Shown here: piece by piece, positions 1 to 64,000 of the stretch | How the letters are laid out: each line of letters starts with the position of its first letter | Position numbering within the stretch: the stretch's first letter is position 1 | Assembly (NCBI RefSeq): GCF_988243305.1 | Contig: NZ_OZ547138.1 | From: a plasmid | Reading direction: 5' to 3' (one strand) | DNA length: 64,000 nt | Translations under genes and position numbers: made by a program | Notes under the pieces: model-generated | What the model was told of the DNA's origin: nothing | Databases searched by the model: none | The model's input: only the letters and a program-made list of their open reading frames with translations

Positions 1-18
1 ACCAGAAGGGCTTTTGTT

Positions 19-1314
19 TTAGCGTGCATAATATTTACCTGTAAATTGATAGTGGAAACGACCGTTCTCCAGTTGTCGTGTGACAGAGATAAAACGGACA
101 GAAGGCGCCTTCAGACGTTCAACCAGCTGGTATGCCGGGAGTAGCGTCTGTATCTGAAGGTCATACTCTTTCCACGGAGGCTGGATAATATTTCCGTTTT
201 CATCGGTGACACTGTTACTGACCTCCTGCCAGTCCAGCGTCAGTGGCATTGACTGAGCAAGCGTGGTCAGTTGTTCCTGCAGGACAGAGCTTTCCGGCAG
301 AGCATCAACGTCGACGGGATGTTCAGGCAGGCGGAAGCTGACTGGCAGGCCAATGCCGCCGATCTTTCCTTCCGGCATCACAATAAAGGGGCGGGTGCCC
401 GTCATATCACTGATGCGCCGGATGAAGTCAGTCACTGTCGCGCCAGCTGTATTAGTGTACGAGGCGCGAAGATTGCCGCTGCCGCCGTCAGTTGAACATT
501 CAGCCAGCGAATAACGCCATCCGGCGGCAGACAGTGGCAGTGACGTCCATATGTCAGCACATCCCTGGATAAATGCGTCGGTTTCGGGGAGTCCGGGCCA
601 GGGGGGACTGATTTGTTCCTCTGTGACCTGTCGGGCAGCTGCTGCCTGCGCGGCTTGTTCAGTCTTCCACCGTTCATAATACTGCCAGCCGTACCATGCA
701 GCGCCGAGAAGGGCGATGATCAGCGAGACAGTGATGAACTGCGCTCCCCGGGATACCGGATTCAGGCGCGCGGCAGCCGGATGTTTACCAGAGCCGGTCA
801 GGGTGGACAGCGGCAGGGCCTGATTCTGATCGCCTGCTGAAAATGCCACCGGTTCATAGCGTGTCCAGCCCTGCTCCGGTTCGGTGTTGATGGAAAGAAA
901 GGTATCCCGGGCTTCACGGACCTCTTCTCCGCTTCCCACCAGGTCACTGACGAGAACACCGTCGACAGCGGAAACAAAGCTGTAGCGCGGTGTTTCTCCG
1001 GGTAACGTCAGTTCCGTGATGGCATAGCCGCCCTGTTCAAGCAGTGGCAGGATCAGCAGGGCGAGGGAGAGGTACTGACGGGGTTTTCCGGGCAGTATGC
1101 GGCGACTGGCTGTGGCCACCATGGTGTGGGTGTTGGCATCTTCATTACTGAGATACTGACAGGCCAGGAAAAGGTCGGCTTTCTGTGCCCGGGCAAAGTC
1201 GCGGGCATGCCGGTACTGTGAGGGCAGTGTTTTCCATTCCAGACCGGCCAGAAACACATTGCGCCCTGCCGTCAGCGGAAACATCTGCCGCTCTGTCGGT
1301 GAAATATCCGTCAC
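19..1314 (-). CDS. pilO: Thin (type IV) pilus biogenesis protein PilO, IncI1 R64-type
   Basis: 431-aa ORF, last of a co-directional pilL-M-N-O run whose sizes match my memory of R64 (PilO 431 aa). It has one mid-protein TM segment (FITVSLIIALLGAAWYGW). Confidence 0.8.
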   Translation of the reverse strand: MTDISPTERQMFPLTAGRNVFLAGLEWKTLPSQYRHARDFARAQKADLFLACQYLSNEDANTHTMVATASRRILPGKPRQYLSLALLILPLLEQGGYAITELTLPGETPRYSFVSAVDGVLVSDLVGSGEEVREARDTFLSINTEPEQGWTRYEPVAFSAGDQNQALPLSTLTGSGKHPAAARLNPVSRGAQFITVSLIIALLGAAWYGWQYYERWKTEQAAQAAAARQVTEEQISPPWPGLPETDAFIQGCADIWTSLPLSAAGWRYSLAECSTDGGSGNLRASYTNTAGATVTDFIRRISDMTGTRPFIVMPEGKIGGIGLPVSFRLPEHPVDVDALPESSVLQEQLTTLAQSMPLTLDWQEVSNSVTDENGNIIQPPWKEYDLQIQTLLPAYQLVERLKAPSVRFISVTRQLENGRFHYQFTGKYYAR

Positions 1315-1334
1315 GATCGTCCTCCTTGTGCAAA

Positions 1335-2954
1335 TCAGATGATATTGGGCGTGATCAGCACCACGAGAATGGTGTCGTCGTTTTCACTGTTGATCCCACC
1401 GCCAAGACCGAAGAATCCCGGCGTGCCTACACCCTGTTTTCCGCTGCGACGTCCTGACTGCTGGAAGCCACTGATAATGACCGTCTGCCCGGATTTCAGA
1501 TCCACGGTCTGATTGATGGTTTTCAGATCCACATTCGGCAGCTGGGCTTTACTTCCACCGCTCTCATAATTCTCAATAACCGGTTTGTCGGAGAGACTCA
1601 TGGAATAGAGCAACTGCAGTGTCTGTGAGTCCGGGAGAATGAACGGCAGAAGGGTCATGTTAAAACCGGTGGTGATGGTGGCCGCATTCAGGGAGGTGGA
1701 TGAGCCGACATTGGCAGTGGTATCCGTCGTCACACTCTCTATGTAACTCTGCTGATTGGCGATCTGCATTGGCACCGGCGTCAGGTTTTTGGTGACGGCA
1801 GAGTTCTGGGTCACCACACTGACATCCCCCTGGGAAGACAATGCTTTCAGGAAGGCTTTTGAACCGGTGAGTTTACCGTCCACAATGGAAACACCACCTG
1901 TGATGGCATCACTGGCTGCACTGGTGAATGTGCTGCCGAGACTCAGTCCCAGCGTTCTGTCGCTGAAGACTGCGTTCCAGTCGATACCGGCCTGCTCATT
2001 GCGGGTTTTCCGGATACTCAGAATTTCCACATTCAGCACCACCTGACGTTTCATCTCTTCATTGCGTTTTTCAATGAATGCCCGGACCGTTTCCAGAACC
2101 TGTGGATTATCTGTGACGGTGATAAAGCCCGTGGACATGAACATGCGTCCGATACCCGGGGTCAGCATTGATGTGACCGCATTTTTCACATCCTGATACA
2201 GCGCAGACTTCATATCCACTGTGGTGGTCTGGGTATTGCTGGCATCACCGGAAATGGCATCTGATGCACTGCCTCCTGATGAGCCGTTTGAGGACATGGT
2301 GCCGCTGACCACAGTAGCGTTATAGGCCACCTGACTGTCCATATAGGTGATGGGGAAGGTCTGTGTCTCGAGATAATAGAAGATGATATGCGAGCCGTCA
2401 TAGCGCCAGGATATACCGAGACGGGAGGAGACCGCATTCAGCAGGGTCGTCAGGCCGGAGGCATTCAGTTCAGACAGTGCTGCGGTATTTCCCGGCAGAC
2501 GGGATGGTGGCGTGTCAGATGCGCCAATGGCGGCAAGGGGAACCATGCCGCTCGCATCCGGTGGGGGTAACGCGCCCTGGATTTGTTGTGTGCTGCCGGT
2601 TGTGGATGTATTCAGGTATGCCAGTACATCAGGTGTGATCCGTACCGGAATATGGCAGCTTTCCGTGATCCGCTGAACCACCTGCTGAAGGGTGATGCTC
2701 TGACGGGTATGAATGACAATGGGACAACCGGGAACGGTTTTGCCGGTGTTTTTATCCATGACCGGACGGGGATTGATCCATTGTCGTGAGGATTCCTTAA
2801 CAACCGGCGTCCGGGTTCGCAGATCAGACATCATTTCCCGTGCCCGTTGTTGTTCCGCAACGGCTTCCTTTCTTGTGCTCTCAAGCTGTCTGTAACTGGC
2901 ACAGCCCTGTAACAGAGCGGCGGCAATCATAATGGCAAGAATTTTTTTATTCAT
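1335..2954 (-). CDS. pilN: Thin-pilus secretin lipoprotein PilN
   Basis: 539-aa ORF with a lipoprotein signal (AALLQGC). The C-terminal half looks secretin-like (Gly/Ser/Thr-rich beta region ending ILVVLITPNII). Position is between pilM and pilO. Confidence 0.85.
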   Translation of the reverse strand: MNKKILAIMIAAALLQGCASYRQLESTRKEAVAEQQRAREMMSDLRTRTPVVKESSRQWINPRPVMDKNTGKTVPGCPIVIHTRQSITLQQVVQRITESCHIPVRITPDVLAYLNTSTTGSTQQIQGALPPPDASGMVPLAAIGASDTPPSRLPGNTAALSELNASGLTTLLNAVSSRLGISWRYDGSHIIFYYLETQTFPITYMDSQVAYNATVVSGTMSSNGSSGGSASDAISGDASNTQTTTVDMKSALYQDVKNAVTSMLTPGIGRMFMSTGFITVTDNPQVLETVRAFIEKRNEEMKRQVVLNVEILSIRKTRNEQAGIDWNAVFSDRTLGLSLGSTFTSAASDAITGGVSIVDGKLTGSKAFLKALSSQGDVSVVTQNSAVTKNLTPVPMQIANQQSYIESVTTDTTANVGSSTSLNAATITTGFNMTLLPFILPDSQTLQLLYSMSLSDKPVIENYESGGSKAQLPNVDLKTINQTVDLKSGQTVIISGFQQSGRRSGKQGVGTPGFFGLGGGINSENDDTILVVLITPNII

Positions 2955-2984
2955 GGGAGATCCGTGATTTATTCAGATTCGTGA

Positions 2985-3422
2985 CTAATTCATCCAGAGG
3001 ATGACGTGATCGGGGATCACTGACGGAAGTGTGATGGAAAGCGCTCTGCCGGCAGTGTCCAGCAGTCGGCCGTTTTCCACCCTGCCGAGCAGAGCAGAGT
3101 CATTACACTGTTCCCTGAGCGCGGCCATCAGGCCCGGGGTTTCTGTAGCCCAGACAAAAACACGTTGCTGGCTGATGATATGACTGACGGTATCCGTCCC
3201 GGGAATCCCGAGCTGAGTGGATGTCAGCCGCCCTCCGGCTGTCCGTCGTTCCGGATGCTGATGCAGGTAATCATTGATGGCGTTCATATAACGAATGAAC
3301 GTTGCTGCCTGTTGTGTATTTTCTGCGGCCTGATGACGGTGTTCGCTGCGGGAGAGCTGACTGGTGAACCAGAAATTGCCTGTGGTCGTGATGACCATGA
3401 TGAACACGATGAACCAGCCCAT
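2985..3422 (-). CDS. pilM: Thin-pilus protein PilM
   Basis: 145-aa ORF with an N-terminal TM segment, 4 nt downstream of pilL. Size and position are as in R64 pilM. Confidence 0.75.
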   Translation of the reverse strand: MGWFIVFIMVITTTGNFWFTSQLSRSEHRHQAAENTQQAATFIRYMNAINDYLHQHPERRTAGGRLTSTQLGIPGTDTVSHIISQQRVFVWATETPGLMAALREQCNDSALLGRVENGRLLDTAGRALSITLPSVIPDHVILWMN

Positions 3423-3426
3423 AAGG

Positions 3427-4497
3427 TTATTCCTGTGGACGATCTGTCACCCGCAGCAGACATTGTGCTGTGCTGGTCCGGGCATACAGCGGTTTTTCCA
3501 CCGGGGTGTAGAGTGCGAAGAGCTGTTCCAGCGCCTGGCGGAAACTGCCGGTGAAAACCAGAGGGGCATCGATGCTGTAGTTGACAGGTGTTTCCCAGCG
3601 TAGCGTCCAGGTGCCGTGGGGGCATTTTTCGGATGATGTCCAGCGGGCCAGTCCGTCTTTCAGGGTGGTCCCTTTTTCCATTTTCCACTGCCGTGGCGGT
3701 ATGACCTTCTGCGGTGGTGGCACTACCGGTTTCGTGGCCACCGGGGCTGGCGTGGTTGTTCTGCTCTCTGGTGTTCCGGATGTCCCGGTGGTGGTCTGAG
3801 CCCGGGAAACGCTGACGGCAGGTGTCACTGGTGTCGGGCCTGCCGGCGTTGCGGTGCTGCCCCTGAACGGATTACGCGGTGTATCAGCAGCTTTCTGTGA
3901 ACCCTGCGGTGCCGTGACGTCGACCGGCGGTGTTGCAGAGGTCGTGACAGTCAGTATTTTCCTGTTCCAGTCCATATGTCCGTAAAGCTGCTGGCCGGCC
4001 AGCAGCGCATTCAGTGCCCGGTGCCACTGGTCATTAACGGACCAGACGGGGAGGCGTTTGTTCAGTGCCGGTATGGCAGCGTTCTGTTGCCGGAACTGCC
4101 AGCCGGGTGGCAGCAACGGGCGTATCCAGTCACTGACGGAGCGCTGACGTGCCTCACGTAAATAAACGACGGATGACTGACCGGGTTTACCGGTCATAAC
4201 CAGTGCGGGCAGCTGTGTGGCCTGAAGGAGCGGGCGGGGAGGCAGTGCGGTACTCTGGCTGCTGACTGCGGTTGTGGGCGTCGCTGTTGTTGTCGGGCGG
4301 GGCGGCGTCACAGGGCGGGTCACCGGTGGCGGAAGCAGACGTTTTTGCGTATGGGCGATAATGGCAGCGCTTTCGCGAATTTGTCCGTCGACGAACACCA
4401 GAGCCGGAGGCGTGGTGTCAGGAACAGGCGTGGCATTAAAGGCCGTACAGCCGCTGAGTAATGACGGCAGAAGGAGTGTAAGTGATTTCTTTTTCAT
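3427..4497 (-). CDS. pilL: Thin-pilus lipoprotein PilL
   Basis: 356-aa ORF with lipobox LLSGC and Pro/Thr-rich linkers. It is the first gene of the pilL-O run. Confidence 0.8.
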   Translation of the reverse strand: MKKKSLTLLLPSLLSGCTAFNATPVPDTTPPALVFVDGQIRESAAIIAHTQKRLLPPPVTRPVTPPRPTTTATPTTAVSSQSTALPPRPLLQATQLPALVMTGKPGQSSVVYLREARQRSVSDWIRPLLPPGWQFRQQNAAIPALNKRLPVWSVNDQWHRALNALLAGQQLYGHMDWNRKILTVTTSATPPVDVTAPQGSQKAADTPRNPFRGSTATPAGPTPVTPAVSVSRAQTTTGTSGTPESRTTTPAPVATKPVVPPPQKVIPPRQWKMEKGTTLKDGLARWTSSEKCPHGTWTLRWETPVNYSIDAPLVFTGSFRQALEQLFALYTPVEKPLYARTSTAQCLLRVTDRPQE

Positions 4498-4598
4498 AGA
4501 ATAAATCCGGTATGTATCGGGTTACGGTATAAGACAGGTGGCTGGTAACAGGTCTTCAGATAAATATAATATCATCAGGATATTGATGATGAACATTC

Positions 4599-5039
4599 AT
4601 GTTCGGGGTGATTATGAAAACTAAAACATTCCGGTTCCGGAAATATAAAAAGAAAAACGTCCTGCTGCAAATAATAGTTTCCAGGAAACAAGTGATATTG
4701 TTACGCAATATTATGACGGACTCTTTATTGTTTTGCTCGATAGGTTTTGTGTTTATGAATATGTGTGATTCAAAATATACGTTGATTTCTGGTGAGGGTG
4801 GTTTACGTGCTGATTGTGCCGATTATTTATTCTTTGCCGTATATGCAATTGCGTTGCTAATGATAATTTTATGGATGACAGCTTCAGTTATTTATTCTAT
4901 TGAAGAATATACGAGTCAGGAAAAATACGGTAAAAGTAAAGTCTATAGTTACTTCTGGTTTTTTATCTGGTTTTTTGTTTTTAACTGTGCTGTTTATTCT
5001 TCTCTGAAGGCAATAAATATAAAAGATATAATCAGCTAA
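4599..5039 (+). CDS. Hypothetical small membrane protein (low-GC islet)
   Basis: 146-aa ORF with several hydrophobic segments in a visibly AT-rich stretch. Start is uncertain (a second ATG gives MKTKTF). I recognise no family. Confidence 0.45.
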   Translation: MFGVIMKTKTFRFRKYKKKNVLLQIIVSRKQVILLRNIMTDSLLFCSIGFVFMNMCDSKYTLISGEGGLRADCADYLFFAVYAIALLMIILWMTASVIYSIEEYTSQEKYGKSKVYSYFWFFIWFFVFNCAVYSSLKAINIKDIIS

Positions 5040-5919
5040 TGGCAGCAGAGGGATTCACGATAAAACCAATGACGTAACCTGTTCCCGAGCAATAAAGGAC
5101 TGTTGCCGGGGATGTTTTTCGTGTATCCCATATCTTTGAATCTGTATCAGATGGCGTGTGTTCAATGACCGATAAACTGGCCGGAATGGTCGTGTTAAAA
5201 AAAATACTTAACGCGCCTGTAAATAAAGCAGCGGGAAGAGAAATGCTGGAATGATATATCCATGTGGAGAGTATCAGTGCCAGAATAGCATTTCCTGTAT
5301 TTATATAATAAAACCAGTCGTTATGGCGCAGATACCGGGTAACGGAGAGCCCCCTGGCGGACACGCCATCCGGGAAATGCAGCGCCAGAAGTAGGAGATA
5401 AATAACTGCTATTTCAGCCAGTGTAACAGGCAGCATAATGGAAAGACGTGACAGGAATGACATCAGCATGTCACTTATGACAGGATTAAGTCGTGTTGAA
5501 GATAATTCGTAAATGCCGGTTGTAAAACAGAACATATAACCCAGTCCGGCATAAGCAATAATGGAAACCGGCGTCAGTTTGTTTGATTTGTATGTTTTAT
5601 ACGTTCTCGTTGCTTCTTTAATGGTTAAAATTGTCAGCAGGGATGTGAGAATCATAACGGGTGGTATATATATGCAGATATATACCTGCAAAGGGTACTC
5701 AGTATCGTATACCCGGGTTGTTAATATAACGGACAGACTCAGTAAGGATATATTTCCGAAATGAAACCAGCGATACTGTTGAAGATACTGGAAAACAGTG
5801 ATGCCTGAAGAAAATGTCCATTTGCCGCGAGCATAAATAACAACCCAGAATAAAGAACTAATGATACATACCATCAGTATGCCGGGTAATATTGCAAAAA
5901 TAAATGATGATGTGCTCAT
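5032..5919 (-). CDS. Hypothetical polytopic membrane protein with two-fold internal repeat
   Basis: 295-aa ORF with about 8 hydrophobic segments. GITVFQYLQQYRWFHFGNISLLSLSVILTTRVY aligns with GLSVTRYLRHNDWFYYINTGNAILALILSTWIY. The DNA is AT-rich. Confidence 0.6.
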   Translation of the reverse strand: MSTSSFIFAILPGILMVCIISSLFWVVIYARGKWTFSSGITVFQYLQQYRWFHFGNISLLSLSVILTTRVYDTEYPLQVYICIYIPPVMILTSLLTILTIKEATRTYKTYKSNKLTPVSIIAYAGLGYMFCFTTGIYELSSTRLNPVISDMLMSFLSRLSIMLPVTLAEIAVIYLLLLALHFPDGVSARGLSVTRYLRHNDWFYYINTGNAILALILSTWIYHSSISLPAALFTGALSIFFNTTIPASLSVIEHTPSDTDSKIWDTRKTSPATVLYCSGTGYVIGFIVNPSAAIS

Positions 5920-6111
5920 TATTAAATCTCCATCAGCATGGTGATGCTTAAATTTTTACGGTTGTGAGGTGCGTAATAAATATCATGTGTAGTTGTGAAT
6001 AATAGCGTCAGCAACATATATAAAAATAATCTGCATTCCTGAAAAATATCGTGGTTGTGAAATATTTAATTTTTACCCCCTTTTATGGGGGATGAAAAGC
6101 AGGCTGTCAGG

Positions 6112-6354
6112 CTATAACTGAACGCGGTTTCTGGATTTTGGTGCTAATGTCACATCTTTCCATTCACAGCTGCTTCCGGGGATACGCTCTTTGCGTCGTA
6201 TTATACGGGAGTTCTGACACACAATAATTAAGCCATTGTCTGCCGTCTGAAATGGCATTATAGCGATGTTTATATCTTCTGTTGCAGGAATATAACTGAC
6301 TTTCTTTTCACATGTATTGGTGTATATGACAACTCTGAATTTTTCTGCGGACAT
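6112..6354 (-). CDS. Hypothetical 80-aa protein downstream of yqiK-like gene
   Basis: Internal ATG (MSAEKFRV) preceded by an AAGAGGA SD at 6-nt spacing. The track ORF extends to 6429, which I consider an over-extension. Confidence 0.45.
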   Translation of the reverse strand: MSAEKFRVVIYTNTCEKKVSYIPATEDINIAIMPFQTADNGLIIVCQNSRIIRRKERIPGSSCEWKDVTLAPKSRNRVQL

Positions 6355-6434
6355 TTTCAATCCTCTTTTAAACCAGAATATCCCGTGAGGGCATTCTTTG
6401 TGAAAAAGATGCCGGAAAAATTCCGGCACGGGGA

Positions 6435-8129
6435 TTAAACCTGTTGTGGTTCTGAGTTATCCGGAGCGGTTACCGGTTCGCTGACATCCGGAACCTTTTC
6501 CGGGGCAGGCATGACCAGTGGACGTGTCAGGGCTGTAAGTCCTTCACCGGATAAACCCACCTCTTTCAGCAGGGAGTCGATGAGCGGAGCCTGTGTACGG
6601 TAAGCCAGAGCGGCGGTTACTGCCTGTTCAGCGAGATTTCCGCCACTTATGTCGGTTGTTGCTGTTTTACCGCGGGTAACACCGCCATTCAGACCATCCA
6701 CCTGAATGATTTTAATACCGTCAATGGATTTCATTGGTTCTGTGGACTTCTCTATGACGGCAGGTAATGCATCCAGCAGGGCAAGACGGAAGCGGAGGCT
6801 GGTCTGCTCATCCGAAAGCACGTTAATGGCATCGTTCAGTGCGCGCTGTGCTTCTGCTTCTGCCAGACCTTTCTGACGGGTGGCCTCCGCCAGTTCAATA
6901 ATTGCTGCTGCCTGGAGTTCGGCTGCTTCTTTTTCAGCCTGTGCGCGAACCGTCAGTTCAACCGCTTTCGTTTCAGCTTCCTGAGCAGCAGCAATCAGGG
7001 CAACCTGTTTGGTACGGTCGGCCTCCGCAGTCTGGCGGGTGGTTTCCACATCCTGCTGGGCCTGTACGGCCTCAGCCAGTGCTTTACTTGCCCGGGCTTC
7101 TGCCTGTGACTGCTCTTCCGATTTTGCCGCCACGGCAATGGCTCTGGCCTGGCTGGCGATTTCGGTTGCCTGCTGTTGCTCAATTTCCCGTATGGCCACT
7201 TCCCGTTCGGCTTCGACCTGGCGGGTACGCACTATCTGCTGTCGTTCGATTTCGGCTTCCTCTATCTTACGTTCAGCCAGAATTCGCGCGGATTCTGCTT
7301 CACGACGTCGTTCAGCTTCAATAGCAGCAATACTGGCACTCTGCTCTGCCGTACGGGTTTTTACCCGTTGTTGTTGCTCCAGAGTCATGAAGGCTTCCTG
7401 CTGTTCAATCTCCAGACGTCGGGAGAGTGCATCCCGGTTTTTTTCCCTGATGGCCACTTCAACATCCTGCTCAACTTCGTTGCGTTCGCGGCGACGACGT
7501 TCTGTTTCCTGGGTCAGAAGGGTCAGGCCTTCAGCATCAAAGGCATTGTCAGGATTAAAATGTACCCGTGCAGTCTGGTTGAAACTTGTCAGCGACACAC
7601 TTTCAAGCTCCAGACCGTTTTTGGATAAGTCTTCCGCAACGGTGTTCTGCACACCCTGAACAAAGTTCTCGCGGGCATCCTGTAAATCCTGCATGCTCAT
7701 TCTGGCCGCCGTGGCCCGTAGGGCATCAACAAATTTATCCTCGACCAGACTACGCAGATCTTCAGGTGTGAGCGTGCGTTGTCCCAGCGTCTGGGCTGCA
7801 GTGGATATTCCTTCGGCTGATGGTTTTACCCGAAGAAAAAAGGCAACGGCAACATCAACACGCATACGGTCGCGGGTTATGAGACTTTCAGCCGCTGCAC
7901 GACTGACTTCCAGCTTCAGGGTGTTCATGTTGACGGGAATTGTTTCGTGAAAAATGGGCATAACAATTGCACCGCCACTCATTACCACTTTTTGGCCTCC
8001 CAGACCTGTGCGGACAAAGGCCTGCTCTGCCGATGCCCGGCGGTACAGGCGGGCAAATATCAGCCCGATAACGAACAGGGTGAGGACCAGCGCTATAACG
8101 GTAAACAACCATCCCGGAAGATTAAACAT
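6435..8129 (-). CDS. yqiK: SPFH/flotillin-family membrane protein (YqiK-like)
   Basis: 564-aa ORF with an N-terminal TM, an SPFH-like region, then a long Ala/Glu/Gln/Arg-rich coiled coil. Size and organisation match E. coli YqiK (about 553 aa), and it is paired with a YqiJ-like gene upstream. Confidence 0.85.
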   Translation of the reverse strand: MFNLPGWLFTVIALVLTLFVIGLIFARLYRRASAEQAFVRTGLGGQKVVMSGGAIVMPIFHETIPVNMNTLKLEVSRAAAESLITRDRMRVDVAVAFFLRVKPSAEGISTAAQTLGQRTLTPEDLRSLVEDKFVDALRATAARMSMQDLQDARENFVQGVQNTVAEDLSKNGLELESVSLTSFNQTARVHFNPDNAFDAEGLTLLTQETERRRRERNEVEQDVEVAIREKNRDALSRRLEIEQQEAFMTLEQQQRVKTRTAEQSASIAAIEAERRREAESARILAERKIEEAEIERQQIVRTRQVEAEREVAIREIEQQQATEIASQARAIAVAAKSEEQSQAEARASKALAEAVQAQQDVETTRQTAEADRTKQVALIAAAQEAETKAVELTVRAQAEKEAAELQAAAIIELAEATRQKGLAEAEAQRALNDAINVLSDEQTSLRFRLALLDALPAVIEKSTEPMKSIDGIKIIQVDGLNGGVTRGKTATTDISGGNLAEQAVTAALAYRTQAPLIDSLLKEVGLSGEGLTALTRPLVMPAPEKVPDVSEPVTAPDNSEPQQV

Positions 8130-8155
8130 AGTGAGAACCTCTGTATATGTCGGGA

Positions 8156-8776
8156 TTAAAGAACATCCGGCCAGGGATTCAGTTCGCCCAGCCAGCGGGA
8201 ACCGGAAAGACGGCAGACAATAATCACTTTGTCTCCTCGTCTGAATTCTTTCCCGGCCTCCGGCTCCAGCAACAGGTAATGAACCTGCCCGAAGCGGTCT
8301 GTGAAGCGACCTTCACAGGGGGAACCCGCCACTGCGTGATAACCAGTGATGGTGGCCATACAGCCGATGAATGCCTCCTCGGTGAGCGCCGTTGTTTCAT
8401 CACGGGGTAACCAGGGGGCAATCAGTCTGCCGGTGCGGTGTACGAGAGGACATGTCAGCAGCAGGCAAAGTGGTGCAAGGAGAATGTTCGGGGCAGGAGC
8501 CTGCAGCAGATGAATAATAAGACCCTGCAGGAGAATGCCGGATATACCAAAAAAACCTGCCAGCATACAGAGGACGATCAGCAGGGGGATCCGTCCGATG
8601 TTCAGCCAGTCCAACGCCTCTCCTGTCAGACCCTCCGGTAAATCAGGTGTATCCATAGCTGAAGAGAGGGAGTGTCCGCAGAGCAGGGCGATAAGTTCAG
8701 CGATACCAGTAAGCAGAACAAAAGTCAGGGCTGCCAGATAGGGTGCGTTATACGCGGTAAGTAACGTCAGTGTCAT
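8156..8776 (-). CDS. yqiJ: NfeD-like inner membrane protein (YqiJ-like)
   Basis: 206-aa ORF with 3-4 TM segments followed by a soluble C-terminal beta domain. It lies 27 nt upstream of the flotillin gene, the classic NfeD-SPFH operon arrangement. Confidence 0.75.
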   Translation of the reverse strand: MTLTLLTAYNAPYLAALTFVLLTGIAELIALLCGHSLSSAMDTPDLPEGLTGEALDWLNIGRIPLLIVLCMLAGFFGISGILLQGLIIHLLQAPAPNILLAPLCLLLTCPLVHRTGRLIAPWLPRDETTALTEEAFIGCMATITGYHAVAGSPCEGRFTDRFGQVHYLLLEPEAGKEFRRGDKVIIVCRLSGSRWLGELNPWPDVL

Positions 8777-9042
8777 TTTTCCTCCTGTGGCAGGTCAGTC
8801 AAACAACATTATGGCGTGAAGCTTCCGCTTCTTTAATTGTCAGAAGAAGCATATCGTCAGTCATCAGAAGACAAGGGGATGTCTGCAGGAGGGGATGATA
8901 ACAACAGAAGCCTCACGCCGGAATGCGCTTTATGACAACCGGAGAGGACGGATAATCAAAATTGGGACATCCACATCAGCAAACCGCTATTTGCGAAAAA
9001 AAGTCAGCGGAGAGTGGCTGCCGTTGTGGCTGTCCCGGTATT

Positions 9043-9708
9043 TCAGTGTAACAGGTGATTGCTGTGATCTATGCCCCATTCGGCTTTCGGTAAACCTGAA
9101 TACCCCACATGAAGAATGCGTGACAGCATGTTTCTGCCGCTGCCGTTCAGGCTGCATTCGCGTCCGTGCGCGAGTATAAAACCTTCATCCCGGAATATCT
9201 CTTCCACTTCTGAAGATTCGAGGGATGCCGGATGAATTAATGAAAATGCCACCGGTCTGAGCATTCTGCCCGTGGTGGAAAAGGTGTCTCTGGTACTGTT
9301 CAGTTGCAGGATATGACGTTTACCTGTTTGCGCACGGGAAAGTGTCTCACTCAGCAGCTGGTCGCTCCATGCGCACGTGCCAATCTGCCATCCCAGACTC
9401 CTGCACGCGGCAAGAGCCGAGCGGAAGCGGTACAGGTCGTATAATGCTGCGTTATTGCCACTTTCCAGCAGTGATTTCAGGGTGTTTGCTACCGGTATGT
9501 CTGAATTGGTGGCCAGCAGTTTTCGCAGGGTAGTGAACTCTTCAGCCATTCCTCTGAACTCGCGCATCTGACGGGCAGTGTCAAGCCAGTTCAGCAGGTA
9601 ACGCCGGCGACGCCGTTCGTTGTTTATGTTGTCCGGGGCGGTGGAGAGTGCTTCGAGCATATTCTCCAGTAACAGAATGACAGGGTTTTCCTGGGATAGA
9701 ATGGTCAT
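9043..9708 (-). CDS. Hypothetical protein in the position of IncI1 transfer regulator TraC
   Basis: 221-aa ORF directly downstream of the NusG-like traB gene. The assignment is by position only; I do not recognise the sequence. Confidence 0.55.
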   Translation of the reverse strand: MTILSQENPVILLLENMLEALSTAPDNINNERRRRRYLLNWLDTARQMREFRGMAEEFTTLRKLLATNSDIPVANTLKSLLESGNNAALYDLYRFRSALAACRSLGWQIGTCAWSDQLLSETLSRAQTGKRHILQLNSTRDTFSTTGRMLRPVAFSLIHPASLESSEVEEIFRDEGFILAHGRECSLNGSGRNMLSRILHVGYSGLPKAEWGIDHSNHLLH

Positions 9709-9848
9709 AAAGGCGTCCTGAAAAAATGCCCGACAGCCGCTCTCCGTACACCCTCAGGTGTCACCGGTGCCGGGCATTGTGGAAACAGAAGGGAAAAAAA
9801 TCCCGGCCATAAAGGCCGGGAAAAGTCGTCAAATTAAGACAGCAATTT

Positions 9849-10490
9849 TCATGTCAACGCTCCGTCATCAGATACCAGGTGCAGGAGCAGGGCGATCCTC
9901 GACTCCGGCAGAGGCTGTGCATCAAGCCGGAGGAGGTACTGGTAACGCGCTTTTGTCAGCCAGAGGGTGGAGGCAGCATCCAGCTCCTCCCTGGCTGCCG
10001 GATTGAGCGCAGGATCCGGGTACACTTTCATCAAAGACTGAACGATATCCTCCCTGACGGTTTTGATTTCACCGGCCATTTTCACGAAGTCCAGAAAGGC
10101 ACTGTGACGGCGAAGGTGAGTGAAGCTGTGGCTTTCGGGGTCTGCTTTCAGGAAAAAGTAACCGGGAAACACGGCGTGTATATGTCGACGGTAACCACAG
10201 ACTTTATCCGTGCGGCGGACCTTTTTCAGTATCAGGGGTGTCCAGGGAAGGACGTGTTGTTCGGAAAGCCAGGAAAAGAGATGTTCGCGGTTTTTGCCGG
10301 CAGGGATGTACTGTGCCAGATACCAGTTGCGTTGATGTAATTCACTGATATTCAAAATCCGGAACGCTCCGCGAAAATCGATCCCCGCAGGGGGGCTTCG
10401 ATGTTGTTGTGAACGGCGAATACATAAAGCATGTGTCGGAAACAGCGGCTGACCCACGTTCAGCCTGGCCTGCAGTTCTGACAGGCACAT
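9849..10490 (-). CDS. traB: NusG/RfaH-type transcription antiterminator TraB (IncI1 transfer regulator)
   Basis: The NGN-like core begins at NWYLAQYIPAGKNREHLFSWL, with a KOW-like tail. The true start may be TTG at 10355 (168 aa), because the 45-aa N-terminal extension has no NusG counterpart. Confidence 0.7.
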   Translation of the reverse strand: MCLSELQARLNVGQPLFPTHALCIRRSQQHRSPPAGIDFRGAFRILNISELHQRNWYLAQYIPAGKNREHLFSWLSEQHVLPWTPLILKKVRRTDKVCGYRRHIHAVFPGYFFLKADPESHSFTHLRRHSAFLDFVKMAGEIKTVREDIVQSLMKVYPDPALNPAAREELDAASTLWLTKARYQYLLRLDAQPLPESRIALLLHLVSDDGALT

Positions 10491-11029
10491 GATTTACGCA
10501 CTCTTGTAAGCCTTGTGGACGGTTTCGAGGCGGGCGAAAACCGACAACTCCTGCAAACAGGATTAATGGCTGAAAAATATATTACATAAGGATGTATCTG
10601 TGGCAAGAGTGAAGATAAGCAGTTGAATAGATCGTTATATTTGATAAGTCAGCATATTATTCTGATTTGTGTGCGGTGTCTGGAGGATTAGATCGTTTAA
10701 AAATTTTATGCGATCTCTTCTACTAAAAATGATGAAAAACACAGCATAAAAGATCGTTTGTGAAATTGTTCATTTTTTTGACAAAGTTCAAAAAAACGAC
10801 GCTTTTTAGGGGGTTAAAGAGGGCAACTGTAACCCTGAGAAATCGTGTCGGCTTTTCAAAGCGGTGGAAAAGGGGTATATTGCGGATCGTTATGCAGTGG
10901 CTTTTGGGATCCTCGCGGTTCGGAAAGCCAGAAAACGGCAGAATGCGCCATAAGGCATTCAGGATGTATGGCAGAAACGACGGCAGTTTGCCGGGGCCGG
11001 AAGGCTGAAAAAAGTTTCAGAAGGCCATA

Positions 11030-11100
11030 AAGGAAAACCCCCACTATCTTTCCTCGAACTTTGGCGGGCTCGTGAAAGATAGTAGGGGCGTTCACAGAAT
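11030..11100 (-). ncRNA. inc: Inc antisense RNA (RNAI-type copy-number control), approximate ends
   Basis: It is complementary to the strong leader stem-loop at 11038-11088, whose loop carries GGCG (11063-11066). This lies upstream of repY/repZ, the IncI1/IncB control architecture. Ends were not determined. Confidence 0.5.
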
Positions 11101-11115
11101 ACGGGATAAGTATAT

Positions 11116-11205
11116 ATGAAACCGTACCAGAGATTCAACCCTGTGCAGTGTATAAATACACGGCACAATCGCTCCGCCATAAGCGACAGCTTGTGGCAGG
11201 TCTGA
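11116..11205 (+). CDS. repY: repZ leader peptide RepY (29 aa)
   Basis: ATG at 11116 gives MKPYQRFNPVQCINTRHNRSAISDSLWQV followed by a stop. The 29 codons match the published RepY length, and the stop TGA (11203-11205) overlaps the start region of repZ. Confidence 0.8.
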   Translation: MKPYQRFNPVQCINTRHNRSAISDSLWQV

Positions 11206-12224
11206 AGAATACTTCATATAACGCAGTACACTGGAGTCAGTTAGCACCCGAAGAGCAGATCCGTTTCTGGGAAGACTATGAAGCGGGAAGGGCGACCACT
11301 TTCCTGGTTGAACCGGAAAGGAAGCGCACGAAGCGCCGTCGCGGTGAGCACTCCACCAAACCCAAATGCGAAAATCCGTCCTGGTATCGTCCGGAGCGCT
11401 ATAAGGCGCTGAGCGGGCAGCTCGGGCACGCCTACAACCGTCTGGTGAAAAAGGACCCGGTGACCGGCGAGCAGAGCCTGCGCATGCACATGTCTCTGCA
11501 TCCTTTTTACGTGCAGAAACGAACGTATGCTGGTCGCAAATATGCTTTCCGTCCGGAAAAACAACGCCTCCTCGATACCGTCTGGCCGGTTCTGGTCAGC
11601 TTCAGTGATGCGGTCACACATACCGTAGGCATGAGTGTTTCCCGTCTGGCCAGAGAAATCAGCCCGAAAGACAGCAAGGGGAAGGTTATTCCGGAACTGG
11701 AAGTGACGGTCTCCCGCCTTTCCCGTTTGCTGGCCGAACAGGTACGTTTTGGTGTGCTGGGTGTTTCAGAGGAAACCCTGTGGGACCGTGAAACCCGCCA
11801 GCGTCTGCCACGTTACGTCTGGATAACACCGGCAGGCTGGCAGATGCTGGGCGTCGACATGGTGAAACTTCACGAACAGCAGCAGAAGCGGTTGCGTGAA
11901 AGTGAAATCCGCCAGCAACTCATCCGGGAAGGCGTACTGCGTGAGGATGAAGATATCTCCGTACATGCGGCCAGAAAACGCTGGTATCTGCAGCGCAGTC
12001 AGGATGCACTGAAACACCGTCGTGCGAAAGCAGCAGCCAGTAAGCGCGCCAGACGCCTGAAGAAACTGCCTGCCGACCAGCAGATTCATGAGATGGCAGA
12101 GTATCTCAGGAAGCGTCTGCCGCCGGATGAAGCCTATTTTTGTTCCGATGACCATCTGAAGCGACTGGCCATCAGGGAGTTGCGTCAGCTTGAACTGACG
12201 CTGGCTGCCCCGCCACCGCACTAG
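11193..12224 (+). CDS. repZ: Replication initiator RepZ (IncFII-RepA superfamily, I-complex)
   Basis: A GTG at 11193 inside the end of repY gives 343 aa, the ColIb-P9 RepZ length. CGCC at 11175-11178 can pair with the leader loop GGCG (pseudoknot). The track start at 11148 is an alternative. Confidence 0.85.
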   Translation: MAGLKNTSYNAVHWSQLAPEEQIRFWEDYEAGRATTFLVEPERKRTKRRRGEHSTKPKCENPSWYRPERYKALSGQLGHAYNRLVKKDPVTGEQSLRMHMSLHPFYVQKRTYAGRKYAFRPEKQRLLDTVWPVLVSFSDAVTHTVGMSVSRLAREISPKDSKGKVIPELEVTVSRLSRLLAEQVRFGVLGVSEETLWDRETRQRLPRYVWITPAGWQMLGVDMVKLHEQQQKRLRESEIRQQLIREGVLREDEDISVHAARKRWYLQRSQDALKHRRAKAAASKRARRLKKLPADQQIHEMAEYLRKRLPPDEAYFCSDDHLKRLAIRELRQLELTLAAPPPH

Positions 12225-12390
12225 ACAGTACCATTCCCTCAGCACTGAATCATCGCCAGCCCCTCCGGGGCTTTCGGCGCTGGTTCCGCTCAGCCCAAAA
12301 TCCGCAGTAATCATCTTAAATCCCCTCAGAGGGGCATATCTGTCCATAAAACCACGCATCAGTCATCAGAACGTGGCCACGTTGTTTCAG

Positions 12391-12399
12391 TTATCCACA
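12391..12399 (+). promoter_or_regulatory. DnaA box (TTATCCACA) at the expected left edge of oriV
   Basis: Perfect consensus 9-mer 167 bp after the repZ stop. This resembles the repA-CIS-ori layout of the R1/IncI family. Confidence 0.6.
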
Positions 12400-12799
12400 T
12401 AAATCCGCAAACAAAGAACTTTGAGAAGCTGCAAGCCTAAAACAGCAAACCTGCAATATAGTCTTAACCCCATTATTTAATCCCCTGCGTTGCTTCGCCG
12501 CAGGGAAAGTCTTTATCTCTGAAACCACTGTGAATAAATACAAAGAGGCCTTCGCTTGCAGCGGCCAAGGCCGCGCCGCTCAGAATCTAAAAGCACCTCC
12601 CACGCTGACGCGCGGGCCCCGGAACCTCACCGTTCTGAGACCACAGCAAAAAAAAATCAGGAATAAAAACACCACATAAATGCAGCACCGTGCCCACCCC
12701 TCATAACTGAAAAGCGAGGCCGCCCCCGCCCAAAGGGCGGGAACAACATCGCTTTTAATTATGAATGTTGTAACTACATTATCATCGCTGTCAGTCTTC

Positions 12800-13010
12800 T
12801 GGCTGGATGTTCTCAGTACACGCTCGTAAGCGGCCCTGACGGCCCGCTAACGCGGAGATACGCCCCGACTTCGGGTAAACCCTCGTCGGGACCACTCCGA
12901 CCGCGCACAGAAACTGTCTCATGGCTGAAAGCGGGTATGGCTTAGCAGGGCTGGGGATGGGTAAGGTGAAATCTATCAATCAGTACCGGCTGACGCCGGG
13001 CTTCGGCGGT
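12800..13010. other. Possible primase G-site / single-strand initiation region downstream of ori
   Basis: Non-coding GC-rich segment with several short hairpins (for example ccccgacttcgggg-type) about 400 bp beyond the DnaA box. It is reminiscent of the G4-type ssi of the R1/R100 family. Called from memory only. Confidence 0.3.
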
Positions 13011-13133
13011 TTTACTCCGGTATCACATGTAACCACAGCGTGCCGCCTTCCATGCCGCTGGCGCGGCATATCCTGGTGACGATATCTGAATCGTTATATA
13101 CTGTGTATATACGTAGTAATGACGAGGTGATAA

Positions 13134-13403
13134 ATGGCACAGGTTAATATGAGTTTAAGAATCGACGCTGAACTGAAGGATGCTTTTATGGCCGCTGCAA
13201 AAAGCATGGACCGTAATGGCTCTCAGTTAATTCGGGATTTTATGCGCCAGACCGTTGAACGGCAGCATAATACCTGGTTCCGTGACCAGGTTGAGGCAGG
13301 ACGTCAGCAACTCGAGCGCGGCGATGTGCTTCCCCATGACATGGTCGAATCTTCCGCTGCTGCATGGCGGGATGAAATGAGCAGGAAGGTTGCCGGTAAA
13401 TGA
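13134..13403 (+). CDS. yacA: RelB/ParD-family antitoxin (YacA)
   Basis: 89-aa ORF with an RHH-like N-terminus (MSLRIDAELKDAFMAAAK). Its stop overlaps the toxin start (ATGA). This is the yac locus position next to repZ in IncI1. Confidence 0.85.
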   Translation: MAQVNMSLRIDAELKDAFMAAAKSMDRNGSQLIRDFMRQTVERQHNTWFRDQVEAGRQQLERGDVLPHDMVESSAAAWRDEMSRKVAGK

Positions 13404-13681
13404 TGGAGATATTCTGGACCATGCTGGCCAGCCAGGACAGGAAGCGCATTCGTAAGTACATTGCGGAGCAGAACCTGATGGCCGCCATTGAACTGGACGA
13501 ACGGATTGGTTATTCAGCCAGCAGCCTGGCCGGGCAGCCGTATAAAGGCCGCAACGGTCGTGTGGAAGGTACCCGGGAACTGGTTATTCACCCGCATTTT
13601 GTTCTGGTTTATGAGGTCGACAGCCAGTGGGGAAAAGTGTATATCCTGCGCGTGTTGCATACTGCACAGAAGTGGCCATAG
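13400..13681 (+). CDS. yacB: RelE/ParE-family toxin (YacB)
   Basis: 93-aa ORF translationally coupled to the antitoxin, with a RelE/ParE-like C-terminus (RELVIHPHFVLVYEV...ILRVLHTAQ). Confidence 0.85.
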   Translation: MMEIFWTMLASQDRKRIRKYIAEQNLMAAIELDERIGYSASSLAGQPYKGRNGRVEGTRELVIHPHFVLVYEVDSQWGKVYILRVLHTAQKWP

Positions 13682-13720
13682 AGGGGCTGTCCGGATATAA
13701 GGAAAGGAGATGCAATAACC

Positions 13721-14569
13721 ATGAATAATGATGAGCTGGCCACCAGACGTGCGCAGGCGATTGCCGAAGACAGGTGTTTCTCGAAAGGACGTTTGCGCGA
13801 TGAATTCAGAATGAAACCAGCCCCCGGTGCTGAGCCGGTTAAGTGGTATAAAAACACTTATGGTGGCAGGTTCGCTGTATACCGAATTGCAGACTGTGTT
13901 CCGATGCGTGAGAAACGCCCTCTGACGAGTAAACAACAGCTGGCTGGCCAGCGACTTTCCGTTTTATCCAGACTTAACAGCACCAGTGGCCGGATGGCAC
14001 GGCAGGCATATGACTGGCTGAGTCTGGCACCGCTCTTTCTGGATACTGAAACGACAGGACTGGATAATACCGCGGAAGCCCTGGAAATCGGCCTGACCGA
14101 TGCGGCCGGTCAGGTGGTATTTGAAACCAGGCTGAAGCCCACGGTCGCCATCGGGGCGCAGGCCGCCGCTGTGCATGGTATCAGCGAGCAGGCTCTCTGC
14201 GGCGCACCATCATGGACAGATGTGGCGCGGCAACTGCGTCATGCAATCGGGGACCGACCAGTAATTATCTTTAATGCCCGGTTCGACATCCGCATTCTGA
14301 AACAGACTGCTGCCGCACATAGCGATCCGGCTGACTGGCTGGAAGAACTGACGGTATATTGTGCGATGGAGCTGGCTGCAGGATATTATGGGGCCACCAA
14401 CCGCTATGGCACGATTTCACTGGCCTGTGCTGCCAGTCAGGCCGGACTGACCTGGGAAGGGCAGGCACACTCAGCGATCGCCGACGCACGGATGACGGCA
14501 GGGGTGGTAAACGCTATTGCTGCATATCATCTGGAACTGCTGCAGGAACAGGCACGGCTGAAAATCTGA
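13721..14569 (+). CDS. yacC: DEDDh 3'-5' exonuclease (DnaQ-like; YacC)
   Basis: Exo motifs are visible: LFLDTETTGLD, IIFNARFDIRIL and HSAIADARM. 282 aa. Confidence 0.85.
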   Translation: MNNDELATRRAQAIAEDRCFSKGRLRDEFRMKPAPGAEPVKWYKNTYGGRFAVYRIADCVPMREKRPLTSKQQLAGQRLSVLSRLNSTSGRMARQAYDWLSLAPLFLDTETTGLDNTAEALEIGLTDAAGQVVFETRLKPTVAIGAQAAAVHGISEQALCGAPSWTDVARQLRHAIGDRPVIIFNARFDIRILKQTAAAHSDPADWLEELTVYCAMELAAGYYGATNRYGTISLACAASQAGLTWEGQAHSAIADARMTAGVVNAIAAYHLELLQEQARLKI

Positions 14570-14640
14570 CCGCCTGGCCTGTATACCGCAATCATTTACG
14601 TTATCCAGACGTAAATCCGCCGCTTGTTGCTGTCAGCATG

Positions 14641-14672
14641 TTAATGCTAATGTATGTGTACATTAGCATTAA
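14641..14672. promoter_or_regulatory. 32-bp perfect palindrome (14-bp arms, 4-nt centre)
   Basis: ttaatgctaatgta-tgtg-tacattagcattaa, 14 bp upstream of the 14686 ORF. A near-identical copy lies at 15194-15231. Confidence 0.7.
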
Positions 14673-14685
14673 TGAGGGATGATAT

Positions 14686-15159
14686 GTGAGAGACAAAACC
14701 AGGGAGGCCATGCGGCTTTTTTTAGGCGGCAGGTGCTACACGGCTGAAAAACTTGAAAAGGATTATCTGGCTGAAGTGGCTAATTACAGTAACGACCGCT
14801 GGGAAGCACCGCAACGTGCCTCACGCCTGGCTGCCAGCGTAAAGCGTTACAAGACATCAGAAATGCTGCGCTTTATTTTTGCTACCATTGCCTACGATCC
14901 CGATCCAGATTTAACCCCGCTAACTGTGAGACGTTTGTGCAAGGCATTGTTCGGCAGAACCGGAAGCCAGTGGCTGGTTGTTGAAGTTTTTGGGGAGAAG
15001 GGGCGTCAGCACCGCAGCGCGGACAGCAATCCGGAGATGGTGGAAAAAATGGCTGCCAGATATCGTCATGCCGCCGAACTACACTGGTCCGCAACGCTGG
15101 CAGAAATTGAACGGGTAAAGCGGCTTTATCAGACGAAAATTAAGAAATCCAAAAAATAA
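14686..15159 (+). CDS. Hypothetical 157-aa protein flanked by twin palindromes
   Basis: ORF with a GTG start at 14686 (alternative ATG at 14710). Basic C-terminus. No family recognised. Confidence 0.6.
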   Translation: MRDKTREAMRLFLGGRCYTAEKLEKDYLAEVANYSNDRWEAPQRASRLAASVKRYKTSEMLRFIFATIAYDPDPDLTPLTVRRLCKALFGRTGSQWLVVEVFGEKGRQHRSADSNPEMVEKMAARYRHAAELHWSATLAEIERVKRLYQTKIKKSKK

Positions 15160-15193
15160 GTGGGTTGACTGCCATTGTTGTTCTTCTCCTTCA

Positions 15194-15231
15194 TCATTAA
15201 TGTTAATGTATGCATACATTAGCATTAATGA
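15194..15231. promoter_or_regulatory. 38-bp palindrome (19-bp arms, one mismatch), second copy
   Basis: tcattaatgttaatgtatg/catacattagcattaatga, 35 bp after the stop of the 14686-15159 ORF. It shares the core TTAATGYTAATGTA with 14641-14672. Confidence 0.7.
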
Positions 15232-15293
15232 TGGTGCGTTAAAGTATCACTGGTATAATCTGGTAAAGAACATATTGAGAATGAGAACTTATC

Positions 15294-15527
15294 ATGTCGT
15301 CACGCAACTCTGTACATGATTTTATAATGCTGCTCCCGGCGCTGCTGTTGGTTGGGTGGTTAGTTTTGGTGATAATTCTCATGTTTAGGGATGATAAATG
15401 TGACAAAACTTACCGTGAAGGTTCGTTTCCCGAATTTATTTGTCTCCATTCTGATCGCTCGTCACTTCGAGAAACCGATTCTGAGAGACTCATTGTCAAA
15501 TATACAGAAATAAAATCACAAAAATAG
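15294..15527 (+). CDS. Hypothetical 77-aa single-TM protein
   Basis: ORF with one hydrophobic segment (LLPALLLVGWLVLVIILMF). Its 3' end lies in a repeat shared with 16220-16312, so it may be a by-product of a duplication. Confidence 0.35.
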   Translation: MSSRNSVHDFIMLLPALLLVGWLVLVIILMFRDDKCDKTYREGSFPEFICLHSDRSSLRETDSERLIVKYTEIKSQK

Positions 15528-15635
15528 GTAAAACCAATAATACTATAGCTAAAAAATAGTTACTTTTCTGTATCACCCTGTCTCTCTCTGCTTTTTCATG
15601 GCTACTGTCATATTTATGTCTGTTGCGCGGTTTTG

Positions 15636-15905
15636 TTACTTTTTCATGACCGAACCCGAAATTTTGCGCGTCAATAAGAGACGTTGTGTAAACTCAGTCC
15701 TTTTATCTGGCAGGTTAACCCCTATCAATCTTAGGATGAAACCACGCCATCCTCTGTTTGCCTGGTTATTAATTTCATAAAGACGATTGTTTTCCTCTCG
15801 TAGTTTTGTCCACTCTAAACAAAGTGTTATATCATCCAGTTCTGTGATGTGTTTCACTTTTCCATTGACAGTTACAGTGTTTATTCCATTTCCTGTGAGC
15901 ATCAT
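15636..15905 (-). CDS. Hypothetical 89-aa protein, third gene of the FinO-domain operon
   Basis: Start overlaps the stop of the upstream 177-aa gene (ATGA at 15902-15905). No family recognised. Confidence 0.55.
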   Translation of the reverse strand: MMLTGNGINTVTVNGKVKHITELDDITLCLEWTKLREENNRLYEINNQANRGWRGFILRLIGVNLPDKRTEFTQRLLLTRKISGSVMKK

Positions 15906-16435
15906 CTTATGCCTTTTTTATCTTCATTTGGGACCGTGCTTTTCTTCGGAGTATCACTATTCGTTAACTGCTGTTTATCAATAAAATTCCTGATGTTATC
16001 AAGTGCTTCCTTTGTTTTTAGAATGCGCTTGATATCCATTTCATCCCGCCCGGTCATTCTTTTTCCGGACAAAAGACGCTCAAGAAGCTCCTGTTTCGCA
16101 TCAGGAGAATCTTTGGCGAGATCCATCAGGTTAAGCAAATCTTCACGATCGAGAGGAAAGAAGTATTTTACAAAATACTTGAAAAGCGAAAGAAAGTAGT
16201 ATGCTGTCCATGCAATACAGAAACCGATTCTGAGAAACTCATTGTCAACTATACAGAAATACAGGTATACAATCAGGAGAATAGGTAAAATCCATAATAC
16301 TATAGCTAAAAAAATATATACGGGGATCAGGCGTCTGTATGCCCGTTCATGTTTATTCAGGATGAATAAAATCTTCTCCGCTTCTGAATCACACATAACA
16401 TTCTCTTCCCATTTTTTCTGATACGTAATGTCCAC
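15902..16435 (-). CDS. Hypothetical 177-aa two-TM membrane protein
   Basis: Two adjacent hydrophobic helices followed by a charged helical C-terminal domain. It lies 17 nt downstream of the FinO-domain gene. Confidence 0.6.
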   Translation of the reverse strand: MDITYQKKWEENVMCDSEAEKILFILNKHERAYRRLIPVYIFLAIVLWILPILLIVYLYFCIVDNEFLRIGFCIAWTAYYFLSLFKYFVKYFFPLDREDLLNLMDLAKDSPDAKQELLERLLSGKRMTGRDEMDIKRILKTKEALDNIRNFIDKQQLTNSDTPKKSTVPNEDKKGIR

Positions 16436-16451
16436 CTGTTATCAGGAGTGT

Positions 16452-17054
16452 TTATTGCCCAGAAATATTCTCCTGCTGTGCCTGCGTCCTGAGCCACTTT
16501 TGTTCTAATGTCGCCAGTCTGCGACCGGCACTCTGTGCTTCAGAGTCTGAGACCTGCCCTTTGGGGTGACCATCCAGGCCATAACGTGGGACGCCGGCGA
16601 CAGCTGTCCGCTGCAGATATACGCGGCGGGATGTGATGCAGGACACTGCACAGAGCCATTCGTCCATGGTCAGTTCTGTCTCCGGGTGTTCTGCCAGAAA
16701 TGCCGAAATATCATTGCTTATGCCAATTTTCAGGGGAATAAATCCACCACCTTCAGCACGAAGATGAGGAAACAGGGCCTTTATTTTTTCCACGCACTCG
16801 TGAGTATACTCACGGGTCCAGTGGGAGGGACGTGGAAAACGGTGTCTTTTCTTTTTCTTCTTCCTGGCTGGCGCTTCGGGGATATGTGTTTCGACGGCAG
16901 ATGAATTTATTCCGGCGGGGGCTGATTCTGCCGTCTGTTCAGTAAATACAGGTGCGATAATATCTGTTTTTTCGGATAAGGACGGTGGCGAAAAAGTACG
17001 ACGTTTTTTCACCACAATGACGGGAGTTTTCCTTTCTTCCTGATTTTTTCCCAT
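16452..17054 (-). CDS. ProQ/FinO-domain RNA-binding protein (FopA-like)
   Basis: The C-terminal half aligns with the ProQ N-terminal FinO domain: FPHL...PLKIGISNDI...SRRVYLQ...GVPRYGLDGHPKGQV. The N-terminus is basic and disordered (KKKKKRHR). Confidence 0.8.
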   Translation of the reverse strand: MGKNQEERKTPVIVVKKRRTFSPPSLSEKTDIIAPVFTEQTAESAPAGINSSAVETHIPEAPARKKKKKRHRFPRPSHWTREYTHECVEKIKALFPHLRAEGGGFIPLKIGISNDISAFLAEHPETELTMDEWLCAVSCITSRRVYLQRTAVAGVPRYGLDGHPKGQVSDSEAQSAGRRLATLEQKWLRTQAQQENISGQ

Positions 17055-17407
17055 AAATACCTCGGCTGGCTGGTTTTACTCTTTAATAATATCACAATCC
17101 ATAAATTAGTAAATTTCCCATCAGGTGATTTTTCATGGCTAATAAGTCCATTCTCTGAATATTTATACTCGAGGTAGTTACAGTTATGGCGTGACAGTCG
17201 AATTGATATTCTACTGAACCCTGACAGAAACATGGTTGATATATTCTCTCACTTTAATGTTGTCATGATATAAATAAAAACAATTCATTTGAAAGGATAT
17301 CAGAAGAAGATATCGGGGCGCACAGTTCATCTCTGCCTTTGTTTCATGGGGGGTTCTTTGTATATTTTACTTACTGTTTAAGCATGTACATAAGGAGTGC
17401 TTTCATT

Positions 17408-18754
17408 ATGCCAATGATACTTGTAAAGAAGAATCCCCGGGGCAAAGTGATTCGGGAGCTTAGCAGTGAGGAAGAGACTGCAGTAAAGACGGTCTGTGGA
17501 CTGAAAAGGCCAGCAACCATGGCACAACATAACCTGGCCAATGATCTTCTCCGGGAAATGCGTGAGTATGATGCATGGTTACAGTGTGACTGTATTCCGG
17601 GAGATTCGCCGGCCATGAATTTTGCTGCTCTTAAAAACAATACGGGTACTCTTTATCTGTCCAGTTTTAATCATGAGCATGCACCTGAATGCCCCATGTA
17701 TCGTCAGTTATCCGGAAATGAAGAGGAAACATCCTTCGGAGCAAGCCGGCATCCCGTTAGCACCCGTATAAATTACAGAAACTTTTTACCACCTGATGAC
17801 AGTAATTCTGTTATCAGACTGCAGGCCCGCTCTGCTTACCATAATGGTGAGCGCTCCTCCGTTCGCAAGAAACGTCCGCGCCTTGGCCGTTTACTCCTGT
17901 CGCTTATTGAAGATGCAGGGCTGAATAAACTGGATTCCCTGGCTAATCCCCGTATCCGGACTAATTATCGTGAGTGTCTTGATGCCATACGGCAGGTTAC
18001 ACTACAGCAGGAGTATATTCGGGGAAGAGCCTTATCTGAAATTATCCATTTCCGGCCAGGAATGTCTGAAAGGTCTCAGGAGCGGTTAATGGAAACGCTG
18101 GAGAATTCAGAACGACACTGGCCTGCCAGAAGAAAGCATATGTTCTTTCAGATTTTTATGGCGCAGCACATCTGTCGTGATGCTGTGGAAATTCACTGGG
18201 CGAACGGTAATATTCAGGTCATCAGACCTGTGCGGGGGATCAGTATTAATGGTGAAGCGCAGGGCGGAATACGTCCCCCTTACTGGGTTATTCTTGCTTT
18301 TTGCCGGAGTGCCGATGGCAGAATCATCTGCAGTGAAGGGTATGCTCATGCTCTTTATCAACTGACATGTCCGGTGCCTGTGGACAGCAAACTGGAACGA
18401 AACACGCTCACTGCTCTTCTGAATGTGGCCAGCTGGCTTAAAAGAAAGCCAGGTACGCCGGAATTAAGTCTGGAAAGGCCCCTGTTTGATACAGAAGTTT
18501 ATGTTAATGGTGAAAAGAAATATGTACTGCCGGATTTCATTGTCACAGCAAGGGCTCCTGACGGAAAGACGGCCAGAGTGGTCATCGAAACGATGGGATA
18601 TGAAGACAGTGATTACTGCGCGAGAAAATCCAGGCAGCATACCGGCATGAAGCAGATTGGTGTTCTGCATACCGATCCACCGAAATGGCTGGATAATGAT
18701 CATCCCCCTTTTAAGAAACATATGTACGGTGTTTTTATGCATCTCAGGTACTGA
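17408..18754 (+). CDS. Hypothetical 448-aa protein (yagA position upstream of cib)
   Basis: ATG at 17408 is preceded by AAGGAG. The track start at 17339 adds an implausible hydrophobic leader. Cys/His-containing N-terminal region. Identity is by position only. Confidence 0.65.
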   Translation: MPMILVKKNPRGKVIRELSSEEETAVKTVCGLKRPATMAQHNLANDLLREMREYDAWLQCDCIPGDSPAMNFAALKNNTGTLYLSSFNHEHAPECPMYRQLSGNEEETSFGASRHPVSTRINYRNFLPPDDSNSVIRLQARSAYHNGERSSVRKKRPRLGRLLLSLIEDAGLNKLDSLANPRIRTNYRECLDAIRQVTLQQEYIRGRALSEIIHFRPGMSERSQERLMETLENSERHWPARRKHMFFQIFMAQHICRDAVEIHWANGNIQVIRPVRGISINGEAQGGIRPPYWVILAFCRSADGRIICSEGYAHALYQLTCPVPVDSKLERNTLTALLNVASWLKRKPGTPELSLERPLFDTEVYVNGEKKYVLPDFIVTARAPDGKTARVVIETMGYEDSDYCARKSRQHTGMKQIGVLHTDPPKWLDNDHPPFKKHMYGVFMHLRY

Positions 18755-18930
18755 GATATTTTGTGGCTCAGTTCTGTAACTTTTCCCGTAACATTGTCTG
18801 TTGTTACGGGAAAGTCCGGTTTTTGTATTGCACCAGAGAATACCCAGACTGTGATGCTGCCACAGTGTCAGCAGGCTTTCTGAACGGTATAACACCACTT
18901 CATGTTAATGATAATTACTATCATTAAATC

Positions 18931-18993
18931 TTGACATGCCATTTTCTCCTTAATAAATTAGTACTGTATATGTATCCATATACGTAAGCAGTT
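18931..18993 (+). promoter_or_regulatory. cib promoter with overlapping double LexA (SOS) box
   Basis: TTGACA at 18931-18936, ATAAAT at 18953-18958, then tactgtatatgtatccatatacgtaagcagt at 18962-18992. That stretch is two overlapping CTGT-N8-ACAG-like boxes, typical of colicin promoters. Confidence 0.8.
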
Positions 18994-19032
18994 AATTCAT
19001 TTGTTTTCCTCAGAGGATGAAGGAGATACCGA

Positions 19033-20913
19033 ATGTCTGACCCTGTACGTATTACAAATCCCGGTGCAGAATCGCTGGGATATGATTCAGATGGCCATGA
19101 AATTATGGCCGTTGATATTTATGTAAACCCTCCACGTGTCGATGTCTTTCATGGTACCCCGCCTGCATGGAGTTCCTTCGGGAACAAAACCATCTGGGGT
19201 GGAAACGAGTGGGTCGATGATTCCCCAACCCGAAGTGATATCGAAAAAAGGGACAAGGAAATCACAGCGTACAAAAACACGCTCAGCGCGCAGCAGAAAG
19301 AGAATGAGAATAAGCGTACTGAAGCTGAAAAACGCCTTTCTGCGGCAATTGCTGCAAGGGAAAAAGATGAAAACACACTGAAAACACTCCGTGCCGGAAA
19401 CGCAGATGCCGCTGATATTACACGACAGGAGTTCAGACTCCTGCAGGCAGAGCTGAGAGAATACGGATTCCGTACTGAAATCGCCGGATATGATGCCCTC
19501 CGGCTGCATACAGAGAGCCGGATGCTGTTTGCTGATGCTGATTCTCTTCGTATATCTCCCCGCGAGGCCAGGTCGTTAATCGAACAGGCTGAAAAACGGC
19601 AGAAGGATGCGCAGAACGCAGACAAGAAGGCCGCTGATATGCTTGCTGAATACGAGCGCAGAAAAGGTATTCTGGACACGCGGTTGTCAGAGCTGGAAAA
19701 AAATGGCGGGGCAGCCCTTGCCGTTCTTGATGCACAACAGGCCCGTCTGCTCGGGCAGCAGACACGGAATGACAGGGCCATTTCAGAGGCCCGGAATAAA
19801 CTCAGTTCGGTGACGGAATCGCTTAAGACGGCCCGTAATGCATTAACCAGAGCTGAACAACAGCTGACGCAACAGAAAAACACGCCTGACGGCAAAACGA
19901 TAGTTTCCCCTGAAAAATTCTCGGGGCGTTCATCAACAAATCATTCTATTGTTGTGAGTGGTGATCCGAGGTTTGCCGGTACGATAAAAATCACAACCAG
20001 CGCGGTCATCGATAACCGTGCAAACCTGAATTATCTTCTGACCCATTCCGGTCTGGACTATAAACGCAATATTCTGAATGACCGGAATCCGGTGGTGACA
20101 GAGGATGTGGAAGGTGACAAGAAAATTTATAATGCTGAAGTTGCTGAATGGGATAAGTTACGGCAACGATTGCTTGATGCCAGAAATAAAATCACCTCTG
20201 CTGAATCTGCGATAAATTCGGCGAGAAATAACGTCAGTGCCAGAACAAATGAACAAAAGCATGCAAATGACGCTCTTAATGCCCTGTTGAAGGAAAAAGA
20301 GAATATCCGTAGCCAGCTTGCTGACATCAATCAGAAAATAGCTGAAGAGAAAAGAAAAAGGGATGAAATAAATATGGTAAAGGATGCCATAAAACTCACC
20401 TCTGATTTCTACAGAACGATATATGATGAGTTCGGTAAACAAGCATCCGAACTTGCTAAGGAGCTGGCTTCTGTATCTCAAGGGAAACAGATTAAGAGTG
20501 TGGATGATGCACTGAACGCTTTTGATAAATTCCGTAATAATCTGAACAAGAAATATAACATACAAGATCGCATGGCCATTTCTAAAGCCCTGGAAGCTAT
20601 TAATCAGGTCCATATGGCGGAGAATTTTAAGCTGTTCAGTAAGGCATTTGGTTTTACCGGAAAAGTTATTGATCGTTATGATGTTGCTGTGGAGTTACAA
20701 AAGGCTGTAAAAACGGACAACTGGCGTCCATTTTTTGTAAAACTTGAATCACTGGCAGCAGGAAGAGCTGCTTCAGCAGTTACAGCATGGGCGTTTTCCG
20801 TCATGCTGGGAACCCCTGTAGGTATTCTGGGTTTTGCAATTATTATGGCGGCTGTGAGTGCGCTTGTTAATGATAAGTTTATTGAGCAGGTCAATAAACT
20901 TATTGGTATCTGA
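19033..20913 (+). CDS. cib: Colicin Ib (pore-forming)
   Basis: 626 aa. The N-terminus MSDPVRITNPGAESLGYDSDGHEIMAVDIYV is shared by colicins Ia and Ib. The channel domain ends VNKLIGI, whereas Ia ends FWGI as I recall it. It is paired with the 115-aa Ib-type immunity gene. Confidence 0.9.
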   Translation: MSDPVRITNPGAESLGYDSDGHEIMAVDIYVNPPRVDVFHGTPPAWSSFGNKTIWGGNEWVDDSPTRSDIEKRDKEITAYKNTLSAQQKENENKRTEAEKRLSAAIAAREKDENTLKTLRAGNADAADITRQEFRLLQAELREYGFRTEIAGYDALRLHTESRMLFADADSLRISPREARSLIEQAEKRQKDAQNADKKAADMLAEYERRKGILDTRLSELEKNGGAALAVLDAQQARLLGQQTRNDRAISEARNKLSSVTESLKTARNALTRAEQQLTQQKNTPDGKTIVSPEKFSGRSSTNHSIVVSGDPRFAGTIKITTSAVIDNRANLNYLLTHSGLDYKRNILNDRNPVVTEDVEGDKKIYNAEVAEWDKLRQRLLDARNKITSAESAINSARNNVSARTNEQKHANDALNALLKEKENIRSQLADINQKIAEEKRKRDEINMVKDAIKLTSDFYRTIYDEFGKQASELAKELASVSQGKQIKSVDDALNAFDKFRNNLNKKYNIQDRMAISKALEAINQVHMAENFKLFSKAFGFTGKVIDRYDVAVELQKAVKTDNWRPFFVKLESLAAGRAASAVTAWAFSVMLGTPVGILGFAIIMAAVSALVNDKFIEQVNKLIGI

Positions 20914-20924
20914 CACATAATGAT

Positions 20925-20948
20925 GCCCTTTCATTTTCCTGAAAGGGC
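20925..20948. terminator. Hairpin shared by convergent cib and imm
   Basis: gccctttc-attttcct-gaaagggc, located between the cib stop and overlapping the imm 3' end. Confidence 0.55.
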
Positions 20949-21278
20949 TTTGCAGAGTATAAAAATTAAGTAAATGGCAACCACAGGAACTGATATAACG
21001 AAACAGAATAATTCAAATATTGCAGTTAAGCTTCCGCCAACTGGATTTGTAAAGAAGTCTTTTTGCCAGAATTCTTTCCCTGTAAACCTTATTACCATTT
21101 TCTGTATTATCCTCATTGAAAAAGGAAAAGTAATGGCACTGATAATGCATCCGATGAACGCATAAAACATTCTTGCATTTTCCTGGTTATCTTTCCATCC
21201 CAGATAAAAAACTGTAAGAATAATGAGGATTGGTATCAGGCTTTTCAGTAAATACTTTACAGATATATCCAGTTTCAT
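20931..21278 (-). CDS. imm: Colicin Ib immunity protein
   Basis: 115-aa, 3-TM protein starting MKLDISVKYLLKSLIPILIILTVFYLGW, convergent with cib. The length matches Ib immunity (Ia immunity is 111 aa). Confidence 0.85.
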   Translation of the reverse strand: MKLDISVKYLLKSLIPILIILTVFYLGWKDNQENARMFYAFIGCIISAITFPFSMRIIQKMVIRFTGKEFWQKDFFTNPVGGSLTAIFELFCFVISVPVVAIYLIFILCKALSGK

Positions 21279-21418
21279 CTGGTTTCTCCTTTATTGTTAT
21301 CGTGTACCGGTGCGTGATAACATAATCACAGCATGATAATAATAATCAATAACAATAAGCTGTGTCACGTTTACATCATGGAACGGAGGTGCTCCTGTGA
21401 CCTTTGAGCAGAAAAAAG

Positions 21419-22238
21419 GGCACTGTTGCAAAGTTAGCGATGAGGCAGCCTTTTGTCTTATTCAAAGGCCTTACATTTCAAAAACTCTGCTTACCAGGCG
21501 CATTTCGCCCAGGGGATCACCATAATAAAATGCTGAGGCCTGGCCTTTGCGTAGTGCACGCATCACCTCAATACCTTTGATGGTGGCGTAAGCCGTCTTC
21601 ATGGATTTAAATCCCAGCGTGGCGTTGATTATCCGTTTCAGTTTGCCATGATCGCATTCAATCACGTTGTTCCGGTACTTAATCTGTCGGTGTTCAACGT
21701 CAGACGGGCACCGGCCTTCGCGTTTGAGCAGAGCAAGCGCGCGACCATAGGCGGGCGCTTTATCCGTGTTGATGAATCGTGGGATCTGCCACTTCTTCAC
21801 GTTGTTGAGGATTTTACCCAGAAACCGGTATGCAGCTTTGCTGTTACGACGGGAGGAGAGATAAAAATCGACAGTGCGGCCCCGGCTGTCGACGGCCCGG
21901 TACAGATACGCCCAGCGGCCATTGACCTTCACGTAGGTTTCATCCATGTGCCACGGGCAAAGATCGGAAGGGTTACGCCAGTACCAGCGCAGCCGTTTTT
22001 CCATTTCAGGCGCATAACGCTGAACCCAGCGGTAAATCGTGGAGTGATCGACATTCACTCCGCGTTCAGCCAGCATCTCCTGCAGCTCACGGTAACTGAT
22101 GCCGTATTTGCAGTACCAGCGTACGGCCCACAGAATGATGTCACGCTGAAAATGCCGGCCTTTGAATGGGTTCATGTGCAGCTCCATCAGCAAAAGGGGA
22201 TGATAAGTTTATCACCACCGACTATTTGCAACAGTGCC
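21419..22238 (-). mobile_element. IS26 (copy 1, 820 bp)
   Basis: 14-bp terminal IRs: GGCACTGTTGCAAA at 21419-21432 and its complement at 22225-22238. The length is exactly 820 bp. Flanking 8-mers (gaaaaaag / gactggtt) differ, so there is no TSD. Confidence 0.97.
21471..22175 (-). CDS. tnp26: IS26 transposase Tnp26 (Asn at residue 184)
   Basis: 234 aa from MNPFKGRHFQRDIILWAVRWYCKYG. Reads KRIINATLGF where copy 2 has KRIIGATLGF. Confidence 0.97.
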   Translation of the reverse strand: MNPFKGRHFQRDIILWAVRWYCKYGISYRELQEMLAERGVNVDHSTIYRWVQRYAPEMEKRLRWYWRNPSDLCPWHMDETYVKVNGRWAYLYRAVDSRGRTVDFYLSSRRNSKAAYRFLGKILNNVKKWQIPRFINTDKAPAYGRALALLKREGRCPSDVEHRQIKYRNNVIECDHGKLKRIINATLGFKSMKTAYATIKGIEVMRALRKGQASAFYYGDPLGEMRLVSRVFEM

Positions 22239-22754
22239 GACTGGTTTCATATCACCATGAGGCTGAAGGTGCTCATGCAATATGCCCGGGGACTGCTGGT
22301 ATCAGATCCAGAGGCGGGGAGTAAAGTTCTGGCACTGCTGGAAAGCATTAAACGATATCTCTGGCATGGCAATGTTGTCGCTGCGCTGGAACATATTGAT
22401 AATTGCGTTATGTATTGCGATGACCCTGAACTCAGCTATCCTAGCCTGAAATCCCTGCAAAAACATCTGGATGAAATGTATACCTACATCCGGAATAATA
22501 AGATGATGATCCCAAACTACGGCGAAATGCGTCGGTACGGAGAGCCGGTATCAACCGCGTTTGTGGAATCCACGATCAATGAAGTGATCGCCAGACGAAT
22601 GGCCAAAAAGCAGCAGATGCAGTGGAGCAGAAAAGGGGCTCATTATTTGTTACAGACCCGGACCGCCGTTTTGAATAACGAACTGCAGGATAAATTTGTC
22701 TGCTGGTATCCGGGTTTTCAAAGTGACGGGAAGGGACCAGCGATGGCAGCATAG
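22239..22754 (+). pseudogene. 3' fragment of an ISKra4-family (ISKpn19-like) transposase, cut by IS26
   Basis: 171 codons are in frame directly from the IS26 end (DWFHITMRLKV...QWSRKGAHYLLQTRTAVLNNEL). No N-terminal part is present. The ISKpn19 name comes from the usual qnrS1 context, from memory. Confidence 0.6.
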
Positions 22755-22777
22755 CTCACGCTGCCCCAATATTTTTT

Positions 22778-23215
22778 ATGCTCTCGGTCGTATGGAAGCT
22801 GGACCGCCTCGGTCGTGATCTTCGTCATCTCATTAATACAGTGCACGACCTGACCGCGAGGGGGACCGGTCTGAAAGTGCTGACCGGTCACGGGGCGACT
22901 ATCGACACAACAACGGCCGCTGGCAAGCTTGTCTTCGGTATCTTTGCCGCACTGGCGGAGTTTGAGCGCGAACTGATTGCTGAAAGAACGACTGCAGGTC
23001 TGGCATCAGCAAGAGCCCGTGGGCGGAACGGCGGCCGACCTTATAAAATGACGCCAGTCAAACTGCGACTGGCAATGGCATCAATGGGACAATCAGAAAC
23101 AAAGGTCAGTACGCTATGCCAGGAACTTGGGATAACCCGGCAAACTTTGTACAGGCATATTTCCCCTGTTGGTCAACTGCGGGCGGACGGGATCAAGCTG
23201 CTCAACCGTGGATAA
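22778..23215 (+). pseudogene. N-terminally truncated serine recombinase/resolvase (tnpR fragment)
   Basis: Begins at the VVWKLDRLGR motif, so the catalytic Ser region is missing. The C-terminal HTH (ITRQTLYRH) is retained. Confidence 0.8.
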
Positions 23216-23289
23216 TTTGAACGGACGGAAAAATCTGGGGTTCCGGCGTAGTACCCCTATCACCTCCACATTTTTGCAACAGTGCCTTA

Positions 23290-23521
23290 TAAATGGCAGC
23301 CTTATGTTTACTTGCCAAGATGGGCTACCATATGATGTTTTATACTGAGCAATATTAATATTATCTTTAATGGAAAAATTAAGCCCACTAAGTGACCCAC
23401 TGCTATATGGCTCTATTGTGAAGACGCCTGAGGGTAAAAATTTATACATGGTTGTCCCTATGTCTATTATTGCAAGGTTGACAATATTATTCGTTTTATA
23501 AATTTGAGCGTTTAAAATCAC
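23290..23521 (-). pseudogene. Possible amidase-gene remnant
   Basis: The AT-rich ORF contains LSGLNFSIKDNINIAQYKTSYGSPSW, which resembles the amidase-signature N-terminal region. It then runs into the antisense of the tnpR fragment. Weak call. Confidence 0.3.
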
Positions 23522-23533
23522 ACATCAAAGCAA

Positions 23534-24190
23534 TTAGTCAGGATAAACAACAATACCCAGTGCTTCGAGAATCAGTTCTTGCTGCCAGGCTGCAATTTTG
23601 ATACCTGATGTATCGACTTTGCGGGGATCTAAACCGTCGAGTTCGGCGTGGCATAAATTGGCACCCTGTAGGCTAAATTGCCCCCAGACATCTTCGGAAA
23701 AAACACCTCGACTTAAGTCTGACTCTTTCAGTGATGCACCCGCTAGGTTCGTTCCTATCCAGCGATTTTCAAACAACTCACATTTTTCTAAACAAACCCT
23801 CTCCATATTGGCATAGGAAAGATTACATCCAGAAATAAATGCTGAGCAAAAGTACATACGATTACTCACTTGATGGGCAAAGTTTGTTCGGGAAAAGTTG
23901 GCACCTTTTAAATCACACGCACGGAACTCTATACCGTAGCAATTGGCATTACTGAAGTTTGCCATCGCAAGTTGGCATTGTTGGAAACTTGCATCACGAA
24001 GATCTGCGACATCAAAGTGGCAGCCTTCGATATCACCCTGTTCAATGAACTTGCAGTTGACGAATGTCGTATCACGCAAGTTAGCACGTCGAAAGTCGCT
24101 GCGAATGAATGTGCAAGCGGTGAAGGTGAGATCACTTAAGTCTTTATGTGAAAAGTTGTGGTGCCGATATGTATGATTGTAGGTTTCCAT
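23534..24190 (-). CDS. qnrS1: Quinolone-resistance pentapeptide-repeat protein QnrS1
   Basis: 218 aa: METYNHTYRHHNFSHKDLSDLTFTACTFIRSDFRRANLRD...ILEALGIVVYPD. It matches QnrS1 as I remember it. Confidence 0.93.
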   Translation of the reverse strand: METYNHTYRHHNFSHKDLSDLTFTACTFIRSDFRRANLRDTTFVNCKFIEQGDIEGCHFDVADLRDASFQQCQLAMANFSNANCYGIEFRACDLKGANFSRTNFAHQVSNRMYFCSAFISGCNLSYANMERVCLEKCELFENRWIGTNLAGASLKESDLSRGVFSEDVWGQFSLQGANLCHAELDGLDPRKVDTSGIKIAAWQQELILEALGIVVYPD

Positions 24191-24493
24191 GAGTACTCCT
24201 TGTTGAAAGGAGGGCTAGACTACCATTATACATATGCCAAGACATTAAAATAAAAGCCTGTTACATCAACACATTACAACCCCTCAATTTACCTGTTTTA
24301 AGTGGTCAAATTGGCGCGTAGAGCGCCTATCGCTCTTGCATTGGCACGCGGCCCTGTTGAAAAAAGTTATTCGCTTTAGATAGGGTTAGGAGAGCCGTGC
24401 TTCGCCGGTAAAAAATCGGACTATCCGACGCAGGGCGGACTCATCGGCGGAGAAGCAAACTTTGACTATATCTCCCTACACTTGGAAGAGGGC

Positions 24494-25609
24494 TAGACTG
24501 GCCCCATAGATCACCAGACACTTCGACTCTCTTAAAATAAGAGGTAGTCTTGGAACTATGTTTAATACCAGTCAGAACGATAAGATGGTTGAAGTGTTAT
24601 CAGGACCTGAGCGGCGTCGGCGTCGTACACCGCAGGAAAAAATTGCCATTATTCAGCAGACTATGGAGCCCGGTATGACCGTGTCTCATGTCGCGCGCCT
24701 GCATGGCATCAATGCAAACCAGATATTCAAATGGCGCAAGCAATATTAAGACGGTTCACTGACGGCTGTTGCATCGGGCGAGGAAGTGGTGCCGGCCTCC
24801 GAACTCGCTGCCGCCAATAAGCAAATTCGCGAACTCCAGCGCCTTCTGGGCAAAAAGACGATGGAAGCCGAGATACTCAAAGAGGCCGTGGAGTTCGGCC
24901 GGGCAAAAAAATGGATTGCGCATGCGCCCTCGTTGCCTGGGAACGACGAATAAGCGACGTTTGCAGAAGTCTTGGCGTGTCGCGTGCGCAGTTGAGCATT
25001 CGGGTTCACCGGCCATCTGACTGACAGGATCGCAGACGGCAGCCCCGTTCTGACGATACCACCGTATTGTCCCGGATAAACATGGCGGTGGCTGACCTGC
25101 CGACGTATGGTTATCGCCGTGTGTGGGCGCTGCTGCGACGGGAGTCGGAGCGGGACGGCCTGCCTGTGGTTAATGCAAAGCGGGTGTATCGCATTATGAG
25201 AACGCATAATCTGCTTCTTGAACGTAAACCCGCTGATCCTTGCCGTAAGCGGGCCCATAAGGGGCGCGTAGCAGTAGCGGAAAGTAACCGGCGCTGGTGC
25301 TCAGATGGCTTTGAGTTCCGCTGTGATAATGGCGAAAAGCTGCGGGTGACCTTCGCGCAGGACTGCTGCGACAGGGAGATCATTGACTGGGCAGCGAGCA
25401 CCGGAGGCTATGACAAAGAAACGGTGCAGGATGTCATGCTGGGTGCGGTGGAAAAACGCTTCGGAAGGCAGTTGCCAACAGTGCCGGCGTTCGCCCGGTT
25501 GCTGGGACTGGAGCCTTGTACGACAGCAGTGCGAAGCCCGGAAAGCAATGGCATAGCAGAAAGCTTCGTGATGACGATAAAACGGGACTACATCAGCATC
25601 AGGATTTTA
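24494..25609 (+). mobile_element. Decayed IS3-family (IS2 group, ISEcl2-like) element, truncated by Tn3-family IR
   Basis: IS2-like IRL begins tagactggcccc at 24494. orfA (24558-) has a TAA at 24747 in place of a sense codon. orfB (25067-) lacks about 17 codons including the WLTDNG DDE region, and ends at DYISI where the Tn3 IR begins. Confidence 0.8.
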
Positions 25610-25647
25610 GGGGTCTGACGCTCAGTGGAACGAAAACTCACGTTAAG
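25610..25647 (+). repeat. Tn3-family 38-bp terminal inverted repeat (tnpA end)
   Basis: ggggtctgacgctcagtggaacgaaaactcacgttaag. The exact inverse copy is at 30132-30169. Confidence 0.97.
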
Positions 25648-28439
25648 CAACGTTTTCTGCCTCTGACGCCTCTTTTAATGGTCTCAGATGTCCTTTGGTC
25701 ACCAGTTCTGCCAGCGTGAAGGAATAATGGCCGAGCATATTGATATGTCCGTGGCAAAGCGGGGAGAGGCGTGCGATATCTTCATCATTCAGTGTTTCAC
25801 CCTGCGCCCGGAGATGATCCAGGGCTGCCTGCATATAAATAGTGTTCCATAACACGACGGCGTTAGTGACCAGCCCCAGTGTGCCCAGTTGATCTTCCTG
25901 ACCGTCGGTATATCGTTTTCTTATCTCACCTTTTTGACCGTGACAGATGGCTCTGGCAACGGCATGGCGACTTTCTCCCCGATTAAGCTGGGTCAGAATG
26001 CGCCGGCGGTAATCTTCATCATCAATATAATTAAGCAGATACAGCGTTTTGTTGATGCGCCCCACTTCAATGATTGCCTGAGTCAGTCCGGAAGGACGTT
26101 CACTTTTCAGCAATGAACGGACCAGCACTGAAACCTGTACTTTGCCCAGCTTCAGGGAGCCAGCGGTCCGGATCATTTCGTCCCACTGAAGGACTATTTT
26201 TCGGGGATCTGATTGCCCTCTGGCAATATCATTCAGCACGCCATAGTCGGCATCATGGTCCATTCGCCAGAAAACCGAAGCACCGGCATCAGCCAGGCGT
26301 GGAGAAAACTGGTATCCCAGCAGCCAGAAAAGGCCAAAGACAAGTTCGCTGGCACCTGCTGTATCGGTCATAATTTCGGTTGGATTCAGCCCGGTCTCCT
26401 GTTCCAGAAGACCTTCCAGCACAAAGATAGAGTCCCTCAGCGTCCCCGGTATAACGATGCCATGAAAGCCGGAATACTGATCGGACACAAAGTTGTACCA
26501 GGTGATCCCTCTGTTATTACCAAAGTATTTGCGGTTCGGTCCGGCATTGATTGTTCTGACTGGCGTAACAAAGCGCATTCCATCTGCAGATGCCACTTCT
26601 CCTCCACCCCATATCTGTGCCAGTGGCAGCGTTGCCTGAAAATCAACCAGTCTGGCATTAGCGCTGGTGATAGTTTCAGCCCGCAGATAGTTCGCTTTTG
26701 TCCAGTTCAGCCGGTGTCGGGTCAGTGCAGGAACATTTGATCTGATCAGTGGTTCCAGACCGATATTGCAGGCTTCAGCCATCAGCACGGCGCTGATGCT
26801 GACGGGCAGATCATCAACTCTGGCACTGGCTTCACTAGCATGGAAAAACTCATCAGCAAATCCGGTATGGGCGTTAATTTCGAGCAGCAACTCCGTTAAA
26901 TCCACCGGAGGGAGTAGATCACTGATCATTTTGCTCAGTCGTTTCAGACTGTCCGGCTCATCAAGACTGGCGAGGGGAGAAATTGTCAACCGGGGCTTCG
27001 GGCCAGAAACATCGAGTTCGACAGCCTCATTTTCGCAAAGACGTGCAGCAACCTGTCTGTAACGACTATCAAGCTGATGACCCAGAGATTTTATTGCTTC
27101 CTGCGGGTCTGTCGGGTGCCCCAAAGAACGATAAACCTTAATCCGGTTTGCCTGCCAGTCAGCACCCTGTAGTAATCTTGCACGAGGATCTCCCCACCGG
27201 TTACTGCCGGTAACGTAGACATCCCTCCGCCTCAGACTATCCTGCAGTTTACTGAGAAAGCAGAGCGTGTATCCCCTGCGGGTGATATGTTTTTCCTTGT
27301 TAATCACCAGCCGTTTCCATGACCGACTGATAATTTCCGTTGGTGCGTCGTCAAAAAACTGCCGCCGTGAGCTGAACTCCCGGCTGAGGTAGTCACAGGC
27401 ATTCAGAGTGGTAACCCCGGCAGGTGCGGATGAAAATTTAACGGTATTCAGCAGATGGGGCAGGAAACGACGAACGCGCCCGTACTGCTCCACCATTTCT
27501 TCATGAAAATTATCGTCTGAGGGCCGGGCAATTTCACGGACAAGCGTGATGATTTCAGCCAGCTTTTGCCTTGGGATGTAGCTGAACACCTCAGCACGAA
27601 TCGATTCGTCCGGTGTTTCTTCTTTCAGCAGGTACGAACATGCGCTGGCGAGCGCCAATGCAGATTTATCCAGATCCTTCAGCGAGCGGAGCCGTTTTTT
27701 CTGCCCAATCTTTCTGGCGTCACGGATGATAACGGCCAGCATGGCGTCCAGAACGTCCAATGCATCATCCAGCGCCAGCGTTTCCCATGCAAGGACAAAG
27801 GCAACCAGAACCGCCATCCTTTTCTGCGGTGACATCCTGGCAATATTGAACACCGAAGTCATACCAGCATAACGTGCGAGATTTTTCAGGCGCACAGCCG
27901 GGAGTGTACTCAGGTTTTCAGCATGCAGGCCAAAATCGTTCAGAGTTTTCCAGCGTTCAATTGCTTCATTAAACGCCGGACCACTGATGGTCACAGGGCC
28001 CTTTTTCAGTGATTCCAGTAAAGACAGGCGGCTGCAATCAGTTGGCCCCAGCAGCATCTCCAGCTGTGAACGCTGTTCGGCTGACGGTATCAGTGCCAGT
28101 TTGTTCCACAGGCGCAACGTCGCCTTTTCCCTTACCTCTGAAATCAACCGGGTCAGCGTAGTGGCTCCGGGGAGAATAATACGATGTTGCATAAGCCACC
28201 CTGTCGCCAGATCGAAAAGCAGGCCAGGACGTTCGTTGCTTATCCAGCTCCGGGTATATAAAAGACGGGTAAGGCGAAATGTCCAGGGCCAGGCAAATTC
28301 ACGATACTGATAGTGCTGACGTATCAGCGCTGCATGCTCACGGCGGGTATTTTCCCTCTGACCGTATTCTGCAAGAACGGTGATATCACGAATCCCGAGC
28401 TGTCTGGCGGTAAAATGCCGGACGCCGGAAGGAATATGA
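25643..28439 (-). pseudogene. tnpA: Tn3/Tn2 transposase tnpA lacking the first 70 codons
   Basis: The frame reads HIPSGVRHFTARQLG...EASEAENVA (931 of 1001 aa). Homology stops at 28439, where the blaCTX-M transposition unit begins. The track ORF starts only at an internal Met (28192). Confidence 0.95.
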
Positions 28440-28451
28440 CCTGGGACCTAC

Positions 28452-28784
28452 GTGCGCCCGCACCGACACCCTCACACCTTCGAGCTACTGTTGCCATTAA
28501 GGGGTCGTTTCGTGGTGCTGAATTTTGACGATCGGGGTACCGTCACCCATCGGGCGATATTGGGGGAAACCTGTACGGTGCTGGAGATGGCCGCAGGAAC
28601 CTGGCATGCCGTGCTGTCGCTGGATACCGGTGGCATAATTTTTGAAGTAAAACACGGTGGCTATCAACCCGTGGCTGCCGATGACTATGCGCACTGGGCT
28701 CCAGCGGAAGGAGAACCAGGAACCACGGAGCTTATGGCCTGGTATGCGCAAGCGCAGGTGGGCGACAGCACTTTTGCCGTCTAA
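28452..28784 (+). CDS. WbuC-family cupin (orf477-delta) downstream of blaCTX-M
   Basis: 110-aa frame (…LLLPLRGRFVVLNFDDRGTV…WHAVLSLDTGGIIFEVKHGGY) convergent with blaCTX-M-15, the usual companion of group-1 CTX-M units. The 5' end is probably truncated. Confidence 0.75.
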   Translation: MRPHRHPHTFELLLPLRGRFVVLNFDDRGTVTHRAILGETCTVLEMAAGTWHAVLSLDTGGIIFEVKHGGYQPVAADDYAHWAPAEGEPGTTELMAWYAQAQVGDSTFAV

Positions 28785-28830
28785 GGCGATAAACAAAAAC
28801 GGAATGAGTTTCCCCATTCCGTTTCCGCTA

Positions 28831-30022
<1,192 letters not shown>

Positions 30023-30131
30023 CTGTCAGACCAAGTTTACTCATATATACTTTAGATTGATTTAAAACTTCATTTTTAATTTAAAAGGATCTAGGTGAAG
30101 ATCCTTTTTGATAATCTCATGACCAAAATCC

Positions 30132-30169
30132 CTTAACGTGAGTTTTCGTTCCACTGAGCGTCAGACCCC
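30132..30169 (-). repeat. Tn3-family 38-bp terminal inverted repeat (bla end)
   Basis: cttaacgtgagttttcgttccactgagcgtcagacccc, the exact complement of 25610-25647. Confidence 0.97.
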
Positions 30170-30247
30170 GATAACAAGATAACAAGATAACAAGATAACA
30201 AGGTGTTATCTTGTTATCTTGTTATCTTGTTATCTCAAGGTGTTATC
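30170..30247. repeat. Palindromic array of 8-bp GATAACAA iterons (putative centromere/operator)
   Basis: Four GATAACAA units (30170-30201) face TGTTATC(TTGTTATC)x3 (30204-30234), giving a perfect 31-bp-arm palindrome. One more TGTTATC lies at 30241-30247. The array starts at the first base after the Tn3 IR. Confidence 0.8.
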
Positions 30248-30545
30248 TTTGTTTTACTTCTGCTATCAATCGTGATACCTCTGTTTTTGATAGTGTTTTA
30301 AGTGCTTCTACCGCCGCCCTGACAACATCAGAACGATTCACTCTGCCTTTACCTGAAACCATCTCAGCCGTTATAAGGGCATCAATGTCTTTTAGGTTTT
30401 CTTCAAAAAAAGAAATACTCACTGGTTTTGCTTTGCTTACAACCGATGATTTATCTGATGACTTTTTGGTATTATCAAGGCCAGCCGTGCCACCGTTAAT
30501 AAATGCTGCCTCGTCACGAGGTGAAGTGTTTGCTCTATTTCTCAC
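30243..30545 (-). CDS. Ribbon-helix-helix centromere-binding protein (ParG-like)
   Basis: 100-aa ORF coupled to parA (4-nt overlap). The N-terminus is flexible and basic. The C-terminus is RHH-like (RVNRSDVVRAAVEALKTL). Confidence 0.65.
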   Translation of the reverse strand: MRNRANTSPRDEAAFINGGTAGLDNTKKSSDKSSVVSKAKPVSISFFEENLKDIDALITAEMVSGKGRVNRSDVVRAAVEALKTLSKTEVSRLIAEVKQR

Positions 30546-31168
30546 AGAATAACCTCTTTCACTAACGCTTCGATTTCTTGCTGGGCTTTATCATTTTGCG
30601 TTTCAAAAATTGTCATTGATTCGGCCCAAGCATCTCGATGTGCTTTACGATCACATACCCGGGAGTTTGCCAGATGCATTTCAGGGTAATCCTTAAGTAC
30701 TTCAGCTGCCTCATTGGCTTCATTAACAAACATATTTGTGGGCGTCATGTTTAAAACGAGATATCCCCGAACATCCTCATTAAAATCTTTTGCTGCTGTA
30801 AAAACGGAGCATGTATGAGGCACAACATCCAGGTCCATCTGAGATGGGCGCAAAGGAGAAATGAATACATCTGCGGCCATCAATCCACTACGCATTTCTG
30901 CGCTATCACGGCCAGCACAGTCTGCAATAACAAAATCATAGGATTTTTCGTGTTCCTTTAACATGGCTTTGATGTTACCTGTCGCGCCTGTAACCGGAAT
31001 ATGAGGGAGATCTTCAGGGCGATTGTTGTACCAGGTTAATACTGATTTCTGGTCATCTGCGTCGACAATAATCACTCTATTGCCTAGTGACATCAGATAC
31101 GCAGCTATAGATACCGCCAGTGTACTTTTACCTACCCCACCCTTTTGACTACCTAATACTATTATCAT
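30542..31168 (-). CDS. parA: Small ParA/ParF-type partition ATPase
   Basis: 208 aa with a deviant Walker A (GSQKGGVGKST), plus the DADDQ and IADCAGRD motifs. Confidence 0.88.
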   Translation of the reverse strand: MIIVLGSQKGGVGKSTLAVSIAAYLMSLGNRVIIVDADDQKSVLTWYNNRPEDLPHIPVTGATGNIKAMLKEHEKSYDFVIADCAGRDSAEMRSGLMAADVFISPLRPSQMDLDVVPHTCSVFTAAKDFNEDVRGYLVLNMTPTNMFVNEANEAAEVLKDYPEMHLANSRVCDRKAHRDAWAESMTIFETQNDKAQQEIEALVKEVIL

Positions 31169-31294
31169 TATAGCCTCATATTAAGCTGTTAAGTTAACAA
31201 CTTAATATTGCCATCTGAACACGAACCATGCAATTATTTTTGTTATGTTAACAACTTAGTAAGTTGTTAAGTATTTGATTTATAGATTAATTAA

Positions 31295-31358
31295 GATAAC
31301 AAGACAACAAGATAACAAGATAACAAGATAACAAGATAACAAGATAACAAGATAACAA
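31295..31358 (+). repeat. Eight tandem 8-bp GATAACAA iterons upstream of parA
   Basis: The units are contiguous from 31295 to 31358; the second is GACAACAA. They sit between the impB stop and the parA promoter region, which also carries gttaacaactta repeats. Confidence 0.8.
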
Positions 31359-31379
31359 TATTATGGGTGGATTACATAT

Positions 31380-32651
31380 TCATAACTGGGCTACTGGCAA
31401 ATCTGTCCATCTGGTGGTATACGCAGGAGAAAGCATTTCCCGTTTCATTTGCCATTCAGGGGCGGTTCCTCGCCCCGCAAACCACACTTTCCCTTTTCCC
31501 GACTGGTTCAGTTCATCGAGTGTTTTCATTAACTTTTCACTGTTTTTACGGGGCTGGATTTCATCAAATAATCCCGGCTGCGCTATACCCGATGGTGTGA
31601 AATCAGCCAGCATGACTCCTGCCTTCATATAGCGGTACCCTTCACGCCAGACATGGTTTAAGGCTCTGCATGCGGCGGCAATAATGTCCCGGCTGTCCTG
31701 TGTGGGCAATGGAAGCTTTTCCACAGCGGCATTGCTGTAACAGGGTTCTTTTACTGCAAAGGGGGATGTCCGTACAAATGTCGTCACCTGCCGGCAATAC
31801 TGACGCTCCCCACGTAGTTTCTCTGCGGCCCGCTCTGCATACTGAACAACAGCCTGGTGCATGGCATCTTTGTCTGTGATTCGTTCACCAAAACTGCGAC
31901 TACAGACAATCTGCTGTTTTGCCGGTGGTGCTTCTTCCAGGGATATGCAGGACTCGCCGTTGAGTTCGCGTACCGTACGCTCAAGAATGACGCTGAAGTT
32001 TTTCCGGATGAATGCCGTGTTAGCCTGCGCCAGCTGCAGTGCTGTGTTAATACCCAGCGCATTCAGCTTTTCCGTCAGTCTGCGTCCTACTCCCCAGACC
32101 TCACCAACTGGCTGCAGCCCCAGTAGCTTCAAGGTCCGATTACGGTTTTCTGCCGTCAGCGCGACCACACCGGAAAACTGTGGCCATTGCTTTGTTGCCC
32201 ACTGGGCACTTTTAGCCAGCGTTTTTGTAGGCGCAATGCCCACCCCCATGGTGAGTCCTGTCCAGCTCTTTACCTGTTCCCTGAGCTGATGACCAAAAAT
32301 CTCCGGAGAGATGCAATGATTTATCCCCCGCAAATCAATGAACATTTCATCAATTGAGTAGGGCTCAACTGCGGGAGAAAGCGACTCCAGAACAGCCATA
32401 ACCCGTTGGCTCATGCTGTGGTACAGCGCATAATTGCTGGAAAATACATGTATTTTCTTCTCCAGGCGCATTTGTCTCACCTGAAACCAGGGCTGCCCCA
32501 TTCTGATGCCAAGGGCTTTTGCCTCCGGGCTGCGCGCGATCACACAGCCATCGTTATTGCTGAGTACGATGACCGGTTCGTTGCGAAGGTCCGGGCGGAA
32601 AACTTTTTCACATGAGGCGTAGAAACTGTTGATATCAGCCAGTGCAAACAT
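31380..32651 (-). CDS. impB: Y-family error-prone polymerase subunit ImpB (UmuC-like)
   Basis: 423 aa. MFALADINSFYASCEKVFRPDL is the canonical UmuC/ImpB start. It overlaps the impA stop (TGATG). Confidence 0.92.
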   Translation of the reverse strand: MFALADINSFYASCEKVFRPDLRNEPVIVLSNNDGCVIARSPEAKALGIRMGQPWFQVRQMRLEKKIHVFSSNYALYHSMSQRVMAVLESLSPAVEPYSIDEMFIDLRGINHCISPEIFGHQLREQVKSWTGLTMGVGIAPTKTLAKSAQWATKQWPQFSGVVALTAENRNRTLKLLGLQPVGEVWGVGRRLTEKLNALGINTALQLAQANTAFIRKNFSVILERTVRELNGESCISLEEAPPAKQQIVCSRSFGERITDKDAMHQAVVQYAERAAEKLRGERQYCRQVTTFVRTSPFAVKEPCYSNAAVEKLPLPTQDSRDIIAAACRALNHVWREGYRYMKAGVMLADFTPSGIAQPGLFDEIQPRKNSEKLMKTLDELNQSGKGKVWFAGRGTAPEWQMKREMLSPAYTTRWTDLPVAQL

Positions 32652-33088
32652 CAGCGTAACTCCCGCGTCCTGTGTATCACGTGAGTGACAACACCAAAAA
32701 TACAGATGTTTTCCGGATACAGTGTGCGGAACTCCGGGCTGTCTGAAACCGGCTCCAGTGCCGGGCGTGGGCGCAACAGCAGTCGTTTGACGGTGAACTC
32801 ACCGTCGATCTCAGCGATAACGATGTCCCCGTGTTGTGGTTTTTCGGCCCTGTCCACTACCAGCAGATCACCATTCTGCACGCCAGCCTGGTTCATCGAT
32901 TCACCGCTGGCGCGCAGAAAGAAGGTGGCTGCAGGTCTGCTGATGCAATAGCTGTTCAGATCCAGTTCCTGCTCAGCATAATCAGTGGCAGGCGAAGGAA
33001 AACCGGCCTGGCAACGATCGGCAAACAACGGTCGCACGTAACTGTCATCGCCTGAAGGGTCAGCCGGACGGTGATAAACGGTACTCAT
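32651..33088 (-). CDS. impA: ImpA (UmuD-like, LexA-type self-cleaving)
   Basis: 145 aa with an S24 peptidase-like core (GESMNQAGVQNGDLLVVDR…FTVKRL). Confidence 0.9.
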   Translation of the reverse strand: MSTVYHRPADPSGDDSYVRPLFADRCQAGFPSPATDYAEQELDLNSYCISRPAATFFLRASGESMNQAGVQNGDLLVVDRAEKPQHGDIVIAEIDGEFTVKRLLLRPRPALEPVSDSPEFRTLYPENICIFGVVTHVIHRTRELR

Positions 33089-33333
33089 GCTGCAGGCAGC
33101 CAGCTGTCGTCCTGCCAGATTTCTTCCAGCAGAGACAGGATACGTTCTTTATCCTTGTCGTTGCGGGCTCCTGTGACAGATACAGACGGGGCGCTGCCCT
33201 GGTCTATACGCAGCCAGATTTCCGGGTAGTGTGGTTTCAGACGTTGTTCGATTTCATTCTGTAGCGCCTGAAGTGTGCCTGATTTGAGGTTTTTTGTGCT
33301 CTGGCGGTCGAAAAGAATTTCAATGCGGATCAT
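33085..33333 (-). CDS. impC: ImpC
   Basis: 82 aa from MIRIEILFDRQSTKNLKSG, overlapping the impA start (ATGA). The track ORF (to 33504) runs through the promoter and LexA box, so the shorter start is preferred. Confidence 0.8.
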   Translation of the reverse strand: MIRIEILFDRQSTKNLKSGTLQALQNEIEQRLKPHYPEIWLRIDQGSAPSVSVTGARNDKDKERILSLLEEIWQDDSWLPAA

Positions 33334-33355
33334 GTTCTCATCTCCCTTTTCTTTA

Positions 33356-33375
33356 TGCTGTATGTTTATACAGTA
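33356..33375 (-). promoter_or_regulatory. LexA box of the impCAB operon
   Basis: The minus strand reads tactgtataaacatacagca (CTGT-N8-ACAG), 25 bp upstream of the impC ATG. Confidence 0.85.
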
Positions 33376-33534
33376 TTCTAATAACTGAATCCGCACACAG
33401 TCAAATGTCATTGTTGTGACTAAAAAACGCTCAATTCTCTGAGTGTGTGGCTGTATGCCTGCTGTGGGCTGCTGTGTCCAGCTTATCCACAGCATTTTGC
33501 GCACGGTTCTGTGAATAAAATACCTGGTTACCCA

Positions 33535-33695
33535 GGCCGTGCCGGCACGTTAACCGGGCTGCATCCGATGCAAGTGTGTCGCTGTCGCCGGCCTCCTCAC
33601 CCGGTCACGTTTCGTCGTTCCTCCTCCACGCGCTGCGGCTTCGGGGCCGCACCTGCATTCGTATGCGGTCGCCCGGTTACAGGTGCGGCACGGCC
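33535..33695. promoter_or_regulatory. Long imperfect hairpin element upstream of first leading-region gene
   Basis: 33535-33544 (ggccgtgccg) pairs with 33686-33695, with further imperfect pairing inward. The 3' tail ...catgtgagaggagaattcccATG resembles the tails of the family-A elements. Confidence 0.5.
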
Positions 33696-33727
33696 TGATG
33701 GAGGCCGCATGTGAGAGGAGAATTCCC

Positions 33728-34654
33728 ATGCCAAACTGGTGCTCGAATCGTATGTATTTTTCTGGTGAACCGGCACAGATCGCTGAGATTAAACGACTGG
33801 CCAGCGGCGCAGTCACACCGTTTTATCGCCGCGCCACAAATGAAGGTATTCAGCTGTTTCTGGCCGGAAGTGCCGGACTTCTGCAGACCACTGAAGATGT
33901 GCAGTTTGAACCGTGCCCCGGACTGACGGCTGCCGGACGTGGTGTTGTATCGCCGGAGAATATCGCGTTCACACGCTGGCTGACACACCTGCAGAACGGT
34001 GTGCTACTGGATGAACAAAACTGCCTGATGCTGCATGAACTCTGGCTGCAGAGCGGTACTGGACAGCGTCGCTGGGAAGGATTACCGGACGATGTCAGGG
34101 ATACCATCACCGCACTTTTCACCGCAAAAAGAGGTGACTGGTGTGGCTTCTGGAGTAACGAGGATGTATCGGTGTGGTGGAACCGTCTGTGTGACAACGT
34201 ACTGCCGGAAAAAACCATGCCGTTTGACCTGCTGACGGTTTTGCCGACCCGCCTGGATATTGAAGTGAATGGCTTTAACGGCGGTGTTCTGAACGGTGTT
34301 CCTTCTGCATATCACTGGTATACAGAACGGTATGGCGTGAAGTGGCCTTGTGGGTATGACCTGAATATCAGCAGTCAGGGGGAAAACTTCATTCAGGTAG
34401 ATTTCGACACGCCGTGGTGTCAGCCGGAAAGCGACGTTGTTGCAGAATTAAGCCGCCGTTTCAGCTGCACAATGGAGCACTGGTATGCCGAACAGGGCTG
34501 CAATTTCTGTGGCTGGCAGCGATATGAGCGTGGCGAGCTTGTTGATGTGCTGTGGGGGGAGCTGGAATGGTCTTCCCCGACAGATGACGATGAGCTGCCG
34601 GAAGTCACCGGACCTGCGTGGATAGTCGACAATGTGGCGCATTATGGCGGATGA
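33728..34654 (+). CDS. Leading-region protein (MPNWCSNRMYFSG… family; I recall it as DUF1281-like)
   Basis: 308 aa from the ATG at 33728, which follows a GAGAGGAG SD. A conserved MPNWC start is seen in plasmid leading regions. Function is unknown. Confidence 0.7.
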   Translation: MPNWCSNRMYFSGEPAQIAEIKRLASGAVTPFYRRATNEGIQLFLAGSAGLLQTTEDVQFEPCPGLTAAGRGVVSPENIAFTRWLTHLQNGVLLDEQNCLMLHELWLQSGTGQRRWEGLPDDVRDTITALFTAKRGDWCGFWSNEDVSVWWNRLCDNVLPEKTMPFDLLTVLPTRLDIEVNGFNGGVLNGVPSAYHWYTERYGVKWPCGYDLNISSQGENFIQVDFDTPWCQPESDVVAELSRRFSCTMEHWYAEQGCNFCGWQRYERGELVDVLWGELEWSSPTDDDELPEVTGPAWIVDNVAHYGG

Positions 34655-34756
34655 AGTATGACGGAGACGGGCGGGCAACCGCCCGTTTCTTTTCCGGTAA
34701 AGGATGTCGCCGGGCTCCTCTTTTTACTGCGCCGGCTGACGCGGCGCGGCAGGAAC

Positions 34757-34978
34757 GCTGCCTGTGGTCAGTGTCCCGCGTCCGGTGGGCACGGGACGGG
34801 CGCTTTTACCGCTCCCGGCTGGCACCGGTGACAGTGTACGCCAGCCCGTCGCCCTTTTCTGATGAACGCCCTTCAAGCCGCTTTCGCGGCATAGCCTTGC
34901 CGTCAGAAAGACGACGGCTGCGGTATTCCACGGTCGGCCTGACCCGTTACCGGACGCGGTGAACAGCCCACAGGCAGC
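34757..34978. promoter_or_regulatory. Long imperfect hairpin element upstream of the methyltransferase gene
   Basis: Nested perfect pairings: 34757-34767 with 34968-34978, and 34776-34786 with 34949-34959. It lies in a 384-bp GC-rich non-coding gap, and the left border motif aaggatgtcgcc (about 34700) is shared with family A. Confidence 0.5.
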
Positions 34979-35038
34979 GGGGAACGGGCACCACAGGGGT
35001 GCCCTCCCGGTGTCCTCTGTAAGAGAAGGAGCGTTGTT

Positions 35039-35722
35039 ATGTCCCGTTTTGTCCTCGGTAACTGCATCGATGTTATGGCCCGTATTCCTGATAACGCCAT
35101 TGATTTCATACTGACTGACCCGCCGTACCTCGTCGGTTTTCGTGACCGTTTCGGGCGCACCATCGCTGGCGATAAAACCGATGAATGGCTGCAACCGGCC
35201 TGTAATGAAATGTACCGCGTACTCAAAAAAGACGCGCTGATGGTGAGCTTCTACGGCTGGAACCGCGTCGATCGCTTTATGGCCGCCTGGAAAAATGCGG
35301 GATTCAGCGTTGTTGGTCACCTGGTCTTCACCAAAAACTACACATCGAAGGCCGCATATGTGGGCTATCGCCACGAATGCGCCTACATCCTGGCAAAAGG
35401 CCGTCCACGTCTGCCACAAAACCCGCTGCCGGACGTGCTGGGCTGGAAATATTCGGGCAATCGTCATCACCCGACGGAAAAGCCCGTTACCAGCCTGCAA
35501 CCGCTGATTGAGAGCTTCACACACCCGAACGCAATTGTGCTGGACCCGTTTGCAGGCAGCGGCTCAACCTGCGTCGCTGCCCTCCAGTCCGGACGCCGGT
35601 ATATCGGTATCGAGCTGCTTGAGCAGTATCACCGTGCCGGGCAGCAACGCCTTGCCGCCGTGCAACGGGCCATGCAGCAGGGGGCCGCGAATGATGACTG
35701 GTTTATGCCGGAGGCTGCGTAA
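35039..35722 (+). CDS. Orphan DNA N6-adenine/N4-cytosine methyltransferase (leading region)
   Basis: 227 aa with a DPPY motif (ILTDPPYLVG) and a C-terminal SAM-binding motif (VLDPFAGSGSTCVAA), the beta-class order. No restriction partner is nearby. Confidence 0.88.
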   Translation: MSRFVLGNCIDVMARIPDNAIDFILTDPPYLVGFRDRFGRTIAGDKTDEWLQPACNEMYRVLKKDALMVSFYGWNRVDRFMAAWKNAGFSVVGHLVFTKNYTSKAAYVGYRHECAYILAKGRPRLPQNPLPDVLGWKYSGNRHHPTEKPVTSLQPLIESFTHPNAIVLDPFAGSGSTCVAALQSGRRYIGIELLEQYHRAGQQRLAAVQRAMQQGAANDDWFMPEAA

Positions 35723-35944
35723 ATGAACTATGCCGGACACGAAAAACTGCGCGCCGACGTGGCGGAGGTGGCCAATGCCATGTGCGACCTGCGTACAACC
35801 ATGAATGAGATGGAGCAGCGGTACAGCTTTAATGCCGACACCCTGCCGGAACGTCTGGTGCGTCAGACGCTGTTTCGCGCAAACCGCCTCCTGATGGAGG
35901 CATATACCGAAATTCTTGAACTGGATGCGTGCTTCAAAGATTAA
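35723..35944 (+). CDS. Hypothetical 73-aa protein
   Basis: The ATG abuts the methyltransferase stop. Predicted helical. Unknown function. Confidence 0.55.
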   Translation: MNYAGHEKLRADVAEVANAMCDLRTTMNEMEQRYSFNADTLPERLVRQTLFRANRLLMEAYTEILELDACFKD

Positions 35945-35956
35945 GGAGGAGACGAA

Positions 35957-36391
35957 ATGTACGGAACATGCGAAACGCTCTGCCGTGAGCTGGCAGCAAA
36001 GTATCCGGGAAACACGCCGCTGATGCTGCTTATCTGGTCCCCGGAAGAGATTCAGGCCCTCGCTGACGGAATGGATATTTCTCTGTCCGATCATGAAATC
36101 AGAACCGTCCTGGCGCGCCTGGAGGACATCCCGGAAGACCAGCGGACTGAATCCGGTATTTCTTCCGGTGCGGCGATGGAGATTATCAATAACGTGAGAG
36201 AAAACCGCCAGGTGACCGTCCCTGCTGAACTGCTGGCGTCCCTGATTCAGACCGCCGAACAGGCACTGTGGAAACGTGAGTGGGCCGCCCGTGATAACGG
36301 CCTCGCCGTCCCGGAATGCGTCACCCGCCGACAGGCGGTGGTTAATCAGGCCCGCGCCCTGCTGAAAAACAACACACGCGAAAACGACTGA
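35957..36391 (+). CDS. Hypothetical 144-aa leading-region protein (paralog of 38092-38514)
   Basis: Preceded by an AAGGAGGAG SD. It shares an ...R(Q/H)VTVPAxxL... core and overall layout with the 140-aa ORF at 38092. Confidence 0.65.
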   Translation: MYGTCETLCRELAAKYPGNTPLMLLIWSPEEIQALADGMDISLSDHEIRTVLARLEDIPEDQRTESGISSGAAMEIINNVRENRQVTVPAELLASLIQTAEQALWKREWAARDNGLAVPECVTRRQAVVNQARALLKNNTREND

Positions 36392-36435
36392 TGTTATCGC
36401 CGCCTGCGGGCGGCGATTCAGGGAGACCATGAATC

Positions 36436-37206
36436 ATGAACGAAACGCTGAATGCACTGATTTATCGCCACGCCAGCAACCTGCTGCTGGCGCAGGGCTG
36501 GCCGGAAGAGACGGATGTTGACCAGCGTAATCCGAAGTATCCGGGCTGGATCAGCATTTACGTGCGGCTGGATGTGCCCCGGCTGGCGACGTTACTTATC
36601 AACCGTCACGGCGGCGTACTGCCGCCGCTCCTGGCCTCCGCCATTCAGAAACTGACCGGAACCGGGGCGGAACTGGTACTGTCCGGCAGTCAGTGGCAGT
36701 CGCTGCCGGTACTTCCGGCAGACGGAACACAGGTGTTTTTCCCGTATGCCGGAGAATGGCTGACCGAAGACGAAATCAGGGCAGTTCTTGATGCAGTGCG
36801 CAATGCAGTACGAAGCATCTGTTACCAAGTGGCAGAAGATGCCCGGCGTATCCGGGCGGCGCTGACCACCACCGGTCAGACGTTGCTGACCCGCCAGACG
36901 CGCCGCTTTCGTCTGGTTGTGAAGGAAAGCGATTACCCCTGCTGGCTTGATGAAGATGACGAAAATCTGCCCGTGGTGCTCGATGCCATTCTGAACCGTG
37001 GCGCTCGTTTTTCGTCGGTGGAAATGTATCTGGTCAGTGAGTGTGTGGAGCATATCCTGTCCAGTGGGCTGGCCTGCGATGTGCTGCGTATACCTGATGA
37101 ACCGTCCCGTCGCTGGTTTGACCGGGATATTCTGCGGGAGGTGGTCCTGGAAGCCCGGACTGAAATCCGCAGCATGGCGGATGCACTGGCGAAAATCCGG
37201 AAATGA
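36436..37206 (+). CDS. Hypothetical 256-aa leading-region protein
   Basis: Co-directional ORF with good coding appearance. No recognisable motifs. Confidence 0.65.
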
Positions 37207-37266
37207 TGACGCTGGCGGGGAAAATCTCCGCCTTTTCCAGCCGGTCCCCGGAAAGAGCAAAAGGAT

Positions 37267-37619
37267 GTCGCCGCAGGCTCCGCTTTACCCGGCCATGCGG
37301 GGCATGGCCTTGTGGGTTTTCAGTTATGTGGCCTCAGCGTCGTGTGCGGGCTGTGCCGTGCCTCCATCGTAGCCGGGCTTCTGCGGGCGGGTTGCAAGGT
37401 AAGGTGAACCGCTGCGGTCACCCGGTCCCTCCTTCCCGTCTGCCGTGATTTTCCGGTCGTTCACCCGCTCAGATTTCGCGGTCTCACCCTCCAACTCCCG
37501 TCAGCCGTGCGCGTCAGGCTGCGGCTTCCCTTGCGCCCTTGCAACCCTGCAGGTCCGGCAAAGATGGAGGCACGGCACCGCCCGGTGTCGCGGAATATGT
37601 GAACAACGGAGGAAATCCC
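37267..37619. repeat. Family-A hairpin element, copy 1 (ssi/Frpo-like candidate ssDNA promoter)
   Basis: About 353 bp, near-identical to 44215-44568. 37353-37368 pairs perfectly with 37563-37578 (21 bp with 1 mismatch over 37348-37368/37563-37583). It ends at the ATG of the klcA/ardB-like gene. Confidence 0.7.
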
Positions 37620-38045
37620 ATGCAGTATGCGAAACCTGTCACTCTGAACGTTGAAGAGTGCGACCGTCTGTCTTTTCTGCCTTACCTGTTTGGCCTGGAT
37701 TTTCTGTATGCCGAAGCGTCTGTATACGCGCTGGCGAAAAAAATGATGCCGGAATATGAAGGCGGATTCTGGCACTTCATCCGCCTGCCGGACGGTGGCG
37801 GTTACATGATGCCGGATGGCGACCGTTTTCATCTGGTCAACGGTGAAAACTGGTTTGACCGTACCGTGAGTGCTGATGCCGCAGGCATCATTTTGACTTC
37901 CCTTGTGATTAACCGCCAGTTGTGGCTGTACCACGACAGCGGGGATGCAGGGTTGACACACCTGTACAGGATGCGCGATGCGCAGTTGTGGAGCCACATC
38001 GAATTTCACCCCGAATGCAACGCGATTTACGCGGCACTTGACTGA
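37620..38045 (+). CDS. KlcA/ArdB-family antirestriction protein
   Basis: 141 aa: ...RLSFLPYLFGLDFLYAEASVYALAKKMMPEYEGGFWHFIRLPDGGGYMMP... This matches the KlcA/ArdB pattern. The track start at 37539 lies inside the repeat. Confidence 0.75.
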   Translation: MQYAKPVTLNVEECDRLSFLPYLFGLDFLYAEASVYALAKKMMPEYEGGFWHFIRLPDGGGYMMPDGDRFHLVNGENWFDRTVSADAAGIILTSLVINRQLWLYHDSGDAGLTHLYRMRDAQLWSHIEFHPECNAIYAALD

Positions 38046-38091
38046 TTAACGGACGGGGCGGCAATGCCGCCCCTGTAAAGGAGACGAGAAC

Positions 38092-38514
38092 ATGTACTGT
38101 ACTGTTAAAGAAATCATCCGCGATGTACTGGATACAGACGTGCCGGACAGTGAATGCGTTTTTGCCGTGGTGCTGACCCGTGGGGATGTGCGTCACATAG
38201 CCCAGGACTGGAACCTGTCAGACGATGAGCTGGAAACCGTCATGCAGCGACTGGACGATGCCTTTGAGCATGGTGCGGATGTCAGCGTTGTTCACGACGT
38301 TGTTCGTGAACTGATGGAAGAAAAGCGCGCCAGCCGTCATGTGACAGTCCCGGCGGTGATGCTGGAAAAAGTGATGGCGCTGGCAGGCAGTGAAATGAAG
38401 CGCCTGTATGCCGTCGGGAGTGAGAACGGGGGCGACGGTGACGCATTCGTCAGGGAGGAACGCGAAGCAATGGACGTTGTGTTACAGGCGCTGGACGGGG
38501 AGACGATGTCATGA
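38092..38514 (+). CDS. Hypothetical 140-aa leading-region protein (paralog of 35957-36391)
   Basis: Preceded by an AAGGAGACGAG SD. Acidic, with the shared RHVTVPAVML core. Confidence 0.65.
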   Translation: MYCTVKEIIRDVLDTDVPDSECVFAVVLTRGDVRHIAQDWNLSDDELETVMQRLDDAFEHGADVSVVHDVVRELMEEKRASRHVTVPAVMLEKVMALAGSEMKRLYAVGSENGGDGDAFVREEREAMDVVLQALDGETMS

Positions 38515-38702
38515 ATATCAGCACAGAAACCCGCGAAATTCTGCGTAATTACAGGGCCGTGATTAATGCGCGGCGTCGTGAAATGGGGCAGAAACCGCTC
38601 ACCACCGCGCAGATTGTTGATGAAATCTGCGATTTTGTGGCGAATCAGCAGGCGGTTTTCCTGGGCGGTCACTACATCCTTCAGGGCAGCAGAAACAGGT
38701 GA
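38511..38702 (+). CDS. Hypothetical 63-aa protein
   Basis: Start overlaps the upstream stop (ATGA). Short and unrecognised. Confidence 0.45.
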   Translation: MNISTETREILRNYRAVINARRREMGQKPLTTAQIVDEICDFVANQQAVFLGGHYILQGSRNR

Positions 38703-38905
38703 TACAGGGGCAGGCGGTGGAGGCCGCCTGTCAGCCCGCGCGAAAACCCCAGGCAGGCTGACGCCTGCCGGAAACGCGGGGTGCAGCGCCTGCGGCGCTG
38801 CCGGCCCGGCTTTCCGGTCAGAAGGTAGTGTATGGCTGTATGCAGGGAACAGGAGTGATATTCCGTGACACTGTCACCGTTTCTGGCTGTCTTTTATTGC
38901 GCCCA

Positions 38906-39471
38906 CTTCGGCTCCCGGCTGCCTGGCGGCATCCGGTCGTCAGGCCCGACTCCGACGGGCAGCTGCTGGCGCACCCGCCAGTCTCCGCCGAACCCGCTGG
39001 CGCGGTTTCGGGCTGCCGCTACGGTCCGATGCGTGAAAACCCGGCTTGCAGCGACCGTTCCGGTCGCGCCGCCCCTGTCGCGCCGTGACCTGCGCTCCCT
39101 GCACACCTGACGGTGTGTGAGGAAACTGCGCCTGATGGCGCAGCAGTCCTCCCTCCTGCCGCCACTCCTGCGGCCTGTTTCCCGCTGTGGACTTTCCGGG
39201 GGGCAGACGTAACCCCCTCCCGTTCCATCTGTCCAGGGTGAGATGCACCGGCCACAAAATTTTTAGCCATGAACCCGGCAAAAAATTTTGCGTCCGCCCC
39301 CGGACAGCTGCCCCGTGAGGCGGTAAACGGGCCCCCATCGGAAAGGTCCACTGCGGGGAGAAAACCCTGTGAAGTGGACGGCAGGAGGAGCTTTCGCTCC
39401 TCTGAAGGGGCACATGAACGTCCCGTCGCCGGTATCCGGTTTATCTCACATCTTTCAGTCAGGAGGTTCTT
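38906..39471. repeat. Family-B hairpin element, copy 1 (upstream of ssb)
   Basis: About 566 bp with high similarity to 45251-45800, and its 3' two-thirds to 48281-48653. 39152-39161 pairs with 39379-39388, and 39181-39199 pairs imperfectly with 39339-39358. It ends at the ssb ATG. Confidence 0.7.
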
Positions 39472-39999
39472 ATGAGTGCACGTGGTATCAACAAGGTCAT
39501 CCTCGTCGGGCGTCTGGGCAATGATCCGGAGGTCCGTTACATCCCCAACGGGGGCGCAGTGGCAAACCTGCAGGTGGCCACGTCAGAAAGCTGGCGCGAC
39601 AAACAGACGGGGGAGATGCGGGAGCAGACGGAATGGCACCGCGTGGTGCTGTTCGGCAAGCTCGCGGAAGTGGCAGGTGAATATCTGCGCAAGGGCGCGC
39701 AGGTCTACATCGAGGGGCAACTCCGTACCCGTAGCTGGGAAGATAACGGTATCACCCGTTACGTCACTGAAATTCTTGTTAAGACCACGGGCACCATGCA
39801 GATGCTGGGGAGTGCACCACAGCAGAACGCTCAGGCGCAACCGAAGCCTCAGCAGTACGGCCAGCCACAGAGTGCTGACGCAACGAAAAAAGGGAGCGCG
39901 AAAACGAAAGGCCGTGGACGTAAGGCTGCGCAGCCGGAGCCTCAGCCGCAACCGCCGGAGGGTGAGGATTACTGGTTTTCAGACGATATCCCGTTCTGA
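39472..39999 (+). CDS. ssb: Plasmid single-stranded DNA-binding protein
   Basis: 175 aa. Starts [48 protein letters not shown] and has an acidic tail DDIPF. Confidence 0.95.
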
Positions 40000-40055
40000 A
40001 TGACTGACTGTGAAAACCGCCCCGTCCAGTGCGGGGCATCACCGGAGATATGAGG

Positions 40056-40289
40056 ATGAGCGAATATTTCAGAATATTTCAGGGGCTGCCTGACGGCTCC
40101 TTTACCCGCGAACAGGCTGAAGCCGTTGCCGCACAGTACCGGAATGTCTTTATCGAGGATGATCAGGGAACGCATTTTCGCCTGGTTGTCCGCAATAACA
40201 GTGGCCTGGTCTGGCGTACCTGGAATTTTGAGGACGGTGCCGGGTACTGGATGAACCATGTCATCCGGAATTTCGGCATTCTTAAGTAA
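40056..40289 (+). CDS. Small leading-region protein (YubL-like)
   Basis: 77 aa from [16 protein letters not shown], with a GGAG SD 8 nt upstream. It occupies the position between ssb and the ParB-like gene, as in F. Confidence 0.6.
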
Positions 40290-40347
40290 GAGAGGTGCCG
40301 GACGCGCGAACGTCCGGCAGGACATAAGCAATTATAAGGGGATGATT

Positions 40348-42306
40348 ATGCCTGTAACGAAGTGTGAACCAGAAACCACCCGCAAAGCAAGCCGTAAATC
40401 TGTAAAAACGCAGGAAACTGTCCTGTCTGCCCTGCTGGCGCAGACGGAGGAAGTGAGCGTGCCGCTGGCCTCGCTGATTAAATCACCGCTGAATGTGCGC
40501 ACGGTGCCGTATTCTGCGGAGTCCGTCAGCGAACTGGCGGAGTCCATTAAGGGCGTTGGCCTGTTGCAGAATCTGGTCGTGCATACCCTGCCTGGTGACC
40601 GTTACGGTGTCGCCGCAGGTGGTCGCCGACTGGCTGCACTCAACATGCTGGCAGAGCGTGGCATTATTCCGGCTGACTGGCCTGTACGCGTGAAGGTTAT
40701 TCCGCAGGAGCTGGCGACTGCCGCATCAATGACTGAAAACGGTCATCGTCGGGATATGCACCCTGCCGAACAGATTGCCGGATTCCGTGCGATGGCGCAG
40801 GAAGGCAAAACGCCTGCACAAATCGGTGATTTGCTGGGCTATTCGCCCCGCCACGTTCAGCGAATGCTGAAACTGGCAGACCTTGCGCCTGTCATCCTCG
40901 ATGCGCTGGCAGAAGACCGCATCACCACAGAGCACTGTCAGGCGCTGGCGCTGGAGAACGACACCGCGCGTCAGGTGCAGGTGTTTGAAGCCGCCTGCCA
41001 GTCGGGATGGGGCGGTAAACCGGAAGTACAGACCATTCGTCGTCTGGTGACCGAAAGTGAAGTGGCGGTGGCGGGGAACAGTAAATTCCGCTTTGTGGGG
41101 GCTGATGCCTTCTCGCCAGATGAACTGCGCACTGATTTGTTCAGCGACGACGAGGGTGGCTATGTGGACTGTGTTGCGCTCGATGCCGCCCTGCTGGAAA
41201 AACTCCAGGCTGTTGCAGAGTTCCTTCGGGAAGCCGAAGGCTGGGGATGGTGCGCCGGACGCATGGAGCCTGTCGGTGAGTGCCGTGAGGATGCCGGAAC
41301 ATACCGCTGTCTGCCGGAGCCGGAAGCGGTGCTGACGGAGGCGGAAGAAGAACGCCTGAACGAACTGATGACGCGTTACGACGCGCTGGAAAACCAGTGT
41401 GAGGAATCCGACCTGCTGGAAGCAGAAATGAAGCTGATTGACTGCATGGCGAAGGTCAGGGCGTGGACGCCGGAGATGCGTGCCGGAAGTGGCGTGGTGG
41501 TGTCCTGGCGTTATGGAAACGTATGTGTCCAGCGTGGTGTGCAGTTGCGCAGTGAAGATGACGCGACTGATGACGCTGACCGCACGGAACAGGTGCAGGA
41601 GAAAGCGTCAGTGGAGGAAATCAGTCTGCCGTTGCTGACGAAAATGTCTTCCGAACGCACGCTGGCAGTCCAGGCAGCACTGATGCAGCAACCGGACAAA
41701 TCCCTGACACTGCTGGCATGGACGCTCTGCCTGAATGTGTTTGACAGCGGAGCGTACAGTAAACCAGCACAAATCAGCCTGGAATGTAAACATTATTCGC
41801 TGACCAGCGATGCGCCGTCAGGGAAGGAAGGTGCCGCATTCCTGGCGCTGATGGCAGAAAAAGCCCGTCTTGCGGCCCTGTTACCGGAGGGATGGTCACG
41901 GGACATGACGACGTTCCTGTCACTCAGTCAGGAGGTGCTGTTATCCCTGCTCAGTTTCTGCACCGCATGCAGCCTTAACGGTGTCCAGACCCGCGAGTGT
42001 GGTCGCACGTCACGCAGTCCGCTTGACTCACTGGAGAGCGCCATCGGTTTTCACATGCGCGACTGGTGGCAGCCGACGAAAGCAAACTTCTTCGGACACC
42101 TGAAAAAGCCGCAGATTATCGCAGCCCTGAATGATGCCGGACTGTCCGGTGCCGCACGGGACGCAGAGAAGATGAAGAAAGGCGATGCCGCTGAACATGC
42201 AGAGTTCCATATGAAAGACAACCGCTGGGTGCCTGGCTGGATGTGTTCACCACGTCCACAGACGGATGCCACTGAACGCGCCGATAACCTGGCTGATGCC
42301 GCCTGA
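40348..42306 (+). CDS. ParB/Srx-nuclease-domain leading-region protein (652 aa)
   Basis: ParB N-terminal motifs are visible: SPLNVRTVPY and VVHTLPGDRYGVAAGGRRLAAL. The start was chosen at MPVTK after an AAGGGG SD. The length matches the F leading-region ParB-like ORF from memory. Confidence 0.8.
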   Translation: MPVTKCEPETTRKASRKSVKTQETVLSALLAQTEEVSVPLASLIKSPLNVRTVPYSAESVSELAESIKGVGLLQNLVVHTLPGDRYGVAAGGRRLAALNMLAERGIIPADWPVRVKVIPQELATAASMTENGHRRDMHPAEQIAGFRAMAQEGKTPAQIGDLLGYSPRHVQRMLKLADLAPVILDALAEDRITTEHCQALALENDTARQVQVFEAACQSGWGGKPEVQTIRRLVTESEVAVAGNSKFRFVGADAFSPDELRTDLFSDDEGGYVDCVALDAALLEKLQAVAEFLREAEGWGWCAGRMEPVGECREDAGTYRCLPEPEAVLTEAEEERLNELMTRYDALENQCEESDLLEAEMKLIDCMAKVRAWTPEMRAGSGVVVSWRYGNVCVQRGVQLRSEDDATDDADRTEQVQEKASVEEISLPLLTKMSSERTLAVQAALMQQPDKSLTLLAWTLCLNVFDSGAYSKPAQISLECKHYSLTSDAPSGKEGAAFLALMAEKARLAALLPEGWSRDMTTFLSLSQEVLLSLLSFCTACSLNGVQTRECGRTSRSPLDSLESAIGFHMRDWWQPTKANFFGHLKKPQIIAALNDAGLSGAARDAEKMKKGDAAEHAEFHMKDNRWVPGWMCSPRPQTDATERADNLADAA

Positions 42307-42357
42307 TGAACAACCACACCGCCCCGCCGGAGACGGGGCGGCAGAGGGAGAAATACG

Positions 42358-42795
42358 ATGATGAATACCGAACTGACACTGAATGCCCTGCAGTCCATGA
42401 ATGCCCAGGAATATGAAGAAATCCGTGCTGCGGGAAGCGATATGCGCCGTAATCTCACTCACGAGGTGATGCGTGAAGTGGACGCACCGGCTAACTGGAT
42501 GATGAACGGAGAGTATGGCAGCGAGTTCGGGGGCTTTTTCCCCGTCCAGGTTCGTTTCACGCCAGCCCACGAACGTTTCCACCTGGCATTATGTTCGCCG
42601 GGAGACGTCTCTCAGCTCTGGATGCTGGTTCTGGTGAATGGTGGTGGACAGCCTTTCGCCGTCGTTCAGGTGCAACATATCTTCACGCCTGTCGCGATCA
42701 GTCACACGCTGGCGCTTGCCGCGACACTGGATGCGCAGGGATACAGTGTTAACGACATCATCCATATCCTGATGGCAGAAGGAGGTCAGGCATGA
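42358..42795 (+). CDS. psiB: Plasmid SOS inhibition protein PsiB
   Basis: The sequence …[72 protein letters not shown]… is near-identical to F PsiB as I recall it. Confidence 0.93.
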
Positions 42796-43511
42796 GCGCA
42801 CGTTCACGGGCACTGATCCCCCTCAGCGCAGAACAACAGGCCGCCATGCAGGCGGTGGCTGTCACAGAACAACGTCGTCGTCAGGGACGCACACTTTCAG
42901 CATGGCCTTATGCCACCGCTTTCTTTCGCTGCCTGAATGGCAGTCGCCGGATTTCGCTGACCGATCTCCGCTTTTTTGCCCCTGCGCTGACGAAGGAGGA
43001 ATTTCATGGCAACCGTCTCCTGTGGCTGGCTGCCGTGGATAAACTGATTGAAAGTTTTGGGGAAGTCTGTGTTCTTCCCCTGCCATCCGATGCGGGGCAC
43101 CGTCTGTTCCCGTCCGTGCCTTTTCGTGAAGGTGAGCGTCGTCGTCAGAAAACCACGCTGACAGAGCAGAAATACAGCCGCCAGCGGGAACGTGAGGCAG
43201 AACGACGGGAACTGGAATACCAGACATGTTTTGCTCAGGCGCAGATTGACCTTGCGTTTCATACTCCCGCCACGGTCGGAAGCTGGTTGTCCCGCTGGTC
43301 TGGTGTTGTTGAGGAGCATGATCTGGAAACGATTTTCTGGGGGTGGTGCGGGCGTTTTCCATCACTGTCATCATTTGACCGGTTTTTCTGGCAGGAGGAA
43401 CCACTCTGGCGGCTGATTTTTGAAGCCGGTGAGGCCGGTCGTGGTGCACCGGTACAGGTACGTGCACTTGAGCAGTGGATGATCCCGAACAAGCTGGAGA
43501 ACGTAATATGA
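42792..43511 (+). CDS. psiA: PsiA
   Basis: 239 aa, overlapping the psiB stop. Canonical psiB-psiA pair. Confidence 0.88.
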
Positions 43512-44104
43512 TGAAATCAGACGAAAAATACCAGGTTCCCGCGTGGATGCGACCTCTGTTGCCGTTGCTCTGCAACACCGGGGGGAACGATCCGGAAGAA
43601 CTGCTGAATGATACAGAAACCACTGCCAGTGCGAATGTTGTCCGTTATGTACTGATAGTTGCTGTGCGGTCGCAGGTTGATCTGCTGCAGCTTCTGTACA
43701 GGAAAGGGCTGTTGCGCACAGAGATACCAGGTGGCTTTTCACCGGAAGAAGCGCAGGCACTCCTGGATAATCTGGTGCGCAGCCATATCAGCAAGGCGCT
43801 GTCGGGCGAGCGAATGGCAGCCCGTGACAGAAATGCCGATCTGGCCTGGATTGGACAGCAACTGGTCGATGCCGCCTGGTTTGTCCGTGCCACACTGGAA
43901 GCGCATGGGATGAGCGTCGGAAATGAGAGTCCCCCTGCTCCGCCGGAGACAATGCCGGACATACAGACACGGGAACTGGTGATGTTGATCAAGCGACTGG
44001 CATCATCGCTGAAAGCGGTGAAACCGGACAGTTGTGTGGTGCGTGAAGCGCAGGACTGGCTGCGCGACAGAAAACTTGTGAGCATCACGGATGTTCTCCG
44101 GTGA
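43508..44104 (+). CDS. Hypothetical 198-aa leading-region protein
   Basis: The ATG overlaps the psiA stop (ATGA). Starts [26 protein letters not shown]. Unknown function. Confidence 0.6.
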   Translation: MMKSDEKYQVPAWMRPLLPLLCNTGGNDPEELLNDTETTASANVVRYVLIVAVRSQVDLLQLLYRKGLLRTEIPGGFSPEEAQALLDNLVRSHISKALSGERMAARDRNADLAWIGQQLVDAAWFVRATLEAHGMSVGNESPPAPPETMPDIQTRELVMLIKRLASSLKAVKPDSCVVREAQDWLRDRKLVSITDVLR

Positions 44105-44214
44105 ACCAGTGGAGGTATGCTTGAGGGGCAGGGACATGCCAGTCATGATCGTTTCATATCAGGGGTGGTCTGGAGGTCATGCGGTGTGCTCCCTGCTCTC
44201 GCCGGAATAAGGAA

Positions 44215-44568
44215 GTCGCCGGCGGCTCCGCTTTTACCCGGCCATGCGGGGCATGGCCTTGTGGGTTTTCAGTTATGTGGCCGCCGTGTCGTGTGCGGGC
44301 TGTGCCGTGCCTCCATCGTAGCCGGGCTTCTGCGGGCGGGATGCAAGGTAAGATGAACCGCTGCGGTCACCCGGTCCCTCCTTCCCGTCTGCCGTGATTT
44401 TCCGGTCGTTCACCCGCTCAGATTTCGCGGTCTCACCCTCCAACTCCCGTCAGCCGTGCGCGTCGGGCTGCGGCTTTCCTTGCGCCCTTGCATCCCTGCA
44501 GGCCCGGCAAAGATGGAGGCACGGCACCGCCCGGTGTCGCAGAACATGTGACTATGGAGGATTCGGGA
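44215..44568. repeat. Family-A hairpin element, copy 2 (upstream of ardA)
   Basis: Near-identical to 37267-37619. 44302-44317 pairs perfectly with 44512-44527. It ends at the ardA ATG. Confidence 0.7.
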
Positions 44569-45069
44569 ATGTCTGTTGTTGCACCTGCTGTATACGTTGG
44601 AACCTGGCACAAATACAACTGTGGAAGCATCGCCGGACGCTGGTTTGACCTGACCACGTTTGATGATGAGCGCGACTTTTTCGCCGCCTGCCGTGCTCTT
44701 CACCAGGATGAAGCCGATCCTGAACTGATGTTTCAGGATTATGAGGGATTCCCGGGGAATATGGCCTCTGAATGTCATATCAACTGGGCCTGGGTTGAAG
44801 GCTTCCGCCGGGCACGGGATGAAGGCTGCGAAGAGGCTTATCGTCTCTGGGTGGATGATACCGGTGAGACGGATTTTGACAGCTTCCGCGATGCCTGGTG
44901 GGGCGAGGCTGACAGTGAGGAGGCTTTTGCGGTTGAGTTCGCCAGTGATACCGGCCTGCTGGCTGACGTGCCGGAGACGGTGGCGCTCTATTTTGACTAT
45001 GAGGCGTATGCGCGGGATTTATTCCTGGACTCCTTCACCTTTATTGACGGTCATGTGTTCCGTCGGTGA
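44569..45069 (+). CDS. ardA: Antirestriction protein ArdA (type I R-M inhibitor, DNA mimic)
   Basis: 166 aa starting MSVVAPAVYVGTWHKYNCGSIAGRWFDLTTFDDERDFFAAC. Highly acidic, with a GGAGG SD. The track start at 44488 lies in the repeat. Confidence 0.92.
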   Translation: MSVVAPAVYVGTWHKYNCGSIAGRWFDLTTFDDERDFFAACRALHQDEADPELMFQDYEGFPGNMASECHINWAWVEGFRRARDEGCEEAYRLWVDDTGETDFDSFRDAWWGEADSEEAFAVEFASDTGLLADVPETVALYFDYEAYARDLFLDSFTFIDGHVFRR

Positions 45070-45250
45070 TTTACTCCCCCGCTCCGGCGGGGGTATGGCC
45101 TGCCAGGCCGCCGGAAAACCCTGGCAGGCTTACGCCTGCCTGAAATGCAGGAGGGCCGCGCCTGCGGCGCTGCCCTTCCTGCCCGTCATGGTGTGAGGCA
45201 TTTTTCTGTTATGTCGTTTCTGTTGTTCTGATTTCCGGAGGCGGGGACAC

Positions 45251-45800
45251 CTTCGGCTCCCGGCTGCCTGGCGGCATCCGGTCGTCAGGCCCGACTCCGA
45301 CAGGCAGCTGCTGGCGCACCCGCCAGTCTCCGCCGAACCCGCTGGCGCGGTTTCGGGCTGCCGCTACGGTCCGATGTCTGAAAAACCAGGCTTGCAGCGA
45401 CCGTTCCGGTCGCGCCGCCTCTGTCGCGCCGTGACCTGCGCTCCCTGCACACCTGACGGTGTGTAAGGAAACTGCGCCTGATGGCGCAGTTGTCTGCCCT
45501 TCCGCCGCCACCCCTGCGGCCTGTTTCCCGCTGTGGACTTTCCGGGGGCTGAAGCGGCCACAACACGTGTCAGCCGTCCAGGGGGGAGATGTACCAGCCA
45601 CAAAACTTTTTGCCGCAAGCGTCAAAAACTTTTGCGTCTGCCCCCGGACAACTGCCCCGTGCCGTGGCTGTCGCTGCCCCATCGGAAAGGTCCACTGCGG
45701 GGAGAAACCCCGAAGAAGTGGACGGCAGAAGGGGCTTTCGCCCCTCCGGGGGAGCAACCGGTCGGCCCGGCGACCTGATTCAGCAGAAGGAGACGTTTTC
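45251..45800. repeat. Family-B hairpin element, copy 2
   Basis: Aligns by eye along its whole length with 38906-39471. It ends at the ATG of the unknown 144-aa ORF. Confidence 0.7.
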
Positions 45801-46235
45801 ATGACAGTCAGCAGCACGATTTCCGTTTTTTGCCGCGACGGGGTGTTCCGTACCGTTTACTGCCACCTGCACGGTGAGCCGACCTGGAACGGTCGCATCC
45901 TGCATACCCACTATGCCACCGGTCAGCAGGCCGAAGCCCTGGTTGAACACGGTGATATCCGTTGCCTCGGTCCCCGTTGCGACAAACCCGCCGGGCATAC
46001 GCTTCAGAACCCGGTGGACGGTGTGACGGCTTATTACGGACGTGACAGTGGTTTCCGGATGGACAGTGAGGCGCGTGAGTACCGTTCTTTCAGGGAGGCC
46101 ATCGCCACGGAAAGCACTGAAGAGGTGCGCTTCCATTATGTGTTCATCGACGGCTACTGGAAGGTGATGTACCGCACGCCGGAAGGCTGGAAGATGAAGT
46201 CGCTTGCGCTGGCACTGCGCCGCTGTCCGAAATGA
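45801..46235 (+). CDS. Hypothetical 144-aa protein directly behind a family-B element
   Basis: ATG at 45801 after an AAGGAGA SD. Starts MTVSSTISVFCRDGVFRTVYCHLHGEPTWNGRIL. The track start at 45459 lies inside the repeat and is rejected. Confidence 0.65.
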   Translation: MTVSSTISVFCRDGVFRTVYCHLHGEPTWNGRILHTHYATGQQAEALVEHGDIRCLGPRCDKPAGHTLQNPVDGVTAYYGRDSGFRMDSEAREYRSFREAIATESTEEVRFHYVFIDGYWKVMYRTPEGWKMKSLALALRRCPK

Positions 46236-46328
46236 AAAAAAGGCAGGGCGATAAACCCTGCCTCTCTCCGCCGGCGCTTCCCCGCCAGGAAGCCCGGCAT
46301 CTCAATCACTATCTATGGAGATTATGCC

Positions 46329-46595
46329 ATGAGACCATCAATTATCTTCGCAACCGCCGAGTATGTAAAGCGTCTGCGTGAAGAGTGCCTGCGGGAGAAT
46401 AAACCCCTGCACCGCCATACCCGCTTCAGACGTCAGGAGCTGGCACAGGATGAGATTAACCCGGACGTCCTGGCGATGAGCGGTCATATCGCCAGACGCT
46501 GCAGTGAGCAGAAGCGGGTGCGTATCCCCGCTATGAAAGCCAGCGAATGGGGCCACCTGCTCCGCGCGCTTGAAATTGAACGGGTCTGCCACTGA
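46329..46595 (+). CDS. Hypothetical 88-aa basic protein
   Basis: Preceded by a GGAG SD. Arg-rich. Unknown function. Confidence 0.5.
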   Translation: MRPSIIFATAEYVKRLREECLRENKPLHRHTRFRRQELAQDEINPDVLAMSGHIARRCSEQKRVRIPAMKASEWGHLLRALEIERVCH

Positions 46596-46659
46596 TTAAC
46601 CCTTGCCGTCTGCCTGTGCAGGCGGCAGGATACGTTCAGACATCTCACCAGGAGGAACC

Positions 46660-47562
46660 GTGAGTAAGAAGAAAAACACCACAACGCCCACGCCGCATGA
46701 TGCCGCGTTCCGGTCGTTCCTGGCGAATCCCGACGTCGCCAGAGATTTTCTGGAACTGCATCTTCCGGCGGAGTACCGGCAGTTGTGCGACCTGTCCACG
46801 CTGAAGCTGGAACCCGCCACCTTTGTAGAGCCGGACCTGCATCAGTACGCCAGCGATATCCTCTGGAGCGTGAAAACCACCGGGGGTGAAGACGGCTATG
46901 TTTATACGCTCATCGAGCACCAGAGCACCGAAAATCTGTACATGCCTTTTCGCATGTTACGTTACAGTGTGGCGGCGATGCAGAGACATCTGGAGCAGCA
47001 CAAAACGTTGCCACTGGTGATTCCGGTGCTGTTCTATCACGGTGAGCGCAGCCCGTACCCGTACAGCATGAACTGGCTGGACTGTTTTGAGAATCCGGCA
47101 CTTGCGGCTAAAATATACACAAAGCCGTTTCCGCTGGTTGATATCACTGTCGTTGATGACAATGAAATCATGAATCATCGCCGGATGGCCGCACTGACGC
47201 TGCTGATGAAGCATATCCGCCATCGTGACATGATGGAGCTGCTGGACAAACTCCCGAAGGTCATGGTGGAAATTTCAGACGAGCAGGTGCGTGTTCTGAT
47301 TCATTACATCGTTAACGCAGGGGACTCTGTATCACCGGAATTTATGCGGGCGCTGGCTGAGCGTCTGCCGCAGCATGAGGATAAACTGATGACTATCGCA
47401 GAACGTCTTGAGCAAAAAGGTCGCCAGGAGGGCAGGATGGAAGGTGCGCTTGAAAAAGCCCTGGCTATTGCGTGCCAGCTTCAGAAAATGGGGATGACGC
47501 CGGAGCAGATTAAGCAGGCTACCGGGCTTTCCGATGACGAACTGAAGAAAATCACTCACTGA
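46660..47562 (+). CDS. Rpn-family (YhgA-like, PD-(D/E)XK) recombination-promoting nuclease
   Basis: 300 aa from a GTG after a GGAGGA SD. Contains HDAAFRSFL…, DILWSVK…, YVYTLIEHQS and PLVIPVLFYHG motifs typical of Rpn/transposase_31 proteins. It also has the characteristic C-terminal MTIAERLEQKGRQEG… tail. Confidence 0.8.
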   Translation: MSKKKNTTTPTPHDAAFRSFLANPDVARDFLELHLPAEYRQLCDLSTLKLEPATFVEPDLHQYASDILWSVKTTGGEDGYVYTLIEHQSTENLYMPFRMLRYSVAAMQRHLEQHKTLPLVIPVLFYHGERSPYPYSMNWLDCFENPALAAKIYTKPFPLVDITVVDDNEIMNHRRMAALTLLMKHIRHRDMMELLDKLPKVMVEISDEQVRVLIHYIVNAGDSVSPEFMRALAERLPQHEDKLMTIAERLEQKGRQEGRMEGALEKALAIACQLQKMGMTPEQIKQATGLSDDELKKITH

Positions 47563-47574
47563 TGAGAGTATCAC

Positions 47575-47599
47575 AGCCCGGCAAAATGCCGGGCTTTTT
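47575..47599 (+). terminator. Rho-independent terminator after rpn
   Basis: agcccggca-aaa-tgccgggct followed by TTTT. Confidence 0.7.
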
Positions 47600-47624
47600 A
47601 TCCAGCAGGAGCAGAGCAAACAGT

Positions 47625-47795
47625 ATGACGCTTGCAGAACGTCTTATACAGAAAGGTTTTGAAAAAGGCGCTCTTGAAGTGGCGCGGGAAATAGCCTGTC
47701 GGCTTCGGGATATGGGCTGGCCGCCGAAACGGATTCAGGAGGCTACCGGACTTTCCGGTGAAGAACTGAAAAAACTGTTTCCTGATGAGCAGTAG
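47625..47795 (+). CDS. Free-standing 56-aa paralog of the Rpn C-terminal tail
   Basis: MTLAERLIQKGFEKGALEVAREIACRLRDMGWPPKRIQEATGLSGEELKKLF aligns with the Rpn tail MTIAERLEQKGRQEG..EKALAIACQLQKMGMTPEQIKQATGLSDDELKKI. AGGAG lies 13 nt upstream. Confidence 0.5.
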   Translation: MTLAERLIQKGFEKGALEVAREIACRLRDMGWPPKRIQEATGLSGEELKKLFPDEQ

Positions 47796-47825
47796 CCTGG
47801 CATTCAGCCAGGCTGTGAATCACGC

Positions 47826-48077
47826 TCACACATCCTCTGCCGTTTCCCCCAGTTCATTTTCCAGACGCCTGATGATATCTGCCTTACGCATCCCCTGCAT
47901 GTGAGGCAGCAGGTCACGGACTGAAAGAGCCTGGGTGGTCCTCCAGACGGTGACGTCCACCTGTTCCGCATTTTCCCAGGCGTGCCATGTTCTCTGCGTC
48001 ACGCCAAATTCTCTGGCCGCTTTTTCGCGTGACCAGAGCATGCTTTTTCGCCAGATTCGCAGTTCCCAGTCGGTCAT
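47826..48077 (-). CDS. Small HTH DNA-binding protein (XRE-like)
   Basis: 83 aa. REKAAREFGVTQRTWHAWEN is a helix-turn-helix. Twin palindromic operators lie upstream. Confidence 0.7.
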   Translation of the reverse strand: MTDWELRIWRKSMLWSREKAAREFGVTQRTWHAWENAEQVDVTVWRTTQALSVRDLLPHMQGMRKADIIRRLENELGETAEDV

Positions 48078-48092
48078 AAAATACCTTTGAAA

Positions 48093-48178
48093 AAGTGAAA
48101 AAACTTCACTTTATTTTATCACCATAATCACCAAATCAGCGCGAAAAATAAGTGTGAAAAAGTGAAGAAATTTCACTT
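48093..48178. promoter_or_regulatory. Two 19-bp palindromes AAGTGAA-N5-TTCACTT (putative operators of the HTH gene)
   Basis: Copies at 48093-48111 and 48160-48178, 67 bp centre-to-centre. They bracket an AT-rich promoter-like stretch immediately upstream of the 47826-48077 gene. Confidence 0.65.
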
Positions 48179-48280
48179 TTTTTAATTGCAGATGTCGTGC
48201 TGTTTTCTCTGTTTTCACCTGTGCGGGAGTGGTGTGCCAGTGACCACCACATGCCATTGTTGTGCCGTCGTTTTTCTTCA

Positions 48281-48653
48281 GTCGCGCCGGATGCGGCGCT
48301 CCCTGCACACCTGACGGTGTGTAAGGCCACTGCGCCTGATGGCGCAGCTGTCTCTGCCTGTCTGCCGCCGCACTGCGGCCTGTTCTCCGCAGACGGACTT
48401 TCCGGGGGAACATACACGACCACATCCCGTTTCAGTTATCCAGGGGAGAGATGTACCAGCCACAAAACTTTTTGCCGCAGGCGTCAAAAACTTTTGCGTC
48501 TGCCCCCGGACAACTGCCCCGTGACGTGGTGAGCATCCCCCGTCGGAAAGGTCCACTGCGGGGAAATCCCCGAAGACCCGGACGGCAGAAGGAGCTTCGC
48601 TCCTCCGGGAAATGACCTGGCTGACCCGGCAGTCGTGACGATGAGGAGACAAT
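48281..48653. repeat. Family-B hairpin element, copy 3 (lacks the first ~170 bp)
   Basis: Aligns with the 3' two-thirds of copies 1 and 2 from gtcgcgccg…ccctgcacacctgacggtgtgt onward. It ends at the start of the 283-aa ORF. Confidence 0.65.
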
Positions 48654-49505
48654 GTGATGAATCAGACTTTACCCACTGCTGACCTGAATACTGCCGGCAC
48701 GACAGATATTATTCCGTCTGTGGCCATCGACCGCATTATCGCGCAGCGTAACGAAGGTATTGCACTGTTCATGCAGGCGATGGAATGCCTGGCGACAGCA
48801 CGCAGGATTCTGCTCGATGCTTCTGGTGACATTTTTCTCTACGGGTTTGAAGACTGCGTGACTGACTCTGTTCGATGCATGGATAAACCGGAAGAAGCAA
48901 AAAAGAATATCACCCGTCTTGCCGACCGTAAAATCTGGGACCGCCTGATGGCGGATACGGGGATGTACACCTTCATGAGTTCATGCCAGCGTGATGAGTG
49001 GAACAGCCAGCTGATGAGCGACACCTGTCCTGAAATCACCCTGGACAATGTGCTGGCAACTTTTCGCCATCTGAATGCCAGCAAGATGCAGACATTTGAA
49101 CAGAGACTGATTGATGTCTACCGGAAATTGTCATGGGATTACAGAACCAATAATCCCTGCCGTCTGGGCAAGAAAATCATTATTGAAAACCTGCTGTACC
49201 GCTGGAGTAACGGGCGTGTGACGCTGGACTGCAGCGGACGGGAGGCACTGGATGACCTGGTACGTCCGTTTTATCTGCTGGAGGGACGCAACGTTCCTGA
49301 CTTCAGGAACAGCATCGGGGCGCAGTATGGTGAATATCTCGGGAACGGCGATAATGTCGGTAAGCTGTTAGAAGGGGAATATTTTACGGTGCGTGGCTAC
49401 CAGAAAGGGACCGTACACATTGTCTTTAAGCGTCCTGACCTTGTTGAAAAACTGAATGATATTATTGCACGGCATTATCCTGGTGCATTGCCGCCACGAG
49501 TCTGA
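48654..49505 (+). CDS. Hypothetical 283-aa leading-region protein
   Basis: GTG at 48654 or ATG at 48657, after a GAGGAG SD. No motif I can name with confidence. Confidence 0.65.
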   Translation: MMNQTLPTADLNTAGTTDIIPSVAIDRIIAQRNEGIALFMQAMECLATARRILLDASGDIFLYGFEDCVTDSVRCMDKPEEAKKNITRLADRKIWDRLMADTGMYTFMSSCQRDEWNSQLMSDTCPEITLDNVLATFRHLNASKMQTFEQRLIDVYRKLSWDYRTNNPCRLGKKIIIENLLYRWSNGRVTLDCSGREALDDLVRPFYLLEGRNVPDFRNSIGAQYGEYLGNGDNVGKLLEGEYFTVRGYQKGTVHIVFKRPDLVEKLNDIIARHYPGALPPRV

Positions 49506-49516
49506 TTAAACAGAAA

Positions 49517-49547
49517 AGCCCTGGTATTTATGCCGGGGCTTTTTTTC
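49517..49547. terminator. Hairpin plus T-run between convergent genes
   Basis: agccctgg-tatttatg-ccggggct (1 mismatch) followed by TTTTTTT. Confidence 0.55.
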
Positions 49548-49589
49548 TGTAATCATCATAATCTCAGAACACGATGTGACATTGTCACA

Positions 49590-49931
49590 TCAATTGTTGT
49601 TCATATCGATGCCATCTTTCCTGCCTGAATCTGTCTTTTTAGGTGCTGTTTTAGAGGAAGAACGGCGGGATGGTTTTTTCGATTCTGCTTCCCGAATAAT
49701 GTCGCGAAGTGCTTTCTCTCCTACTTCATACCCTGCATTTTTGAGCGTGTCACGAACATCTGCCAGTGTATAACCCTTTGTCCTTACCAGGACAATGATG
49801 TCATCACGAATGGCATCAAGAAAATCACGCAATGTTTTCCGTTGAGCGGTGAGGTCCGGCAATTCCGATAAGGCAGCTTTTGCCAGCTGGATGTCATCAT
49901 CTGAGTAAAATTTTTTAGAAGCCATTGGCAC
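49590..49931 (-). CDS. Hypothetical 113-aa protein adjacent to oriT
   Basis: Divergent from nikA. Helical N-terminal half and a basic Ser/Lys-rich tail. Possibly an oriT-region DNA-binding accessory protein; unverified. Confidence 0.55.
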   Translation of the reverse strand: MPMASKKFYSDDDIQLAKAALSELPDLTAQRKTLRDFLDAIRDDIIVLVRTKGYTLADVRDTLKNAGYEVGEKALRDIIREAESKKPSRRSSSKTAPKKTDSGRKDGIDMNNN

Positions 49932-50048
49932 TTTCTCTCTGTTTTATGTTGAAGCCTGATTTTATCACCAAAACTGCCTCCTGGCAGGGCTGCGCCCTGC
50001 CTCTGCCGTCTGCATAAGACTATGATGCACAAAAATAACAGGCTATAA

Positions 50049-50135
50049 TTGACCGAAAAACGGGACAGGATGTGGGAATGTCGGACCGCGCACGCGCACT
50101 CAGACATTCCCCACCTGGTCAGGGCTTTGCCCCGA
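50049..50135 (-). other. oriT: oriT (IncI1/R64-type) with predicted nick site
   Basis: The minus strand reads GGGGTGTCGGGGCAAAGCCCTGACC…GGGAATGTCTGAGTGCGCGTGCGCGGTCCGACATTCCCACATCCTG/TCCCG. There are inverted repeats at 50074-50082 and 50103-50111. The RP4/R64-like ATCCTG/T nick motif places nic between 50066 and 50065. Confidence 0.7.
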
Positions 50136-50156
50136 CACCCCGGTAAGGAGCAGACC

Positions 50157-50489
50157 ATGAGTGAGAAGAAAACCCGAACGGGCAGTGAGAACAGGAAGAG
50201 AATTGTAAAATTCACGGCGAGATTCACGGAGGATGAGGCTGAAATCGTAAGAGAAAAAGCGGAGTCAAGTGGACAGACGGTTTCAACATTTATACGAAGT
50301 TCTTCACTGGATAAGGTGGTTAACTGCCGTACTGACGACCGTATGATTGATGAGATTATGCGTCTTGGCCGCCTTCAGAAGCATCTGTTTGTGGAGGGAA
50401 AACGCACTGGTGATAAGGAGTATGCAGAGGTTCTTGTTGCCATTACTGAATATGTCAATGCTCTGCGAAGAGACTTAATGGGACGCTGA
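50157..50489 (+). CDS. nikA: Relaxosome accessory protein NikA (RHH)
   Basis: 110 aa, the R64 NikA length. AAGGAG SD. It lies immediately downstream of oriT and upstream of nikB. Confidence 0.88.
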   Translation: MSEKKTRTGSENRKRIVKFTARFTEDEAEIVREKAESSGQTVSTFIRSSSLDKVVNCRTDDRMIDEIMRLGRLQKHLFVEGKRTGDKEYAEVLVAITEYVNALRRDLMGR

Positions 50490-50500
50490 GATAACTGCTG

Positions 50501-53212
50501 ATGAATGCCATTATTCCGCACAAAAGACGTGACGGCAGGTCTTCCTTTGAAGACCTGATTGCGTACACGTCTGTGCGGGATGATGTGCAGGAAAATGAGC
50601 TCACAGAAGACAGCGAAATCAAGAGTGATGTCCCTCACCGCAACCGTTTCAGACGGCTTGTTGATTATGCAACACGCCTGCGTAACGAAAAATTTGTCTC
50701 CCTGATTGATGTGATGAAGGACGGCAGTCAGTGGGTAAATTTCTATGGCGTAACCTGTTTCCATAACTGCAATTCACTGGAAACAGCTGCTGAAGAGATG
50801 CAGTACAAGGCGGACAAAGCTGTTTTTTCCCGTAATGATACAGACCCCGTTTTCCACTACATTCTTTCCTGGCCTGCGCATGAAAGCCCGCGTCCTGAGC
50901 AGCTTTTTGACTGTGTGCGTCACACACTGAAATCTCTTGAACTCTCAAAACATCAGTACGTGGCTGCCGTTCATACGGACACGGATAATCTGCATGTGCA
51001 TGTTGCCGTGAATCGTGTACATCCTGAAACTGGTTATATTAACTGGCTTTCCTGGAGCCAGGAAAAACTCAGCCGTGCATGTCGTGAACTTGAACTTAAG
51101 CACGGATTCGCGCCTGATAATGGCTGCTTTGTGCATGCACCCGGCAACCGTATTGTGCGCAAAACAGCGCTGGTACGTGAGCGCCGTAATGCCTGGCGAC
51201 GCGGGAAAAAGCAGACGTTCAGGGAATATATTGCGCAGATGTCGATTGCCGGGCTGCGTGAAGAGCCCGCACAAGACTGGTTGTCTTTGCATAAACGGCT
51301 GGCCAGTGATGGTCTGTATATCACGATGCAGGAAGGGGAACTGGTGGTGAAGGATGGCTGGGACAGAGCGCGGGAAGGTGTTGCACTCAGTTCGTTCGGA
51401 CCGTCATGGACAGCTGAAAAACTGGGGCGGAAACTGGGGGAATATCAGCCTGTACCGACAGATATTTTCAGTCAGGTGGGGACACCCGGTCGTTATGATC
51501 CGGAAGCCATAAACGTTGATATCCGGCCGGAAAAAGTGGCAGAAACGGAGAGTCTGAAACAGTACGCCTGCCGTCATTTTGCCGAACGCTTACCGGAAAT
51601 GGCGAGAAATGGTGAGCTGGAAAGTTGCCTGGATGTGCACAGAACTCTGGCAAAGGCTGGATTATGGATGGGGATCCAGCACGGGCATCTGGTACTGCAT
51701 GATGGATTTGATAAACAACAGACACCAGTACGTGCAGACAGTGTGTGGCCGTTAATGACGCTGGATTATATGCAGGATCTGGATGGTGGATGGCAGCCTG
51801 TACCGAAGGATATTTTTACTCAGGTTATACCCGGAGAACGATTCCGGGGACGTAATCTTGGTACTCAGGCTGTCAGTGATTACGAATGGTATCGTATTCG
51901 GATGGGGACAGGTCCACAGGGAGCAATAAAGCGCGAACTGTTTTCCGATAAGGAAAGTCTGTGGGGGTACACGACTGTTCAGTGTGAGTCGTTGATTGAA
52001 GATATGATCGCGGGCGGGAATTTCAGCTGGCAGGCGTGCCATGAGATGTTTGCGCGTAAAGGGCTTATGTTGCAGAAACAGCATCATGGTCTTGTGATTG
52101 TGGATGCGTTTAATCATGAGCTCACACCAGTGAAGGCCAGCAGTATCCACCCGGATTTGACGTTATCCAGGGCTGAGCCGCAGGCAGGGCCATTTGAGAT
52201 TGCAGGTGCAGATATATTTGAACGGGTGAAGCCTGAATGTCGCTACAATCCGGAACTTGCTGCCAGCGATGAAGTGGAGCTCGGCTTCCGGCGCGATCCT
52301 GTACTGCGTCGTGAACGCCGTGAAGCCCGTGCAGCTGCGCGGGAAGATTTGCGCGCGCGTTATCTTGCATGGAAGGAGCACTGGCGTAAACCCGACTTAC
52401 GTTACGGAGAACGGTTACGGGAAATTCATGCTGCCTGCCGTCGGCGCAAGGCGTATATCCGTGTGCAGTTCCGGGATCCACAATTGCGTAAGCTGCATTA
52501 CCATATTGCAGAAGTGCAGCGTATGCAGGCGCTGATCAGGCTGAAGGAGAGTGTGAAGGAAGAGCGGTTGTCACTGATTGCGGAGGGTAAGTGGTATCCT
52601 TTGTCCTACCGGCAGTGGGTGGAGCAACAGGCGGTACAGGGAGACAGAGCTGCATTATCACAGTTACGTGGCTGGGATTATCGTGATCGTCGCAAAGACA
52701 AGCGACGAACAACGAATGCCGACCGCTGCGTGATTCTCTGTGAACCGGGAGGAACTCCACTTTATGAAGACACTGGCGTTCTCGAAGCCCGTCTGCAGAA
52801 AGATGGCAGTGTGCGTTTTCGTGATCGGAGGAATGGCGAGTTAGTCTGTGTGGATTATGGGGACCGTGTGGTGTTCTACCATCATCAGGACAGAAATGAA
52901 CTGGTGGATAAGCTGAATCTGATTGCTCCTGTATTGTTTGATCGTGAGCCAAGAATGGGTTTTGAACCGGAAGGCTCATATCAACAGTTTAATGATGTAT
53001 TTGCGGAAATGGTGGCCTGGCATAATGCAGCTGGAATAACCGGAAGTGGACACTTTGTAATCAGCCGCCCGGATGTGGATTTACATCGTCAGCGTAGTGA
53101 ACAGTACTACCACGAATATATCAGGCAACAGAAAAGCATATCCGGGGGGCATGGCGCATCTTATGCTCCAGTTCAGGATAATGAGTGGACGCCACCATCA
53201 CCTGGAATGTAG
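50501..53212 (+). CDS. nikB: Relaxase NikB (MOBP family)
   Basis: 903 aa. The N-terminal relaxase domain has the HTDTDNLHVHVAVNRV histidine motif. Its size is close to R64 NikB. Confidence 0.9.
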   Translation: MNAIIPHKRRDGRSSFEDLIAYTSVRDDVQENELTEDSEIKSDVPHRNRFRRLVDYATRLRNEKFVSLIDVMKDGSQWVNFYGVTCFHNCNSLETAAEEMQYKADKAVFSRNDTDPVFHYILSWPAHESPRPEQLFDCVRHTLKSLELSKHQYVAAVHTDTDNLHVHVAVNRVHPETGYINWLSWSQEKLSRACRELELKHGFAPDNGCFVHAPGNRIVRKTALVRERRNAWRRGKKQTFREYIAQMSIAGLREEPAQDWLSLHKRLASDGLYITMQEGELVVKDGWDRAREGVALSSFGPSWTAEKLGRKLGEYQPVPTDIFSQVGTPGRYDPEAINVDIRPEKVAETESLKQYACRHFAERLPEMARNGELESCLDVHRTLAKAGLWMGIQHGHLVLHDGFDKQQTPVRADSVWPLMTLDYMQDLDGGWQPVPKDIFTQVIPGERFRGRNLGTQAVSDYEWYRIRMGTGPQGAIKRELFSDKESLWGYTTVQCESLIEDMIAGGNFSWQACHEMFARKGLMLQKQHHGLVIVDAFNHELTPVKASSIHPDLTLSRAEPQAGPFEIAGADIFERVKPECRYNPELAASDEVELGFRRDPVLRRERREARAAAREDLRARYLAWKEHWRKPDLRYGERLREIHAACRRRKAYIRVQFRDPQLRKLHYHIAEVQRMQALIRLKESVKEERLSLIAEGKWYPLSYRQWVEQQAVQGDRAALSQLRGWDYRDRRKDKRRTTNADRCVILCEPGGTPLYEDTGVLEARLQKDGSVRFRDRRNGELVCVDYGDRVVFYHHQDRNELVDKLNLIAPVLFDREPRMGFEPEGSYQQFNDVFAEMVAWHNAAGITGSGHFVISRPDVDLHRQRSEQYYHEYIRQQKSISGGHGASYAPVQDNEWTPPSPGM

Positions 53213-53315
53213 GGATGAGGAGTGGATATTAAAAATCTTAACTTGTATTAGTTAAGATTTTCTTTGCTCTGACAGAGCTATGGTACTGAGATCTATATGG
53301 ATTGAGGAGCAATAT

Positions 53316-53711
53316 ATGGGGGTAAAGAAAATCGTTATGCTGGCTATTTTAGTCAGCTTTGTGGCGGGATGTGCGCCATTACATCCTTCAAATTGCCATA
53401 AAACTACAGCCCTGGGTAGTTGCAGTTCAGGACGTTGGGATGATCAGGATGAATGGGGGGAGCAAGCACGGGGAATCAGGGATGCAATTAATGCTAAACT
53501 TGATGATCCGCAAAAATGGAAAAGGAAAAAATGCAGGTTGCATATGGAATTCTCCCGGGATGGCACGGCGTTAAAAATATCAACCAGTAATGGCGATAAA
53601 GCCTATTGCGAAGCGATAAAGTCAGCAGCCCATAAAGCTAAATTCCCGGCCTTCAACAATCCGGAAGTTTATAGAGATTTTCAAAAATCCGGCTTTGACA
53701 TGCGCGGTTAG
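53316..53711 (+). CDS. Lipoprotein with TolA C-terminal (domain III)-like domain
   Basis: 131 aa from the ATG after a GAGGAG SD. Lipobox VAGC. IRDAINAKLDDPQKWKRKKCRLHMEFSRDGTALKISTSNGDKAYCEAIKSAAHKAKFPAF aligns with E. coli TolA IKSAIESKFYDASSYAGKTCTLRIKLAPDGMLLDIKPEGGDPALCQAALAAAKLAKIPKP. Confidence 0.7.
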   Translation: MGVKKIVMLAILVSFVAGCAPLHPSNCHKTTALGSCSSGRWDDQDEWGEQARGIRDAINAKLDDPQKWKRKKCRLHMEFSRDGTALKISTSNGDKAYCEAIKSAAHKAKFPAFNNPEVYRDFQKSGFDMRG

Positions 53712-53996
53712 CTCCACGACATATCTGTAGGGCTAACAGAAGACTGTCAGGTTGGCTGATTACTACACTGGAACCTGAGGTACTTTGCCTCAGGTTATGT
53801 TGACATACTCAAAAATAGATTCTTACATTATCCCGGTAACGGCGTCCTTCATCGGCCTGCCAGTTACCATCAATGGTATTGGTACCCTCGTTCTTTCTGT
53901 CTGTGATGTTAATAAGGGCAAAATTAATCAGCATGTCTGGCAGGAATGATTCCGCGTCTGGCACAGCCAGGCACCTGATGGCATGAAATGCCGCTA

Positions 53997-54023
53997 AGCC
54001 CGCGTAATTGCGGGCTTTTTTTT
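53997..54023 (+). terminator. Rho-independent terminator
   Basis: agcccgc-gtaatt-gcgggct followed by a T8 run. Confidence 0.65.
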
Positions 54024-54253
54024 GTTTGTGTTTGGCACGATCTGGCAACGGGAGGAAGCGCCAAGCACCGTTTGAGCATGGCATTAAAGCTGGTATTATG
54101 GTTTGGCGATGCCATGATTGATGCCGATACCATGCTGCGTTCTTTTGTGTGTTCATGGTATTAATATTCTATAAGTTACTGTTTCGTAAGAAAAAATACG
54201 ATAAATTCGAGATTTTTTCAGCATGGTATCGGAGACGAAGAAGGACAAGGTAC

Positions 54254-54802
54254 ATGCTGACCGATACCAAGCTGCGCAATCTCAAGCCCAGGGACAAACT
54301 CTACAAAGTGAATGACCGGGAAGGTCTCTATGTGGCAGTGACTCCAGCCGGCTCCATCTCGTTCCGTTACAACTACTCAATCAACGGTCGGCAGGAGACC
54401 ATCACCTTTGGGCGTTATGGTGTCGGTGGCATCACCCTGGCCGAAGCCCGCGAGCTGTTGGGTGACGCCAAGAAGATGGTTGCGGCGGGCAAGTCGCCGG
54501 CCAAGGAGAAAGCCCGAGACAAGGCGCGGGTGAAAGATGCAGAGACGTTCGGTGCCTGGGCGGAGAAGTGGCTGCGTGGCTACCAGATGGCCGACTCCAC
54601 CCGCGATATGCGCCGCTCGGTTTATGAGCGTGAGCTGAAGCCGAAATTCAGCAATCAGAAGCTGGTGGAGATCACCCACGAAGACTTGCGGGCGCTGGCT
54701 GATGCCATTGTTGAGCGAGGCGCACCGGCCACCGCCGTTCATGTGCGTGAAATCGTGTTGCAGGTATTTCGCTGGGCCATCGAGCGTGGGCAGAAGGTCG
54801 AA
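54254..54802 (+). pseudogene. N-terminal 183 codons of a P4-type tyrosine integrase, cut by IS26
   Basis: MLTDTKLRNLKPRDKLYKVNDREGLYVAVTPAGSISFRYNY is the typical arm-binding N-terminus. The frame runs straight into the IS26 IR at 54803, and the catalytic domain is absent. Confidence 0.85.
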
Positions 54803-55622
54803 GGCACTGTTGCAAATAGTCGGTGGTGATAAACTTATCATCCCCTTTTGCTGATGGAGCTGCACATGAACCCATTCAAAGGCCGGCATTTTCAGCGTGA
54901 CATCATTCTGTGGGCCGTACGCTGGTACTGCAAATACGGCATCAGTTACCGTGAGCTGCAGGAGATGCTGGCTGAACGCGGAGTGAATGTCGATCACTCC
55001 ACGATTTACCGCTGGGTTCAGCGTTATGCGCCTGAAATGGAAAAACGGCTGCGCTGGTACTGGCGTAACCCTTCCGATCTTTGCCCGTGGCACATGGATG
55101 AAACCTACGTGAAGGTCAATGGCCGCTGGGCGTATCTGTACCGGGCCGTCGACAGCCGGGGCCGCACTGTCGATTTTTATCTCTCCTCCCGTCGTAACAG
55201 CAAAGCTGCATACCGGTTTCTGGGTAAAATCCTCAACAACGTGAAGAAGTGGCAGATCCCGCGATTCATCAACACGGATAAAGCGCCCGCCTATGGTCGC
55301 GCGCTTGCTCTGCTCAAACGCGAAGGCCGGTGCCCGTCTGACGTTGAACACCGACAGATTAAGTACCGGAACAACGTGATTGAATGCGATCATGGCAAAC
55401 TGAAACGGATAATCGGCGCCACGCTGGGATTTAAATCCATGAAGACGGCTTACGCCACCATCAAAGGTATTGAGGTGATGCGTGCACTACGCAAAGGCCA
55501 GGCCTCAGCATTTTATTATGGTGATCCCCTGGGCGAAATGCGCCTGGTAAGCAGAGTTTTTGAAATGTAAGGCCTTTGAATAAGACAAAAGGCTGCCTCA
55601 TCGCTAACTTTGCAACAGTGCC
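54803..55622 (+). mobile_element. IS26 (copy 2, 820 bp, inverted relative to copy 1)
   Basis: IRs at 54803-54816 and 55609-55622. Flanking 8-mers (aggtcgaa / ggattgaa) differ, so there is no TSD. Confidence 0.97.
54866..55570 (+). CDS. tnp26: IS26 transposase Tnp26 (Gly at residue 184)
   Basis: 234 aa, identical to copy 1 except KRIIGATLGF. Confidence 0.97.
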   Translation: MNPFKGRHFQRDIILWAVRWYCKYGISYRELQEMLAERGVNVDHSTIYRWVQRYAPEMEKRLRWYWRNPSDLCPWHMDETYVKVNGRWAYLYRAVDSRGRTVDFYLSSRRNSKAAYRFLGKILNNVKKWQIPRFINTDKAPAYGRALALLKREGRCPSDVEHRQIKYRNNVIECDHGKLKRIIGATLGFKSMKTAYATIKGIEVMRALRKGQASAFYYGDPLGEMRLVSRVFEM

Positions 55623-55691
55623 GGATTGAATATAACCGACGTGACTGTTACATTTAGGTGGCTAAACCCGTCAAGCCCTCAGGAGTGAATC

Positions 55692-56597
55692 ATGACCGTA
55701 GTCACGACCGCCGATACCTCCCAACTGTACGCACTTGCAGCCCGACATGGGCTCAAGCTCCATGGCCCGCTGACTGTCAATGAGCTTGGGCTCGACTATA
55801 GGATCGTGATCGCCACCGTCGACGATGGACGTCGGTGGGTGCTGCGCATCCCGCGCCGAGCCGAGGTAAGCGCGAAGGTCGAACCAGAGGCGCGGGTGCT
55901 GGCAATGCTCAAGAATCGCCTGCCGTTCGCGGTGCCGGACTGGCGCGTGGCCAACGCCGAGCTCGTTGCCTATCCCATGCTCGAAGACTCGACTGCGATG
56001 GTCATCCAGCCTGGTTCGTCCACGCCCGACTGGGTCGTGCCGCAGGACTCGGAGGTCTTCGCGGAGAGCTTCGCGACCGCGCTCGCCGCCCTGCATGCCG
56101 TCCCCATTTCCGCCGCCGTGGATGCGGGGATGCTCATCCGTACACCGACGCAGGCCCGTCAGAAGGTGGCCGACGACGTTGACCGCGTCCGACGCGAGTT
56201 CGTGGTGAACGACAAGCGCCTCCACCGGTGGCAGCGCTGGCTCGACGACGATTCGTCGTGGCCAGATTTCTCCGTGGTGGTGCATGGCGATCTCTACGTG
56301 GGCCATGTGCTCATCGACAACACGGAGCGCGTCAGCGGGATGATCGACTGGAGCGAGGCCCGCGTTGATGACCCTGCCATCGACATGGCCGCGCACCTTA
56401 TGGTCTTTGGTGAAGAGGGGCTCGCGAAGCTCCTCCTCACGTATGAAGCGGCCGGTGGCCGGGTGTGGCCGCGGCTCGCCCACCACATCGCGGAGCGCCT
56501 TGCGTTCGGGGCGGTCACCTACGCACTCTTCGCCCTCGACTCGGGTAACGAAGAGTACCTCGCTGCGGCGAAGGCGCAGCTCGCCGCAGCGGAATGA
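55692..56597 (+). CDS. mph(A): Macrolide 2'-phosphotransferase Mph(A)
   Basis: 301 aa starting MTVVTTADTSQLYALAARHGLKLHGPLTVNELGLDYRIVIATV. High GC. Standard IS26-mph(A) junction. Confidence 0.93.
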   Translation: MTVVTTADTSQLYALAARHGLKLHGPLTVNELGLDYRIVIATVDDGRRWVLRIPRRAEVSAKVEPEARVLAMLKNRLPFAVPDWRVANAELVAYPMLEDSTAMVIQPGSSTPDWVVPQDSEVFAESFATALAALHAVPISAAVDAGMLIRTPTQARQKVADDVDRVRREFVVNDKRLHRWQRWLDDDSSWPDFSVVVHGDLYVGHVLIDNTERVSGMIDWSEARVDDPAIDMAAHLMVFGEEGLAKLLLTYEAAGGRVWPRLAHHIAERLAFGAVTYALFALDSGNEEYLAAAKAQLAAAE

Positions 56598-57832
56598 GCG
56601 AACGTCGATATAGCCCGCTCGCGACGCTGTTCGCGGCGACCTTTCTCTTCCGGATCGGCAACGCGGTGGCGGCCCTCGCGCTTCCATGGTTCGTCCTGTC
56701 TCATACAAAGAGCGCGGCCTGGGCGGGCGCCACGGCCGCTAGCAGCGTCATCGCGACCATCATCGGCGCGTGGGTTGGTGGTGGCCTCGTCGATCGGTTC
56801 GGGCGCGCGCCCGTCGCATTGATCTCGGGTGTGGTGGGCGGCGTGGCCATGGCGAGCATCCCACTGCTCGATGCCGTTGGCGCCCTCTCGAACACTGGGC
56901 TGATCGCTTGCGTGGTGCTCGGTGCCGCGTTCGACGCACCCGGTATGGCCGCGCAGGACAGTGAGCTGCCCAAACTCGGCCACGTCGCCGGGCTCTCCGT
57001 TGAGCGCGTCTCGTCACTGAAAGCGGTGATCGGGAACGTCGCGATTCTAGGTGGCCCGGCCCTTGGGGGGGCCGCAATCGGCCTGCTTGGCGCTGCGCCA
57101 ACGCTCGGGCTGACGGCGTTCTGCTCCGTCCTTGCAGGTCTGCTCGGCGCGTGGGTGCTTCCCGCGCGTGCCGCTCGGACGATGACCACGACGGCGACTC
57201 TCTCCATGCGCGCCGGCGTCGCTTTTCTCTGGAGCGAACCCCTGCTGCGCCCTCTCTTTGGTATAGTGATGATCTTCGTGGGCATCGTTGGCGCCAACGG
57301 CAGCGTCATCATGCCTGCGCTGTTTGTAGATGCAGGACGCCAAGTAGCAGAGCTCGGGCTGTTCTCCTCAATGATGGGGGCTGGTGGTCTCCTTGGCATT
57401 GCCATTCATGCGTCGGTCGGCGCCCGGATATCAGCGCAGAACTGGCTGGCGGTGGCATTTTGTGGCTCTGCGGTGGGCTCGCTTCTGCTTTCACAGTTGC
57501 CAGGCGTGCCGGTGCTGATGTTGTTGGGCGCGCTCGTGGGACTGCTGACCGGCTCAGTCTCTCCCATTCTCAACGCTGCCATCTACAACCGCACGCCGCC
57601 AGAACTTCTCGGCCGGGTACTCGGCACGGTCTCGGCGGTGATGCTGTCAGCCTCGCCCATGGTTATGCTTGCGGCCGGCGCGTTTGTCGACCTTGCTGGT
57701 CCGCTCCCTGGCCTCGTTGTATCGGCCGTGTTTGCGGGGCTCGTGGCTCTACTCTCGCTCCGTCTTCAATTTGCTACAATGGCGGCGGCAGCCACAGCCT
57801 CCGCCCCAACCCATACAGAAGGTGAACACTGA
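56594..57832 (+). CDS. mrx: MFS-type membrane protein Mrx(A)
   Basis: 412-aa polytopic protein, overlapping the mph(A) stop. Canonical second gene of the mph(A) operon. Confidence 0.88.
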   Translation: MSERRYSPLATLFAATFLFRIGNAVAALALPWFVLSHTKSAAWAGATAASSVIATIIGAWVGGGLVDRFGRAPVALISGVVGGVAMASIPLLDAVGALSNTGLIACVVLGAAFDAPGMAAQDSELPKLGHVAGLSVERVSSLKAVIGNVAILGGPALGGAAIGLLGAAPTLGLTAFCSVLAGLLGAWVLPARAARTMTTTATLSMRAGVAFLWSEPLLRPLFGIVMIFVGIVGANGSVIMPALFVDAGRQVAELGLFSSMMGAGGLLGIAIHASVGARISAQNWLAVAFCGSAVGSLLLSQLPGVPVLMLLGALVGLLTGSVSPILNAAIYNRTPPELLGRVLGTVSAVMLSASPMVMLAAGAFVDLAGPLPGLVVSAVFAGLVALLSLRLQFATMAAAATASAPTHTEGEH

Positions 57833-58416
57833 TGCCCCGCCCCAAGCTCAAGTCCGATGACGAGGTACTCGAGGCCGCCACCGTAGTGCTGAAGCGTTGC
57901 GGTCCCATAGAGTTCACGCTCAGCGGAGTAGCAAAGGAGGTGGGGCTCTCCCGCGCAGCGTTAATCCAGCGCTTCACCAACCGCGATACGCTGCTGGTGA
58001 GGATGATGGAGCGCGGCGTCGAGCAGGTGCGGCATTACCTGAATGCGATACCGATAGGCGCAGGGCCGCAAGGGCTCTGGGAATTTTTGCAGGTGCTCGT
58101 TCGGAGCATGAACACTCGCAACGACTTCTCGGTGAACTATCTCATCTCCTGGTACGAGCTCCAGGTGCCGGAGCTACGCACGCTTGCGATCCAGCGGAAC
58201 CGCGCGGTGGTGGAGGGGATCCGCAAGCGACTGCCCCCAGGTGCTCCTGCGGCAGCTGAGTTGCTCCTGCACTCGGTCATCGCTGGCGCGACGATGCAGT
58301 GGGCCGTCGATCCGGATGGTGAGCTAGCTGATCATGTGCTGGCTCAGATCGCTGCCATCCTGTGTTTAATGTTTCCCGAACACGACGATTTCCAACTCCT
58401 CCAGGCACATGCGTAA
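57832..58416 (+). CDS. mphR(A): TetR-family macrolide-responsive repressor MphR(A)
   Basis: 194 aa with an N-terminal TetR HTH (FTLSGVAKEVGLSRAALIQRF). Confidence 0.9.
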   Translation: MPRPKLKSDDEVLEAATVVLKRCGPIEFTLSGVAKEVGLSRAALIQRFTNRDTLLVRMMERGVEQVRHYLNAIPIGAGPQGLWEFLQVLVRSMNTRNDFSVNYLISWYELQVPELRTLAIQRNRAVVEGIRKRLPPGAPAAAELLLHSVIAGATMQWAVDPDGELADHVLAQIAAILCLMFPEHDDFQLLQAHA

Positions 58417-58854
58417 ACGGAGGTGTGCAGAGTCCCTGCGGCAGGCGACGAACACGACCGTCGTCGATTAGTACCGGTACGGTCGGTGGTATCGAAGTCT
58501 TGATCACCACTCAGGTCTACGGCTTACAAATGGTGACCATCCCGATACTTGCGTCAGAGCACCGGGCCGATTCTTTGACAGTGAATCACTCCCGTAAGGT
58601 TGTGCCGGTGTGGGTGTCCCGGGTCGAGACGATACTCCGCCAATGCGCCCAGCAAACAACCTGGCCATCGCAGGTGGTGGGGAGCGGTGTGGCGGATGAG
58701 TTGGACAAGTTGGTGTAGCAGCACGAGCACGGCGAGATAACATCGCAGGAGTTCGACATGCTCAAGAGACAGCTGATTGCGAATCGCGATGCAGATTCAT
58801 AACCCGATTGCGGGTTGGCTTCACTCCACCATCACCGAGCAGACTAGCACGGCG

Positions 58855-59734
58855 GGCTCTGTTGCAAAGATTGGCGGCAGTCAGAGGTAGGCTGTCGCTC
58901 TGCGCCGATCAGGCGGCTGCTGCGAAATGGTGGTTGAGCATGCCCATGGCCTCCGTCAGCGCCGAGGGCCCAATGCCAAAAGCTCTCTCCACAAGGCGCA
59001 CCTCGCCCCTGATGCCGGGCTGCAGGCACCAGGGGCGAGCCTGTCCTTTGCGCAGGGCTCGCATGACTTCGAATCCCTTGATCGTGGCATAGGCCGTGGG
59101 GATCGATTTGAAACCGCGCACCGGCTTGATCAGTATCTTGAGCTTTCCGTGATCGGCCTCGATCACGTTATTGAGATACTTCACCTGCCGGTGGGCCGTC
59201 TCCCGGTCCAGCTTTCCTTCGCGCTTCAATTCGGTGATCGCTGCACCATAGCTCGGCGCTTTGTCGGTATTGAGCGTGGCAGGCTTTTCCCAGTGCTTCA
59301 GGCCTCGCAGGGCCTTGCCCAGGAACCGCTTCGCTGCCTTGGCGCTGCGGGTCGGCGACAGGTAGAAATCGATCGTGTCGCCCCGCTTGTCGACTGCCCG
59401 GTACAGGTAGGTCCACTTGCCCCGCACCTTGACGTAGGTTTCATCCAGGCGCCAGCTCGGATCAAAGCCACGCCGCCAGAACCAGCGCAGCCGCTTCTCC
59501 ATCTCCGGGGCGTAGCACTGGACCCAGCGATAGATCGTCGTATGGTCGACCGAAATGCCGCGTTCCGCCAGCATTTCCTCAAGGTCGCGATAGCTGATCG
59601 GATAGCGACAATACCAGCGCACCGCCCACAGGATCACATCACCCTGGAAATGGCGCCACTTGAAATCCGTCATCGTTCCGTCCGTCCAATCTCCGCCAAG
59701 CATGCTCAAGCTTCACGATTTTTGCAACAGAGCC
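58855..59734 (-). mobile_element. IS6100 (880 bp)
   Basis: IRs GGCTCTGTTGCAAA at 58855-58868 and its complement at 59721-59734. The length is exactly 880 bp. Confidence 0.95.
58909..59673 (-). CDS. IS6100 transposase
   Basis: 254 aa from MTDFKWRHFQGDVILWAVRWYCRYPISYRDLEEML (IS6 family). The track start at 59709 is 12 codons too long. Confidence 0.93.
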   Translation of the reverse strand: MTDFKWRHFQGDVILWAVRWYCRYPISYRDLEEMLAERGISVDHTTIYRWVQCYAPEMEKRLRWFWRRGFDPSWRLDETYVKVRGKWTYLYRAVDKRGDTIDFYLSPTRSAKAAKRFLGKALRGLKHWEKPATLNTDKAPSYGAAITELKREGKLDRETAHRQVKYLNNVIEADHGKLKILIKPVRGFKSIPTAYATIKGFEVMRALRKGQARPWCLQPGIRGEVRLVERAFGIGPSALTEAMGMLNHHFAAAA

Positions 59735-59899
59735 CACACGAGTATTGAGCATAGTCGAGATTGGTGCAGATCACTTCTGATATTGAACTGTCAGGAGCTG
59801 GCTGCACAACAGCCATTACGCCCAATCAACTGGTGCAGTCGTCTTCTGAAAATGACAATCCAGTTAGGGTATAGCTCAACCTGACATAGAAGCAAAAAC

Positions 59900-60205
59900 T
59901 CAACCACCTTCTACCAACTCTCCGAACAGCTCCTTGACCTTTGTTTTCGCATCAGCAAGTGCAGTTCTGCCTTGTTCAGTGATGTCATAAACACGCCGTT
60001 CACGTCGCCCGGTGCGTTCGTGGCGTGAGGTCAGATAGCCTTTTTTTTCCAGGCCGTGCAGCATCGGGTACACGGTGCCAGCGCTCATCTCGTAGCCGTG
60101 TCGGCGTAGCTCTTCGATGATCCCCAGCCCAAAGACAGGTTCCTCGGCTGCATGGTGAAGGATGTGCAGGCGGATCAAACCGCCGTAGAGGTCTTTGTCA
60201 GTCAT
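59900..60205 (-). CDS. padR: PadR-family transcriptional regulator
   Basis: 101-aa winged-helix protein (GYEMSAGTVYPMLHGLEKKGYL) downstream of chrA. Confidence 0.85.
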   Translation of the reverse strand: MTDKDLYGGLIRLHILHHAAEEPVFGLGIIEELRRHGYEMSAGTVYPMLHGLEKKGYLTSRHERTGRRERRVYDITEQGRTALADAKTKVKELFGELVEGG

Positions 60206-60215
60206 TTTTTGTGCC

Positions 60216-61421
60216 TCACAGAGCGACGCTCAACAGCCACCCAGCTGCACCGCTACCGAGGACAACCAGCCACGGCGGGAGCTTCCAGAACATAAGTGCG
60301 ACAAGGGCAACTAATGCCAAGCCGAAGTCTTGCGGCTGAAAGATGGCGCTAGTCCATACAGGCTGATACAGCGCGGCCAGCAGCAAGCCGACTACAGCGG
60401 CATTGATCCCGGCCAGCGCAGCTTGGATGCCTGTATTGCGGCGCAAACGCTCCCAAAATGGCATTGATCCGACGACCAGCAAGAACGAGGGCGCGAAGAT
60501 AGCCAGCAGACACACAATGCCGCCGATCCAGCCCGACGGGGCGGTGTTCATCGAGGCACCAAGAAACGCGGCGAACGTGAACAAAGGGCCGGGCACCGCT
60601 TGAGCTGCCCCGTACCCCGCGAGAAAGGATTCATTGTTGACCCAGCCGGAGGGCACCACTTCGGCTTGCAGTAATGGCAGCACAACGTGACCACCGCCGA
60701 ACACCAGTGATCCGACACGATAGAAGGAATCCACCATTGCCATGGTTTGACTTGGCATCAGTTCGGCCAACACCGGCAGGCCAATCAGCAAGACAAAGAA
60801 CAGCGAGAGCCAAAGCACGCCGGCCCGGTGACTGACCGTGATAGGTAGGGGGTCATGCTCAACAACTTTCGCTGGCTTGAACAATAACCGGCCTGCGATG
60901 CCTGCGATAGCAATCACGCCAACCTGTCCCCACGCGGACGGCACAAGTAAAACGACGCAGGTAGCAATTGCCATGATGGTGACTCGCAGCCCATCCGTGC
61001 ATAGGTTACGCGCCATGCCCCATACTGCTTGAGCGACCACGGCCACAGCCACCACTTTTAAGCCATGCAACGCGCCCTGCGAGACGTAATCGCCATAGCT
61101 GGAGATGCCGAGCGCAAAAAGGATCAAGGCTATGGCAGACGGCAGCGTGAAGCCAGCCCAAGCAGCCAGCGCCCCGCTGTATCCAGCCCGAGACAGTCCT
61201 ACCGCTATGCCGACCTGGCTGCTTGCAGGCCCTGGCAAGAACTGACAAAGCGCGACCAAGTCAGCATAGCTCCGTTCGGAGAGCCAGCGCCGCCGTGTGA
61301 CAAATTCGGCGCGGAAGTAGCCCAAGTGCGCAATGGGGCCGCCAAAAGATGTCAATCCAAGCCGCAGAAAAATAAGAAAGACCGACCATGGTCTGCTGTC
61401 ATCGGTAGGGTTATTCGTCAT
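60216..61421 (-). CDS. chrA: Chromate ion transporter ChrA
   Basis: 401-aa polytopic protein with a duplicated CHR domain (FLRLGLTSFGGPIAHLGY… and …GSLVFGGGHVVLPLL). Confidence 0.9.
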   Translation of the reverse strand: MTNNPTDDSRPWSVFLIFLRLGLTSFGGPIAHLGYFRAEFVTRRRWLSERSYADLVALCQFLPGPASSQVGIAVGLSRAGYSGALAAWAGFTLPSAIALILFALGISSYGDYVSQGALHGLKVVAVAVVAQAVWGMARNLCTDGLRVTIMAIATCVVLLVPSAWGQVGVIAIAGIAGRLLFKPAKVVEHDPLPITVSHRAGVLWLSLFFVLLIGLPVLAELMPSQTMAMVDSFYRVGSLVFGGGHVVLPLLQAEVVPSGWVNNESFLAGYGAAQAVPGPLFTFAAFLGASMNTAPSGWIGGIVCLLAIFAPSFLLVVGSMPFWERLRRNTGIQAALAGINAAVVGLLLAALYQPVWTSAIFQPQDFGLALVALVALMFWKLPPWLVVLGSGAAGWLLSVAL

Positions 61422-61576
61422 ACTTTCGCCTTCATGATCTGCAACGAGTTGATCAATAATAAGCGAAATTCGATAACGAAATTCGATATAAATCTAGAAA
61501 AAAATACCTCTATGTGTACTACGCAGTTTTAGCTGTGGCTTTCACAGGAGCACGCTTACTTACGGCTTAGCGTGCT

Positions 61577-61780
61577 TTATTTTCCGTTTTCTGAGGCGAT
61601 CCCTAGGAGCTCGGATCTCAGGACGAAGGTCTCCGCGAATGTCCGGTCGATCCGCGCGACGTCCCAGGCGGGCGTTCCCTTGGCGGACATCCACGCCGCA
61701 GCGTCGTGCATCAGCCGCACAACCTCGTCGATATCACCCGAGCAGGCGACCCGAACGTTCGGAGGCTCCTCGCTGTCCAT
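61577..61780 (-). pseudogene. orf5: Truncated orf5 (GNAT acetyltransferase) of the class 1 integron 3'-CS
   Basis: MDSEEPPNVRVACSGDIDEVVRLMHDAAAWMSAKGTPAWDVARIDRTFAETFVLRSELL then diverges and stops at the chrA-module junction. Confidence 0.85.
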
Positions 61781-61907
61781 TCGCTCCCCTGGCGCGGTAT
61801 GAACCGCCGCCTCATAGTGCAGTTTGATCCTGACGAGCCCAGCATGTCTGCGCCCACCTTCGCGGAACCTGACCAGGGTCCGCTAGCGGGCGGCCGGAAG
61901 GTGAATG

Positions 61908-62747
61908 CTAGGCATGATCTAACCCTCGGTCTCTGGCGTCGCGACTGCGAAATTTCGCGAGGGTTTCCGAGAAGGTGATTGCGCTTCGCAGATCTCCAGG
62001 CGCGTGGGTGCGGACGTAGTCAGCGCCATTGCCGATCGCGTGAAGTTCCGCCGCAAGGCTCGCTGGACCCAGATCCTTTACAGGAAGGCCAACGGTGGCG
62101 CCCAAGAAGGATTTCCGCGACACCGAGACCAATAGCGGAAGCCCCAACGCCGACTTCAGCTTTTGAAGGTTCGACAGCACGTGCAGCGATGTTTCCGGTG
62201 CGGGGCTCAAGAAAAATCCCATCCCCGGATCGAGGATGAGCCGGTCGGCAGCGACCCCGCTCCGTCGCAAGGCGGAAACCCGCGCCTCGAAGAACCGCAC
62301 AATCTCGTCGAGCGCGTCTTCGGGTCGAAGGTGACCGGTGCGGGTGGCGATGCCATCCCGCTGCGCTGAGTGCATAACCACCAGCCTGCAGTCCGCCTCA
62401 GCAATATCGGGATAGAGCGCAGGGTCAGGAAATCCTTGGATATCGTTCAGGTAGCCCACGCCGCGCTTGAGCGCATAGCGCTGGGTTTCCGGTTGGAAGC
62501 TGTCGATTGAAACACGGTGCATCTGATCGGACAGGGCGTCTAAGAGCGGCGCAATACGTCTGATCTCATCGGCCGGCGATACAGGCCTCGCGTCCGGATG
62601 GCTGGCGGCCGGTCCGACATCCACGACGTCTGATCCGACTCGCAGCATTTCGATCGCCGCGGTGACAGCGCCGGCGGGGTCTAGCCGCCGGCTCTCATCG
62701 AAGAAGGAGTCCTCGGTGAGATTCAGAATGCCGAACACCGTCACCAT
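61908..62747 (-). CDS. sul1: Sulfonamide-resistant dihydropteroate synthase Sul1
   Basis: 279 aa from [23 protein letters not shown]. The track ORF start at 62834 is an over-extension. Confidence 0.95.
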
Positions 62748-63088
62748 GGCGTCGGCCTCCGCAGCGACTTCCACGATGGGGATCGGGCGAGCAAAAAGGC
62801 AGCAATTATGAGCCCCATACCTACAAAGCCCCACGCATCAAGCTTTTGCCCATGAAGCAACCAGGCAATGGCTGTAATTATGACGACGCCGAGTCCCGAC
62901 CAGACTGCATAAGCAACACCGACAGGGATGGATTTCAGAACCAGAGAAAGAAAATAAAATGCGATGCCATAACCGATTATGACAACGGCGGAAGGGGCAA
63001 GCTTAGTAAAGCCCTCGCTAGATTTTAATGCGGATGTTGCGATTACTTCGCCAACTATTGCGATAACAAGAAAAAGCCAGCCTTTCAT
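62741..63088 (-). CDS. qacEdelta1: Truncated SMR efflux protein QacEdelta1
   Basis: 115 aa: [27 protein letters not shown]…[13 protein letters not shown]. It overlaps the sul1 start, as in the 3'-CS. Confidence 0.95.
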
Positions 63089-63190
63089 GATATATCTCCC
63101 AATTTGTGTAGGGCTTATTATGCACGCTTAAAAATAATAAAAGCAGACTTGACCTGATAGTTTGGCTGTGAGCAATTATGTGCTTAGTGC

Positions 63191-63247
63191 ATCTAACGCA
63201 TAGTTGAGCGGCGGGCGCAGCCCGTCCGCTTGAACGCCGAGTTAGGC
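63191..63247 (-). other. attC (59-be) of the aadA cassette at the cassette/3'-CS junction
   Basis: The minus strand has the inverse core GCCTAAC (63247-63241) and the core GTTAGAT (63197-63191), followed by the canonical 3'-CS start GCACTAAGCACATAATTGCTCACAGCC. Confidence 0.8.
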
Positions 63248-63293
63248 ATCAGATGCCCTCGGCGCGGGTCGATGCACTTTTCGCACATGCCGC

Positions 63294-64000
63294 TCAACGC
63301 AAGATTCTCTCAATCGTTGCTTTGGCATATCGAACGAACGCGGCCGTCTCTTCGACGCGCATTGCTAGGTCGTCGTCCTCGCTACCCAGGTACGCCGCGC
63401 GTGCCTTGCAGATGAGGGGCCGATGCTCGGCAGGCAAACGCTCCGATACCCATGCGGCAGCAACGTCCTTAGGAGCAATGAGACCAGTTGAAGCGCTGTA
63501 CCAAATGCGAGCAAGAGCAAGAACGACGTTCCGCTCGTCACCCTTCCAATCCGACTCTGCATTCCACTGGGCAATAGTGTCGAAAAGCGCCTTGGAGAAA
63601 TGCTCCTTCGGCACCGGCTCGAAAAACGTGGCTGCGGATGGGCCTAGAAGCGCAAGGCTGTGTTGCCTCGCCTTGGTCAGCAAAATCGCAAGATCGTGAT
63701 CCAGAACGGCAGGCTCGAACGTTCCGGAAAGGATGTCGTGGCGGAGCCACTCACCGAACTGAAGCTCACGCCGCGCCGGATAGCGCCAAGGCACTACTTC
63801 GCTTCGAGCGACAACAGTTAGCTCCAGCGGTCGCCATGTTCCGCCATCGCCTGGCGGTGATGAGACTTTCAGCAAATCGAGCATTAGCGCCTGCCGGAGC
63901 GAATCGTTAGGTGCGGCGCTGACGGTCACGAGCAAGTCTATGTCGCTGTCCGGCTTCAGCCCTCCATCGATCGCAGATCCGAACAGGTGGATTGTGTCCA
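63294..64000 (-). CDS. aadA5: Aminoglycoside (3'')(9) adenylyltransferase, aadA5-like, 5' end beyond window
   Basis: The frame reads …DTIHLFGSAIDGGLKPDSDIDLLVTVSAAPNDSLRQALMLDLLKVSS…RYAKATIERILR followed by a stop. The C-terminus and internal sequence match aadA5 from memory. The start codon lies outside the window. Confidence 0.8.
   Translation of the reverse strand, partial: DTIHLFGSAIDGGLKPDSDIDLLVTVSAAPNDSLRQALMLDLLKVSSPPGDGGTWRPLELTVVARSEVVPWRYPARRELQFGEWLRHDILSGTFEPAVLDHDLAILLTKARQHSLALLGPSAATFFEPVPKEHFSKALFDTIAQWNAESDWKGDERNVVLALARIWYSASTGLIAPKDVAAAWVSERLPAEHRPLICKARAAYLGSEDDDLAMRVEETAAFVRYAKATIERILR

Follow-up and report, generated by a model that had tools for sequence, protein, structure and literature searches.

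ArdA, KlcA/ArdB, and PsiB are characterized early leading-region proteins, and all three are encoded on the plasmid that also carries ygcA, the gene considered here. They resemble YgcA in gene orientation, in small size, and in the transient early expression from ssDNA promoters that we propose for ygcA below, whereas in sequence or fold they are unrelated to it. The timing of such expression has been followed in pESBL: RNA-seq of transconjugants after donor elimination revealed six leading-region operons with an induction that reached about 500-fold at 15 min, and the start sites of all six promoters were mapped by 5′ RACE (PMC12672017). Three of these six operons are driven by the promoters ssi1-3, designated class 1, which showed the highest transcription rates among the three promoter classes in pESBL (PMC12672017).

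We analyzed a stretch of 64,000 nt of plasmid DNA (NCBI RefSeq assembly GCF_988243305.1, contig NZ_OZ547138.1), hereafter the window, the gene order of which is that of an R64-type leading region: klcA-like, DUF1380, ssb, DUF905, ParB-like, psiB, psiA, ygaA, ardA, and ygcA, followed by ygdA, ygdB (Rpn), ygeA (− strand), ygfB (DUF4942), yggA (− strand), nikA, and nikB. The 1.6 kb around ygcA are 100% identical to IncI-gamma/K1 plasmids and 98–99.9% identical to IncK2/Z and other IncI-complex plasmids. An original prediction, made from the letters of the window and a list of its open reading frames, had pointed to a 144-aa ORF with an AAGGAGA Shine-Dalgarno sequence directly after ardA, and its coordinates, spacer, and upstream neighbor were all confirmed (table 1). 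The frame is not a chance ORF, because dN/dS values among IncI ygcA alleles lie between 0.04 and 0.19, a phmmer scan of 1.84 billion cluster representatives returned 1983 matches at E<=1e-3 (257 of them at E<=1e-10), and AlphaFold2 models the product with a pLDDT of 96.5; the product of ygcA, of about 16 kDa, is a genuine and soluble protein. A longer frame of 258 aa from a GTG at 45459, of which a 251-aa version (P0001) is stored in some databases, was rejected as spurious: It crosses the repeat element in front of ygcA, and 214 of 214 distant homologs start at the ygcA methionine.

Table 1. Features of the ygcA locus and of the related promoter copies, with positions counted from the first nucleotide of the window.
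Feature	Position	Strand	Remarks
Class-1 ssDNA promoter copy 1 (ssi3)	about 38906-39460	-	before ssb (39472-39999)
Class-2 upstream repeat of ardA (D1)	44233-44532		97% identical to 37284-37583
ardA	44569-45069	+	directly upstream neighbor of ygcA; Pfam ArdA, E 3e-29
Class-1 ssDNA promoter copy 2 (ssi2, Frpo-like)	about 45251-45780	-	before ygcA
Shine-Dalgarno AAGGAGA	45787-45793	+	7-nt spacer to ygcA ATG; read from sequence
ygcA ORF, 144 aa	45801-46235	+	ATG 45801-45803, TGA 46233-46235; first cistron behind ssi2
GC-rich hairpin GGCAGGG-CGATAAA-CCCTGCC	46242-46262	n/a	just 3′ of ygcA stop
ygdA, 88 aa	46329-46595	+	next gene after ygcA; name from pN11
ygdB, Rpn/YhgA-like PD-(D/E)XK nuclease	46660-47562	+	Pfam Transposase_31, E 1e-78
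77-aa ORF, paralog of Rpn C-terminal domain	47562-47795	+	BLASTP
Class-1 ssDNA promoter copy 3 (ssi1)	about 48200-48650	-	before DUF4942 gene (48657-49505)

The hairpin behind ygcA, seen in the sequence and in folds of both strands, is preceded by an A-run on the + strand, equivalent to a U-run after it on the − strand, and a − strand RNA of about 100 nt (46334–46236) is predicted there. The following gene ygdA is probably cotranscribed with ygcA, and ygdB, the start of which was taken from the annotation of an identical plasmid, shares their orientation and is placed with ygcA in one putative operon. The 77-aa ORF aligns with residues 263–317 of Rpn at 56% identity across 55 aa (BLASTP E 7e-16). 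On the other side of ygcA, ardA has an upstream repeat of its own, the second copy of which (37284–37583) precedes the klcA-like gene; this pair corresponds to class 2 of the pESBL report (PMC12672017).

The repeat in front of ygcA is real and is present in three copies, not in two as originally described, and it is the Frpo/ssi class-1 ssDNA promoter of IncI-complex plasmids. Compared in blocks, copy 2 is 94–97% identical to copy 1 and 88–91% identical to copy 3, and the element in front of Hp16, the pESBL counterpart of ygcA, shares 94% identity with ssi2. The three copies align so as to place a homologous Frpo/ssi element immediately upstream of ygcA in the orientation of the gene, and the layout matches that of ssb behind copy 1, as had been proposed; the further statement that the ORF starts at the last base of copy 2 is an approximation, with the similarity between copies 1 and 2 fading about 20–25 nt before the ygcA ATG. 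Folded as DNA, the − strand of ssi2 (45400–45790) forms one long hairpin with a dG of −123.3 kcal/mol, against a mean of −82.7 (sd 5.1) for shuffled sequences (z −7.9), and none of the 100 shuffles was as stable.

The early genes all lie on the + strand, directed towards nikA/nikB, and from this orientation we infer that the transferred strand is the − strand, which would leave oriT (located between 49.9 and 50.2 kb) with its 5′ end leading and proceed in the direction of decreasing coordinates. On entry of this strand into the recipient, 5′ first from oriT, its ssi2 segment would fold into the hairpin and host RNA polymerase would read the hairpin as a promoter, so that ygcA, ygdA, and the Rpn-like nuclease would be expressed transiently before complementary-strand synthesis and would then fall silent. 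This timing, with start sites inside the hairpins, has been reported for the ssi1-3 operons of pESBL (PMC12672017) and would apply to ygcA of the window by its orientation. The expectation that YgcA is among the first plasmid proteins made in a new host is well supported, because the ssi2 hairpin in front of it is a class-1 promoter and the ssi1-3 operons are induced within 15 min in pESBL, which carries a near-identical gene and element. The ygcA gene is probably switched on when the plasmid enters a new cell.

The Hok-family toxin PndA is a hydrophobic peptide of about 50 aa with a ...SLC.LR... motif, and the PndC frame overlaps it and is translationally coupled to it. The PndC name is one of several that ygcA has received. 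It is called ygcA in R64-style annotation, including that of pN11, and corresponds to Hp16/O3K_25917 of pESBL, with 142 of 144 residues identical (99%) and a position of 65546–65980 on pESBL-EA11; many GenBank/RefSeq and UniRef entries label it "post-segregation killing protein PndC." The label was taken up by Benz and Hall (2023; PNAS, fig. 7 and Dataset S3), and in the survey of Samuel et al. (2024; Nature, supplementary table 1) a "PndC" family is number 23 among the families enriched in leading regions, with 2203 members in T-strand orientation at a median position of 7 from oriT, under the heading "Hok/Sok TA related." This family 23 appears to be ygcA, a match that we made on the label and the size and not on the sequence. 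Family 1 of the same table (YdaB/YdfB/YgdA) is the largest leading-region family and has "YgdA" among its names, and an assignment of ygdA to this family is by name only.

If the label were correct, ygcA would be the mok-like frame of a pnd (hok/sok-type) post-segregation killing locus. The database name, as used by NCBI, UniRef, Benz and Hall (2023), and Samuel et al. (2024), is what supports this reading, and it is all that YgcA and PndC of the pnd locus share. Two regexes for Hok/PndA motifs (a crude screen, not an HMM) detected no hok/pndA-like peptide in any of the six frames of the window, and the other ORFs inside 45801–46235 are unrelated. An Rfam scan of the whole window at the gathering threshold gave only PK-repZ, with neither a Sok/PndB RNA nor any other Rfam match at ygcA, and a scan of 36–51 kb at E<=1 gave no Sok-like match either. 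The true IncI1 pndC adjoins trbA (pMLST locus trbA-pndC; PMC2887853), not ardA, whereas ygcA has ardA and ygdA as its neighbors and belongs to the leading side of oriT. In addition, YgcA is predicted as a 144-aa globular fold and has thousands of phage homologs, which would be unexpected for a mok-type leader frame. As far as can be judged from sequence, the identity with PndC is refuted, and we consider it extremely improbable; that the gene is ygcA, occupies an early slot, and is not PndC we hold with high confidence.

The gene has already been catalogued under three names (ygcA, Hp16, and PndC), one of which is wrong, and the wrong one appears to have made a leading-region survey file it as toxin–antitoxin related and not as an uncharacterized candidate. 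Our searches found no paper testing the function of ygcA, the sole match to "ygcA + IncI1" listing the gene among IncK2 core genes, and literature searches for WP_000218864 and pcfL were without result.

We found ygcA on 2016 PLSDB plasmids, almost all of them conjugative and all from Enterobacteriaceae, and in 1308 of 5426 complete E. coli genomes. Nearly all of the PLSDB copies are 95–100% identical, and about 2000 have an intact 144-codon frame; the range of dN/dS values given above indicates purifying selection on ygcA. The original prediction recognized no family for the protein, and this proved true of the curated libraries: YgcA has no match in Pfam, NCBIfam, or PADLOC, no significant match to any curated anti-defense, defense, or enzyme family, and no match in the PDB by sequence or profile, and Pfam searches with 74 members of its family gave noise-level matches only. 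It does match two uncharacterized phage protein groups, PHROG 1987 (E 5.3e-21, residues 1–126) and PHROG 23089 (E 4.9e-19), and a profile search of 90% clusters returned 2952 matches at E<=1e-5. Homologs were found in 55 phage records (27–45% identity in tblastn), the carriers including Rak2-like jumbo phages (GAP32, BF, CBB, and fHe-Yen9-04), KVP40-like vibriophages, and T4-like cyanophages such as S-PM2, and on 163 Enterococcus plasmids.

The phage members of the two PHROGs, among them K4F737 of Cronobacter phage GAP32, g356 of Yersinia phage fHe-Yen9-04, and "T4-like GC 66" of S-PM2, have the predicted fold of YgcA (Foldseek E 6e-14 and 1e-12, query TM-score up to 0.85); unlike ygcA, their genes are not located behind ssDNA promoters. 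The 182-aa protein WP_002395037.1, from conjugative plasmids of the Gram-positive host Enterococcus faecalis, is a true homolog (hhalign probability 98.8%, E 6e-17), of which only the N-terminal half aligns well with YgcA and in which the R81-D82 motif is not evident. On the one Enterococcus plasmid inspected, the gene of this homolog is flanked by a DpnD/PcfM gene on one side and, on the other, by a PcfK (AcrIIA9-family) gene followed by PcfJ, with ssb, methyltransferase, thermonuclease, and relaxase genes close by, in a cluster that includes a known anti-CRISPR family. Other family members were seen next to SprT-like and PcfJ genes on an element that carries an integrase and on a contig with DUF932 and ProQ-like genes. 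The contigs of eight sampled family proteins showed no clearly nonmobile chromosomal context, and the family seems to be confined to mobile elements. Members also occur in phage early-type clusters of small ORFs. It should be noted that a gene neighborhood among small phage ORFs is weak evidence.

Modeling and structural comparison, as the original prediction had suggested, yielded a confident AlphaFold2 model from a 74-sequence alignment (pLDDT as above, pTM 0.90), predicting an alpha/beta protein that begins with two strands, continues with two helices and a long conserved loop region, and ends in a sheet of three strands. The model matches no solved fold, and all Foldseek matches in BFVD (E 6e-14 to 1e-4) are to uncharacterized proteins. 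Residue conservation was calculated over 214 family members, each less than 60% identical to the YgcA query. Across these, H22 and H66 are invariant (100%), position 2 is always small (S/A/G/T), and high conservation was found for T3, R81, and D82 (99% each), Y20 (98%), S54 (96%), D24 and R83 (95% each), S5 (93%), and Y26 (90%); the domain always begins at residue 1. The set formed by the small residue 2, T3, S5, H22, D24, S54, H66, R81, D82, and R83 resembles a catalytic or ligand-binding site that would include the N-terminus, on the assumption that the conserved residues cluster in space. That YgcA has a site directed at a small molecule or a nucleic acid is a tentative suggestion, and we would sooner bet against it than for it.

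Other assignments were considered and dropped. The likeness to anti-defense proteins that had been seen in the Cys and His content of YgcA carries little weight, with H22 and H66 as the conserved histidines and C21 as the one conserved cysteine (81% of members), and a metal site built from the four nonconserved cysteines was discarded for the same reason. YgcA is slightly basic, with a pI of 8.3 from 17 acidic and 19 basic residues (the family median is 5.2), whereas ArdA is an acidic DNA mimic; an ArdA-like mimic was rejected on this pI and on the lack of an ArdA Pfam domain in YgcA. A 2H-phosphoesterase (Acb1-like) was likewise rejected, as inspection by eye showed no paired H-x-T/S-x motifs and Pfam gave no match.

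The common IncI allele retains S5, H22, H66, R81, and D82 and carries T3V, D24H, Y26E, S54R, and R83S, so that it has replaced five residues shared by 90% or more of the family; the PHROG 1987/23089 phage proteins, in contrast, keep T3, D24, Y26, S54, and R83. Common IncI YgcA is a member by homology, in a derived form, and given the loss of these five residues an activity of the family as a whole need not extend to it; it probably has a changed specificity, or binds in place of catalyzing.

Our main reading is that YgcA has an establishment or anti-defense role, to which we assign a probability of about 0.4: It would be a transiently made establishment/counterdefense effector drawn from a family confined to mobile elements, represented in IncI plasmids by a derived form in which the site is remodeled. 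Circumstantial support that makes an anti-defense role plausible comes from this confinement, from the PcfK/AcrIIA9-family neighbor in Enterococcus, and from the polymorphism of allele cassettes described below. Phages and plasmids of Gram-negative, Gram-positive, and cyanobacterial hosts all carry the family, and this breadth speaks for a universal target, perhaps a nucleic acid or a molecule derived from nucleotides, in preference to one lineage-specific host protein. The earlier note had named the lack of a phenotype across recipient backgrounds as an outcome that would speak against such a role. In the TnSeq analysis of pESBL, transfer to E. coli K-12 did not depend on Hp16 (scores of 0.76 for non-essential, 0.24 for maintenance, and 0.00 for transfer), so that insertions left transfer intact in this one laboratory recipient, for which the outcome named in the note was in part observed, and ardA, psiB, and the methyltransferase were likewise dispensable (PMC4288162). 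The dispensability of these other genes means that a K-12 recipient does not test counterdefense.

In another reading, YgcA would be a DNA-processing helper of establishment. With YgdA and the Rpn-like nuclease as partners, it would act on the single strand as it comes in and might protect or prime it, support complementary-strand synthesis, or assist recircularization. The orientation that ygcA shares with ygdA and the Rpn PD-(D/E)XK nuclease gene, at short gaps, is consistent with this, and in Salmonella contigs the trio is kept as a fragment between IS pieces, there with a third allele class of ygcA (P0017) that is about 82% identical. The surroundings of the Enterococcus homolog (ssb, thermonuclease, and methyltransferase) point in the same direction, as do two of the 20 longer family members searched against Pfam, one with a C-terminal WYL_2/Sm-like domain (E 1e-16) and another with a weak, subthreshold gp32-like match. 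However, the Rpn and ygdA families, with 2601 and 4739 members, are larger than the 2203 members of family 23, and the link between the genes is therefore probably not obligatory; moreover, dsDNA phages carry the YgcA family in large numbers, so that its function cannot be specific to ssDNA entry, and the transposon insertions did not reduce transfer (PMC4288162). We consider such a helper function unlikely.

A second allele (P0054), found on at least 26 contigs of E. coli assemblies, encodes 143 aa with 52% identity to YgcA, occupies exactly the ygcA slot, and retains the canonical T3, D24, and Y26. Compared at the nucleotide level with two such sequences (L014 and L016), the block 45800–46245 is only 45–63% identical, whereas ardA, ssi2, ygdA, and rpn are 95–100% identical; in L016 it is the sole sizeable block below 70% between ssb and nikB. 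This 52%-identical allele and the five replaced conserved residues of the common IncI allele are new points. An ORF-bounded cassette is what would be expected if diversifying or frequency-dependent selection acted on a specificity determinant, and a 52%-identical allele between near-identical flanks suggests that a variable factor of the host or of a competitor exerts selection; alternatively, the cassette could stem from recombination with a diverged lineage that was neutral and involved no such selection.

Allele-cassette polymorphism at a fixed locus is typical of the specificity determinants of mobile-element conflict, and early genes can be costly or host-specific, both of which would fit a role of YgcA in competition between mobile elements or in host manipulation, directed at resident plasmids, prophages, or the stress response and not against dedicated defense. 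The very broad taxonomic spread of the family speaks against a narrow, competitor-specific target, and we judge this role to be quite unlikely.

Natural in-frame deletion chimeras were also observed, one fusing DUF1380 to YgcA residues 5–56 (150 contigs) and one fusing ArdA residues 1–117 to YgcA residues 99–144, and ygcA can therefore be lost. Together with the TnSeq result of non-essentiality (PMC4288162) and the five replaced family-conserved residues of the common allele, these chimeras would agree with ygcA being dispensable cargo conserved by linkage, a decayed remnant of a phage-type enzyme without a role in enterobacterial conjugation. Such a remnant is, however, difficult to reconcile with the purifying selection seen in dN/dS values of 0.04–0.19, with the intact 144-codon frame at 95–100% identity on about 2000 plasmids, with the strong Shine-Dalgarno sequence, and with the place of ygcA as the first gene after an early promoter that is among the strongest; we regard it as very unlikely.

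Returning to the establishment/counterdefense role, its most specific form is a speculation that we put forward as doubtful: YgcA and its family of roughly 3000 clusters would represent a new counterdefense/establishment class with a fold absent from the PDB, binding or destroying a universal immune signal or nucleic-acid intermediate through an N-terminal Thr/Ser-His-Asp-His-Arg site, with the two IncI alleles as arms-race specificity variants. About a quarter of complete E. coli genomes carry ygcA, many of the carrier plasmids spread ESBL and other resistance genes, and the gene sits in an early operon that ranks among the most strongly induced in the leading region of IncI plasmids. A large phage/plasmid family without a solved fold, combined with sharply bounded allele cassettes, makes for a well-defined and cheap experimental target, and it is as a good target, not as a discovery in itself, that we present ygcA. 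If the counterdefense role is true, ygcA would link plasmid establishment to phage early-gene biology and would be a candidate target in efforts to stop resistance plasmids from spreading.

The IncI-complex replicon type of the plasmid is confirmed by a match to the Rfam family PK-repZ (11030-11180, + strand, 173.9 bits), the pseudoknot of the repZ leader and a replication-control element of the IncI complex. A 175-aa ORF starting with GTG (39476-40003, + strand) was rejected as a gene, being an out-of-frame shadow of the true ssb (table).

Features of the plasmid by position in the window.
Feature	Coordinates	Strand	Details
Second repeat family	37284-37583 and 44233-44532		300 nt; two copies, 97% identical
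ssb	39472-39999		start ATGAGTGCACGTGGT..., MSARGINKV
Sigma-70-like site	46369 to 46341	-	TTTACA, 17-nt spacer, GATAAT; 10/12 matches
Rpn/YhgA-like nuclease gene	46660-47562
ORF directly after the Rpn gene	47562-47795		77 aa
AT-rich direct repeats	48078-48186		two, 42 nt each, 83% identical

Copies of the second repeat family lie upstream of both a klcA-like anti-restriction gene (37620-38045) and ardA (44569-45069), and the family is compatible with what has been described in pESBL as "class 2" ssDNA promoters (PMC12672017). The pair of shorter, AT-rich direct repeats is located immediately upstream of the HTH gene ygeA (47826-48077, - strand), between this gene and ssi1, a copy of the class-1 ssDNA promoter. 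The second of these repeats contains a perfect 10-nt inverted repeat (AAAAAGTGAA / TTCACTTTTT), and a similar palindrome was judged by eye to be present in the first; both are possibly operator sites.

The ORF following the Rpn gene encodes a paralogue of the C-terminal domain of the same nuclease (56% identity over 55 aa, E 7e-16), and the region of their junction (about 47580-47700) differs among plasmids. This layout is similar to the long/short toxin–antitoxin arrangement that is reportedly found for the Rpn proteins of E. coli.

The slot occupied by the 144-aa ORF ygcA (45801-46235 in the window) holds a second allele in the compared loci L014-L016 (9001-9432): P0054, which is 52% identical, within flanks that are 95-100% identical. 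P0054 retains the family-canonical residues T3, D24, and Y26, which are lost from the common ygcA allele. Two natural in-frame chimeras on other plasmids (P0050 and P0051) contain parts of ygcA, one joining a DUF1380 N-terminus to YgcA residues 5-56 (n=150 contigs) and the other placing YgcA residues 99-144 behind ArdA residues 1-117; they are traces of leading-region deletions that destroyed ygcA. Two Salmonella contigs (L018/L019) keep an 82% allele of ygcA together with ygdA and rpn as a fragment between pieces of an ISL3 transposase, adjoined by a PAPS-reductase/DUF3440 gene pair.

Directly after ygcA, the - strand (46236-46369), which carries the sigma-70-like site (table), possibly encodes an antisense RNA of ~100 nt. 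The transcript from 46335 to 46228 folds into three hairpins (dG -54.5 kcal/mol, z -5.3), the last of which (GGCAGGG...CCCTGCC) forms a canonical intrinsic terminator together with the U-run behind it. With 97% conservation among four IncI plasmids, the sequences of this region vary too little for covariation to be assessed. The predicted RNA would be complementary to the ribosome-binding site and start codon of ygdA, and its template is the + strand; as this template is missing until the complementary strand has been synthesized, the RNA might shut off ygdA once the plasmid is established.

What the first reader, a model, noticed from the sequence alone, without database searches (positions are those of the whole stretch)
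46660..47795. Rpn (YhgA-like) nuclease with an internal SD+ATG for its C-terminal tail, plus a free-standing paralog of that tail
The 300-aa Rpn-family PD-(D/E)XK protein ends in a helical tail, MTIAERLEQKGRQEGRMEGALEKALAIACQLQKMGMTPEQIKQATGLSDDELKKITH. An in-frame ATG at 47389 begins exactly at that tail. It is preceded by GAGG 9 nt upstream (gaggataaactgATG).

After a strong terminator (47575-47599), a separate 56-aa ORF (47625-47795) encodes a clear paralog of the same tail: MTLAERLIQKGFEKGALEVAREIACRLRDMGWPPKRIQEATGLSGEELKKLF.

For chromosomal E. coli Rpn proteins, small C-terminal products made from internal starts have been reported to act as intragenic antitoxins of toxic, phage-defensive nucleases. 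Three readings are possible here:
- A toxin with an intragenic antitoxin plus an extra antitoxin copy.
- A plasmid-borne decoy that neutralises Rpn nucleases of the recipient.
- A remnant of a second rpn gene.

Its position in the leading region makes the anti-defence reading worth testing.
Basis: partly seen in the sequence, partly recalled or inferred. Interest (0 to 1): 0.6.

Follow-up and report, generated by a model that had tools for sequence, protein, structure and literature searches.

The report
Plasmid Rpn toxin with spare antitoxin
This is a plasmid copy of the already-described Rpn nuclease toxin, which makes its own antitoxin from an internal start codon and has a spare copy of that antitoxin tail encoded just downstream; it is common and conserved, but it is not a new kind of system.

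Summary
The 300-aa Rpn (46660-47562) has an in-frame SD+ATG at 47389. That ATG aligns residue-for-residue with the experimentally proven internal start of E. coli RpnA (M244; first residue of the RpnA-S crystal structure 7TH0). After a conserved terminator hairpin, a 56-aa ORF (47625-47795) encodes a paralog of the tail (56% identity).

Zhong et al. 2023 (PNAS) already described this RpnL/RpnS/RpnSs architecture on chromosomes and plasmids. That includes the four-residue repeat variation and rpn-rpnSs fusions.

What I add:
- The locus sits about 2.5 kb from oriT in the leading region of IncI-complex plasmids, downstream of an Frpo/ssi-type ssDNA promoter element. It occurs in 1341 of 5426 complete E. 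coli genomes.
- The small ORF is under purifying selection (pN/pS 0.30) and intact in 92 of 99 loci.
- Its repeat number matches the cis tail in only 6 of 92 loci.
- Some plasmids stack two free-standing tails. The small ORFs therefore look like displaced former tails, not remnants of a whole second rpn.

I found no support for the anti-defence decoy reading. No host or phage tail matches the small ORF, and published TnSeq calls it dispensable for transfer. Interest is modest.

The parts
45251..45772 (+). Frpo/ssi-type (class 1) single-stranded-DNA promoter element upstream of the orf144-orf88-rpn operon. The hairpin forms in the transferred (minus/template) strand and drives plus-strand transcription.
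   Evidence: One of three dispersed copies in the window (38906-39428, 45251-45772, 48278-48529). Folded as ssDNA, 45200-45800(-) gives dG -178 kcal/mol, z = -10.4. It corresponds to the ssi sites described for IncI1 plasmids in PMC12672017. That it drives rpn is inferred, not shown.
45801..46235 (+). orf144 (Hp16 of pESBL), hypothetical; first gene of the putative operon
   Evidence: Annotated CDS in the identical plasmid. No family hits.
46329..46595 (+). orf88 (Hp17 of pESBL), hypothetical
   Evidence: no family hits
46660..47562 (+). rpnL: full-length Rpn (YhgA-like) PD-(D/E)XK nuclease, 300 aa, GTG start
   Evidence: Pfam PF04754 E=1.1e-78; TIGR01784 185 bits. The N-domain is 51-57% identical to K-12 RpnA/B/C/E. 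Catalytic D14, D66, E86, Q88 and R98 are conserved.
47087..47114 (+). Promoter-like site inside rpn (TTGAGA-16-TAAAAT); candidate promoter for a short rpnS transcript
   Evidence: 10/12 match to consensus. The -10 hexamer is invariant in 90 loci and the -35 in 80 of them; the other 10 read TTGAGG. Internal promoters are reported for all K-12 rpn genes (PMC10400941). Function here is not shown.
47377..47381 (+). Shine-Dalgarno GAGGA for the internal start
   Evidence: 7 nt before ATG 47389. GAGGA is conserved in all five variant iTIS sequences seen across 87 loci.
47389..47562 (+). rpnS: in-frame internal ORF, 57 aa, the C-terminal tail; predicted intragenic antitoxin
   Evidence: Aligns from its first residue to residue 1 of RpnA-S, PDB 7TH0. 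A profile of tails hits 7TH0 at E=4.5e-13. M244 is invariant in the K-12 paralog alignment.
47422..47445 (+). Two four-residue repeats (RQEG RMEG) in helix 1 of the tail
   Evidence: Repeat number ranges from 0 to 6 among related plasmids.
47575..47600 (+). Intrinsic terminator hairpin with T-run between rpn and the small ORF
   Evidence: 9 bp, 7 GC pairs. RNA fold. The hairpin is retained in all 37 distinct intergenic variants, with paired changes (GGCCCGG...CCGGGCC).
47607..47611 (+). AGGAG leader/SD of the small ORF (13 nt from the ATG; a weaker GAG lies 8 nt upstream)
   Evidence: The leader CAGCAGGAGCAGAGMAAACAGYATG was used as an exact search pattern. It recovered 87 metagenome loci and is present in 13 of 14 plasmid loci.
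47625..47795 (+). rpnSs: free-standing 56-aa paralog of the tail (ypaA-like)
   Evidence: 56% identical to the tail. pN/pS 0.30 over 49 alleles. Intact in 92 of 99 complete loci. The AlphaFold model (pLDDT 80) has RpnA-S 7TH0 as its best PDB match.
47658..47669 (+). Single four-residue repeat (FEKG) in helix 1 of the small ORF
   Evidence: Repeat number ranges from 0 to 6 among alleles.
47794..47818 (.). Hairpin between the convergent small ORF and the minus-strand HTH gene (47826-48077)
   Evidence: Its sequence is an inverted repeat of the terminator region (84% complementary, I1) and is itself palindromic, read from the sequence. No T-run follows on either strand, so its function is unknown.

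Best explanation
The locus is a plasmid-borne member of the Rpn toxin-antitoxin / phage-defence family. It lies in the leading region of an IncI-complex conjugative plasmid.

Proposed mechanism, by homology:
- The full-length product (RpnL) is a non-specific, toxic PD-(D/E)XK DNA endonuclease. Its C-terminal helical domain mediates dimerisation.
- Ribosomes also start at the SD+ATG at 47389, probably on a shorter transcript from an internal promoter as well. This makes RpnS, the free tail.
- RpnS binds the tail of RpnL and keeps the nuclease inactive until a trigger such as phage infection releases it.

The downstream 56-aa gene is an RpnSs. It is a former or duplicated tail module (terminator, leader, tail ORF) placed downstream by unequal recombination at the conserved MT(I/L)AERL-coding 5' end. 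It is retained as a translated small protein.

I think RpnSs is most likely an RpnS-type binding protein with a different pairing specificity from the cis RpnS. In that case it is a heterotypic or orphan antitoxin and a recombination partner for tail switching, not a redundant copy.

Shown here: the anatomy, the homology, the conservation and the population variation. Inferred: translation, toxicity, binding, and transcription from the ssDNA promoter.
For: Family and catalytic residues: with residue roles from PMC5350276.

Internal start homologous to the proven RpnA iTIS and to the first residue of the RpnA-S crystal structure: and PMC10400941.

Four-residue repeat variation in both the tail and the small ORF.

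Evidence that the small ORF is a selected coding gene:
- pN/pS 0.30
- intact in 92 of 99 loci
- ATG and SD conserved, while the alternative upstream ATG is not

Displaced-tail model:
- L036, L047 and L078 carry rpn with an IQQG-type tail, followed by a free-standing copy of the RMEG-type tail. That RMEG-type tail is internal in this window.
- A free-standing FKEG-type ORF follows, each behind its own hairpin and leader.
- L012 is a tail/small-ORF fusion.
- K-12 rpnE-ypaA has the same layout, and YpaA has one extra repeat.

Different specificity:
- Repeat numbers are equal in 6 of 92 loci, against 12.8 expected. Permutation P=0.018, not corrected for phylogeny.
- Zhong et al. showed that one extra repeat abolishes neutralisation in RpnC.

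Context:
- The window is 100% identical to an IncI-gamma/K1 plasmid.
- There are three ssi/Frpo copies.
- PMC12672017 reports zygotic induction of six ssDNA-promoter operons in the IncI1 plasmid pESBL.
- pESBL oriT lies 2.5 kb beyond the rpn ortholog (PMC4288162, Table 2).
Against: Nothing here shows that RpnS or RpnSs is translated from this plasmid, or that this RpnL is toxic or nucleolytic.

The small ORF sits directly behind a conserved terminator, and I found no conserved promoter of its own. Its expression would need read-through.

pESBL TnSeq classed both the rpn ortholog (Hp19) and the small ORF (Hp20) as non-essential for maintenance and transfer. So no phenotype is known.

The PDDEI motif conserved in the four K-12 Rpn proteins compared is DDNEI here. 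The consequence of that change is unknown.

Whether this gene is the RpnP2 that Zhong et al. tested could not be established, because their supplement is not held.
Confidence: 0.72

Rival explanations
1. Anti-defence decoy. The small protein is made early in the recipient. It binds and neutralises Rpn nucleases of the recipient, or of resident plasmids, and so protects the incoming plasmid.
For: The locus is about 2.5 kb from oriT, on the strand orientation shared by leading-region genes, downstream of an ssi/Frpo element. Orphan antitoxins are enriched in leading regions, and an anti-defence role has been proposed for them (PMC11541004). The ORF is under purifying selection and its repeat number varies fast, as expected in an arms race. 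Its repeat number rarely matches its own RpnL.
Against: - No target is visible. The FKEG-type tail was found only as a free-standing ORF. It was not seen on any full-length Rpn in about 100 loci or in 1.84 billion representative proteins. The nearest chromosomal tail, in Enterobacter, is 53% identical.
- K-12 tails are 33-44% identical, less than its own neighbour's tail at 56%.
- At E up to 1e-3, blastn of the tail-plus-small-ORF segment against 5426 E. coli genomes found 2630 places on plasmids and only 30 on chromosomes; the 60 rows sampled were all the plasmid locus.
- The ORF lies behind a conserved terminator.
- pESBL Hp20 is dispensable for transfer in TnSeq (PMC4288162).
- No phage homolog was found.
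Confidence: 0.1
2. Tail-cassette reservoir. The main selected role of the downstream ORF or ORFs is as donor sequence for homologous recombination. That recombination swaps or resizes the RpnL/RpnS tail and diversifies specificity, much like orphan toxin/immunity modules downstream of cdiA or rhs.
For: There are at least three tail allele classes at the rpn 3' end. The RMEG-type tail is internal in most loci but free-standing in L036, L047 and L078. There are stacked arrays of two free-standing tails, and one deletion fusion, L012. The 5' (MTIAERL) and 3' (TGLS..ELKK) ends are conserved and can act as recombination anchors. Zhong et al. also report fusions and independent origins of RpnSs.
Against: A pure DNA reservoir would not need its SD and ATG, yet these are conserved in the small ORF in all ~100 loci recovered — though those loci were selected by an exact match to this leader. 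In K-12 the analogous YpaA protein is detectably made (PMC10400941). This role is compatible with, rather than exclusive of, a protein function.
Confidence: 0.12
3. Decaying remnant of a second rpn gene, with no expression or function.
For: In K-12 the equivalent gene, ypaA, is annotated as a pseudogene. The ORF follows a terminator. TnSeq found no phenotype (PMC4288162).
Against: - Only 62 nt lie between the rpn stop and the ORF. All of it is hairpin plus leader, so there is no N-domain remnant.
- pN/pS is 0.30 over 49 alleles.
- The ORF is intact in 92 of 99 loci. All 7 altered copies come from metagenome assemblies, and all 13 plasmid records that have the ORF have it intact.
- Indels occur only in multiples of 12 nt.
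Confidence: 0.04

Closest known systems
E. coli RpnA-E RpnL/RpnS intragenic toxin-antitoxin systems (Zhong et al. 2023, PNAS, PMC10400941; Kingston et al. 2017, PMC5350276)
   Same: - Same Pfam/TIGR family.
- Same catalytic residues.
- Internal start at the same residue (M244).
- Same three-helix tail (7TH0).
- Same four-residue repeat hypervariability in helix 1.
   Different: - Only 51-57% identical in the N-domain, and below the NCBIfam equivalog cut-offs for RpnA and PRK09956 (325 and 323 bits against 583).
- DDNEI instead of PDDEI.
- Carried in a plasmid leading region behind an ssDNA promoter element, not on the chromosome.
rpnE-ypaA (RpnE-Ss) and rpnC-Ss: free-standing RpnS genes downstream of rpn (PMC10400941)
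   Same: A small ORF immediately downstream that is homologous to, and closest to, the upstream gene's own tail. It has its own start and its own repeat variation. K-12 YpaA also differs from the RpnE tail by one repeat. Fusions to the N-domain occur.
   Different: - A conserved intrinsic terminator lies between the two genes here; K-12 has a 12-nt gap.
- The paralog is much more diverged from the cis tail (56%).
- Some plasmids stack two free-standing tails.
RpnP2 of an ECOR13 plasmid (PMC10400941), shown to be toxic without RpnP2-S and to protect against T-even phages
   Same: A plasmid-encoded Rpn in E. coli with an intragenic antitoxin.
   Different: Identity with this gene could not be checked, because neither sequence nor plasmid type is given in the text held. 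If it is the same gene, the toxicity and defence function are already demonstrated.
Orphan toxin-tip/immunity modules downstream of cdiA and rhs genes (from general knowledge, not tested here)
   Same: A main gene with a variable C-terminal module, followed by displaced C-terminal modules. These can recombine back through a conserved junction sequence.
   Different: Rpn acts inside the producing cell and is not delivered between cells. Here the displaced module is the antitoxin/dimerisation domain itself, not a toxin-immunity pair.

Membership tests
Rpn / YhgA-like nuclease (PF04754, TIGR01784) | Transposase_31 domain above the curated threshold | tested here: met
   PF04754 263.9 bits against a cut-off of 21. 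TIGR01784 184.6 bits against 52.1.
Rpn / YhgA-like nuclease (PF04754, TIGR01784) | PD-(D/E)XK core residues required in RpnA (D11, D63, E82, Q84, R94) | tested here: met
   D14, D66, E86, Q88 and R98 fall in invariant columns of the alignment with K-12 RpnA/B/C/E. Residue roles are from PMC5350276.
Rpn / YhgA-like nuclease (PF04754, TIGR01784) | PDDEI motif, reported identical in all K-12 YhgA-like proteins (PMC5350276) and seen in the four aligned here | tested here: not met
   The motif is DDNEI here. N168 corresponds to RpnA D165, and the D165A mutant is hyperactive (PMC5350276). The motif is not catalytic, so membership of the family still stands.
Rpn / YhgA-like nuclease (PF04754, TIGR01784) | Mg-dependent DNA endonuclease activity and toxicity on overexpression | not testable with these tools
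   Needs experiment.
RpnL/RpnS intragenic toxin-antitoxin | In-frame internal start with SD at the start of the C-terminal tail, homologous to the verified RpnA iTIS | tested here: met
   ATG 47389 is M244. It aligns with M244 of RpnA/B/E and with residue 1 of 7TH0. It is conserved in the related loci.
RpnL/RpnS intragenic toxin-antitoxin | Tail homologous to the RpnA-S three-helix dimerisation domain | tested here: met
   A profile of tails hits 7TH0 at E=4.5e-13 over its full length.
RpnL/RpnS intragenic toxin-antitoxin | Four-residue repeats of variable number 8-20 residues after the initiating Met | tested here: met
   RQEG/RMEG x0-6 or IQQG x3-5, beginning at residue 12 of the tail.
RpnL/RpnS intragenic toxin-antitoxin | Internal promoter giving a short transcript | tested here: inconclusive
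   There is a consensus-like site at 47087-47114; its -10 hexamer is invariant in 90 loci and its -35 in 80 of them. No transcript data are available.
RpnL/RpnS intragenic toxin-antitoxin | RpnS is translated, binds RpnL and blocks toxicity and cleavage | not testable with these tools
   Needs ribosome profiling, tagging, and toxicity and binding assays.
RpnSs (free-standing downstream RpnS, ypaA-like) | Separate small ORF just downstream of rpn, homologous to RpnS and closest to the tail of its own upstream gene | tested here: met
   56% identical to the cis tail, against 33-44% to K-12 tails and YpaA. The model's top PDB match is RpnA-S, with a non-significant E-value for so small a domain.
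RpnSs (free-standing downstream RpnS, ypaA-like) | Own translation signals and its own repeat-number variation | tested here: met
   ATG plus AGGAG leader conserved. F(D/K)(E/Q)G x0-6.
Leading-region anti-defence protein / orphan antitoxin decoy | Encoded near oriT in the leading region, on the strand orientation shared by leading genes | tested here: met
   The locus lies between ardA and nikA, on the same strand as ardA, psiB and ssb. pESBL oriT coordinates are from PMC4288162.
Leading-region anti-defence protein / orphan antitoxin decoy | Mimics, or is cognate to, a component of a host defence system | tested here: not met
   No full-length Rpn with this tail type was found. K-12 tails are 33-44% identical, and the nearest chromosomal tail is 53%.
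Leading-region anti-defence protein / orphan antitoxin decoy | Contributes to transfer or establishment | tested here: not met
   This comes from published data only. pESBL Hp20 scored non-essential 1.00 and required-for-transfer 0.00 (PMC4288162, Table 2, read). The test used laboratory strains, so it is weak.
Pseudogene remnant of a second rpn | Residual N-domain sequence upstream and relaxed constraint | tested here: not met
   The 62-nt intergenic region holds only a hairpin and a leader. pN/pS is 0.30. 92 of 99 loci are intact.

The most novel reading that the evidence does not exclude
The free-standing tails form a small, dynamic array of displaced antitoxin/dimerisation modules. The array expands, contracts and feeds back into rpn by recombination at the conserved MTIAERL junction. 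In this reading the modules are selected to have a pairing specificity different from the cis RpnS (matched repeat numbers are under-represented, 6 against 12.8 expected). A plasmid would then carry immunity to Rpn variants other than its own, for example those of resident IncI-complex plasmids or hosts met on entry. The whole module would be switched on zygotically from an ssDNA promoter. That would make Rpn a polymorphic toxin/orphan-immunity system operating in plasmid-plasmid or plasmid-host conflict.
Probability: 0.15. Interest if true: 0.6.

Novelty: new member of a known kind. Interest (0 to 1): 0.3.

Why it matters
This rpn/rpnSs locus is carried by about a quarter of completely sequenced E. 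coli genomes, on IncI-complex resistance plasmids. It sits in the part of the plasmid that enters a new cell first.

If the module works as its chromosomal relatives do, these plasmids give their hosts a phage-defence/addiction nuclease, which may help explain their success.

The role of the separate downstream RpnSs gene is not tested in the parts of the literature read here. The plasmid population offers a natural experiment on that question. It contains many combinations of tail class and repeat number, and these argue against a simple redundant-antitoxin role.

The basic architecture, however, was already described in 2023.

Tried and rejected
- **Is this gene RpnP2 of ECOR13?** The supplement of Zhong et al. 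is not held, and the main text gives no sequence or plasmid type. Unresolved.
- **PADLOC** has no model that hits Rpn or the small ORF.
- **Pfam** gave only sub-threshold HTH-like hits for the small ORF. The precomputed tag PF27070 seen did not appear among the Pfam hits for the small ORF.
- **Rfam** found nothing in 44000-51000.
- **tblastn against 50,697 phage records** gave no match. So there is no evidence for phage-encoded RpnS mimics of this type.
- **A promoter for the small ORF** between the rpn stop and its ATG: nothing convincing, and the candidate -10 (TATCAC) is not conserved in other variants.
- **The 77-aa PGAP ORF from ATG 47562** is rejected, because that ATG is missing in 13 of the 101 intergenic sequences.
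- **The PDB profile search** was dominated by designer PPR and IcmE/DotG helical repeats. I treat these as compositional, not homologous.
- **Expression data for the pESBL orthologs** during early conjugation are in figures and supplements that are not held.
- **The negative correlation of repeat numbers** (Spearman -0.36) is not corrected for shared ancestry. It falls to -0.26 (n.s.) on unique combinations. I use it only to say there is no positive matching.
Full report
**1. The observation**

- An ORF starting at GTG 46660, preceded by AGGAGG, runs to the stop at 47562 and encodes 300 aa.
- It matches Pfam Transposase_31 (YhgA-like) at E=1.1e-78 and TIGR01784, the Rpn family.
- In frame, ATG 47389 is preceded by GAGGA at 47377-47381 (7-nt spacer). 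It opens the last 57 residues.
- A 9-bp GC-rich hairpin with a T-run follows at 47575-47600.
- ATG 47625, behind AGGAG at 47607-47611, then opens a 56-aa ORF ending at 47795.
- The two small sequences are 56% identical, E=4e-18, and 74% identical over 110 nt of DNA.

**2. Where it is**

The window is 100% identical over this stretch to an IncI-gamma/K1 conjugative plasmid of E. coli.
- The gene order is ssb, parB-like, psiB, psiA, ardA, orf144, orf88, rpn, small ORF, a convergent HTH gene, DUF4942, yggA, then nikA-nikB. This is the leading region.
- In pESBL (IncI1) the same order ends at oriT, 2.5 kb beyond the rpn ortholog (PMC4288162, Table 2, read).
- The window holds three copies of a long structured repeat at 38906-39428, 45251-45772 and 48278-48529. 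It also holds a 97%-identical pair at 37284-37583 and 44233-44532, upstream of the klcA-like gene and ardA.
- The copy just upstream of orf144-orf88-rpn folds very strongly as single-stranded DNA, z = -10.4.
- These fit the class 1 (ssi/Frpo) and class 2 ssDNA promoters described for IncI1 plasmids. There, six such operons are induced up to 500-fold in the first minutes after transfer (PMC12672017).
- That rpn belongs to one of those operons is my inference from position. The per-gene data are not in the text held.
- The locus is very common. It occurs in 2040 PLSDB plasmids and in 1341 of 5426 complete E. coli genomes, with 2630 places on plasmids and 30 on chromosomes.

**3. What the big gene is**

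- The N-domain is 51-57% identical to K-12 RpnA, RpnB, RpnC and RpnE.
- The residues whose mutation inactivates RpnA (D11, D63, E82, Q84, R94; PMC5350276) are all conserved here, as D14, D66, E86, Q88 and R98.
- The PDDEI motif shared by the four K-12 proteins aligned is DDNEI here. The Asn replaces RpnA D165, whose Ala mutant is hyperactive and 42-fold more toxic (PMC5350276). This is noted but not followed up.
- The protein scores far below the NCBIfam equivalog cut-offs for RpnA and PRK09956. It is therefore a separate Rpn lineage.

**4. The internal start**

- The Met at 47389 is residue 244. RpnA, RpnB and RpnE also have LMTIAERL with Met244, and RpnC has Met242.
- Zhong et al. abolished RpnA-S by mutating exactly K240/E241/M244 (PMC10400941).
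- The crystallised RpnA-S (PDB 7TH0) aligns from its residue 1 to residue 244 of this protein.
- A profile of tails matches 7TH0 at E=4.5e-13 over its whole length.
- The SD and ATG are conserved in every related locus that I could read.
- A consensus-like promoter inside rpn (47087-47114) keeps its -10 hexamer in all 90 loci and its -35 in 80 of them, the other 10 reading TTGAGG. This fits the internal promoters reported for K-12 rpn genes, but nothing here shows that it is used.

**5. The small downstream ORF**

I read the locus in 14 further plasmids. I also read 87 metagenome contigs, found by an exact search for the conserved leader.

- **Start.** The ATG at 47625 and its leader are conserved. 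The upstream ATG that PGAP uses (47562, 77 aa) is absent in 13 of the 101 intergenic sequences, so 47625 is the start.
- **Terminator.** The hairpin between the genes is kept in all 37 distinct intergenic variants, with paired changes in the stem.
- **Integrity.** The ORF is intact in 92 of 99 complete loci. The seven altered copies are all from metagenome assemblies, and all 13 plasmid records that have the ORF have it intact.
- **Selection.** Outside the repeats, pN/pS is 0.30 over 49 alleles. The tail gives 0.19.
- **Fold.** An AlphaFold model (pLDDT 80) is helical, and its best PDB match is RpnA-S. The E-value is not significant for so small a domain.
- **No rpn remnant.** Only 62 nt lie between the rpn stop and the ORF. 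These are the hairpin and a leader that weakly resembles the sequence before the internal start.

So the ORF is a selected coding gene, not a decaying pseudogene.

**6. Variation**

- The tail and the small ORF both carry four-residue repeats in the first helix, and both vary in number.
  - The tail has RQEG/RMEG x0-6, or IQQG x3-5 in other allele classes.
  - The small ORF has F(D/K)(E/Q)G x0-6.
- The two numbers are equal in only 6 of 92 loci, against 12.8 expected if independent. Permutation P=0.018, not corrected for shared ancestry.
- The rpn tail comes in at least three allele classes. The small ORF is almost always of one class.
- K-12 YpaA likewise has one repeat more than the RpnE tail.
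- Zhong et al. showed for RpnC that one extra repeat abolishes neutralisation.
- By inference, the small protein does not usually pair with its cis RpnL in the way RpnS does.

**7. Origin of the small ORF**

- In three loci (L036, L047, L078) rpn carries an IQQG-type tail. It is followed by a free-standing ORF of the RMEG type: identical to this window's internal tail in L078 and differing only at its last residues in L036 and L047.
- That ORF is in turn followed by the usual small ORF. Each sits behind its own hairpin and leader.
- In L012 the tail and the small ORF are fused by a deletion.
- The unit 'tail ORF, stop, hairpin, leader' is therefore a module that is duplicated, displaced and deleted by unequal recombination at the conserved ends of the tail. 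The small ORFs are displaced tails.

**8. What is already known**

Zhong et al. 2023 (PMC10400941) reported the following:
- RpnS proteins are made from internal starts and act as antitoxins.
- These arise independently from the upstream gene's tail.
- Four-residue repeat variation extends to the RpnSs proteins.
- rpnSs genes are lost by deletion or by fusion to the N-domain.
- A plasmid-encoded RpnP2 is highly toxic without its RpnS and protects against T-even phages.

Recent PGAP runs already label the small ORF 'RpnC/YadD family protein'. The finding is thus a rediscovery of a known architecture. In the library searched I found no paper that places Rpn in the plasmid leading region. The main text of Zhong et al. 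read here reports no functional test of an RpnSs.

**9. The three readings**

- **Toxin with intragenic antitoxin.** Well supported by homology.
- **Extra antitoxin copy.** Possible, but a simple redundant role fits poorly with the mismatch in repeat number and allele class.
- **Decoy.**
  - This has only its position in its favour.
  - The small ORF is closest to its own neighbour's tail, 56% against 33-44% for K-12 tails.
  - Its tail type was found on no full-length Rpn, either in about 100 loci or in a search of 1.84 billion representative proteins. The nearest chromosomal tail is 53% identical.
  - No phage homolog exists in 50,697 records.
  - It lies behind a terminator.
  - pESBL Hp20, and Hp19 (the rpn ortholog), are 'non-essential' for maintenance and transfer in TnSeq.
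- **Remnant.** Right only as history.

**10. Verdict**

This is a genuine, well-conserved and very widespread member of the Rpn toxin-antitoxin family, with a downstream displaced-tail paralog. The kind is known.

The increments are:
- the leading-region and ssDNA-promoter context;
- the population evidence that the downstream protein is selected yet not matched to its cis partner;
- the stacked-tail arrays.

Function of the small protein remains open. I favour a heterotypic RpnS-like binding protein that also serves as a recombination partner.

Noticed in passing
window 38906-39428, 45251-45772, 48278-48529; and 37284-37583, 44233-44532: There are three dispersed copies of a long, strongly structured repeat, upstream of ssb, of orf144-rpn and of the DUF4942 gene. 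A separate 97%-identical 300-nt pair lies upstream of the klcA-like gene and ardA. They fit the class 1 (ssi/Frpo) and class 2 ssDNA promoters described for IncI1 plasmids.
   Followed up: partly
window 47155-47169 (codons for DDNEI, residues 166-170 of Rpn): The plasmid Rpn has DDNEI where the four K-12 Rpn proteins aligned have PDDEI. The Asn replaces RpnA D165, whose Ala mutant is reported as hyperactive and 42-fold more toxic. So this lineage may be a naturally 'hot' nuclease.
   Followed up: partly
window 47562-47795 and neighbouring genes in L001, L006, L014: Public annotation problems:
- The small ORF is started at ATG 47562 (77 aa, through the terminator).
- Neighbouring hypothetical genes are variously labelled 'CbiX', 'PndC' and 'molybdopterin-guanine dinucleotide biosynthesis protein MobC'.
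   Followed up: partly
L078 (segment nt 295-772), L036, L047: Some plasmids carry two free-standing tail ORFs in tandem behind rpn, each with its own hairpin and leader. The first is of the RMEG type, the tail type that is internal in this window.
   Followed up: yes
window 48078-48119 and 48145-48186: An AT-rich 42-nt direct repeat (83% identical), each copy containing a small palindrome. It lies just upstream of the minus-strand HTH gene (47826-48077) and may be an operator or promoter region.
   Followed up: no
proteins P0168, P0140, P0164: Proteins in the representative library that are built of two or three tandem RpnS-like domains. At least two (P0168, P0140) have no obvious nuclease domain. 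They suggest the tail domain also exists as a stand-alone repeat protein.
   Followed up: no
window 47826-48077 (-) and 48111-48308 (-): An HTH (XRE-like, sub-threshold) gene and a 65-aa ORF run against the direction of all other leading-region genes, convergent with the small ORF. Any regulatory link to rpn is unknown.
   Followed up: no
L109 670-1626 (Enterobacter sp. BRE11 chromosome): A chromosomal Rpn whose tail is the nearest full-length relative of the small ORF's tail type (53% identical). Its tail carries a run of about seven four-residue repeats, most of them L(K/E)(K/Q)G-type.
   Followed up: partly

Follow-up and report, generated by a model that had tools for sequence, protein, structure and literature searches.

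A predicted lipoprotein with a free-standing TolA domain III on enterobacterial plasmids, prophages and chromosomes: a possible decoy for TolA-dependent phages and colicins

Introduction

Here we report that a small gene directly downstream of the relaxase gene nikB on a plasmid encodes a predicted lipoprotein whose mature part is a free-standing copy of domain III of TolA (TolAIII), joined to its signal peptide by a short, strongly conserved cysteine-containing tether. This tolA-like gene is a single-gene accessory unit, or “moron”, whose copies have reached conjugative plasmids as well as lambdoid prophages and the chromosomes of enterobacteria, and it is under purifying selection. From the computed fold, lipobox, distribution and selection, we tentatively propose, at somewhat less than an even chance, that the protein may act as an outer-membrane-tethered TolAIII decoy for phages and colicins that depend on TolA.

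TolA domain III is the periplasmic hub that group A colicins and filamentous phages hijack, and it is needed for the integrity of the outer membrane. Over-production of soluble TolAIII or of periplasmic g3p-N1 reportedly renders cells tolerant to colicins and filamentous phages, as is said to have been found by Levengood-Freyermuth in 1993 and Boeke in 1982. The concept is the same as the one considered here, namely a free TolAIII, uncoupled from TolQR, that competes for TolA ligands. Those proteins are, however, laboratory constructs that also make cells leaky, whereas the plasmid protein is natural, lipid-anchored by prediction, of low abundance and diverged, and has an added conserved tether.

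The domain as such, a generic PGAP annotation and a PHROGs grouping under ‘unknown function’ were already known. The architecture of the protein, its distribution on mobile elements and the conserved tether appear to be undescribed: a search of the full-text literature returned no functional study of the tolA-like protein or of any natural TolAIII-only lipoprotein, and only the proteome detection of L7092, the orthologue on plasmid pO157 (UniProt O82913).

Results

Gene organisation and flanking signals

The stretch of DNA analysed here (the window) comprises 64,000 nucleotides of plasmid contig NZ_OZ547138.1 (RefSeq assembly GCF_988243305.1) and matches, at 100% identity, the E. coli plasmid p1-S1-KEN-03-A (NZ_CP145695.1), typed by MOB-suite as IncI-gamma/K1, MPF_I and MOBP. 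The local order runs from the leading region through nikA (annotated mobA), nikB and the tolA-like gene to a truncated integrase and IS26, beyond which lie mph(A)-mrx-mphR and then a class 1 integron region. The features discussed below are as follows.

50501..53212, plus strand: nikB relaxase, 903 aa, the upstream neighbour, given for context only
53232..53261, plus strand: perfect 12-bp hairpin followed by UUUUCUUUG in the gap between nikB and the gene (-11.4 kcal/mol, z = -5.4)
53304..53309, plus strand: Shine-Dalgarno sequence GAGGAG, 6 nt ahead of ATG 53316, kept in the prophage copy
53316..53711, plus strand: coding sequence of the 131-aa TolAIII lipoprotein (131 codons plus stop)
53316..53372, plus strand: signal peptide and VAGC lipobox, residues 1-19, with Cys19 predicted to be lipidated (read from the sequence)
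53373..53450, plus strand: cysteine-loop tether, residues 20-45, APLHPSNCHKTTALGSCSSGRWDDQD (from family conservation and AF2)
53451..53708, plus strand: predicted TolA domain III fold, residues 46-131 (Pfam, phmmer, AF2 and Foldseek)
53772..53796, plus strand: hairpin just past the stop codon of the gene (-16.6 kcal/mol, z = -4.4)
53946..54802, plus strand: left end of GIsul2, with the 5' part of int from 54254, outside the tolA-like unit

The coding sequence bears the PGAP name ‘cell envelope integrity TolA C-terminal domain-containing protein’ and is called there as a 143-aa protein, WP_001335086, starting at ATG 53280. The ATG at 53316, giving the 131 aa of the initial annotation, is the better start, because the prophage orthologue has a GTG start at the position of the plasmid ATG behind the same Shine-Dalgarno sequence, and because homology across replicons reaches no more than ~30 nt upstream of it. 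A gap of 103 nt separates the nikB stop codon, at 53212, from the start of the gene. The tract that follows the hairpin in this gap is U-rich, and the two together are likely to form a weak terminator of nikAB, while the hairpin at 53772-53796 looks terminator-like and may close the tolA-like gene unit. A scan for sigma-70 consensus promoters between nikB and the tolA-like gene found none.

The mature protein has the fold of TolA domain III

[quoted passage not shown] Pfam TolA_C (PF06519) matches residues 44-125 over profile positions 10-92 of 96 (E = 4.2e-14) at 53 bits, above its gathering threshold of 25 bits. A phmmer search of the PDB aligned residues 50-129 with E. coli TolA 340-419 without a gap (E = 3e-8, ~32% identity); C73 and C98 fall on the TolA pair C363-C388, and the alignment contains both the conserved cysteines and the DG, I, GD, C.A, AA and AK.P pattern that had been remarked upon. 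Two AF2 models reach pLDDT 82-97 over residues ~41-130, with a predicted helix at 46-61 and strands at 72-79, 85-91 and 124-130. The comparison with known structures that had been suggested as a check was run with Foldseek, and the AF2 model matched the TolAIII crystal structures 3qdp, 2x9a and 1tol at target-normalised TM scores of 0.85-0.91 (rmsd 1.1-1.2 Å, probability 1.00), the best match being 3qdp (TM 0.91, rmsd 1.2 Å).

The likeness to TolA domain III (E. coli TolA ~333-421; 1tol, 1s62, 3qdp and 2x9a) thus covers the fold, the disulfide pair and an ungapped length, and it extends to the exposed C-terminal β3 edge strand, whose Asp is retained. At ~32% identity the protein differs from TolA in having neither the N-terminal transmembrane anchor (domain I) nor the long helical domain II, in being encoded outside the tol-pal operon, with nikB and GIsul2 or trbC as neighbours, in being lipid-anchored, by prediction, from the opposite membrane, and in the replacement of the lysines that contact colicin A. 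A true TolA orthologue was rejected on this architecture and on the NCBIfam cut-offs: the TolA equivalogs TIGR02794 and PRK09510 scored 53.8 bits against 213 and 45.2 against 59.45, respectively, with only the C-terminal ~80-110 profile positions aligned.

A lipoprotein signal and a conserved tether

The N-terminus, MGVKKIVMLAILVSFVAGC followed by APL, is built like a standard lipoprotein signal peptide, its basic n-region and hydrophobic core leading to a VAGC lipobox and an Ala at +2, in agreement with the classic lipobox that the initial annotation had described. VAGC falls within the SPase II pattern [LVI][ASTVI][GAS]C, and in the family G18 is nearly invariant and C19 invariant. For L7092, a LipoP SpII site is given as VAGC31A (PMC3210124). 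From the Ala at +2, Lol would probably sort the lipoprotein to the outer membrane.

Between lipobox and domain lies the slowest-evolving and most conserved part of the protein. In this tether C27 is nearly invariant and C36 invariant, and the motif CxPLxPxxCxKxxAxxxC..G..DxD is invariant or nearly so across the family; among the most distant members its dN is 0.16-0.18 against 0.41-0.53 for the TolAIII domain, that is, two to three times slower. In the AF2 models the tether has a pLDDT of ~40-53, and a rerun with a more diverse alignment of 56 sequences, in which docking of the tether on the domain was sought, still left it at ~50. Because it is so conserved though AF2 leaves it at such values, we take the tether to be a functional element in which, we infer, C27 and C36 probably form a disulfide loop.

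Ligand-binding surfaces compared with TolA

Colicin A binds strand 375-380 of TolA and makes cation-pi contacts with K368, K379 and K396 (PMC3365938). These three lysines correspond to E78, S89 and H106 in the plasmid protein, whose equivalent strand reads ALKIST rather than LLDIKP. Because the contact lysines are replaced, the colicin A site is judged not to be conserved, and capture of colicin A is doubtful.

The β3 site compares differently. g3p-N1, colicin N and the TolB N-terminus all use the C-terminal β3 strand of TolA, to which they bind mainly by backbone hydrogen bonds at D418 and K420, and proline substitutions abolish the binding (PMC4339652). TolA 414-421 (NAPLDFKP) aligns with KSGFDMRG, so that D418 is D128, and the plasmid β3 contains no prolines; its segment SGFDMR is a strand predicted with high confidence and is invariant among close orthologues. 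The helix that contacts g3p presents a solvent face unlike that of TolA. In the models, the promiscuous β-augmentation site therefore looks structurally retained, with a specificity that is unreadable from sequence. A further segment, SSGRWDDQDEWG, loosely resembles what we take to be the colicin TolB-box motif DGSGW...W; the resemblance carries little information and is not claimed as a match.

Distribution on plasmids, prophages and chromosomes

PLSDB holds 614 plasmids with DNA of the gene, 601 of which encode a protein at least 95% identical. Their hosts are almost all E. coli and Shigella, the latter mostly S. sonnei among the matches listed, and pO157 (locus L7092) is one of the carriers. 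Among complete E. coli genomes the gene occurs in 1274 of 5426 (about a quarter), on a plasmid or in a prophage: there are 548 plasmid copies, with a best match of at least 99% nucleotide identity in 521 records, and 824 chromosomal copies at ~88% nucleotide identity. The two chromosomal copies examined belong to Rac-like lambdoid prophages, where they are flanked by the Q-like antiterminator region and the holin gene essD, and phage mEp460_ev081 has an 88%-identical copy in the same Q-to-holin slot. At least 120 IMG/VR contigs carry the gene, and PHROG phrog_5772 (‘unknown function’) is a full-length match (E = 1.8e-60, residues 4-131 on profile positions 1-128 of 128). Between replicons, homology is confined to the open reading frame and ~30 nt.

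Stand-alone orthologues, 53-88% identical and in variable chromosomal contexts, are found in Enterobacter, Citrobacter, Klebsiella, Raoultella, Lelliottia, Leclercia, Kluyvera, Pantoea and Rouxiella; a synteny comparison across 33 species revealed no conserved neighbourhood. There is a sister subfamily in Enterobacter, Pantoea and Serratia, and a 50%-identical member on K. pneumoniae IncFII plasmids stands beside a gene for a periplasmic Thioredoxin_2 protein. A search of viral folds in BFVD found no TolAIII-like viral structure.

Within the I-complex, the survey of occurrence that had been proposed gave a lineage-specific answer, with ~600 PLSDB plasmids in all carrying the gene and the one plasmid examined with an IncI1-type NikB lacking it between nikB and trbC. 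In typical relatives of the window plasmid, nikB and the tolA-like gene are followed after ~800 bp by trbC-trbB-trbA on the opposite strand. In the IncI1-type plasmid, as in the IncK2/Z plasmid pCERC10 (NikB C-terminus 82% identical), nikB is followed directly by trbC, and the 1385-bp segment that bears the gene is specific to the lineage in which the NikB C-terminus is at least 95% identical (IncB/O/K/Z-type). A conserved backbone gene of IncI1 (R64-type) plasmids is rejected on this ground. The earlier placing of the gene at the trbA site of R64-type plasmids was imprecise in the same respect, as nikB of IncI1 is abutted by a convergent trbC and not by trbA.

The gene is not part of the neighbouring island

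The gene does lie immediately after nikB and beside an integrase fragment, as had been noted, and from this it had been suggested that it could be the cargo of a degraded integrative element. Mapping of the boundary contradicts that suggestion. In plasmid pHUSEC41-1-like the integrase heads a 15.46 kb block, int-alpA-repA-repC-trbJKL-ars-resolvase-ISVsa3 (CR2 element)-sul2, a gene set that we take to be GIsul2. Judged against island-free relatives, the insertion point is at window position ~53943-53946, ~235 bp downstream of the tolA-like gene, and the 15.46 kb insertion of pHUSEC41-1-like is exactly there. The occupied site reads GGCAGGA followed by ATGATTCC, and the empty site GGCAGGA followed by TCTGGGAATTC, with a relaxed TGGG core. 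IS26 cuts the island, whose biology is covered elsewhere (PMC9376610), at 54802/54803.

Cargo of an integrase element is therefore rejected, as the tolA-like gene ends at 53711, outside the mapped boundary of GIsul2. The junction between gene and island is present in only 6 of the 2617 plasmids that match the stretch, hundreds of plasmids have nikB, the tolA-like gene and trbC with the island absent, and pO157, which has no integrase here, retains the 3' two-thirds of nikB, the tolA-like gene and the next 155 bp. ARAGORN, run on the whole window, found no tRNA that would mark an attachment site of an island.

Other TolAIII-only lipoproteins

The tolA-like gene is one of several of its kind. 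In the prophages, a second TolAIII lipoprotein is encoded directly upstream (paralogue A; 142 aa, IIGC lipobox, ending in VLDFKP), which is 60% identical to E. coli TolA 340-419 and only 29% to the plasmid protein. Klebsiella plasmids carry a different TolAIII lipoprotein of 144 aa with a LITAC lipobox (~250 PLSDB plasmid records of this type), which adjoins a thioredoxin gene orthologous to the IncFII one (81% identical); together with the IncFII member it makes two further lineages of TolAIII lipoproteins on Klebsiella plasmids. Paralogue A and the 144-aa protein have the architecture of the plasmid protein, with a linker between the signal peptide and lipobox and the TolAIII domain, and they too are carried on mobile elements, but they are 29-33% identical to it and are without the cysteine-loop tether. 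A library of representatives at 50% identity contains many more lipobox-TolAIII proteins of 120-150 aa, and many of the other short TolAIII lipoproteins keep a TolA-like DDL(F/L)G motif before the domain.

Selection and expression

Purifying selection acts on the tolA-like gene, with pairwise dN/dS values of 0.06-0.21 against more than 30 orthologues. In pO157 the open reading frame is intact though the surrounding IncI transfer genes are gone. Its product there, L7092, was detected by shotgun proteomics in STEC 86-24 (O157:H7) (PMC3210124 Table 1, Table S6), only in the high-Mr SEC fraction, in which lipoproteins are enriched, and its listing there is ‘L (IM or OM)’; its APEXi was ~321, where Pal reached ~22,600 and LolB ~1,200 in that table. 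On the strength of this detection, the protein is produced, in modest amounts, even in a setting in which the transfer genes around it have decayed.

Discussion

A candidate decoy for TolA ligands

The decoy reading, which is tentative, runs as follows. Following the +2 rule, the lipoprotein would reach the outer membrane and sit on its inner face, where a tether of ~26 residues, probably disulfide-bonded, would hold a free-standing TolAIII in the periplasm close to that membrane. There the domain would act by molecular mimicry, offering the exposed β3 edge strand that TolA uses for β-strand augmentation, and ligands that have to seize TolAIII for their entry would be caught instead by a decoy uncoupled from the TolQR motor. 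Candidates would be filamentous phages specific for pili, through g3p-N1, and certain group A colicins, through the segments that bind TolA. For plasmids of the I-complex the obvious target would be an IF1-type filamentous phage: IF1, whose site for binding TolA is permanently exposed, uses IncI type IV thin pili together with TolA-C (PMC7911016). The window plasmid encodes such a pilus.

An accessory function of the conflict or defence type, based on mimicry of the TolA hub, is suggested by the combination of a single-gene unit, the repeated capture of at least three lineages by plasmids and prophages, the moron slot, purifying selection and retention in decayed contexts, and the decoy idea gains indirectly from the recurrence of the same family on plasmids and as a moron of prophages. 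Against it stand the lack of conservation of the lysines that contact colicin A and the modest abundance in O157; simple titration would be weak, since an APEXi of ~321 is low for a lipoprotein next to ~22,600 for Pal. Sensitivity to several group A colicins has been reported for O157:H7 strains, which also counts against a decoy.

Some further observations sit uneasily with a decoy. Identity to E. coli TolAIII is 32%, and the solvent face of the g3p-contacting helix differs. The defence-protein models of PADLOC-DB v2 gave no family match at E <= 1. In other genera the chromosomal copies have contexts of ordinary appearance. The strongest conservation lies in the tether, which the decoy model leaves unexplained.

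Outer-membrane lipoproteins of prophages and plasmids that keep competitors out offer parallels: Cor (phi80/N15) and Llp (T5), which act on FhuA, TraT, TrbK and the Bor/Iss morons are likewise small lipoproteins from single-gene morons or exclusion genes of mobile elements; Bor, like the prophage tolA-like copies, belongs to the moron area in the lysis region of lambdoid prophages. These proteins inhibit a receptor or act otherwise, and none of them copies a receptor or hub domain of the host.

Other readings

A different view, unlikely on balance but with several observations on its side, is that the protein serves in the envelope as a lipoprotein in which the TolA/TonB C-terminal fold has been put to use for another partner, unrelated to Tol ligands, for example a peptidoglycan-associated factor or an outer-membrane protein. 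The tether may then be the key binding element, and mobile elements would have picked up a general envelope-fitness function. That the tether motif is the most conserved part of the family fits this view, as do the loss of the colicin A contacts, the altered g3p contacts on the solvent face of the helix and the pairing of the Klebsiella plasmid relatives with a periplasmic thioredoxin-fold protein. Chromosomal copies occur in many Enterobacterales in contexts that do not look mobile, and a housekeeping role in the envelope is allowed for because the stand-alone copies of Enterobacter, Citrobacter and Pantoea have ordinary-looking neighbourhoods. However, three lineages of TolAIII lipoproteins have been captured independently by plasmids and prophages, which is more typical of conflict than of housekeeping genes; one captured lineage is 60% identical to the host TolAIII, and the E. 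coli copies have no conserved partner gene.

The protein might instead antagonise or modulate the Tol-Pal system, which we consider a slightly poorer prospect. An outer-membrane-tethered TolAIII would bind the TolB N-terminus (or Pal) and locally uncouple TolB-Pal from TolQRA; a looser outer membrane would ease lysis for the prophage, and the plasmid would gain vesiculation or easier assembly of the mating pore. Free periplasmic TolAIII, as Levengood-Freyermuth et al. reportedly found in 1993, produces a tol phenotype, which counts in favour of such a role. The prophage copies, lying between Q and the lysis cassette, would be in the late transcript, and the plasmid copy has the relaxase operon on one side and the trbCBA transfer genes on the other. 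TolB uses the very β3 strand of TolAIII that is retained here (PMC4339652). Yet the gene is kept and expressed in the non-conjugative pO157, where mating does not apply, is kept in defective Rac-like prophages, where lysis does not apply, and also exists on chromosomes as a solitary gene with no lysis genes nearby. A factor that constitutively weakened the outer membrane should be costly, whereas the gene is under purifying selection. By our estimate, ~300 copies could not titrate the far more abundant TolB.

A functionless passenger, that is, a decaying tolA fragment hitch-hiking beside nikB, is scarcely credible and was rejected as a pseudogene on dN/dS (0.06-0.21) and proteomics: the literature search gave no functional study and the promoter scan no obvious sigma-70 promoter upstream, but the open reading frame is intact in ~600 plasmids and at over 800 sites on chromosomes. 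It has also gained a signal peptide with a lipobox and a tether specific to the family, and its product is seen by mass spectrometry.

Implications

Returning to the decoy, a broader and more speculative possibility, rather unlikely as a whole, is that such proteins form an unrecognised class of defence or competition factors, in which outer-membrane-tethered copies of the host TolA hub would intercept invaders before they reach the energised TolQRA. Plasmids would thereby shield their host from IF1-type phages that exploit the plasmid's own pilus, the tandem decoys of prophages would cover different colicins or phages, and the cysteine-loop tether would position the decoy at the portal of entry.

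Among the carriers of the gene are pO157 and, in E. coli and Shigella sonnei, IncB/O/K/Z plasmids with multidrug resistance. If the protein acts as a decoy, it would represent a new kind of receptor-mimic defence, would contribute unnoticed to the fitness of important resistance and virulence plasmids, and would matter for interventions based on colicins or filamentous phages; if it is a Tol-Pal modulator, it would offer a new natural tool for probing Tol-Pal.

Start codon and flank of the tolA-like gene

PGAP/RefSeq annotates the tolA-like gene as 143 aa from the ATG at 53280 (WP_001335086; L7092 in pO157), and this longer call is present in the PLSDB/RefSeq records examined. We prefer the 131-aa start at 53316, as proposed in the initial annotation, because it is supported by the position of the Shine-Dalgarno sequence, the GTG start in prophages and the reach of homology. 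The "integrase fragment" previously noticed beside the gene we take to be the left end of GIsul2, cut by IS26.

Features around the gene (window coordinates)
53280-53315: extra N-terminal stretch of the PGAP call
53809-54156, - strand: PGAP 115-aa "hypothetical protein" WP_157700089.1, spanning the GIsul2 junction
53946-54802: GIsul2 left end, int' from 54254
54803-55622: IS26, cutting the GIsul2 left end

The empty site of this insertion (...GGCAGGA/TCTGGGAATTC) contains the relaxed TGGG core, and the island is here in a secondary site, its usual location being the 3' end of guaA. The junction found in the window is rare in PLSDB, where just 6 of the 2617 plasmids that match have it. WP_157700089.1 is doubtful as a gene, since its ORF changes length (231 nt) in island-free plasmids, and is probably not real.

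The plasmid's own colicin

Window positions 1-49000, equivalent to NZ_CP145695.1 115030-126176 plus 1-37800, hold the following features.

Features within 1-49000
part of the pil thin-pilus operon
repA and yacAB
gene for a colicin of the Ia/Ib type, accompanied by a colicin Ib immunity gene
qnrS1 and blaCTX-M-15, IS26-flanked
impCAB/umuDC-like operon
ssb-psiB-ardA leading region

Colicins of the Ia/Ib type belong to group B and are TonB-dependent; the colicin encoded by this plasmid does not depend on Tol, and self-protection against it therefore needs no tolA-like gene.

Relatives in other replicons

Locations of relatives
L002 (NZ_CP017441.1) 5876-8546: I-complex plasmid relic in pO157, just upstream of toxB
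CAAFVW010000016.1 (L099): MAG "Lachnospiraceae bacterium"
CAVCKO010000060.1 (L100): MAG "Treponemataceae bacterium"
L014 5422-5850 and 6001-6396: two TolAIII lipoproteins, phage mEp460_ev081
L015/L016 6589-7395: two TolAIII lipoproteins, E. coli chromosomes
L013 4217-5246; L136 2083-3297: TolAIII lipoprotein and Thioredoxin_2, Klebsiella plasmids

The non-mobilisable IncF plasmid pO157 has kept a 2.7 kb remnant of an I-complex plasmid, comprising the 3' two-thirds of nikB and an intact, expressed tolA-like gene, L7092. Two MAGs, species representatives from unrelated phyla, carry ~8 kb contigs encoding a tolA-like protein 100% identical to the window's and a NikB 98-99% identical; E. coli plasmid DNA assigned to the wrong bin is almost certainly what these contigs represent.

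Lambdoid and Rac-like prophages encode two differing TolAIII lipoproteins in tandem in the Q-to-holin interval, the upstream one, with 60% identity to host TolA domain III and the C-terminus VLDFKP, being frequently annotated as a tolA pseudogene. Klebsiella plasmids carry two unrelated TolAIII-lipoprotein lineages, each adjoining a periplasmic Thioredoxin_2 protein whose gene lies upstream in one lineage and downstream in the other. The two Thioredoxin_2 proteins are orthologous (81% identical, CVYC motif), and Thioredoxin_2 and the TolAIII lipoprotein may form a functional pair tied to disulfide formation.
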